The position numbers were made by a program, and so were the translations under genes. The notes below the pieces were generated by a model that worked only from the letters and a program-made list of their open reading frames with translations, made no database searches and had not been told where the DNA came from. Below are positions 1-42,729 of a DNA stretch of 42,729 bases, piece by piece; positions within the stretch are counted from its first letter, which is position 1, and each line of letters starts with the position of its first letter. The stretch is taken from the IMG/VR virus record IMGVR_UViG_3300002481_000002, one strand, 5' to 3'. Source of the stretch: a virus.

Positions 1-1047
1 AGTGGTTGTGCTGTGAGTGATAGTGCTACTGATATGACTGTAAGTGTGGCAAGTGGTACGATAAGAAAGGGGAATACGACATATAGTGTGACGAGAGGGA
101 GTTTGGCGATAGCAGCAGCAGATGCAACATACGACAGATATGATACTGTTGTTTATGATACGAGTACAAGTTCATTGACAGTATTGACTGGAACGGCTGA
201 TGCAGACCCAGTGCCACCTAAACCAAATAGTGACCAGTGTTTATTGGCGTTTGTGAAAGTGACGGCGGGAAGTACGAATACAAGTGGCGCTGTTATTGAT
301 TATAGGATGTTTGTGCAGGGAAGTATTGATGCGGATACTGTGGATGGTGAGGATGCAAGTGCTTTTGAGCATGTAAGTAATAAAGGAGTGGCGAATGGAT
401 ATTGTGATTTAGATGCAAGTGCTTTAGTGCCGTTGGCAAGGATACCAAGTACACTTACTGGTAAGGATGCGGATAGTGTTGATGGTTATGAGGGAGCGGA
501 TTTAGAGAAAGTGGCGAATAAGGGTGTGGCTAATGGTTATTGTGATTTGGATAGTAGTGCGCTGATACCTTTAGCGCGGATACCACCAACATTAACAGGC
601 AAAGATGCAGATAGTGTGGATGGAAATCATGCAACAGATTTGGTAGTAAAGGCAGAGACAATGTATTTAGTTTCAGATGATATACAGATTAATGATTCAA
701 CAGAAGAAAGTACTACAAGTTTGACTTATGTTAAGTTAAAAGAGTTTACATTACCATCAGCGTTTCCAAGCAATGCGACTATAAGAGTTTATTTTGAATT
801 AAGGCCAGACGGTTTAAATAAAACTGTATATGGTCAGATATATCGGAATGGCACAGCAGTCGGGACTGAGAGAACAGCTATTAATACAGATTATGTCGGA
901 TTTACTGAAGATATTTCAGGATGGAATCCGGGGGATACGGTTCAATTATATGCGAAGTGCGAGGATTCGTCAGTTCCAGCATATGTTAGGAATTTTCAGA
1001 TACGGGGTAAGGGTGTAGTGAAGTACGACATAACATTAACAGGGTGA
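1..1047 (+). CDS. Tail fibre/receptor-binding-like virion protein, 5'-truncated
   Basis: Frame is open from base 1. Contains 46-aa repeats with DADxVDG and NKGVANGYCDLD motifs typical of fibre proteins, and a beta-rich C-terminal domain (YGQIYRNGTAVGTER...GDTVQLYAK). Confidence 0.65.
   Translation, partial: SGCAVSDSATDMTVSVASGTIRKGNTTYSVTRGSLAIAAADATYDRYDTVVYDTSTSSLTVLTGTADADPVPPKPNSDQCLLAFVKVTAGSTNTSGAVIDYRMFVQGSIDADTVDGEDASAFEHVSNKGVANGYCDLDASALVPLARIPSTLTGKDADSVDGYEGADLEKVANKGVANGYCDLDSSALIPLARIPPTLTGKDADSVDGNHATDLVVKAETMYLVSDDIQINDSTEESTTSLTYVKLKEFTLPSAFPSNATIRVYFELRPDGLNKTVYGQIYRNGTAVGTERTAINTDYVGFTEDISGWNPGDTVQLYAKCEDSSVPAYVRNFQIRGKGVVKYDITLTG
328..624 (+). repeat. 138-bp (46-aa) intragenic tandem repeat, 2 full copies plus a partial third
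   Basis: GAT-GCG/GCA-GAT (DAD) units start at 328, 466 and 604, a period of 138 bp. Confidence 0.9.
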
Positions 1048-1325
1048 TGTATATGAGATATGTTACTGAGTATGAAAGGGGAAGAGAGGATGAGATGATA
1101 GAAAGAATAAAGAACAAGTATAGAACAGCACGGATTATCGAAGTTAGAAATGTTGCAGAAGGAAATTACATAATTTATGAAGTAGATGAATCAGAGAAAT
1201 ATATAGTAGAGAAGTTAAGAGAGATAAGGGAAGAGATTTTGGACAGATGGATAGCGGGAGAAGATGTATCAAGTTTAAAAGAGTTATATTTGCAGCTAAG
1301 GCAAAAATTTCGCGAGGGTGGATGA
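1047..1325 (+). CDS. Hypothetical protein
   Basis: TGATG coupling to the upstream stop; typical codon usage; no recognised motif. Confidence 0.7.
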   Translation: MYMRYVTEYERGREDEMIERIKNKYRTARIIEVRNVAEGNYIIYEVDESEKYIVEKLREIREEILDRWIAGEDVSSLKELYLQLRQKFREGG

Positions 1326-1326
1326 A

Positions 1327-1968
1327 ATGAAGATAATTAAAGATATATTAAGATGGATATTTTCACAAAGAAAGGATTTAGCAGTGCAGTATAGTGGTAT
1401 AGATAGATATACATTAGATGACTTGGATAGAATGTTGGGATACAATGCATTTGATGTATGTACGAGTATATTAGTAAAGGATTTCGACAAAGAGAAGTGT
1501 GGTAGTATATTGGAAAGGATATATGGTGAGGATGTCAAGGTAGAGTATAGTTTAATGGATAGAGAGCAAGTGCTTAGTTTGATTAAAGAGCATGTGGTTT
1601 TCAAGGGATATGTAAAGATAGGGATTTTGTTGTTTGATAAAGAATATGCAGTAATAGAGAGAAAGAATGCAGAGAAAATAGTTAGGTTGGTGGGTGAAGA
1701 GATTGAGATGGCTTTCAATAAAAATAATGCGTTTGTAATAGCTACATATACAGGTTTGGCAACAAAGTTAAATTGGGTTGGAGTTGCAACAGGAATAAGA
1801 GAGTACAAGGATGGGAGCAGTGAAGAGGTAGCGTTTAACATTTTATTAGTGAATGATGGTGGTAATAAGAAGTTATTAGTTTATGAGCCGGACAAGAAGA
1901 GGCTGAGTGAAGACGGGAAGTGTGATGAGTACAAAGTATACTGTGGGGGGATGGTGATATGGGGTTGA
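1327..1968 (+). CDS. Transglutaminase/papain-fold protein, probably catalytically inactive paralogue of the next gene
   Basis: Aligns by eye to 1959..2708 (GVATG vs GIATG, VAFNIL vs HAWNVL, VYEP vs FYEP) but lacks the Cys and His. Confidence 0.55.
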   Translation: MKIIKDILRWIFSQRKDLAVQYSGIDRYTLDDLDRMLGYNAFDVCTSILVKDFDKEKCGSILERIYGEDVKVEYSLMDREQVLSLIKEHVVFKGYVKIGILLFDKEYAVIERKNAEKIVRLVGEEIEMAFNKNNAFVIATYTGLATKLNWVGVATGIREYKDGSSEEVAFNILLVNDGGNKKLLVYEPDKKRLSEDGKCDEYKVYCGGMVIWG

Positions 1969-2708
1969 TTGAAAGAATTGTAGAGTTCTTATATGGAATG
2001 TTTCCAGAGATGGTGAGAGAGGTGGCAAATGAATTTATTGATAAGAGTGATTTAGAGAAAAGAAGAAAAGAGATGTTAAGTGAAGTGGGCAGTGTTTACA
2101 ACTACTATTTACAAAAAGTTAAGTTCAGTTCACTGGAGGATAGGTTAAGTGCAATATTAGTGTTGCATGATATAATGAAGAATGCTTATAGGTTTCGTGC
2201 GTACAAAGTAGCAGATAAAGATGATACTGGAGCAACTGGTTGGGTGCATAATTACATAAGAGCAGGGTTGACATGTGGAGTTGTTTATAATTTTAACATT
2301 GGCGGAGATATTTATGGGATGAGTAAGAGTGAGTATAAGAGATTGATAGATGGCACTTTTATTGATACTTTGAAGTGGGCAGAGGAAGTGTTGGATTGTG
2401 ATAATTTTGCAATAATGTTTAAAGGACTTTGTACATATATGACAGGAAAGAATGTATGTGGGATAGCAACTGGCGGGATATTTACTGATAAGTATTGTAA
2501 TACGAGACCAATTGGATATCATGCATGGAATGTGTTGAATGTAATGGGGGAGAGAAATCCAGATAGCGAAGTTAAGTATAAGTATGATGAGTATAGAATT
2601 TACTTTTATGAGCCACAGAACGATGAATGGTCAAGTGAAGGCAAGTTTGGATGGGGAGATAAGGATGTCTGGTATAAGGCATGTTGTGGGTTTGTGACAA
2701 TGTGGTGA
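1959..2708 (+). CDS. Transglutaminase-like cysteine peptidase
   Basis: DCDNFA (Cys), YHAWNV (His) and YEPQ (acidic) motifs in the order seen in transglutaminase-like catalytic triads. Confidence 0.7.
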   Translation: MGLIERIVEFLYGMFPEMVREVANEFIDKSDLEKRRKEMLSEVGSVYNYYLQKVKFSSLEDRLSAILVLHDIMKNAYRFRAYKVADKDDTGATGWVHNYIRAGLTCGVVYNFNIGGDIYGMSKSEYKRLIDGTFIDTLKWAEEVLDCDNFAIMFKGLCTYMTGKNVCGIATGGIFTDKYCNTRPIGYHAWNVLNVMGERNPDSEVKYKYDEYRIYFYEPQNDEWSSEGKFGWGDKDVWYKACCGFVTMW

Positions 2709-3052
2709 TGGAAATGGTTAATAACAATGACTTAGAACAGCTCAAAATGGATGTGCAGGATATTAAGACGAGATTAAGTATAATGAGCAAAGATTTAGAG
2801 ACTATTAAGAATTTGGCAATTGCTGTGGCGAAATTGGAAGAGGCGAGAGATAACATTGAAAAGGATATAGAAGACTTGAAGGATGAATGCGATGGTCTAA
2901 GGAAAGAGATAAAAGAGACATATAATAAGTTGAGAAATGGTCAGTTGAAAGGGTTAAGAGAAAAATTGAAGTTTAGAGATTATGCGATAGTGACTTTGTT
3001 ATCAGCAGTATTGGCAACGGCAATCACTTTAATAATAGAGGTGTTGTTATGA
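2708..3052 (+). CDS. Coiled-coil protein with C-terminal transmembrane helix (possible lysis/membrane protein)
   Basis: Heptad-rich N-terminal part and hydrophobic tail YAIVTLLSAVLATAITLIIEVLL. Start set at the TGATG overlap at 2708. Confidence 0.65.
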   Translation: MEMVNNNDLEQLKMDVQDIKTRLSIMSKDLETIKNLAIAVAKLEEARDNIEKDIEDLKDECDGLRKEIKETYNKLRNGQLKGLREKLKFRDYAIVTLLSAVLATAITLIIEVLL

Positions 3053-4716
3053 GTTGGGTAGATAGGTTGAAAGGAGTGTTTGAGTTTAAGAAAGAGAAAC
3101 CAGAAATGAAAGTAGACCCATTCTATGTTAGACCGGTTGATAGTTATGTAGGGACGGCTACGGTCAATGATGTGGCAAGAATACCAATGTTGCCTTTCAA
3201 TTTCAGATTTTGCTACGACATGTACTATTATTCAGATATTTTAAGGACTGTGATAAGAGCATTGACATGGGAGACGGTAAGAAACGGATTGATGATAGTA
3301 CCAAAGTGGGTGGCAAAGTGTCAGAGTTGCGAAGAGGAATTAAGTGCTGTGAGTGATGTGTGTCCAGTATGCGGAAGTGATAAGATTGTAAAACCGAATA
3401 CAATGGAGAAAAGAGTTTTAAAGCAATGGCTGGAGAGATGCAACACAAATAATGAGAATTTAATTGATGTGCTTTTGGCATTATTGACAGATATTAATGT
3501 AACGGATAATGCGTTTGTGGTGGTGATAAAGGAGTATGAGTTTAATGGCGATGGAGAGGTTGAGAGTGCAAAGGTGAAAGAGATACTGCGAGGAAGTAAT
3601 GTTTTCATAAAAATGATAATTAACAGCAATGGCAAGATGGGAATGACTGACGATGGGCGAGTGGTAATGACTTGTTTAATGCATAGAGATAGGGCTGAGT
3701 ATGTGCCAGTGGATATGGTTGAAGAGGCAAGGTGTCAGGTTTGTGGTAAGAAGATGTATGTAGCGCATTATGTAATGCATATGGGGACAGGATTGGGAAG
3801 TGTAAGGGCGACAATGGAGCAAGGGAAGACGATATATTATACAGCAGGCGAAGTGTTGCATGTTAAGAAGTTTACTTCTGGAATAGGATATGGATTTAGT
3901 CCGGTAATGAGCATTTGGATGAAGTTGATGGTTTTGATGAAAATGGATTACTTTGTGCTTACGAGTTATCATTTGCAAAGAACACCTAAAGGTATTTTGA
4001 TTTTGAGAGGCAATAGAGAGAGTATTGCAAAGGCATGGAAGGATTTGGAAGAGAAGGCAAGGCTTAATCCGAATATGGTGTATCCTTTGGCAGTCGAGGG
4101 AACGGATTTAACAGCAAGCAAGAGGGTGGCAGAATGGATTGATATGACAGTTAAGAGTCAAGAGATTGATTTTATTGCATATAGAGAAGAGTTGAGAAGG
4201 ACAATTGGTGCGTTGTATGGAGTGCAGCCAATTTTTCAGGGCGACTTAAGTACTGGAGCTGGACTAACGAATCAAGGATTGCAGATAACAGTGACAAATA
4301 GGGCAGTGGAGATGGAGCAGAGATTAGTAAATGAGAAGATATTGAAGTGGATTTGTGAGCAGTTAGGAGTAAGTGATTGGTTAATACAGTTGAAGCCACA
4401 CGAGGAGAAAGACCTACAGGCACAGATACATAGAGAGCTTATGAGAATACAAAAGGCTGAGAGGTTAGTGGCACTTGGCTATAAGGCAAAGATGAAAGAA
4501 ACTGAAGATGGAATAGACTTTGATTTTGAGGAAGGTGGTGAGATTAGTCAAGAGGAAATAAGGCAAAGGGCGAGGGCGAGAGAGAATGCAAGGTTAGAGG
4601 ATGGCATTATTAATGAGGAACAGTTTTTTGAGGGCGAGCCAATATGGAGTGGTGAGAGAAGAACAGAGCAAAGAGTGGAAGGTGAGCCAATGTTACCAAG
4701 TCGGCGGGAGAGTTAA
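3049..4716 (+). CDS. Portal protein with Zn-ribbon insertions
   Basis: Portal-like motifs YGFSP and IGALYGVQP, 555 aa, located before gpF/protease/MCP. CQSC..CPVC and CLMH..CQVC insertions. Confidence 0.85.
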   Translation: MSWVDRLKGVFEFKKEKPEMKVDPFYVRPVDSYVGTATVNDVARIPMLPFNFRFCYDMYYYSDILRTVIRALTWETVRNGLMIVPKWVAKCQSCEEELSAVSDVCPVCGSDKIVKPNTMEKRVLKQWLERCNTNNENLIDVLLALLTDINVTDNAFVVVIKEYEFNGDGEVESAKVKEILRGSNVFIKMIINSNGKMGMTDDGRVVMTCLMHRDRAEYVPVDMVEEARCQVCGKKMYVAHYVMHMGTGLGSVRATMEQGKTIYYTAGEVLHVKKFTSGIGYGFSPVMSIWMKLMVLMKMDYFVLTSYHLQRTPKGILILRGNRESIAKAWKDLEEKARLNPNMVYPLAVEGTDLTASKRVAEWIDMTVKSQEIDFIAYREELRRTIGALYGVQPIFQGDLSTGAGLTNQGLQITVTNRAVEMEQRLVNEKILKWICEQLGVSDWLIQLKPHEEKDLQAQIHRELMRIQKAERLVALGYKAKMKETEDGIDFDFEEGGEISQEEIRQRARARENARLEDGIINEEQFFEGEPIWSGERRTEQRVEGEPMLPSRRES

Positions 4717-4756
4717 TTTTTTATATTATTAAGTAAGATGTTAGTGGGGTGATGGT

Positions 4757-5065
4757 ATGGGTGAAGTTGTGCATGGTGTTGTGAGTATAAAGCTTATAGG
4801 TGCAGACGAGACTTCTAATCAAAGTATTGTTTTAGATACCGATGGGAGAAGATTGCTTGGTGTGTATGCAAGTGCAGATACTGCTACGACATTTACATTG
4901 GAAGGTAGTGATGACTTAACAAATTGGCATACTGAGTATACTTCGGCTTCTGCCGAGACATCATATAAAGATGTGTTATGGAATCCATGGCGTTATGTGC
5001 GATTAAGTTCTGCAGCGGCTGGCTCAGCTGGAGATACGGTAACTTTAAAATTATCAGCAAAGTGA
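4757..5065 (+). CDS. Small beta-rich putative virion protein
   Basis: Sits in the head module; Ala/Ser/Thr-rich composition like other structural proteins. Confidence 0.55.
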   Translation: MGEVVHGVVSIKLIGADETSNQSIVLDTDGRRLLGVYASADTATTFTLEGSDDLTNWHTEYTSASAETSYKDVLWNPWRYVRLSSAAAGSAGDTVTLKLSAK

Positions 5066-5069
5066 TAGT

Positions 5070-5591
5070 ATGCAAAGCGTGTCTTTGATTAGGACAATAT
5101 TATTAAAGAAAATAAGAGATGGGTATGCGTTTTCAGTCTCAAAGAGATATGAGGCTGTAGCAGCAGATGATTCTGTATACATGTATTTTAAAAATCCTTC
5201 AACAAATACAAGGACAATATATATGGTTGCGGTAGAGTGTTCATCAAATGCACAGGGATGGGTTGATGTATACAGAAATGTTAGTGTAACGACTCCAGGG
5301 ACAGCAATAACTCCAATTAATTTGAATCTTGGAAGTAGCATTACATCATCAGTAGAGGTTAGGTATGGGGGCGTGTATGATACAACAGGGGCAACGAAAG
5401 TTCATGAGACAGTTGCTCCGGGAGGAACTGGAGTGCATGCAACAGGATGGGTTGCAGAGGTTGGAGAAGCGGTCTTAATACCACCAGATGACTATGATTT
5501 ATTATTTGTTTATACGAACAAGAGTGGAGCAGCAGAGGATATGAGTATTAGAATGATTTGGTGGGAAGAGGAGGGGGTAATAGTTAAATGA
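5070..5591 (+). CDS. Putative virion structural protein
   Basis: Head-module position; Thr/Gly/Val-rich beta-strand pattern. Confidence 0.55.
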   Translation: MQSVSLIRTILLKKIRDGYAFSVSKRYEAVAADDSVYMYFKNPSTNTRTIYMVAVECSSNAQGWVDVYRNVSVTTPGTAITPINLNLGSSITSSVEVRYGGVYDTTGATKVHETVAPGGTGVHATGWVAEVGEAVLIPPDDYDLLFVYTNKSGAAEDMSIRMIWWEEEGVIVK

Positions 5592-6253
5592 GATTGAAAG
5601 ATTTATTTACTGAAATTGGTAAGGAAAGTTTCAAGTGGTTTACGACGGTAGTTGATGATTTTGATTATTTGGTTTTGAAGAAAGGATTTCACAGAGCAGT
5701 GCGGAAATATGACAAAGATTTTATTAAGAAAGTGTTGGAAGATACAAGATTTTGGGACAAGTATGAAGGAGTGGGGAAGGGCAAGAGTGCATTGATAAAT
5801 AAAGTGTTAGAGAAGTCAATTTTATCAGGTGATTGGGTAAACAAGGAGAAAGTGGTGAGGAGGATAATGGCATTAGGTATTGATAGGAAGCAGGCGGAAA
5901 TGATAGCTGTGACAGAGTTAGCGAACTTTGCTAACAGAGTGCGGGAGGAGATATACAAGAGTGAGACGAGGGTGAGATATTTTAGATACATTACTGAAGA
6001 TGATGTTAGAGTATGTGAGAAGTGTAGAGAGGTGGCAAGGAGAACGAGTAAGGGGGTGAGTTTAGAAAGGTTAAGAAAGATAATATATGATGTGACAGGT
6101 GGCGAGGCAAGAGGATATCAGACTCATCCTTTATGTCGATGCGCGATAGTAAGGGCGTATATGAAGGAAGATATTATGCAGTCATGGGAAAAGGGTAAAG
6201 TGCCAAGTGCGGTAAAGTTTATAAATAAGAAAGTAGAAATAGAGAGGGGGTGA
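5588..6253 (+). CDS. Head morphogenesis protein (Mu gpF/SPP1 gp7 family)
   Basis: Motifs RYITEDDVRVCEKC and HPLCRC, both characteristic of the family. Confidence 0.85.
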   Translation: MRLKDLFTEIGKESFKWFTTVVDDFDYLVLKKGFHRAVRKYDKDFIKKVLEDTRFWDKYEGVGKGKSALINKVLEKSILSGDWVNKEKVVRRIMALGIDRKQAEMIAVTELANFANRVREEIYKSETRVRYFRYITEDDVRVCEKCREVARRTSKGVSLERLRKIIYDVTGGEARGYQTHPLCRCAIVRAYMKEDIMQSWEKGKVPSAVKFINKKVEIERG

Positions 6254-6486
6254 TTGACATGTATGATATGATTGCGTATGTGGTTACTGCAATTGTGATA
6301 ATTTTAGGATATTTTGGTCTACTTAGGAAAGTGAAGAGTTTGCTTGATATGCTTAGAGAAGTGGGAGAGCTTCTTATAACATTGGTTAGTGCTATGGAAG
6401 ATGACAGAATTGATGAAGATGAAGTGAAGAAAATAATTAAGGAAGGAAGAGATGTGATTGAAAAGGTCAAAGAAATAATTGGGTGA
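6250..6486 (+). CDS. Small membrane protein (holin-like)
   Basis: N-terminal TM segment IAYVVTAIVIILGYFGLL and charged C-terminus. Confidence 0.55.
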   Translation: MIDMYDMIAYVVTAIVIILGYFGLLRKVKSLLDMLREVGELLITLVSAMEDDRIDEDEVKKIIKEGRDVIEKVKEIIG

Positions 6487-6490
6487 TTGT

Positions 6491-7912
6491 ATGAAGTTGA
6501 TAGTAAAGGATATGGATGAAAGGTTAGTGGAAGGTTTTGCGAGTGTAGAGATTGAAGATGCTCAGAGTGATATTGTGCCAGTCGAGGAGATGAAAAGGGC
6601 AATGATTAAATTTATGGATAGGGGAGGGCATTTGGTTTATGGGCATGGTAATAAGATTGTTGGCAAGGTTCTTTCATGGTGGATAGATAAGAATGAAGCA
6701 ACGGGCAAGTTAGGTGTGAAGATTTTGGCTAAGATAAATAAAGACTATGCGATTGATGATGCTGTATGGAAGGCAATAAAGGAGGGAAAGATAAAAGGTT
6801 TTAGTATCGGTGGGCATAGTGAAAAGGAGTTGAAAGTGATAAAGGAGAATGGTCAGAGTAAAGAGGTTAGTGTGTTGAGAAACATTCAACTTGGCGAGAT
6901 TAGTCTTGTAGAGAATCCAGCCAACTTGGCGGCATTGATTGAAGATATTAACGAATTTGCAAAGAGTGTGTCTATTATTGATAAGTATGGTGTGGATAAA
7001 GAGATGTTTGATTTGGAGAAGGCGACGATTAATGAATGTGAAGTGTGCGAGGTGATTAAAGAAGATTACAAGAATGAAGTGGCGAGTGTGATATATGGAC
7101 AGAGTTATGACCTTTTATCAAGTATAGAGAAGAGCATTGTGGATGGTGTAATGGATAAATTTACTGATATGTTGGCATTGATGGGAGCAATGGTTAGCAA
7201 GGAAGAGGTGGAAAAAGAGCTTGAAGTGAGTGATGAAAGTGTAAAAGAGCTAATAGGAAAAGAAATTGATTATGTGATGGGTGAGATTGAGAAGGCAAAG
7301 TATCCATGGGAGCAGTGTATTAGAGATATGAAGGAGAGGTATGGAAGTGAGGAGAGGGCGAGAAGGATATGTGGTGCAATTAGATGGAGGGCGCAGAGAA
7401 AGAAAGAGATGATGGCAAGAGAGAAAGAGTTGAAAGATGCATTGGAGAATGTGCGAAAAATGGCTAAAGAAATTGAGAGTGTTGTTAAGAGAAGAGAGGC
7501 GGAAAAGGAAATTGAGAAGACATTGAGTGTTATTGATGAGATATTGTTAAATTTAAAGAAAGAAGAGATTAACGAGCTTTTGAAGGAAATGGAAGAAATA
7601 AAGAAACCAAATGACCTTAGACCGCCAAAAGAATTTTGGGATAGGTGTATGGATAAACTTAATAATGAAAGATTGTGTGGTTGGGTCTACTATCACCACT
7701 TAAGACCAAAGCCGCCAAAAGGCGCAGAGGACGAGCCGAGTACAAGAGAAGCCAGACAGAGAAAAAGAGAATGGCTCTCACAGAAGAAGAGTGATGATGT
7801 ATTAGATAGAATAATGAGCAAAATTGCGCGAGGCGAGAAATTATCAGAAGAGGAAGAAAGAATTTTATCAGCAGCAATCGATGCAGTTAAGGATGAAATT
7901 GGCAAGAGTTAA
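6491..7912 (+). CDS. Prohead (capsid maturation) protease, XkdF/S78-like, with long C-terminal extension
   Basis: VEGFAS..DAQSDIV, HGNK, IKGFSIGG and EISLVENPAN motifs. Confidence 0.85.
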   Translation: MKLIVKDMDERLVEGFASVEIEDAQSDIVPVEEMKRAMIKFMDRGGHLVYGHGNKIVGKVLSWWIDKNEATGKLGVKILAKINKDYAIDDAVWKAIKEGKIKGFSIGGHSEKELKVIKENGQSKEVSVLRNIQLGEISLVENPANLAALIEDINEFAKSVSIIDKYGVDKEMFDLEKATINECEVCEVIKEDYKNEVASVIYGQSYDLLSSIEKSIVDGVMDKFTDMLALMGAMVSKEEVEKELEVSDESVKELIGKEIDYVMGEIEKAKYPWEQCIRDMKERYGSEERARRICGAIRWRAQRKKEMMAREKELKDALENVRKMAKEIESVVKRREAEKEIEKTLSVIDEILLNLKKEEINELLKEMEEIKKPNDLRPPKEFWDRCMDKLNNERLCGWVYYHHLRPKPPKGAEDEPSTREARQRKREWLSQKKSDDVLDRIMSKIARGEKLSEEEERILSAAIDAVKDEIGKS

Positions 7913-7956
7913 ATGAAATGAAGTAGATAGTATTAAGTTTTAGATGGGGTGGTGCT

Positions 7957-8706
7957 ATGAATAGTTTAGATTATGCATATTTAGCAGGGGCGATAGATGG
8001 AGATGGTTATATTTTCTTAGCAAACTATTATGTAAAGGACAAAAAATATAGTTATCCAAGAGTCGAGCTAATATCATTAGATAAAGAATATTTAGAAAAA
8101 ATAGGAGAGAAATATGCTAAGTCATATAGTATAAGGAAAGGAAAAAGGTCTTGGAGATTAGCATTTGGGTTGAAGGACAGCAAGGAGATTTTATTAAAAA
8201 TAAAGGATTATAGTGTTTTAAAATGGAAAGATATCAGTGATGTGTTAAGAAATAAGAGACCAAAAAGAGAAAGAAATCCCAGTACTAAGATATGGAGTAA
8301 AATGAAAGATGTTGAGAGGCAAGCATATTTGGCGGGTATGTTAGATACAGATGGATGTATAACTATTATACGACAAGGTGAGAGGGGTTTTAGAACTGAT
8401 ATAAGAATATTTCAGAAAAATAAAGAATTTTTAGAAATGCTACACAATGAGTATGGTGGCTCTTATAATGAAATGCAATGGAGGATTCCAATAAAAGAAA
8501 TCAAACGAATGGATGTCTTCAAAAGAATGTTGATGAATGATAATAAGAGAAAAAGATTAGAAATTTCAAACAAGATAAGATTACTTGGAAAAGAGGGATT
8601 CGAAAAAAAGGTAGAATTATTTCAAGATTTTAAATTAATTAATCATAAATATAGGAGTAGTCTAATAGAAAAGTACAAAAGTGTTAACAGTTGTGGTAAA
8701 TTATAA
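7957..8706 (+). mobile_element. Free-standing double-motif LAGLIDADG homing endonuclease
   Basis: YAYLAGAIDGDG and QAYLAGMLDTDG motifs; more AT-rich than the flanks. Confidence 0.9.
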
Positions 8707-8709
8707 ATA
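8701..8709 (+). promoter_or_regulatory. Candidate archaeal TATA box upstream of scaffold/MCP
   Basis: TTATAAATA 45 nt upstream of the ATG at 8746, which has a GAGGTG RBS. Confidence 0.35.
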
Positions 8710-8745
8710 TGTGAAAGGATAGAATAATAATGTGAGGTGGTGGCG

Positions 8746-9291
8746 ATGGTGAAGAAGAAAGAGATTAAGAAACAGGAAGAAGAAGAGAAGAAGCCAGACG
8801 AAATGGAAGAGGAAGAGGAAGAAGAGAAGACTATGGTGAACGACAAGATAGATGAAGTTATGGCGAAAGTGACAGATTTGGCTAAAGTGGTTTCTGAGCT
8901 TGCGCAGGCAGTTAAGAGTGCAGTTGAAGTTCATGAAGGGATTGCAGATGTTGTTGGCAAAAAGATTGAAGAGGCGATGGAGAAGCAGATTGAGACTTTG
9001 AAGGAAGTATTTAAGCCGCCAGAGGATGCGAACAAAGAGGAAGAGAAGAAGAAGCCAGAAGAGCCAAAGCCAGCAGAGGGTGCGGATGAAGTAGAGTATA
9101 AAGATGAACATCTACAGCCAGAGAGTTATGATACAGAGAAGAAGATAGAGAGTGTGGAGAAGGTCAAGACACCAGAGCCAGCGGTGGGGAGTGAGATTCC
9201 AAAGAGCGGAAGTGAAGTTGACAAACTTATTGAAGAAGTGCTGAAGGGTAGAGTGACAATTGGTGAGCTTCCAAAAAGGTTGAGAGGGTGA
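8746..9291 (+). CDS. Capsid scaffolding protein
   Basis: Glu/Lys-rich coiled-coil and Pro-rich tail, directly upstream of the MCP. Confidence 0.75.
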   Translation: MVKKKEIKKQEEEEKKPDEMEEEEEEEKTMVNDKIDEVMAKVTDLAKVVSELAQAVKSAVEVHEGIADVVGKKIEEAMEKQIETLKEVFKPPEDANKEEEKKKPEEPKPAEGADEVEYKDEHLQPESYDTEKKIESVEKVKTPEPAVGSEIPKSGSEVDKLIEEVLKGRVTIGELPKRLRG

Positions 9292-9297
9292 TGTGTT

Positions 9298-10443
9298 ATG
9301 AATGTGAGACCGTTAACGGTTTGGGATATAGAGGCGTTCTATAAAGGATATGCGGGACATCCGTTTCTGGATTTGGGAGATTTGATAGAGTTTGAGAAGA
9401 CGGCAGGAACTGTTAGTACTGGTATTGGTACGGCTGTGTATAACAAAGTGTATGGTGCTTATGTATGGAGTCAGTTGAACCAAGAGGCAAATGCATTTGG
9501 ACTTCTGCCAAAGACGACTTGGGTGAGAAGTGGATGGAGAGTTAAGACTGCTTTTGCAACAAGTGATGAAGATATTGGTATAACTGAGACTGGTACACTT
9601 CCAAGTGCAGTTTATCCGACAGTCACAACGGTTTATGCTACTCCAAAGACTGAAGCAATGACTTTCGAAGTTTCAGACATAACTGAGCAACTGGCAAATG
9701 TGTCAGAGGATGACATTTGGGGTAGTGCAAATCAGCTTAGAGCAGAGAGTGGTGTTGAGTTTGCAAAGAGAATAAATCAGCAATTGCTTAAGGATTGTGA
9801 TACATTGGCAAGCAACAGGCTTGAGAGTATTGATAGAGTTACTGCTTCAAGTGCATATATAACAGCAGTTGGTTATACAGCAGGAGATGAAGATATCTAC
9901 GGAATTGATAGGTCTGCAAACTCATGGGCAGATGGTACATGTCTGCATAATAGTGGTACTGATAGAGACATAACTGCAACTTTGATAAGAGATTTGCTAA
10001 GGACTTGTAAGGAAGCAGGTGCAAATACAACTGTGCTTCTTACTGGTTATGATACAATTGCAAAGATTCAGGGGCTGTATAATAACATGGTAAGGTATCT
10101 GCCAATGCAGGACGCCAAGGTTACAATGGGTCTAAATGGTATTGAGAGTGCAAAGGGTTATGATGTTGGTATAACTGTGAGTGCTGTTGAAGGGATACCG
10201 CTCATAGGGGCAGTAGATACTCCGAAAGATACTATTAGTAGATTGTATGCTCTTGATACTTCAGACCCAGAGGGATATGGTTTACCAAGACTGGCTATTT
10301 CAGTACTTAGACCATCAGAGTATTTTGAGACAAGAGACCCATTCGTCGTTGGCAAGTTTGCAATCAAGGGAGTGTATAGATTCGTTGGAGAGCTTGTGGC
10401 AAGGTTCTTGAAGGCACAGGGTAGTTTAAGAGACCTCAAGTAG
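9298..10443 (+). CDS. Major capsid protein (HK97 fold)
   Basis: 381 aa after the scaffold. YNKVYGAYVWSQLNQEANAFGLLPK resembles archaeal tailed-virus MCPs. Codon usage is distinct and C-richer, suggesting high expression. Confidence 0.85.
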   Translation: MNVRPLTVWDIEAFYKGYAGHPFLDLGDLIEFEKTAGTVSTGIGTAVYNKVYGAYVWSQLNQEANAFGLLPKTTWVRSGWRVKTAFATSDEDIGITETGTLPSAVYPTVTTVYATPKTEAMTFEVSDITEQLANVSEDDIWGSANQLRAESGVEFAKRINQQLLKDCDTLASNRLESIDRVTASSAYITAVGYTAGDEDIYGIDRSANSWADGTCLHNSGTDRDITATLIRDLLRTCKEAGANTTVLLTGYDTIAKIQGLYNNMVRYLPMQDAKVTMGLNGIESAKGYDVGITVSAVEGIPLIGAVDTPKDTISRLYALDTSDPEGYGLPRLAISVLRPSEYFETRDPFVVGKFAIKGVYRFVGELVARFLKAQGSLRDLK

Positions 10444-10445
10444 AC

Positions 10446-10480
10446 TGGGCGGTAAGCCCATAAGAACATTTTATTTTATT
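10446..10480 (+). terminator. Hairpin plus T-tract after the MCP
   Basis: TGGGC-GGTAA-GCCCA stem-loop followed by ATTTTATTTTATT. Confidence 0.5.
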
Positions 10481-10492
10481 GAGGTGAGATGA

Positions 10493-10834
10493 ATGGTAAG
10501 AGTGATAGAGTTATGTGGTGCAGGGAGAGAGTTAGATGATACGACTGTAACATTGGATAGTAGCAACAAGATATCAGTAAAGGATTCAAGTATAGGCAAG
10601 TCTAAGTTGGCGTATAAGGTAGTGACAGTGACTGTTTCTGCTTCGGCTACAAGTGGTTCAAGTGCAGCAGATAGTGATTTAGTTGGTGGAGAGATACTTG
10701 GAGTGTATCCAGCAGGGAATCAGGATGCATTTATTGATAATGTTGTATTGAATGCAGATGGTAGTGTTACAATAACATTGGCAGCAGCAGCAACAGCAGA
10801 TAACACTTATAAGGTTGTCGTATTAGAACCATAA
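10493..10834 (+). CDS. Putative capsid decoration/head-fibre protein
   Basis: Ala/Ser/Thr/Val-rich, directly after the MCP, strong GAGGTGA RBS. Confidence 0.55.
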   Translation: MVRVIELCGAGRELDDTTVTLDSSNKISVKDSSIGKSKLAYKVVTVTVSASATSGSSAADSDLVGGEILGVYPAGNQDAFIDNVVLNADGSVTITLAAAATADNTYKVVVLEP

Positions 10835-10835
10835 A

Positions 10836-10848
10836 TTTTTAATTTTTT
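10836..10848 (+). terminator. Oligo-T terminator candidate
   Basis: TTTTTAATTTTTT right after the stop codon. Confidence 0.5.
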
Positions 10849-10857
10849 GGTGATGAT

Positions 10858-11481
10858 ATGACAGCCTACATAACAGCCAGTGAGATACGGAGCTGGCTGG
10901 GAGTTGATAGTAGCAAGTATGATGATACTTTTTTATCAAGTCTGATAACTGAGAAGATGGGTTATGTTAATAGATTGAGTAATATGTGTTGGAATGGTGA
11001 GACAGAGACAGTGACAGAAAGGCATGATATTACTAAATTCAAAGGCGGCTATTACTTTGGGCTATTGGGAATTCCGATTCATTTACAGCATAGTAGTGTA
11101 AAAACGGTTAGTAGCTTAAAAATTTTTAATGGCGATGAGTATGAGGAGTGGATTGGTAATAAGACTGAGGGGAGGGGAAAGGATTATTATATTAACTATC
11201 AAGAAGGCATAATTTATTTGAATAGGTTGATGTTTTGGTATGGTGGAGAAGAGGTGATAGTGACATATACATATGGGCGGGATGATTTACCATATTATAT
11301 TAAAGAATTGACAAGGCTTTTGGTTGTGAGAGATTTGGTTGTGAATGAGAGGAAGATGTTCGCTTTACCAGAGGGATATGAAGGGATAAGTTTTAGAGAT
11401 ATGTTGGATTGGTTGAATAAGAGGATAGGTGAGCTTGAGGAGATGGTAAGAGCGATACATGTGGTTAGGTCTTCGCTATAA
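10858..11481 (+). CDS. Head-tail adaptor-like protein (gp15/gp6-like)
   Basis: N-terminal YITASEIRSWLG, then VIVTYTYG..LPYYIKELTRLL pattern; position after the MCP. Confidence 0.7.
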   Translation: MTAYITASEIRSWLGVDSSKYDDTFLSSLITEKMGYVNRLSNMCWNGETETVTERHDITKFKGGYYFGLLGIPIHLQHSSVKTVSSLKIFNGDEYEEWIGNKTEGRGKDYYINYQEGIIYLNRLMFWYGGEEVIVTYTYGRDDLPYYIKELTRLLVVRDLVVNERKMFALPEGYEGISFRDMLDWLNKRIGELEEMVRAIHVVRSSL

Positions 11482-11484
11482 CAT

Positions 11485-11497
11485 AACATTTATATAC
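11485..11497 (+). promoter_or_regulatory. Archaeal promoter (TATA box TTTATATA), copy 1
   Basis: AACATTTATATAC, identical to 34120..34132, in a G-free intergenic patch at a module boundary. Confidence 0.7.
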
Positions 11498-11535
11498 CAT
11501 TAAATATATATACAATGACCATACACAATATATTA

Positions 11536-12324
11536 ATGAGAGAGAAGGAGGTGGAGAAAGTGGAGGAAAGGCTCTTAGTTGAGTTTGGAGTAGAGGAGAA
11601 CATAAAGAGGAAGTATGGATATGAGGAGAAGTTGTTGAGGTTTAAGGGGGAAAGTATACCATACAAGGCGATTGTGAAGAATGGCGAGTTGAAGGCGATT
11701 GTGAGCAGAAAATATAGATTAATTACTAATGAAGAGGTAATAGATATTGTGAGGGCATGGGCAAGAAGTAGAGGATATGAGTATAATGTGGATGTGAATG
11801 GGAATAAGGTTTTTGTTTTGGTGAAGAATGAGGATATTGGTGTTTTGGTTGGAAACAGTATTGATGGGACGATGGGTTTGTTTGTAGATGCAGTGATTTA
11901 TACAAATGGAGTGCCATTGATTTTGAGAATGAGCAATGATGTGAAAGAATTGAAACAAGTGAAGAAAAAGCATTTCAGGAGTGCAGAGGGCGTGATGGAG
12001 AATTTAATGGGTATGTTGAGTGAGGTGATAGATGAGTGTAAGGAGTATAAGGCGTGGTTGAGGGACATGGGAAAGGTTAAGGTGAAGGATGTGAAGGATG
12101 ATGTAAAGGAATTGTTTAGCTTAATGCCGAAGAAGTATGTAGCAGATGTGATTAAGAGAGTCGAATATAGTTTTGATAATGGACATTTGACATTGGCACA
12201 TGTGTATGAGGATATTGCGAGAAGAATATGGAGTGCGGATACACAGATGACAACAAAGATACATTTATTTAGAGAGTTGAATGAGAATGTGATGTTTATA
12301 ATGGAGTTGGTGAGGCAAGGATGA
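11536..12324 (+). CDS. DUF932-like protein
   Basis: AIVSRKYRLITNEEVIDIV and VLVGNSIDGTMG motifs resemble DUF932. Alternative start at 11515. Confidence 0.6.
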   Translation: MREKEVEKVEERLLVEFGVEENIKRKYGYEEKLLRFKGESIPYKAIVKNGELKAIVSRKYRLITNEEVIDIVRAWARSRGYEYNVDVNGNKVFVLVKNEDIGVLVGNSIDGTMGLFVDAVIYTNGVPLILRMSNDVKELKQVKKKHFRSAEGVMENLMGMLSEVIDECKEYKAWLRDMGKVKVKDVKDDVKELFSLMPKKYVADVIKRVEYSFDNGHLTLAHVYEDIARRIWSADTQMTTKIHLFRELNENVMFIMELVRQG

Positions 12325-12443
12325 AGGGCGAGTTCAAGTTTTTTAGAATTAATGAGAATAGGTTGGAAAGTTGTTGGAATGGGTGGAATGCGAGTTACGA
12401 TGAGTTTGAGATTTTATTAAAATCATTGTATAGGGGGTGGTAG
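12321..12443 (+). CDS. Trp-rich microprotein (40 aa)
   Basis: ATGA-coupled; MKGEFKFFRINENRLESCWNGWNASYDEFEILLKSLYRGW. Confidence 0.45.
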   Translation: MKGEFKFFRINENRLESCWNGWNASYDEFEILLKSLYRGW

Positions 12444-12448
12444 TGCTG

Positions 12449-12877
12449 ATGGTTGATTTATGGAGTGTGGAAGAGTATATAGAGAAGTTTGTGAATGGAA
12501 GTGAGGGAAAGTCTAAGGAAGTGGTAGTGTTTGTGCCGAGCAGGAAGAAGGAAGAGTTGGTCTATGAAAGTGTGTTGGGAGTGTTTCCTAATGCGAAGGT
12601 GGTGTTTTTATCGAGTAAGAGGGAGGTGGCGAATTATAGTAATGAGGAAGAGGTAAATAGTGTGTATGGTGAGATGAGAGAAAAGATTGAAGAGTTTAGT
12701 GCAGAGGCAGATGTAAATGATGTGTATTTGGTAGCAAGTGGGCCGACGACAATGACATTATGGGCGTATGCTTTATTGAGAGATGAAGGATTCAATGTGA
12801 AGTTGTTGATATGGGAGAATAAGGTAGGAGGGTATGTGGTTGCAGAGCGAGAGGTGGATAGACTTAAGATATATTAA
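12449..12877 (+). CDS. CARF/SAVED/Csx3-like Rossmann-fold small protein
   Basis: VYLVASGPTTMTLWAY...KLLIWENKVGGYVVA matches the beta-GP-helix-beta-hairpin pattern of SAVED C-halves and Csx3/Crn3. Confidence 0.5.
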   Translation: MVDLWSVEEYIEKFVNGSEGKSKEVVVFVPSRKKEELVYESVLGVFPNAKVVFLSSKREVANYSNEEEVNSVYGEMREKIEEFSAEADVNDVYLVASGPTTMTLWAYALLRDEGFNVKLLIWENKVGGYVVAEREVDRLKIY

Positions 12878-13901
12878 TGGAAAAAGGAGTGGTTTGTATG
12901 TGGGGAGGAGTGGATTGCATGTTACGGAAGAGGATTTTTGTACATGTGTTGGGTTTCAGTTTAGAAAGAAATGTAGGCATGTGGAGGAGTTGAGGATGAT
13001 AGAGGTTGAGGAAATTGTAAACGGGAAGGGTGTGAGAGAATTTAAGAGTAGTTTAAGTGCAGTGAATGATTTATTTGGTGAGAGTGCGTACAATAGTGAT
13101 GAGATATTTGCATATTACGGGATGTCAAAAATTGGAAAGAGTTTATTATGTTATCAAGAGGCAATGTGGTTTGCAAGTCAAGGGTTGAATGTGCTGTACT
13201 TAGAGACAGAAGGCGGAATGAGTCAATTTATTAGAAAATGGCATGATGTGTTTGTGGCGAGGTTTGGTGAGAAGAAAGGTAAAGTGTATATGGTGAGTAA
13301 GAAGAGTATTGAGACACTAATGGAGTATTTAGGTTTTAGAGTGCAAGTAGTGTTTAAGAGTGCGGGAGGTGGTAAGAAAGAGGAGAAAGGTAAGTTAGAG
13401 TTTAAGGTGTTAGAGACGCTAAGGGATGAGGATGTGCAGATAATGAAAGATATTGCGAGTGCAAAGATTGATGTATTGATATTGGATAGTCTGAGTAGTC
13501 CGCTGAGAGTGTTTACAACGGATAGACAGAGCTTTCCAGCTAAGAGTGATTGCGCTGGGTATATTTTAAGGACATTGGCGAAGTTACAGGAGGTGTTTGG
13601 GATAGCTGTTATAGTGGTTAATCATGCGAGCCATGACCCAACGAATCCGTATGAAAGTGAGGTGCAGATGAGGGGTGGAAGTGCAGTGCAGTATTACAGC
13701 AAGCGGATAGTTTTTATTGACAGAAGGGCGAGTAAAGAGTTTAGTGATTATAGGAGGTTTTGGCTTGTGAGGGCAGAGGACATAAAGGCATGGAGCAAGG
13801 CGACGGTGGCGAAGATAACGGATTTCGGATATGAAGATGTGACAGATGAGAAAATTATTGATAGAGTGTTTACGCAAACAGAGCAGAAGAAGTTAGGGTG
13901 A
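12834..13901 (+). CDS. RecA/RadA-RadB-family ATPase with N-terminal SWIM Zn finger
   Basis: Walker A GMSKIGKS, Walker B LILDSLS, VVNHA and GGSAVQY motifs; SWIM CTC..CRH. Confidence 0.8.
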   Translation: MWLQSERWIDLRYINGKRSGLYVGRSGLHVTEEDFCTCVGFQFRKKCRHVEELRMIEVEEIVNGKGVREFKSSLSAVNDLFGESAYNSDEIFAYYGMSKIGKSLLCYQEAMWFASQGLNVLYLETEGGMSQFIRKWHDVFVARFGEKKGKVYMVSKKSIETLMEYLGFRVQVVFKSAGGGKKEEKGKLEFKVLETLRDEDVQIMKDIASAKIDVLILDSLSSPLRVFTTDRQSFPAKSDCAGYILRTLAKLQEVFGIAVIVVNHASHDPTNPYESEVQMRGGSAVQYYSKRIVFIDRRASKEFSDYRRFWLVRAEDIKAWSKATVAKITDFGYEDVTDEKIIDRVFTQTEQKKLG

Positions 13902-13907
13902 ATTGCT

Positions 13908-14330
13908 ATGAGTGATTTTGTAAAGGCTGTGGAAGAAGTTGTAGTAGATAAATTAGAAAGGCTTGGATTCGATAAAAGGAGTGGTATTGTTGATTATATG
14001 GTGTATAGGGTGGTGAATTTGTTGATAGTGGCAGGAAATTATAATTACAAAGATGCTGGAAAATACATTAATCAAATCTTAAGAGAGGTTCGTGATTTTT
14101 ACAGAGATAGACATAGTTTTTTAAACAGAAGGGCGAGAGAGGAATATTATAATACACGGAAACTTCCAATTGGCAGATATATGTGGAGAGTAGTAGATGA
14201 TGGTAGTGAGTATAGAGTTTTGTTTTTTACATCATTGTGTTCAGAGCCAGAGCTATATTCTGAATTGACTTTGATAATGCCAAAATTGAATGATAGTGAA
14301 ATAGATACTTTAATGAAATTAAAAATATAA
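13908..14330 (+). CDS. Hypothetical protein
   Basis: 140-aa ORF in operon context. Confidence 0.65.
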   Translation: MSDFVKAVEEVVVDKLERLGFDKRSGIVDYMVYRVVNLLIVAGNYNYKDAGKYINQILREVRDFYRDRHSFLNRRAREEYYNTRKLPIGRYMWRVVDDGSEYRVLFFTSLCSEPELYSELTLIMPKLNDSEIDTLMKLKI

Positions 14331-14482
14331 TGGTAATGGTGAAGTAAAAATGAAAAAGAGGTCATATGTATTTGTGATGACGGAAGAGGAAGCGATGGTT
14401 AGACTGTTCAGGTATGACAAAGAGCTTTGGACAAAGTGGATGTATTGGGTGCATGGTGATGTTTTAGCGAGAGCAATCATAG

Positions 14483-14722
14483 GTGGTTATGATGAAGATA
14501 GTTAATTCATACATCGAAGTGCCAATAAGGATAAGAAAGATGACAGTGCATAGTAAAATTGGCTTTAATACTAATAGTTATGGCGGATATAAAATGGAAG
14601 ATTTCACTATAGAACTGGAAGTTTGGGGAGATAAAAAGATTTTGGATGTATTGGATATGGCAAATAGGAGTGATGGTAAAGGGGCTGAGTTTAAATTAGT
14701 GGCGATGGTGAAGGACGAATGA
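14483..14722 (+). CDS. Hypothetical protein
   Basis: 79-aa ORF, coupled to its neighbours. Confidence 0.55.
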   Translation: MVMMKIVNSYIEVPIRIRKMTVHSKIGFNTNSYGGYKMEDFTIELEVWGDKKILDVLDMANRSDGKGAEFKLVAMVKDE

Positions 14723-14831
14723 AGTACGAGATTTTCACTTATACTGTGAGCAAGTTGGGTTTGGACTTGCTGGTGAATGCGGATATGAATTTATGGTACA
14801 ATTGGTTTTTCAATTGGGTGAGGGGAAAGAA

Positions 14832-15713
14832 ATGAACATCAAGGAAATATTGAAATGGATGAGAGTAGATAATCCGTTTCCAAGAGAGATTGGTAAGTTG
14901 AGAAGGGTGGCGAATGATATGATAGATTTATATGATTATATTGAGTTTCAGAAAGGCATTGATTGTTATGCAAGTATATTTGCGAATTGGCAGGTTGTGA
15001 GGAGAATGTTTGATGTGGTATGGTTGGATATTGATGACCATGAAGGGCGAGGTGATTTGAATAACAAACTTGAAAGAGTTTTAGATTTATTACATGAGTA
15101 TGAGCCAAGAGTCTATTTTACTGGACGAGGGTATCATGTTTACCTTTTGATAGAGTTGACAAGGTTGGAGAGTTATAATGAGGTGGTGAGGAAGTGGGTG
15201 TGTGATATGGGATTAAAGGGATATGTGGATAGGATTGGTAATATGAGGCAGTTGGGAAGGATACCAGGTACGGTTAATGGATATGTTGGTCGAGAGGTGA
15301 TATTAATAGAGAAAGGTAAGGTGAGTAAGGAGTTAGGGAAAGAGTTGAAAGAATATGATAGTGTGACGATGGAAAGGAGTGAGAGTGAAAGTGAGAGGTT
15401 ATTTGAGAATATAAAGGATATGAGTTCAATGCCAAGGTGTGTTCAAGAGGGTGTGGAGATACTTGCAAGGACGGGAGAGTTAGAGCATGATTACAGATTG
15501 CACATAGCGGCGTTTTTATTGAGAGTATGGGATTATGAAGATGTGAAGGATGTGTTTAGGATGGCAAGTGATTTTAGAGAAGACAGGACTGACTATCAGT
15601 TAAAGTATATTCTGAGCAAGAACATAAAAGCGTTCAAGTGCAAGACGGCAATGGAGAAAGGGATTTGCATGGAAAAGTGTCCGTTTTATCCAAGTGTGAA
15701 TTTATGGGTGTGA
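14832..15713 (+). CDS. Archaeo-eukaryotic primase, PriS catalytic domain fused to a PriL-like Fe-S domain
   Basis: WLDIDD, FTGRGYHVY and RIPGT motifs, then PRCV..LEHDYR..C..C..CP. Start set at the ATGA overlap at 14832. Confidence 0.85.
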   Translation: MNIKEILKWMRVDNPFPREIGKLRRVANDMIDLYDYIEFQKGIDCYASIFANWQVVRRMFDVVWLDIDDHEGRGDLNNKLERVLDLLHEYEPRVYFTGRGYHVYLLIELTRLESYNEVVRKWVCDMGLKGYVDRIGNMRQLGRIPGTVNGYVGREVILIEKGKVSKELGKELKEYDSVTMERSESESERLFENIKDMSSMPRCVQEGVEILARTGELEHDYRLHIAAFLLRVWDYEDVKDVFRMASDFREDRTDYQLKYILSKNIKAFKCKTAMEKGICMEKCPFYPSVNLWV

Positions 15714-16034
15714 GTGCTGTGTTGGAAATAATTAGGATTGTGGTTGGAGAAAATGGATGTCTGGTCTGGTTCGTGAATTGGGATTTCAACGAAGTTACAG
15801 AATGGATAAAAGGAGTTGAAGGGGCATGAGATGGAGTGGTGAAGGGGCATGAGGTGAATTTTTTAAATGAATTTTTTAAAAATATATGTTGAAGAGAGGG
15901 AGGGATTTCTATGAAGCATAATATAGAAGCATGGTATCTGAGTAGGAATAAGTTATACAAGAGGAGAGTGAGAGGAGAGACATTGGATATAGTGAAAAGG
16001 ATGTTAGTAACGCTTAATGTGCTGGTGGGAAGGT

Positions 16035-16172
16035 ATGAAAGAGATATATGATGTCTGGTATGTGTTGGGTGATGGGAGAATGTATGGAGAATTGTTTGAG
16101 CATTGGTGGATGGATATGTATGGAATAAGAGGAATGATTTACACTTTAAAATCGAAGAGAGTGATAAGATGA
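16035..16172 (+). CDS. Trp/Tyr-rich microprotein (45 aa)
   Basis: MKEIYDVWYVLGDGRMYGELFEHWWMDMYGIRGMIYTLKSKRVIR; its stop overlaps the polB ATG (ATGA). Confidence 0.45.
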   Translation: MKEIYDVWYVLGDGRMYGELFEHWWMDMYGIRGMIYTLKSKRVIR

Positions 16173-18184
16173 TATCTGGAAGAGCGTCGTACAAGGTTGA
16201 TGAAGATGGACTAAGGATAATTGGTGTGTTTGATGGTAGATATAAAGAGATATCATGTAAAGTATTACCATACGGATTTGTGAATTTAGGGGCGAGAAAA
16301 GACATAGATAGATTAAAGTATGTTGTGAGTGTCGAGGATAGTGATTTGAAGAGTATAACTGGTCAAAGAGTTATAAGGTTCGAGACTGAGAAACCAGCGC
16401 AAGTAGCGTATTTAAGAGATGATTTGGAGAAAAGAGGATATGTGACATATGAGTGTGATTTGAAGTTTATTAGACGGCTTTTAATAGATAAAGTGTTAAA
16501 AGTAAAGTATGATGGAGTTAGTTATATTGATATTGAAGTCGATGATAGTAAGGGAGTGCCGAACGAACATGGTAAGTATGAGATTTTGTGTATTGGTTTA
16601 GATGATAATTGGTTATGGCGAGGGGATTATGATACTGAGCAAGAAATGTTAAGAGATTTTATTGATTTATTGGAGAAAGAGAGGATTGGTGTGTTGGCGG
16701 GATGGAATGTTGAATTTGACTACTATCATTTATTAAAGAGATGTGAGTATTTGGGTGTGAGTTATGGGCGGTTAGCATTTACTGAGAAAATTGATATTTT
16801 GAATAGGTACAGGTTTGCGATTAAGGGATTAGAGTCATATAGTTTGGATGAAGTGGCTAAGCATGAGGGAATAGGAGGAAAGGTAAGTATTAAAAAGAAA
16901 GTGAGTGAGATGAGTAAGGATGAACTGTTTAAGTATAATATGAGAGATGTTGAGTTGGTAAGGGAGATTGATGAGAGGTATGGATTTAGTGAGGTGAGAT
17001 TGGAGTTGGCAAATTATTGTAACTTATTGTTAGAGATGTGTACACCGATTCAGTTGGCTGATACTTTAGTGTTAAGGAGGTTGAGAGAGTTAGGATATGT
17101 TGCGCCGAATGTGAAAGTTGTAGAGAAAAGAGATTATATCGGTGCGTTTGTAGATGCAAGGAGATTTGGAGTTGTTGATAATATAGTGTATTTAGATTTT
17201 GTTGCGCTGTATCCGAACATAATTGTCAATGAGAATATAGATATAGATGGTTTTAATGGTGAAGTGTATCCACACATAGTGAAGAAGCTAATGGAGCAGA
17301 GGGAGAGACATAGAAGAAAGTGGAAAGAGACAGGAGATAAGAAAGAAAAGACAATGCAAGAGATGTTAAAACCAGTCATAAACTCATTCTATGGAAGTCT
17401 TGGGAATTCGTACTTTAGGTGGTGTGATTTTGATAAGGCAGAGAGGGTTACTTTAAAAGGAAGGGAGATAATACAGAAAGCAGATAAGTTTTTACAGGAA
17501 AATGGTTTTGAGGTTGTGTATCTTGATACGGATGGTATGATGGTAAGTGTGGGTGAGAGTGTTAATGAGGTGGTTGCGGAGAGTTTGGCAAAGTTATTGA
17601 ATAGTTATATTAAGCCATACAAAGTAAAGGTTGAGGAGGTGATTGAAAAGATGATTTTCTTTAAGAGTGGTGATAGTGCGGCTAAGAAGAGATATTGGGG
17701 AAGGACTATTGATGGTAGAGAGATAATAAGAGGTGTTGAGGTTAGGCGCGGTGATTGGTGTAGATTGGCTAAGGATGTGCAGAGGGATTTGATAAATATG
17801 ATTTTTAATGAAGCGAGTGATAGTGAATTGTTAAAGTATTTGTCTAATGTTAGGAAAGATTTATATAATGGAAAGTATGATAGTAAGTTGGTGATAGTGA
17901 AAGGATTTAAGAAAAAAGATGAGTATAAGAATTTGAACTTGCCACATTTGAGAGCTTTGGCGAAGGCGAGAGATGCTTTTATTGACGGGAAGGTGAGGTT
18001 TGTGTATGCAAATGGAGATGTAGAGCCAGTGGTTAATGAGAGTGATTTGAAGAGGTATAGGATAGATTACGACTATTACTGGAAAGGGCAGGTGGTTGCA
18101 GTGGCAAGTAGAATTTTTGAGAGTATAGGTGTGGATGGTGTTATTACTGGTAATGGTGTGTATAGGCAGGTGAAATTATGTTAG
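16169..18184 (+). CDS. polB: Family B DNA polymerase with 3'-5' exonuclease
   Basis: Exo motifs YIDIE, GWNVEFD and YNMRD; Pol motifs DFVALYPNII, KPVINSFYG and YLDTDG. Confidence 0.95.
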   Translation: MISGRASYKVDEDGLRIIGVFDGRYKEISCKVLPYGFVNLGARKDIDRLKYVVSVEDSDLKSITGQRVIRFETEKPAQVAYLRDDLEKRGYVTYECDLKFIRRLLIDKVLKVKYDGVSYIDIEVDDSKGVPNEHGKYEILCIGLDDNWLWRGDYDTEQEMLRDFIDLLEKERIGVLAGWNVEFDYYHLLKRCEYLGVSYGRLAFTEKIDILNRYRFAIKGLESYSLDEVAKHEGIGGKVSIKKKVSEMSKDELFKYNMRDVELVREIDERYGFSEVRLELANYCNLLLEMCTPIQLADTLVLRRLRELGYVAPNVKVVEKRDYIGAFVDARRFGVVDNIVYLDFVALYPNIIVNENIDIDGFNGEVYPHIVKKLMEQRERHRRKWKETGDKKEKTMQEMLKPVINSFYGSLGNSYFRWCDFDKAERVTLKGREIIQKADKFLQENGFEVVYLDTDGMMVSVGESVNEVVAESLAKLLNSYIKPYKVKVEEVIEKMIFFKSGDSAAKKRYWGRTIDGREIIRGVEVRRGDWCRLAKDVQRDLINMIFNEASDSELLKYLSNVRKDLYNGKYDSKLVIVKGFKKKDEYKNLNLPHLRALAKARDAFIDGKVRFVYANGDVEPVVNESDLKRYRIDYDYYWKGQVVAVASRIFESIGVDGVITGNGVYRQVKLC

Positions 18185-18373
18185 TGAGGTGGTAGTATGA
18201 GAACTATTGCTTGGTATGTGTGGATGGTAGAGATTGCGATAAGAAACTTATTAGGTATAAAGACTATGTGTGCTAATTGTAAGAGGTGGAAAGGACTACA
18301 GCGAGGAGGATGTGAGTTGATTCCAAGTGCTCAGTGGTGGAGTAATTGTGTGTATTTCGTACGGAGGTGAGAG

Positions 18374-18548
18374 TATGAAGGATATGGTATGTAGTTTTGG
18401 AGATAAGGGAAGTGAGGAGTTAGAGAGGGAGATATTAGAGATTGAGATGGATGGCGACGAAATTGTTTTGAGTGTGGATGGGCATAGGATATGGATAGAT
18501 TTCAGAGAATTTTTAATTAAACTATTGGAGGAGATAGTAGATGAGTAA
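18374..18548 (+). CDS. Small acidic hypothetical protein
   Basis: GGAGGTGA RBS before the ATG at 18374. Confidence 0.55.
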
Positions 18549-18732
18549 ATGGGAGTGCAAGTGCGGAATGGAAATAGGCGAGAGTCTTCCATATTTATGT
18601 AAGTGCGGGAGGTGGTGGAGAGAGAGTAGAGATTGGGTAAGGAAGCCAGTGTTAGGAGGTTGGTGGGTTAAGGATAAGAAGACGAAAGAGGATGAGAGGA
18701 GAGAGAAGAGAAAGGAGAAGAAATGGAGGTGA
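18541..18732 (+). CDS. Small Zn-finger protein
   Basis: WECKCG...CKCG. Confidence 0.55.
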   Translation: MSKWECKCGMEIGESLPYLCKCGRWWRESRDWVRKPVLGGWWVKDKKTKEDERREKRKEKKWR

Positions 18733-18738
18733 GTAAAA

Positions 18739-18942
18739 ATGAGTGAGGAGATAAAGATATTTAGGTTTTCGGAGAAGACAAAAGAGTGGAGAACATTGAG
18801 AGTGGATAAGACGGAAGGCGGAGCGTTTATATCAATGCAGAAAGGGATAAAGGGAAGTCAGCTTGAGAGTGAGAAAATAAGTATGAAGTTAGATGAGAAA
18901 GAGATTGCGTGGTTGGCAATGAAATTACAGAAGATGGTATGA
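18739..18942 (+). CDS. Possible PC4/Whirly-like ssDNA-binding protein
   Basis: Beta-beta-beta-helix pattern (RTLRV..FISMQKG..ISMKLDEKEIAWLAMKL); GGAGGTGA RBS. Confidence 0.4.
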   Translation: MSEEIKIFRFSEKTKEWRTLRVDKTEGGAFISMQKGIKGSQLESEKISMKLDEKEIAWLAMKLQKMV

Positions 18943-26219: not shown

Positions 26220-28564
26220 GCGGCGAAGAGAAAAGTGTAAAGGAAAGAGTGTTAGAAGTGTTTAGAAAAGAACCAGAGAAGTTTGTGAGGTTATTGTGTG
26301 GTATTGAGTTGGCAAAGTACCAGCGGGATATTTTATTAGATGAGAGTAAAAGGATTATATTGAATAGTGGAAGGCAAGTGGGTAAGAGTACAATTGTGTC
26401 GTTGAAGGCATTATGGAGAGCGTTTTGTCATCCAAGGCAAGAGATATTAGTGCTTGGACCAACTGAGCGACAGGCAAAGATTGTATTTGATAAGATTTAT
26501 GAGACTATTTATTTGAATGAGATTTTGATGAGCGAGACAGTGAAGTTGACGATTAATGAGATAAGGTTTAAGAATGGTAGTGTGATAAGGTGTTTGCCAG
26601 CTGGTAAGACGGGTGAATATATCAGGGGATTTTGTTATTCGGAAGATACGGAAATCTTAACATTAGATGGTTGGAAGAGGTTTAGGGATTTAGACGAGTG
26701 CAGTGTGGTGATGCAAGTTGCGAAGGACGGTAGTTTTTCATGGACAGATGTACAGAAAATTGTAAAATTGCCAGCAAAAGGTAAGATGATAAGAATAAAG
26801 AACAGACAAATAGATTTATTGGTTAGTTGGGAGCATAGATTACTTGTTAAGGTGAAGTCAGGAAAAAGAATTTTGCGTGAGATGGGATATGATGTTGGTA
26901 ATGATTTTATTGAAATTAGAGCTGGAGATTTAATTGAAATAAAGAAAAAAGGTAAGCATTTTTCTGGGTGGATGATGAAAGGGGCAAGAAGATGGTTAGG
27001 AGAGGAGATAAAAGAAAAGAAGTTTGGAGAATTGATAGTTAATGGAGATGATTGGGTAAGATTTATGGGAATATGGCTTGCTGAAGGAAGTGTGTATAAT
27101 GGATTAAAGAAGGGAAAGTGGCGGCGTGAAAGTAGGTATTATAGAATTACGATATCACAATGTAAGAAGACGAATTATGAAAAATGGAGAAAAATCAAAG
27201 GTCTGTTAGACCGACTTGGTATGAATTATAGCTATAATGAGAAGAACAGACAGTTTCAGTTTTATAATAAAGATTTAGCATTGTATTTAGAGCAGTTTGG
27301 CAAGGCGAGAGCGAAATTTGTTCCTTTTGAGATAAAAAATGCTACTAAGAAGCAACTGCAAATTTTCTTGGATTGGTTTGGAATGGGCGATGGTAGTATC
27401 AGAAATGGGAGGATGAGATATAGGTCATATTCAAAACAGCTCATGGATGATATACAAGAAATGATGGCAAAGTTGGGAAGAAGAGCTAATATTGTCAGTT
27501 ATGATGAAGGTTACGAGATATATGAAAATATAGATGAAAAAGGAAAGTATAGAGTGGATGCAATGTTTGAGATAAAGGATGTAGAAGAAGAAGAGTATAA
27601 TGGTTATATTTATTCTGTGAAAGTGCCAACGACATGGGTGGTGGTAAGAAGAAATGGAAAAGTAGTAGTTAGTGGAAACACTGCCGACATGGTTATAGTG
27701 GATGAGGCAGCGTATGTGCCGGATGAAGTGTATGTGGCAATATTTCCAGCGTTGGCTGTGAAGGATGGGCAGTTAATTTTGATGAGTACACCGAAGGGGA
27801 AGGAGGGGTTTTTCTATAAAGCATGGGAGAGTAAGGAATGGAGTAAGTATAGAGTGCCGACGATAGAGAGTCCTTTTGTGCCAGATGGATTTATTGAGGA
27901 GTATAAGATGACGCATACAGAAGTGGATTTCAGACGGGAGATATTCGCAGAATTTATTGATTATAGTGAGATGTGGTTTGATTTGGAGAGAGTGAAAGAG
28001 CTTGCGAAGTTGAGTAGAAAGAAAGAGCCATTGGATGAGTATGAATATTACTTTGGAGTGGATATAGCGGCTTCAGGGACAAGTGAGACTGTAGTGTGTG
28101 TGGTTGGAAAACATAAGTATGACGAGAATATGCCGCTGGAGGTGCATAATTATTGGTATAGGAGTAAGTTTGCAATAACAGAGACAGTTGGATGGATAAA
28201 GAATTTGAATGCGCAATGGCAGCCAGAGCAGATAATAGTAGACCAGACTGGGTTAGGTATTGGTGCAAAACAATTGTTAAATGAGAAGTTGGATAATGTG
28301 CAGGGGATAACATTTTCGAGTAAAATGAGATATGAGCTTTATTACAATATGAAGAAGTTGTTAGAGGATAGGAAGGTGATTTTATTAGATGATGAAAAGA
28401 TGGTGAGGCAGTTTGACAAGTATACAACGAGTTATAGGAGTGATGGGACAGTTATGATAAAGAAGGCAGAGGGAAGTGATGTAGTCGATGCATTGTGTTT
28501 GGCATGTTGGGGGGCAAAGAAATATACTGGAGCGGTGGTAAGTGTGTTGGATATAGAGGTGTGA
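26216..28564 (+). CDS. terL: Terminase large subunit interrupted by an intein
   Basis: Walker A SGRQVGKS, Walker B VIVDEAA, STPKG coupling motif; RNase-H nuclease GVDIA, VDQTGLG and DVVDAL. Confidence 0.93.
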   Translation: MSGEEKSVKERVLEVFRKEPEKFVRLLCGIELAKYQRDILLDESKRIILNSGRQVGKSTIVSLKALWRAFCHPRQEILVLGPTERQAKIVFDKIYETIYLNEILMSETVKLTINEIRFKNGSVIRCLPAGKTGEYIRGFCYSEDTEILTLDGWKRFRDLDECSVVMQVAKDGSFSWTDVQKIVKLPAKGKMIRIKNRQIDLLVSWEHRLLVKVKSGKRILREMGYDVGNDFIEIRAGDLIEIKKKGKHFSGWMMKGARRWLGEEIKEKKFGELIVNGDDWVRFMGIWLAEGSVYNGLKKGKWRRESRYYRITISQCKKTNYEKWRKIKGLLDRLGMNYSYNEKNRQFQFYNKDLALYLEQFGKARAKFVPFEIKNATKKQLQIFLDWFGMGDGSIRNGRMRYRSYSKQLMDDIQEMMAKLGRRANIVSYDEGYEIYENIDEKGKYRVDAMFEIKDVEEEEYNGYIYSVKVPTTWVVVRRNGKVVVSGNTADMVIVDEAAYVPDEVYVAIFPALAVKDGQLILMSTPKGKEGFFYKAWESKEWSKYRVPTIESPFVPDGFIEEYKMTHTEVDFRREIFAEFIDYSEMWFDLERVKELAKLSRKKEPLDEYEYYFGVDIAASGTSETVVCVVGKHKYDENMPLEVHNYWYRSKFAITETVGWIKNLNAQWQPEQIIVDQTGLGIGAKQLLNEKLDNVQGITFSSKMRYELYYNMKKLLEDRKVILLDDEKMVRQFDKYTTSYRSDGTVMIKKAEGSDVVDALCLACWGAKKYTGAVVSVLDIEV
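26633..27679 (+). mobile_element. Intein with LAGLIDADG endonuclease (349 aa, TerL aa 140-488)
   Basis: Starts CYSEDTEILT; block B VSWEH; blocks C/E GIWLAEG and GMGDG; ends VVRRNGKVVVSGN; +1 residue Thr. Removal restores IRGF-TADMVIVDE. Confidence 0.92.
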
Positions 28565-28567
28565 AAA

Positions 28568-28669
28568 ATGAAGAGAATTTATGACTTATATAGTGATAGG
28601 TTTTGGTTTGAGTGGGATTTGCATAAATTTAGTAAAGAAAAATGGGTAGAATGGGCGGGAGAGTTATGA
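28568..28669 (+). CDS. Trp-rich microprotein (33 aa)
   Basis: GAGGTG RBS; MKRIYDLYSDRFWFEWDLHKFSKEKWVEWAGEL; ATGA-coupled to the next ORF. Confidence 0.45.
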   Translation: MKRIYDLYSDRFWFEWDLHKFSKEKWVEWAGEL

Positions 28670-28824
28670 AAATAGGTATGAAAGTGTTTGATGAGAATCT
28701 AAGAGAAGTAACAAGGTTAGCATTTATTGGATATGATGGGCGAAGTGAGTTTTGGGAAGGGATATGGTTGAATATTTATGTAACAGAGATATTGAGCGAA
28801 GTCAGGAGATTGGAATGGTGGTGA
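28666..28824 (+). CDS. Small hypothetical protein
   Basis: ATGA-coupled. Confidence 0.45.
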   Translation: MKIGMKVFDENLREVTRLAFIGYDGRSEFWEGIWLNIYVTEILSEVRRLEWW

Positions 28825-29098
28825 TGGGCGATGTGGGGAGAGTATTGGATATGGTCAGATAATGGGCGAGTAGGGGAAGTTTTTGGTTTTATAGATTCTA
28901 AGAGTGACGAGGCAAGTTGGTGGAGGGAATGGATAGAGTATTTGGAGTTGTATGGGTATGAAGAATGAGATATATGTGAGTGAGATGTTTAGGAATGGAG
29001 TGATTTGTTGGAGGGCATGCTCATTAGAGGAAGGAGTTACTGATTGGAAGGAGTATGCAAAAGGTTTATTGGAGGTAGAGTAGAATGGAGTGGTGGGT

Positions 29099-29386
29099 AT
29101 GACAAGAAAGTCGAAGTTGAGTTTTACTTTGGGAAAGGATATAGAAGATTTGTTAGCTGAATTAGAGTTTGTATGGGAGCATGAGATTGGGAAGAAGAAA
29201 TCAAGAAGTCAGATATTAGAGGAGATTGTGAGGAGAGGGATAAATAGTTATTTAGAGTATGTTGAGAGAGAGAAGAGAAAGTTACAGCCAAAGGTCAAGA
29301 AGAGAAATAGAGGCAATGAGGCAATGCGGCGAATTTTATTTGGAGAATGGGAGAGTGGAATGTTTAGACCATTAAGGTGGGAGTGA
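29099..29386 (+). CDS. Ribbon-helix-helix DNA-binding protein
   Basis: KSKLSFTL strand followed by two helices (SRSQILEEIVRRGI). Confidence 0.65.
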   Translation: MTRKSKLSFTLGKDIEDLLAELEFVWEHEIGKKKSRSQILEEIVRRGINSYLEYVEREKRKLQPKVKKRNRGNEAMRRILFGEWESGMFRPLRWE

Positions 29387-29599
29387 TGAGAGCAGAGTTA
29401 AGAATATATAGAGAAGGAAGTAGAGATAAGTTAAGAATTAGGTGGATATCATATAGGCATATGGGAGGGTGGATAAAGTGATAGTTATTGACTCGTACTA
29501 CATTACTTGGTGGATATTTGGGTTGTTTGTGGCAGGGCTTTTATGGGTAGTTAAGAAAATTATGGAAATGAGAAGAGGTGCTGATAGAGGTGATAGGAC

Positions 29600-29968
29600 A
29601 TGGCGAATTTAATAGATATGGATAGTTGGAAAAAGTTACTGAAGATGAAAGGATACAATTGGTATAAGAGGCAGTTAGATACTTACAAGATGGAAGGGAT
29701 GTGTATGTTATGTGGGAGATATGAGCAAGTGTGGCCGTTGAGTGGAGTGATTAGAGTATGTGATAAGTGTGCGAGTAAGGGCATTAATGCAAATGCGTAT
29801 ATGAAGTATAGGAGACCAGTGAACTTGTGGGGAGAGAAGTGTCAAGTGTGCGGAAGGATGACTTTTAGACCATATGTGATTTATGATGGGCGAGTGTGTA
29901 TTAAATGTACTTGGCATAAGCTTGGACATCAGAGAAAGGTGTTGAAGGTTGACGGGGAGAGGGTGTGA
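29600..29968 (+). CDS. Multi-Zn-finger protein
   Basis: CMLC, CDKC, CQVC and CIKC pairs. Confidence 0.65.
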   Translation: MANLIDMDSWKKLLKMKGYNWYKRQLDTYKMEGMCMLCGRYEQVWPLSGVIRVCDKCASKGINANAYMKYRRPVNLWGEKCQVCGRMTFRPYVIYDGRVCIKCTWHKLGHQRKVLKVDGERV

Positions 29969-30979
29969 TGAAAGTAAAGTGTAGTATGAGAGTATGTGAT
30001 GGCGGGAAGGTGTATGATGACATGGCGGGAGATGTTTTTATTTTAACATATGGAGAGGTGGGAGAATATATGGCGTGGAGAGTGCATAATTTTGAGAGTG
30101 ATGGTAGGGCAATGTGGCGGGAGGTATATATTAACAGTGACAAGGGTGAGAGTAAAGAGTGTATGGTAAGAGAGGTGAGAGTATGGGAAGGTTAAAGAAA
30201 TTAGTGAAGGTAGTAGGTATGATAAGTGCAGTATGGGTTGGAGGATTGATAGGTGTAGTTATAGGTGGGATACTATTGGGACTGTTAGTGTTGATGGTTG
30301 GTGTTTATTGGATAGGAAGGGAGTTGAGTAGGTAGAGCTTATGAAGAGTGATATTGAGATATGGGCAGTGGAAGATGGCGAATGGATTGAAGTGTTCGGC
30401 GAGGTATTGACTGACAAGGATGCAATTTTATTAGGTGGATGGACTTGTAGGTATGTGGGAGAGTGTGTGGCTTTGTCGTGTGGAGAGTGTATTAAGAAGT
30501 ATGGCGAGGATGATGTGAAGTGGAGGTAAGTGATATGAGGGCAGTCTACAAAGTGTTTTATTTAGGCATTAAATTTTTTGTTTGGGATGGGTTGTATAAT
30601 GACAAGTGTCTTTTTATCGATTGCAATGAGTGCAGTGTATCTGATAGGTGCGAGACTGGTATGGAATTAGTGGGGTAATGGTTATGGAGTGTAAGGATAG
30701 GTGTGTTAAATAGCGTGTGGGCAAAGGTGATGTGGGGAGGTATATAGTTATATGTGTTTGAGTCAAATCTCTTACGAGACGAAATTTACATGCAAGGTGA
30801 ATAAAAATGATATTGATAAGATTGTGCATGTTATGGGTGTGATAGAGGATGGATATAATAAGAGTAGTTTATGGTGAATGTGTAGAGTGTGGGCGGATAG
30901 TAGGGAGTAGTGCAACGAGGTATGAGGACATGGCGGAGGAGATTTTATCAATGGTTAGGAGATGGGCAATGGTGAGAGG
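29965..30979 (+). other. Run of coupled micro-ORFs (e.g. 29965..30195, 30341..30529), many Cys-rich
   Basis: Successive short + strand ORFs with RBSs and overlapping stop/start codons. Confidence 0.5.
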
Positions 30980-31029
30980 ACTAAAGTGACCCACAACATA
31001 GAGAGAGTAGGTATAGGTGGGAGGGTACT

Positions 31030-31144
31030 CTAAAAATACATTAGTTAAGTTTAAAAGACTATATAATTATAAGAGTTAAGAAATAAAAAAGTATTAAATA
31101 CAGTGAGTGACAAAAATAGTACTGAAGTAAAGGAGGTGAATACA
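31030..31144 (+). promoter_or_regulatory. AT-rich non-coding region with TATA-like boxes
   Basis: TTTAAAA (31050) and TATATAA (31060) upstream of a GGAGGTGA RBS and the ATG at 31145. Confidence 0.45.
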
Positions 31145-33969
31145 ATGCAGAGTAGAAAGGAGAGATATGAGATAAGAGAATATGAGTATGGTAAGGTGCT
31201 GGTAAGGAATGGTATACATGTTCTTTTTGATGAGATAAAGGAGGACGAGTATTCGTGGATTTTCTACAAAGGTAATGAGATGATAGCGGTCTTATCGAAA
31301 TTAAGTTGTAGATTGGTTGAGAGGTTGGAAAGATGAAGAAGTGGAGGTGTAGTGATGTTTGCGAAAATAAAGGTGTATGGTAAGTTTTGGGATGTCGGGG
31401 CAAAGGAAGTTCTTTATCATTGTTATGGCGGCAAGTGGTATGAGAATTGGGAGTGGGATGCTATAGTATGGAGGGTGGACGATGTTGATAGGTGTGTACG
31501 AAGAGTATGAAGTGATAAATGGCGTTGTATGGATAACTGGGAGGTTTAGTAGTTACAGATTTTATGGTAATGGTATGAGTAGAATAAAAGGTTTAATTAA
31601 ATTGAATTATAGAGAATTATTAGAGCTTTTAAAGTGGTGAGGGAAATGTATATGTTTGTGCAATTGAGTTTGGATAGAGAGGTTGAAGAGAAAGTTAGAA
31701 AAGAGATTGAGAACTGGGTGTGGGAAATAGTAATGGATTATATGAGATTCGATACGAATGAAATGCGTTGGAAAATGACATATGAAGCGATAAATGAAGT
31801 ATTGGCATTAAAGCATCGACAATATTTACTAATGAAATGGTGAGAAGAGATGAGAGTTGGGATTGTAGTGTTGGCGAGTGATAGAGAATGTGTTGATATG
31901 TTGGGGAGGTGGTGGGATTTTATTGGAATGGGATGGCAGACTTGGAGACTTCAGAATGTCAAGAGTTACAAGGAGTTGGTGGGCGAATTGGTTAACACTT
32001 ATCTTTTAATAGAGAGAGTTTATGAGCTGGAGGAAGAGAGAAAAAGAATTGAAGAGAAGATGAAAGTATTAGAGAGGTGGAAGTGAGAGGGAGGTGGATG
32101 ATGTATATGGAGTTGGATGTGTGGGGCGAGTGTAATGATATTATATCTTTAATAGGTTTTTGTCTTAACAGATATAGTGAGTTGGTTAATGATTTGGTGA
32201 GTGTGATGAGAAATGTTAAGTATGACGAGAGTGGGCGGTGTATGTGGGTGAGGATATGAAAGAGGTTATTTATATTTTTACTAAATGTGGAAGGTGCGGT
32301 AAGTTGATAGTGAAAAAGGTTTATGATTTTAGTAGTGAAGAGTTACGGGCGATGGCAAGAGTTTTTAAAAGAGTAGAGAGTAAGTGTCAGAGAGAAATTG
32401 GAGTGGTTTGGAAGGTGGTGTGAGATGAAAGTAATGGATGTATTGAGTGTTTACGGAACTATTTGACATATGGTGCAGTACAAAACCAAAAGATTTATAT
32501 ACCATGAGTGTCATACAATATATTAGAGAAAAAGTAAGGAGGCGAACAAAAATGGAGGAGATAAGAAAAGTGAGATGGGATGGGGATGGTGCGGTAGTAT
32601 ATAATTGTTTTATACCAGATTATACTTGGCATCCAAAGTTAGAAGTTTGGTTGAAAGAGAAGGTAGAGATAAGTTGTGCAGCGTGTTTGAGAAGGGGTAA
32701 GTGTCCAGTAATAGGAAAGTAAGGAGGTAAGTAAAATGATAACATGTAAGGAATGTAACGGGGCGGTTGAAGTGGTTGATGTAGTAGAGGGCAAGAGGAT
32801 TTATGAGAAGTATAAATGTGCGGAGTGCGGATATGAGTTTTACGAGATTTATAAAGGAGGTAGTGGAAATGTATGGAAGTGAAGTTTGGCTGAAAAGTAT
32901 TGTGGTTGAGAAGTGTAAAGGAGATTGTGAACAATGTGTAGTGTGTATACCAAATATATTGTAATGGAGGAATGTGTGATGAAAATTGAAGTCGGGAGTG
33001 AGGGTGTTAGGATTTGGAAGGTTAGAGGTGGTAGGATACAAGAGATATCGATAGCGTACAATGCTAACAGAGCAATGATATACAAAGATGGTCTTGAGAT
33101 AGGTTTACTTACCAGCGGAGAGTTCTATACAGACGATGAGTTTAGGATTGATTACAATGGATTGAAGGAAGGGTTGGTTAGAATTTACATTTCGTAATTT
33201 ATTTTATAAAGGAGGTGGAGAGGTATGATGTGGGTAGAGATAAGATATAGAGATGGTAGGAAGGAAATGTTGTATGGTTGTGGTTTGAGTGTTAGAGGTG
33301 GTGAGTGATGAAGAGAATAGTAGTTGAGCCAGATTCAGATGGAGTAATTGGATATGTGAGTGGCACATATTATCTTGAGCATGGCGAGGTTGAGATTGAA
33401 GAATTTCCAGTACACAAGTGTGATGTAAGTGGCGAGGAGATGTGGGCGTATGAATGTGGGTGGTGTGGTAATGAGTTTGTGAGCAAGGAGAGTGCAGAGT
33501 ATTGTCCGGCGTGTGGTGGAAAGGGTATTGTTCTGTTGGGATAGGAGGTGATAGAGAATGGTAAGACTAAGAGTCAGTTGCGGAAAAACTTTCGGATTCA
33601 TTGGAGAGTATGAAGACTGGGAAGATGGAAGTATAACGCACCCTTGTATAATCTGCGGGGAGTGTGGGGAGGAGTTAAAAGAGGTTGTAGAAATTAATTG
33701 ATTTTTTTATTTTAATGAATGGTTGGTGATAGTGAATGAAAATAATATGTCCAAGGTGCAGAGAAGAAGGGAGTTTAAATTGGTCAAGTAGAAAGCACAG
33801 GCGGATAGTGATAGTACACAAGAACGGATATGGATACAGAAAATGCCACTTTGGTTATACTAATTTAGAATGGAGTGAGTTGTATAGGATGTTGCGAGAA
33901 GAGGAGGAGAGGAGAAAGGGAGAGCAAAGTAAATTATTTGAATTATTAGAGGTGATTGAGAAATGTTAA
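31145..33969 (+). other. Array of small hypothetical ORFs (31145..31336, 31634..31843, 31850..32086, 32077..32259, 32238..32423, 32447..32722, 32934..33197, 33305..33544, 33736..33969), several with CxxC Zn ribbons
   Basis: ORF track plus RBSs; CGRC, CAAC, CGWC..CPAC and CPRC..H..C motifs. Confidence 0.55.
33702..33713 (+). terminator. Oligo-T terminator candidate
   Basis: TTTTTTTATTTT just after a stop codon. Confidence 0.5.
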
Positions 33970-34119
33970 GTGTAGGGGGTGATGTGGAATGAGTGAGAAG
34001 AAAGGAAGGAAGGCGGAGAGTGTAAGTGTGGATGTGAGTGGGATAGTTGAAGAGTTGAGAAAGTTGAGAGAGGTTATAGAGAAGATAACGACGATGATGG
34101 AGAAGCAGATGTAAACCAA

Positions 34120-34132
34120 AACATTTATATAC
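34120..34132 (+). promoter_or_regulatory. Archaeal promoter (TATA box TTTATATA), copy 2
   Basis: AACATTTATATAC, identical to 11485..11497; ATG 31 nt after the TATA start with no RBS, so likely leaderless. Confidence 0.7.
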
Positions 34133-34154
34133 AACAAATGACAAATAATAATTA

Positions 34155-34436
34155 ATGAAGGAGGCGAGAAAAATGAGAGATTGGAAGGAGTTCAAGGAAC
34201 ATTATCCAGATGTAAGAGAAGAGGATTTAGAAGTTCTTGACAGAATCGAGTTCTTGATAAACAACACACATATATGTGGTAAGTTCGGAAGAAGACTTGA
34301 CATACTTCATTCTTTCAGGGAGCGGATTTGGAGTGGGAGAGGACTAACAACAAAACAGATGAATCTTTTACAAGCATATGAAAAAATGTATAGGAAGTAT
34401 GGGTCAGATTGGATTTTTAAGAAGACAGAGAAGTAG
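34155..34436 (+). CDS. Hypothetical early protein
   Basis: First ORF after the promoter at 34120. Confidence 0.6.
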   Translation: MKEARKMRDWKEFKEHYPDVREEDLEVLDRIEFLINNTHICGKFGRRLDILHSFRERIWSGRGLTTKQMNLLQAYEKMYRKYGSDWIFKKTEK

Positions 34437-34580
34437 GAGTTGTGGACAAATGAGGAAGGTAATGTATTGGAAGGATGTGGAAATTAGGTTTGGAGATGAG
34501 GTAATTGTTGGTTTTGTGCCAAGAGTGTTAGGCAATGAGGAGATGGTCAAATTAAATGAATGTGTAGAGGAGGTGAGAGA

Positions 34581-35705
34581 GTGGAAGTGAGAATTGAGGA
34601 GGCGGGAAGGATTATAAAGAGGTTGTATGAGTTAGGAGATAGAACGACAACTTTATTGTTAGGAGGGACAGGGATAGGTAAGAGTGAGATAGTGAAGCAA
34701 GTGGCGAGAGAGTTGGCAAGTGAGATAGGGAAAGAGTTTGTAGATTACCACGATGATATAGCAAATGAAATACTGAGTGAGCCGGACAAGTATTTTGTGT
34801 TTGTGGATTTAAGACTGACGGAAGTTGAGCCAAGTGATTTAATTGGAGTACCAAGAGATGATGATGGGAGTGTTAGATTCAAACCACTACTATGGGGCAA
34901 AGTGTTGAGCAAGTGCGCAGGGATACTATTTCTTGATGAGATTACAAATGTACAGAGGTTGGATGTGCAGAGTGCGATGTACAAGTTGCTTTTGGATAGG
35001 AAGGTTGGATTTATTAAAATGCATGAGGATGTGTTTGTGATAGCGGCAGGGAATAGACCAGAGGATTCGAGTTTAGCAGTTGAACTACCAACACCAGCAA
35101 TTGGGCGAGTGAGGATTTTGAGATGTAAAGTGCCAAGTTTGGAGATGTGGAGTGAGTATATGGATGAGACATATGGCGACAAGTGGGATAGAAGAGTGAT
35201 TGCGTTTTTAGCAAAGAACAGAGAGTTGTTTTATAGTCCACCGGAAGAGGGCGAGACTTTAGAGGCGTTTGCTGTACCGAGGACATGGACAGCATTGGCA
35301 AAAGTGAGTCACGAATTGAGCGGGAGTGAGCTTGAGGCAGTTGCATACGGAACTGTTGGAGGGAGAGCAGCAAGTCACTTTTTGGCATTTGTTAATATGA
35401 ACTTACCAGATGTAAATGTGCTTTTGAGTAATCCAGCCATATGGGAGAGGTTTGACACGAATGCGAAGTATTTCATGAGTTTGCAAGTGACGAGTAAATT
35501 GGCGGAGGACATTGATAATGGAGAGGGGTTGAAGAATGTGAGAAAGTTCTTTGATTATTTACTGAGCAATGATAGAGAGTTCTTAGTGTTGATAAACATG
35601 TTCATGAAGAAAGCATACAAGGTAAAATTGGTTCGATTGTATAAGCAAGAGGGGCAAGAGTACAAAGAGTTTCTGAAGAGTTTGTATAAGAGGTGTTTGG
35701 CGTGA
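34581..35705 (+). CDS. MoxR-like AAA+ ATPase
   Basis: Walker A GGTGIGKS, DLRL, Walker B LFLDEI, AAGNRPED and PRTW motifs. Confidence 0.9.
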   Translation: MEVRIEEAGRIIKRLYELGDRTTTLLLGGTGIGKSEIVKQVARELASEIGKEFVDYHDDIANEILSEPDKYFVFVDLRLTEVEPSDLIGVPRDDDGSVRFKPLLWGKVLSKCAGILFLDEITNVQRLDVQSAMYKLLLDRKVGFIKMHEDVFVIAAGNRPEDSSLAVELPTPAIGRVRILRCKVPSLEMWSEYMDETYGDKWDRRVIAFLAKNRELFYSPPEEGETLEAFAVPRTWTALAKVSHELSGSELEAVAYGTVGGRAASHFLAFVNMNLPDVNVLLSNPAIWERFDTNAKYFMSLQVTSKLAEDIDNGEGLKNVRKFFDYLLSNDREFLVLINMFMKKAYKVKLVRLYKQEGQEYKEFLKSLYKRCLA

Positions 35706-36901
35706 GTGAAGAGGCAAGAAAAGTTCAAAGAAGGTTGGATGATATAAGAACAATGCTGGCGCACAAGTCGCCAATCGATTATTTTATTTTGAAAGGGATT
35801 AGTGTGTACTATGACGATAGGTTTGGAGGGACTGGGTACACGGATGGCAGGAGTATTTATCTTGGAAAGATGTGGATGGGACAAGAGGATGTGCAGTGTT
35901 TGGTTACATTAGTACATGAGATTGGGCATGTGAAATTGTTACATCCATTTAGATTAAAACATGAGAGTGATTTGGCAAGGATAAAAGTGTTACAGTTGGC
36001 AATGGACTTAAAGGTCAATTATCATATAAAGCAATTGGGCTTGAGACCAAAAGTTGAGCCAGAGCAGTTTTTTAACAGAGATGATTTAGTGAAGTGTAGT
36101 GCTGAGGAGTTGGCTGATAGGTTAGTGAATGAGGGTAAGGTGCAAATTATATCAGTGCCGTTAGAGGCGGGGATGGATTGTTCAGGTTGTAGTGATAATG
36201 GAGATGGCGACGATAGTAGTAAGAGTTACAATGGGACAATGGTGCAAAAGGGAGAGAAAGATTTACAGACAAGTGATGATGTGAAGGATTTAGTGAAGCA
36301 AAGTTTATTAGCGGCTAAGGTAGCGGGACAGGATTTAGGAGCTTTGGACAAGATGATATTGGATAAATTACTCAAGAGCAAGGTGGATTGGAGAGCAGTA
36401 TTAAGAAGAATGTTACATAATTATTTAGCAAAGAATGCGATAGGGACTTGGAGAAAGTTGAATAGAAAGATGAGAGATTTTCCAGGGAGGGAGATGATAA
36501 GCAAACCAAGGGTTTGGGTGTTCGTGGATGTGAGTGGGAGTATAAGTGAAAGGGAGTTTGAACAATTTATTAGTGAGATAGTGAGGATAATGGACTTTGT
36601 CGAAGAGGTGAGAGTGATAACTTGGAATGTTGGTGTGTGCGAGGATAGAGTGATTAAGAAGAAAAGTGATGTGTTAGTGAATTGGGAGAAGGGTGGAGGG
36701 ACGATGTTTAAACCAGTATGGGATGAGTACAAGAACAAGATGAAGAGGCAGGATTTAATGGTAGTGCTTACTGACGGCGAGTGGTTTGATGATGAAGGAT
36801 TTATGGTGAAAGGTGGGGCGGGAAGAAAAATAATGGTAACGACGCATAGGGGGAGGGAAGGATTTGAAGTGATTAAGATTGAAGGAGATGAGAGGTGGTA
36901 A
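35702..36901 (+). CDS. Metallopeptidase-VWA (DUF2201-like) protein
   Basis: TDG, HEIGH (HExxH), MIDAS DVSGS, GGGT and LTDG motifs. Confidence 0.88.
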   Translation: MSEEARKVQRRLDDIRTMLAHKSPIDYFILKGISVYYDDRFGGTGYTDGRSIYLGKMWMGQEDVQCLVTLVHEIGHVKLLHPFRLKHESDLARIKVLQLAMDLKVNYHIKQLGLRPKVEPEQFFNRDDLVKCSAEELADRLVNEGKVQIISVPLEAGMDCSGCSDNGDGDDSSKSYNGTMVQKGEKDLQTSDDVKDLVKQSLLAAKVAGQDLGALDKMILDKLLKSKVDWRAVLRRMLHNYLAKNAIGTWRKLNRKMRDFPGREMISKPRVWVFVDVSGSISEREFEQFISEIVRIMDFVEEVRVITWNVGVCEDRVIKKKSDVLVNWEKGGGTMFKPVWDEYKNKMKRQDLMVVLTDGEWFDDEGFMVKGGAGRKIMVTTHRGREGFEVIKIEGDERW

Positions 36902-36902
36902 T

Positions 36903-37499
36903 GTGCAAATTTTAACAGATTATTTGAGTAGCTATAAAAGAAGGTTCGAAGAGGGTGAGTATAGGGATTGTGGATTGGTGTATGTCGGATATCATTGGCA
37001 AAAGAAGAGGAGATATAACATTTATCATTATGACTGCAAGAAGGTAGATGATGTATGGAGGAAGGTGTGGTCAGGGATAGGTATAGTGAAGTATATTTTA
37101 ATGGAAATGGATAGTGCAAGGTTAAGAGGATTGAATTGTGTGGTAGTGTGTGATGAGAAGAATGAAGAGCTTTGTATGAGGAGAGTGTATAAAGATTTAG
37201 GGGAGAGGATTTTGGGTAAGGGGAGTGTGGATGATGAGGTGGTAGAGTTATTGGAAATGGTTAGCGAGAAGGATTTAATGTATTCAAGGTGGGATACGAT
37301 AGTGATAGGAAAAGAGGAAAAGACTTTAGTATTTTTGAGATTTGGATATGAAGACGCTGGTGTTTTATTATTAGCAGATGGGGGATGTAGGTATTGGGCG
37401 TTTGATTTAGGGAAGTGGTTGGTAAGAGCTGAAGTTTGTGAGCATGTATGGGGAGATATAGATAAGGTATGGGCGAGAATTTTATTAGGAGGTGAGTGA
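36903..37499 (+). CDS. Hypothetical protein
   Basis: GAGGTG RBS before the GTG at 36903. Confidence 0.6.
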   Translation: MQILTDYLSSYKRRFEEGEYRDCGLVYVGYHWQKKRRYNIYHYDCKKVDDVWRKVWSGIGIVKYILMEMDSARLRGLNCVVVCDEKNEELCMRRVYKDLGERILGKGSVDDEVVELLEMVSEKDLMYSRWDTIVIGKEEKTLVFLRFGYEDAGVLLLADGGCRYWAFDLGKWLVRAEVCEHVWGDIDKVWARILLGGE

Positions 37500-37500
37500 A

Positions 37501-38076
37501 ATGGAAGTAGTTTGTATGAGTTTGGGAGAGTATGAGAAGGATGTGAATAGGTTTGGAGAGTTTGCGGAGTGGAAGATGGTGTATTTGGGAAATGACTATG
37601 CAGTGAATGAGCAATATTTAGAAGAGGCACAGAACAAAATTTGCTGGGATGGGCAGAGAAATATCTTTGAACATATGTGGAATGTATGGCAGGATGTGTT
37701 TGCGCAGATTTGGAATGTGGATAAAGTTGTTTTAGTGTATGACGACGAGAACAGTGAGAAAATAGGTAGACTGTGGAAGTTTGCGATAGAGAATGCATAT
37801 AATAGCAACGACATGGAACTTGCAGATGACTATGAGTTAGTGAAGACGAGAGGGAGAGGGACTGTGTATGTGAAGGCATTTTTGTCAAGGGCGACTAACA
37901 AGTTCTACATAATTGAGAAGGTTGAGTTTGACAGCGATAGAGATACAGCATTTGCAATATCACGGAGGAATGCGAACAATGGAGAGCTTGAGTTTACGAA
38001 ACTTTTGTTTGGCGAGGAAAAGGTGGATAGGGAGTTGGCATATATTATCATAGATGGTGTGGATGAGAGTAGATAG
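37501..38076 (+). CDS. Hypothetical protein
   Basis: GGAGGTGA RBS; about 190 aa. Confidence 0.65.
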   Translation: MEVVCMSLGEYEKDVNRFGEFAEWKMVYLGNDYAVNEQYLEEAQNKICWDGQRNIFEHMWNVWQDVFAQIWNVDKVVLVYDDENSEKIGRLWKFAIENAYNSNDMELADDYELVKTRGRGTVYVKAFLSRATNKFYIIEKVEFDSDRDTAFAISRRNANNGELEFTKLLFGEEKVDRELAYIIIDGVDESR

Positions 38077-38086
38077 CACACGGATA

Positions 38087-38097
38087 TTTTATTTTTT
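38087..38097 (+). terminator. Oligo-T terminator candidate
   Basis: TTTTATTTTTT after the stop codon. Confidence 0.5.
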
Positions 38098-38114
38098 AAT
38101 TAATAGCGAGAGAG

Positions 38115-38597
38115 GTGAGGACAATGAAAATGGATGATATTGTTAGAGTGTTGAAAAGGCTTGGGGTGGATGTTAGTGTTAGCGAAGTGAAGGAAGTGTA
38201 CAGTGAGGTAAAAAAGAAGAATTTAGGAGTGTATGGTAAAGTGCTTTGTGTGGTGAGGGAGATTTTAGATAAGAATGGAGTGATTTTACCAGCGCGGATG
38301 GTATGTACGGCGATAAGTGATATTATGGGATATGAGTTAAAATATCTGTTACGACAAGAGAAAATGTTAAAAAGGCAGGGGTTGATTAAGTGGTACACAT
38401 TAGATGACTATTTGAAGAATGAGAGTGAGAGTGTTAGGCAGATTGTCAAGGAATTAATGAAACATACTAATATAACAAGTTTGGCTTTGGCAACAGCAAA
38501 GTATATTGGGGGAGGAGTAACACAAAGGGAAGTGAGTGAGATGTATGGAGTAAGTGAGACGGCGATAAGGAAATTGCTTAAAAAGTGGAAGGGGTGA
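38115..38597 (+). CDS. Truncated TFB/TFIIB-like protein (cyclin repeats plus C-terminal HTH)
   Basis: TSLALATAKYIG..VTQREVSEMYGVSETAIRK closely matches the TFB C-terminal signature (AAAALYIA..TQREVA...GVTEVTIR). Confidence 0.65.
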   Translation: MRTMKMDDIVRVLKRLGVDVSVSEVKEVYSEVKKKNLGVYGKVLCVVREILDKNGVILPARMVCTAISDIMGYELKYLLRQEKMLKRQGLIKWYTLDDYLKNESESVRQIVKELMKHTNITSLALATAKYIGGGVTQREVSEMYGVSETAIRKLLKKWKG

Positions 38598-38602
38598 GTG
38601 AA

Positions 38603-39193
38603 ATGGAAGTGTATGTAGATATGTTTACTAAATTACAACATATGGCAATGGCTGTGAGAGAGAGAAGGATTGATGAGAAAGAGTTTGTGAGTGCTGTGGT
38701 GAATATGTATATTGCAATATATAATACAGAAATGTCAGAGAAAAACGCGCTGAAGGATGAGCTGTTGTATTATGAGGATATAATGAATTGTGCGGATAGG
38801 ATGCTTGTGTTTGATATAGAGTGTTCAGCGAAGGAGTTAGATATAGTTAACAGTGCAAAATGGCTATGGATAAAAAGGATGAGAAAGGAGAAGTTGCTTG
38901 ATTTAGAATTTTATTTAACAAAGAGGCGAGTGCTTAAGTGGTTGATAGAGTTCAGGAAGAAATTGAAGGAAGGGAGTGCAAGTGAAGATGAGATTAGAGA
39001 GGCATGTGATGTGCTGATATTTATTAGGAAGGCAAATAATATAAAAGAGCTGATTGATAGTGAGTGGATAAATGAAATACGATTAGAGATTTTGGAAAAG
39101 AGTGATGATGAGAAGGTTAAGTATAAGTTGACTGGGATGGCAAAGGATAGTGATGTGCTAAATGATTCATGGTGCTGGGTGGTATGGGAGTGA
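38603..39193 (+). CDS. Hypothetical helical protein
   Basis: About 196-aa ORF with RBS. Confidence 0.6.
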   Translation: MEVYVDMFTKLQHMAMAVRERRIDEKEFVSAVVNMYIAIYNTEMSEKNALKDELLYYEDIMNCADRMLVFDIECSAKELDIVNSAKWLWIKRMRKEKLLDLEFYLTKRRVLKWLIEFRKKLKEGSASEDEIREACDVLIFIRKANNIKELIDSEWINEIRLEILEKSDDEKVKYKLTGMAKDSDVLNDSWCWVVWE

Positions 39194-39545
39194 GATGTAA
39201 GATAGTGTGGTATGGTGATGAGAAAGTGTCAAGAGGAACATCTATTCCTTTCAGTTACAGTTATATAACAGAGTCATTTATGGTTAGAAAGTCTATTATA
39301 GAGATATGGAGGGAGAGAGATGAGAGTCGTGTATTACATAGGTGAGTGGATATTTCATGGAAAGTATGGCGATGATGAGAAGAGGTTTTGGTTAACGAGG
39401 GGGATGGTGTGGTAAATGAGATATAGATATTATGTTATTTGGGACGAGGGAAGGTATAGCAATTTGTTATCGTATTATGATACAGAGAATGAGTTTTGGC
39501 AAGTTTTAGGAATAATGATTAGTAATAAAGAATGGGGGTGAGAGG

Positions 39546-39749
39546 ATGGACACAAGGAAAATTGAGATGGTTATATATACATTACAAGAGCTTTATGAAG
39601 AAGCTGGTAATGAAGTGGAGAGAGTGGCGGTGAGAAATGCAATGGCAATGTGCAGTGTTTTATTGAATGGTAATAATGGTAGAGGAAAAAATAAATATAA
39701 TGAAGTAGAAAGTTGTGATGTAATGGGTGTGTGTGAAGTATGCGGTTGA
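39546..39749 (+). CDS. Small hypothetical protein
   Basis: GGGGTGAG RBS. Confidence 0.45.
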   Translation: MDTRKIEMVIYTLQELYEEAGNEVERVAVRNAMAMCSVLLNGNNGRGKNKYNEVESCDVMGVCEVCG

Positions 39750-40133
39750 GAAAAAAGAGAGATTATAAAGCAGAGTACTGGATGGAGAATAGTATATACT
39801 ACAAGAATCTTTATGTGATAGCGGCGAGTTTGTTGAGAGATAATGGGATAGATACGATATTAATGTTTGCGAGTTGATATTGAATGGAGCTGAATATAAT
39901 GGTGAAGGATGAAAACGAAAAGACTTGGTATATTGGCGGGTTGGATGGAAGTTCGCATGGTGTAATTGGTAAATGGTTATTGGTCGCAAAGAATAGATTG
40001 GGCGGTAAGTGAGTGATTGGTATGTGGCAGATAGTTGATTTATTTAATATTGCAAGGGAAGAGTATTATGGAAGGTTTGTGGTGGAAAGTGAGCAAGGGA
40101 TGGCGTCTTTAATGAGAATGGCGAGGTGGTGGG

Positions 40134-41495
40134 ATGAAGTTAGTGAGTAGGTATGGATTGAGTTTTGATGGTACGGATGATTATGTTGAGACTGTATCAT
40201 CATCATCTCTTAATGCATTAAGTTTTACATGGTTAGCATGGGTTAAAACAGATGTTGTTGCGAATCAAATTATAATGAGTAAATGGAATGGAACTTCTAA
40301 CTACATACGAATTTATTTTAGATCAACAGCACCATATTTGTCGTTTCTGATTATGGTTGATAGTTCAGCGTATTCAGTCACAACTAATAATAATTACATG
40401 GATGGTAATTGGCATCTAATAACTGCTACATACTCAAGCGGGGAAATGAAGCTTTATGTAGATTCAGAGTTAATAGGGCAAAGAACAGGTGTTCCAGACC
40501 CAGTTTATGCATTAACACCAGTGTATGTTGGTTCGAATGATCCATCAATTGACCCAGGTGGTGTTTTCGATGGTATCATCGACGAAGTCCGTATCTACAA
40601 TAGAGCTTTAAGCTCAGATGAAATTACAACTTTGTACAACAGAGGGCATGTGAGTGATGGATTGGTGTTATGGTTGCCGTTCGAGGAGGGAAGTGGCACA
40701 ACGGTTTATGATAGGAGTGGTTTGCATAATCATGGAACAGTGTACGGGGCGAGTTGGACAAGTGGATATGATGTAGATGTGATGAAGTATGGGAAGGCGT
40801 ATTTATTAAGAAAGCCAGAGCGACGGGTTGAGGATAAAGTAATGAGAAGTTTGAGAGGGTTGAGTTTTGATGGAGTGGATGATTATGTTGATTGTGGCAA
40901 TGATGCAAGCTTACAGATTACGAATGCTATCACTATAGCAGCATGGGTAAAACTTACAGATGTTTCAAGTTGGCGTGCGGTAGTAGATAAGTTTTCGTCT
41001 TCAACACTAAATGGTTACAGTTTATTTATTCAACAAGATACCGGTAAAGTTAGAATGGAAGTAAGTTTAAGTACGATTGGTACCACAAGTGCTTTAGGGA
41101 CTACAAATGTTGCTGACGGAAATTGGCATTTCATTGTTGGTCAATGGACAGGAGACACAATAAAAGTTTATGTTGATGGAAATCATGAAATAAGTGCGTA
41201 TAAAGGAAATGCTACGATAGTAGACTCAGGTACTAACTTATCTATAGGTGCTCGTGGTTCAACAGGTTACTTGTTTCAAGGTCTTATCGACGAAGTTCGT
41301 ATCTACAATAGGGCTTTAACAGACAATGAGATTTATGCACTATATAACGATTACATACTTACAGATGGTTTAGTGTTATGGCTCAAGATGGAAGAGGGAA
41401 CAGGAACGACGGCAAAAGATTATAGTGGAAATGGTAATAATGGTACGATAAATGGGGCTACTTGGACATATGGCAGGCATGGGTGGAATATATGA
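40134..41495 (+). CDS. Tandem LamG/ConA-like lectin-domain virion protein (adhesin)
   Basis: Two units of LSFDG.DDYV...WH...DEVRIYNRAL...GLVLWL..EEG.GT...D.SG..NHGT..GA.WT. Confidence 0.88.
   Translation: MKLVSRYGLSFDGTDDYVETVSSSSLNALSFTWLAWVKTDVVANQIIMSKWNGTSNYIRIYFRSTAPYLSFLIMVDSSAYSVTTNNNYMDGNWHLITATYSSGEMKLYVDSELIGQRTGVPDPVYALTPVYVGSNDPSIDPGGVFDGIIDEVRIYNRALSSDEITTLYNRGHVSDGLVLWLPFEEGSGTTVYDRSGLHNHGTVYGASWTSGYDVDVMKYGKAYLLRKPERRVEDKVMRSLRGLSFDGVDDYVDCGNDASLQITNAITIAAWVKLTDVSSWRAVVDKFSSSTLNGYSLFIQQDTGKVRMEVSLSTIGTTSALGTTNVADGNWHFIVGQWTGDTIKVYVDGNHEISAYKGNATIVDSGTNLSIGARGSTGYLFQGLIDEVRIYNRALTDNEIYALYNDYILTDGLVLWLKMEEGTGTTAKDYSGNGNNGTINGATWTYGRHGWNI
40158..41468 (+). repeat. Internal duplication of the LamG unit, period 702 bp
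   Basis: TTGAGTTTTGATGG at 40158 and 40860; 34-nt segments 40578..40611 and 41286..41319 are 32/34 identical. Confidence 0.85.
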
Positions 41496-41905
41496 TAGTC
41501 GATGAGAATGAGTTCAAAAAAATAGTGGCAGATTGGATAAGAGAGATTGCGATTGAGATAGCTAAAGAACAGAAGTTGACATTAAGGCAGATGGATGGTG
41601 TGGCTACTGCAAGATTAGTGCAGAGTGTGGAGGTGACGAGAGATTTTGATAAGGATATTAGTTATGTAATTGACTGGAAAGCGCCCTACAGTATATTTGT
41701 TGAGTATGGTACGAGTGGAAGAGATAAATTACCACCAGTAGAGAGTATTGAGAAGTGGGTAAGGGCGAAGTTTGGAATTGGCGGGAAAGAGGCAAGGAGA
41801 ATAGCATGGGCAATTGCACAAGAGATTAAAAAACATGGAACTAAACCTAAACCATTTGGGCAGATGGGTTTGATGAGAGCTTTAAGTAAATTGGGGTTGA
41901 GGTGA
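41492..41905 (+). CDS. HK97 gp10-like neck/tail-completion protein
   Basis: ATARLVQS, APYSIFVEYGT, PPVESIEKW and GTKPKPF motifs. Confidence 0.75.
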   Translation: MIVDENEFKKIVADWIREIAIEIAKEQKLTLRQMDGVATARLVQSVEVTRDFDKDISYVIDWKAPYSIFVEYGTSGRDKLPPVESIEKWVRAKFGIGGKEARRIAWAIAQEIKKHGTKPKPFGQMGLMRALSKLGLR

Positions 41906-41909
41906 TAGT

Positions 41910-42503
41910 ATGGAGATGGCGGATATGTGCTATTTAATATTAAAGAAAGGATTTAGTGGGGTGAGTTATGGTAAGACGATAACAATAGATTATATTTATA
42001 ACGCAAGGACTTGGGATGTGGATGTGGCAGATTTGATTTTATTATATGCAAGTGGCGAGGGTGATAGATGGGGAGAGTTGGGTGGTGGAGTGTTTGAGAA
42101 AGATATGAGTGTGAATATTGATATAAGAAGTGAAGACAAAGAAAGGTATGGAAAGATTAAGAGGAAAGTGTTTGAGTTGTTTGATGGGAGTGTTTATGAT
42201 TATAGTGACGATACAACAGCAAATGATATCACGGCGGTAGTGACTAATATTGAGAAGAAAGGAAGTTATGTTGTGATAGTGACGGTGAGTGATACAACTG
42301 GAATTAGTGAAGGGAGTTATGTGACTTATGCAACGGGAGAGAGTGGATGGGTGCATTGGATAAATGGGAATGACTTGTATATAATGAAGAACAAGGGGAA
42401 GTATTTCTTAATAAAGCCGAGTAGTGTTAATGATTTGAGTGATAGGATGAAACAATTATATAGGTGTGTGGTAACAGTGACTGGAAGAGTGAGAACTGGA
42501 TGA
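41910..42503 (+). CDS. Putative neck/tail-terminator-like protein
   Basis: Follows the gp10-like gene; beta-rich with VNIDIRS and YRCVVTV strands. Assignment is positional. Confidence 0.4.
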   Translation: MEMADMCYLILKKGFSGVSYGKTITIDYIYNARTWDVDVADLILLYASGEGDRWGELGGGVFEKDMSVNIDIRSEDKERYGKIKRKVFELFDGSVYDYSDDTTANDITAVVTNIEKKGSYVVIVTVSDTTGISEGSYVTYATGESGWVHWINGNDLYIMKNKGKYFLIKPSSVNDLSDRMKQLYRCVVTVTGRVRTG

Positions 42504-42729
42504 AGAGAATATGTTTAGTGTATAATGAGAGGCATTTGATGTTTGGTGGATATTGTATTGCATGTAGTTATATTCAATGTGACTGTAGATGGAAATTGAA
42601 ATGATAATTGGTGATATGATAATAGAATGCGTGATTGCATATTTTAACGAGTATGGGAAATTAGTATTAAGGCGTTGTGGTCAATGCGAGCTTTATGGAA
42701 AGGAAATAGTCGAGTATTTTGGTTTATGT

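Follow-up and report, generated by a model that had tools for sequence, protein, structure and literature searches.

A stand-alone protein with a predicted single-lobe SAVED fold in the replication module of an archaeal tailed virus, and its kinship with the phage family Pam3_gp32

The small protein P0001 of an uncultured archaeal tailed virus is predicted to adopt the fold of one lobe of a SAVED domain, a fold with which defence systems detect cyclic-nucleotide alarm signals. By profile comparison it represents a remote branch, in archaeal viruses, of the Pam3_gp32-like superfamily (PF23992), for which neither the Pfam entry name nor the literature that we found gives a function. The genes of both branches lie beside those of DNA motors in replication or recombination modules, and we tentatively read P0001 as a ligand-binding accessory protein of such a module.

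Stand-alone CARF, SAVED and Csx15 proteins constitute the newest class of viral counter-defence factors (AcrIII-2 in 2025; vCsx15, proposed as 'AcrIII-3' in October 2026), and stand-alone single-lobe SAVED/Csx15-like proteins as such are already known (PMC13148439; bioRxiv 10.64898/2026.10.26.761840). What appears to be new here is that PF23992 is linked to this fold, that the family extends to archaeal viruses and that it is constantly associated with DNA motors. A Pfam family that had been left uncharacterised, with members in 114 sequenced phages and in archaeal tailed viruses, is thereby tied to the single-lobe SAVED fold. Were its members to bind cyclic nucleotides, they would constitute a large new family of sponges, including some from cultivable Pseudomonas phages that are amenable to direct testing. 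Were they not to do so, they would furnish the first case of a cyclic-oligonucleotide recognition fold in viral DNA replication or recombination, and such a use of the fold, if true, would bear on the origin of the CARF and SAVED domains.

The virus and its P0001 gene

The window, by which we mean the whole 42,729-nucleotide stretch that was analysed (IMG/VR record IMGVR_UViG_3300002481_000002), carries every long ORF of its 42.7 kb on the + strand. It codes for an HK97-type (SU10-like) major capsid protein and a head-tail adaptor, together with a PriL-like primase, a family B DNA polymerase (PolB) and a RecA-superfamily ATPase with a weak SWIM match; these replication genes are of archaeal type. 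Public contigs of the same virus reach about 48.1 kb and add genes for Cas4, an ERCC4 nuclease and 7-deazaguanine synthesis. The virus sequence is present in subsurface and marine metagenomes, and a related virus with PriL and PolB genes comes from oceanic basement fluids at 60-65 °C (PMC5340873). The PolB of the window virus is at best 23-24% identical to those of isolated phages, and the virus has no cultured relative.

Several features of this genome are worth recording in their own right. For the major capsid protein (window 9298-10443), IMG/VR contains more than 570 relatives with 38-56% identity; of the 80 capsid loci retained (L020-L099), which were surveyed across their 6-kb flanks, a P0001-like gene with a RadA-like ATPase gene occurs only in the nearest, L020 (56%), and the head genes are far more widespread than the P0001 replication module. 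A 7-deazaguanine pathway at window 20984-26219 (and in L001 and L010), which includes radical SAM QueE-like and PTPS/QueD proteins, with a GTP cyclohydrolase I present in relatives, suggests a modified guanine in the virion DNA. Free-standing LAGLIDADG-type homing endonuclease ORFs, assigned from Pfam marks on identical public contigs, are lodged between core genes at window 7957-8706 and 21625-22323. A variable cluster of small ORFs lies at about 28.6-34.5 kb, away from P0001, and shows no match to any known anti-defence family; a 79-aa ORF in that region (33305-33544) has a zinc-ribbon match (DUF7129, E 4e-5), and nine other small ORFs tested there have no Pfam match.

The features of the P0001 region, with the evidence on which each assignment rests, are as follows.

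11515-12324, + strand: upstream gene for a 269-aa protein, weakly DUF932-like (Pfam DUF932, E 0.0047; synteny)
12321-12443, + strand: 40-aa ORF of uncertain status between the DUF932-like gene and P0001 (gene call on public contigs)
12449-12877, + strand: P0001 gene, archaeal-virus branch of the Pam3_gp32-like superfamily (ORF, homologues, AF2 models, fold searches, hhalign)
12521-12877, + strand: conserved core of P0001, residues 25-142 (alignments A1 and A4, secondary structure of the models)
12834-13901, + strand: ATPase with an N-terminal SWIM-type zinc finger and a RecA/RadA-like (AAA_25) core (Pfam, PHROGs, PDB)
14793-15713, + strand: primase with a PriL-like C-terminal domain (Pfam DNA_primase_lrg, E 3.2e-7; syntenic in relatives)
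16103-18184, + strand: family B DNA polymerase (Pfam DNA_pol_B, E 1.9e-37; PHROG 262, E 2.7e-64)

The P0001 gene extends from an ATG at 12449 to a TAA at 12875-12877 on the + strand and specifies 142 aa. In-frame GTG codons at 12437 and 12443 offer alternative starts, the second of which is used by the public gene calls and yields 144 aa. A further possible start is the GTG at 12521 (V25), since the relatives begin at the first core strand and the fold of residues 1-24, which are absent from those relatives, is of low confidence (pLDDT about 55).

A first-pass annotation, made by a model from the letters of the window, had proposed this gene as a stand-alone candidate sponge or ring nuclease for cyclic oligonucleotides. 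That the gene is real is confirmed by the identical protein on contigs of six samples and by diverged homologues, with 28-37% pairwise identity, that occupy the corresponding syntenic site in four further virus lineages; the two strings on which the annotation leaned are likewise present in the protein (VYLVASGP, residues 92-99; KLLIWENKVGGYVV, residues 118-131). A search of 1.8 billion representative proteins returned only three diverged relatives of 121-130 aa, and the fifth lineage with a homologue (L020:4796-5218) was found among the loci carrying related capsid genes. The family as used below hence consists of P0001, P0004-P0006 and L020:4796-5218, with P0003 (3347 aa, 21 short stretches) left out as a probable repetitive, Glu-rich match. 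No cellular homologue emerged from the search of genome contigs, and metagenome contigs and IMG/VR held nothing beyond the lineages already known. A search for longer or fused forms of 250-2000 aa found none, which is weak evidence only.

P0001 is a core gene of its virus group, as it is conserved approximately like the other genes of the replication module (family identity about 35%, versus 40-41% for PolB, 38-40% for the primase and 36% for Cas4 in the same genomes) and unlike the small ORFs just 3' of the ATPase gene, for which no counterpart was found in related genomes. The protein is devoid of His, Gln and Cys. The initial suggestion that the want of His makes a metal-dependent chemistry unlikely falls, because His is scarce throughout this genome and a 142-aa protein would lack it with a probability of about 0.2. 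The + (coding) strand of window 1-42729 has 7.8% C versus 30.5% G, with a GC skew of 0.42-0.71 in every 2-kb window, and it is to this depletion of cytosine that we attribute the scarcity of His (1.15%), Gln (1.9%) and Pro (2.0%) in the window's proteins. Nor could the placement of the gene in an early unit be confirmed: it belongs to a single unbroken co-directional run, with gaps of 0-50 nt, that connects the capsid and adaptor genes to those for replication.

Predicted fold, sequence family and conserved residues

The expectation of a SAVED/CARF-like fold, in contrast, is borne out by two AF2 models built from different family members, namely P0001 (pLDDT 80, pTM 0.75) and P0006 (pLDDT 86, pTM 0.79), both of which display the core order β1-α1-β2-α2-β3-α3-β4-β5 hairpin(-β6). 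In structural searches of the entire PDB, the first 8 matches, and in another search the first 13, are all SAVED or CARF chains, and a second look at the all-PDB search places such chains in 47 of the top 50 positions; they cover nearly the whole domain at 2.3-3.5 Å. The models comprise a single lobe of about 118 residues rather than the pseudo-dimer of two fused SAVED lobes, and the best structural matches align to one lobe of Cap5 only (residues 268-380). Both Pfam and the AF2 model identify P0001 as a single domain, in agreement with the earlier description of a stand-alone protein without an effector domain.

The three beta-alpha units and beta-hairpin of the SAVED lobe are present in the models, whereas the canonical CARF core, with its six strands and four beta-alpha units before the hairpin, is not matched, as there are only three units. 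Three such units followed by a hairpin constitute the arrangement of Csx15 and of the SAVED lobe (PMC13148439). The predicted fold is thus best described as one SAVED lobe of the Csx15 type, i.e., a CARF-like Rossmann domain minus one beta-alpha unit and with a terminal beta-hairpin. The resemblance to the Csx3/Crn3 pattern that had been drawn from the sequence finds no support, since no Csx3/Crn3 chain figures among the 50 matches of each of three structural searches or in the Foldseek lists. Csx15 chains, too, are missing among the fold matches listed, the PDB release searched (to 2026-04-08) being older than the Csx15 paper. Matches to predicted viral structures in BFVD are to small phage proteins of 110-132 aa and to one of 123 aa from an 'uncultured archaeal virus', the best being A0A1S5Y369 from an 'uncultured archaeal virus' (E 6e-7), whose source may be the virus JdFR1000234 (KY229235). 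These matches fit the placement of P0001 in the Pam3_gp32-like superfamily.

That placement depends on three lines of sequence comparison. PF23992 is the best Pfam family for four of the five family members (E 3e-4 to 0.08), with P0001 scoring 18.6 bits (E 0.0019) and the others 13.3-21.2 bits, all below the gathering cut-off of 27 bits, and with one member having no match. When the archaeal-virus family alignment (A4) is compared with an alignment of five phage proteins that each match PF23992 (A5; best E 1.7e-38), hhalign gives a probability of 93.1% (E 3.2e-7) over 62 columns encompassing α2-β3-Gly loop-α3-β4-hairpin; the same alignment against Pam3 gp32 alone gives 54% (E 1.3e-4). Finally, in a search with a protein language model the clusters nearest to P0006 are those of PF23992 (score 0.88; 197 shared features). 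Taken together, these results make the P0001 family a distant archaeal-virus branch of the superfamily. Homologues of the PF23992 type occur in 114 phage records, and no PF23992 match was found in 14 control genomes or in Weissella phage PWc. The latter's Orf10, considered as a relative on a tblastn match with E 5, was rejected at an hhalign probability of 1.2% and in the absence of a PF23992 match.

All family members fall short of the thresholds of the CARF, SAVED and Csx15 models. P0001 itself scores 13.4 bits against Pfam SAVED (PF18145; E 0.066; gathering cut-off 26.2 bits), which the other members do not match at all, and one member matches the Csx1 model TIGR01897 (E 0.0032). The Csx15 model NF040560 has no match at E up to 10 among four archaeal-virus and five phage members, a search in which the HMMER filters may hide very weak matches. 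The initial statement that P0001 is unrelated in motif to AcrIII-1 is supported, there being no match to Pfam DUF1874 at E up to 1-10.

The residues invariant in the family alignments (A1 and A4) are P30, F46, Y63, E86, Y93, G98, L120, E123, K125, Y129 and V130. Of these, P30 ends β1, which is the 'motif I' position, Y63 lies in the β2-α2 loop, G98 in the β3-α3 loop, and E123 and K125 at the end of β4 and the start of the hairpin. By the topology of the models, P30, Y63, G98, E123 and K125 would be located on the 'crown' formed at the C-terminal ends of the strands or on the hairpin; in Csx15 the hairpin provides stacking and phosphate contacts. Throughout the wider superfamily just the Gly, the hairpin Tyr and an aromatic residue where β4 ends are retained.

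None of these invariants reproduces the Ser/His/Lys/Arg sets of Crn1, Csx15 or AcrIII-2. In the family, the invariant Pro after β1 precedes S, C or K, and in the loop after β3 only the Gly is kept, such that neither the Ser/Thr of Crn1 motif I after strand 1 nor the catalytic Lys of its motif II is conserved. The conserved set of Csx15 is S9/H11/H82/R116/R120/R123, with H13/H90 in CliCsx15 (PMC13148439); its motif I Ser/His, second His and C-terminal Arg cluster are absent from A1, A4 and A5, across which no His or Arg is conserved, and the family alignments contain no conserved cluster of His, Ser or Arg. The TOPRIM signature (Glu after β1, DxD after β3) is also absent from them. Since the sets of ring-nuclease residues are missing among the invariants, the residue pattern argues for binding over catalysis.

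Genomic neighbourhood and possible function

In all five archaeal-virus lineages the P0001 homologue lies directly upstream of the gene for the ATPase with SWIM and RadA-like domains, with an overlap of 44-59 nt in three of them and a separation of 3 nt in two; the ATPase gene is followed by those for the PriL-like primase and then PolB. The genes further upstream are less constant. The DUF932-like gene is conserved in three lineages and is missing at this position in L020, in which the upstream genes differ and the pairing with the ATPase is kept. The ATPase has Pfam matches to AAA_25 (E 3.7e-8), Rad51 (1.6e-4) and SWIM (0.088) and PHROGs matches to UvsX-like and helicase families, and its nearest PDB sequences are those of RadA/DMC1/UvsX. 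As called, its gene overlaps the end of P0001 by 44 nt, with homologous overlaps of 56-59 nt in L010 and L020. The true start may nevertheless be located just after the P0001 stop codon, given the in-frame TTG (12894) and GTG (12900) codons that follow an AGGAG motif at about 12885-12889. In L006:8370-10421 and L011:4136-6193 the ATPase is interrupted by an intein of about 330 aa (Hom_end/LAGLIDADG), inserted just after a conserved 'HA' motif and lacking from the window copy.

On the bacteriophage side, the gp32 gene of Pam3 overlaps the stop codon of the SNF2 helicase gene gp31 and is followed by gp33 (DUF7307) and gp34 (PF23977). This SNF2-gp32-gp33-gp34 cassette recurs, whole or in part, in phages of Pseudomonas (LKO4), Acinetobacter (JeffCo), Ralstonia and Brevundimonas, and the SNF2 helicase gene is directly upstream of the gp32-like gene in four of five phage contexts. 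The cassette loci (L101:4142-7502 in Pam3, L102:840-4481 in LKO4, L104:1285-5612 in JeffCo and L105:3486-5170) span hosts from cyanobacteria to Pseudomonas and Acinetobacter, and their three small proteins have no assigned function. The archaeal DUF932-like gene, considered as a counterpart of the phage gp34 (PF23977), was rejected at an hhalign probability of 0.4%, and the phage cassette as a whole is accordingly not conserved in the archaeal virus. What the two branches have in common is a small protein encoded beside a DNA motor in a replication/recombination module.

The reading that we favour, if at somewhat less than an even chance, is that P0001 is a non-enzymatic, ligand-binding accessory protein of this module. 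It would be co-produced with the neighbouring motor ATPase, i.e., the SWIM and RadA-like ATPase here and the SNF2 helicase in bacteriophages. We infer that it would act as a dimer, whose crown of loops and hairpin would bind either the motor or a ligand carrying phosphate, be it a nucleotide or the end of a nucleic acid, and that it would thus help to load or regulate the motor during recombination-dependent replication. A predicted complex of the ATPase (alignment A2) with P0001 (A1) scored 0.28, against a mark of 0.32, in a run without controls, and weighs neither for nor against an interaction. The context is suggestive rather than decisive: anti-defence genes, Gam among them, are also found in recombination modules, and compact genomes commonly contain overlapping genes.

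The main alternative, which we rate somewhat lower, is that P0001 counters type III CRISPR or CBASS, as either a sponge for cyclic oligonucleotides or a ring nuclease of slow action. Two single lobes would make a dimer resembling SAVED, and stacks of such units, arranged head-to-tail as in Csx15 and AcrIII-2, would form around cA4/cA6 or the signal of a CBASS system, thereby withholding it from the host effectors. This fold class is known only for a cyclic-nucleotide job, and its viral stand-alone versions are known or proposed anti-CRISPRs. Set against this, the family stays below the SAVED threshold and matches neither the Csx15 model NF040560 nor the CARF models, and it has not conserved the residues that serve Crn1, Csx15 and AcrIII-2 in catalysis or phosphate binding. 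For it, unlike for AcrIII-2 (PMC12751052), no homologue was found in cells or beside CRISPR/CBASS genes. Further, in both the archaeal-virus and the phage branches it belongs to the fixed core of the replication module and not to a variable region of small ORFs.

A broader proposition, which we regard as unlikely, though still worth stating, is that PF23992 and its archaeal-virus branch together represent an ancient family of single-lobe SAVED/Csx15-like cyclic-nucleotide binders, common to viruses of bacteria and of archaea, that were built into replication operons. They could then be a widespread and unrecognised class of sponges, present in more than 100 sequenced phages and directed against the signals of CBASS and type III CRISPR systems, or else nucleotide-gated switches with which a virus tunes its own helicase or recombinase to the alarm signal of the host.

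It is quite improbable that the likeness to SAVED stems from convergence or from a very ancient Rossmann-type scaffold and that the protein has an unrelated role, such as that of a helper in nucleotide metabolism or DNA modification (nucleoside 2-deoxyribosyltransferase/SLOG-like), a degenerate TOPRIM-type domain or a structural adaptor, for SAVED and CARF chains outrank these alternatives in both models, the TOPRIM signature is lacking, and in neither genome does the gene adjoin the modification genes.

Comparison with known systems

The closest counterparts of the P0001 family are the PF23992 proteins, such as gp32 of the Pseudanabaena phage Pam3 and gp03 of the Pseudomonas phage LKO4, which like it are 110-140 aa long and encoded beside a DNA motor ATPase in the replication module. 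The two share the block (D)xYLhhxGxP/S...hxLLxW/Y-x-x-K-x-G-x-Y-h, which corresponds to β3-Gly loop-α3-β4-hairpin. They differ in that the archaeal-virus proteins score just 13-21 bits against the cut-off of 27, with an N-terminal half that cannot be aligned, and in that their hosts are archaeal rather than bacterial. The motor, too, is different, a RadA-like ATPase encoded downstream in the archaeal viruses versus an SNF2 helicase encoded upstream in the phages, and the P0001 neighbourhood is without the gp33-like and gp34-like partners of the phage cassette.

Among the proteins of cyclic-nucleotide signalling, the SAVED domains of Cap5, Cap4, Cap14, SAVED-CHAT and CalpL have two fused lobes and are joined to an effector, whereas P0001 has one lobe and no effector, and its sequence similarity to them is not significant. 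Csx15 and its viral version vCsx15 ('AcrIII-3') are nearer to it in being stand-alone, single-lobe proteins of about 120-130 aa (PMC13148439; bioRxiv 10.64898/2026.10.26.761840), and with P0001, as modelled, they share the five-stranded sheet, the CARF-like topology minus one beta-alpha unit and the C-terminal hairpin. The viral copies of Csx15 have been proposed as anti-CRISPRs (bioRxiv 10.64898/2026.10.26.761840); the P0001 gene, unlike that of Csx15, is not linked to CRISPR or CBASS loci.

The viral ring nuclease AcrIII-2/vSAVED (PDB 9r8s) is a two-lobe SAVED protein of about 235 aa with a catalytic His, which was recently captured from the host CalpL, to which it is 53% identical (PMC12751052); the P0001 family, in contrast, is single-lobed and has neither a cellular relative nor a conserved His. 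The Crn1 ring nucleases (Sso2081, Sso1393 and Sis0811) have a canonical CARF domain with one more beta-alpha unit and a C-terminal wHTH-like domain, and their motif I Ser and catalytic Lys are not conserved in the P0001 family. With Csx3/Crn3 and AcrIII-1 (DUF1874), to which no structural or sequence match was obtained, P0001 would have in common only the proposed role of removing cA4.
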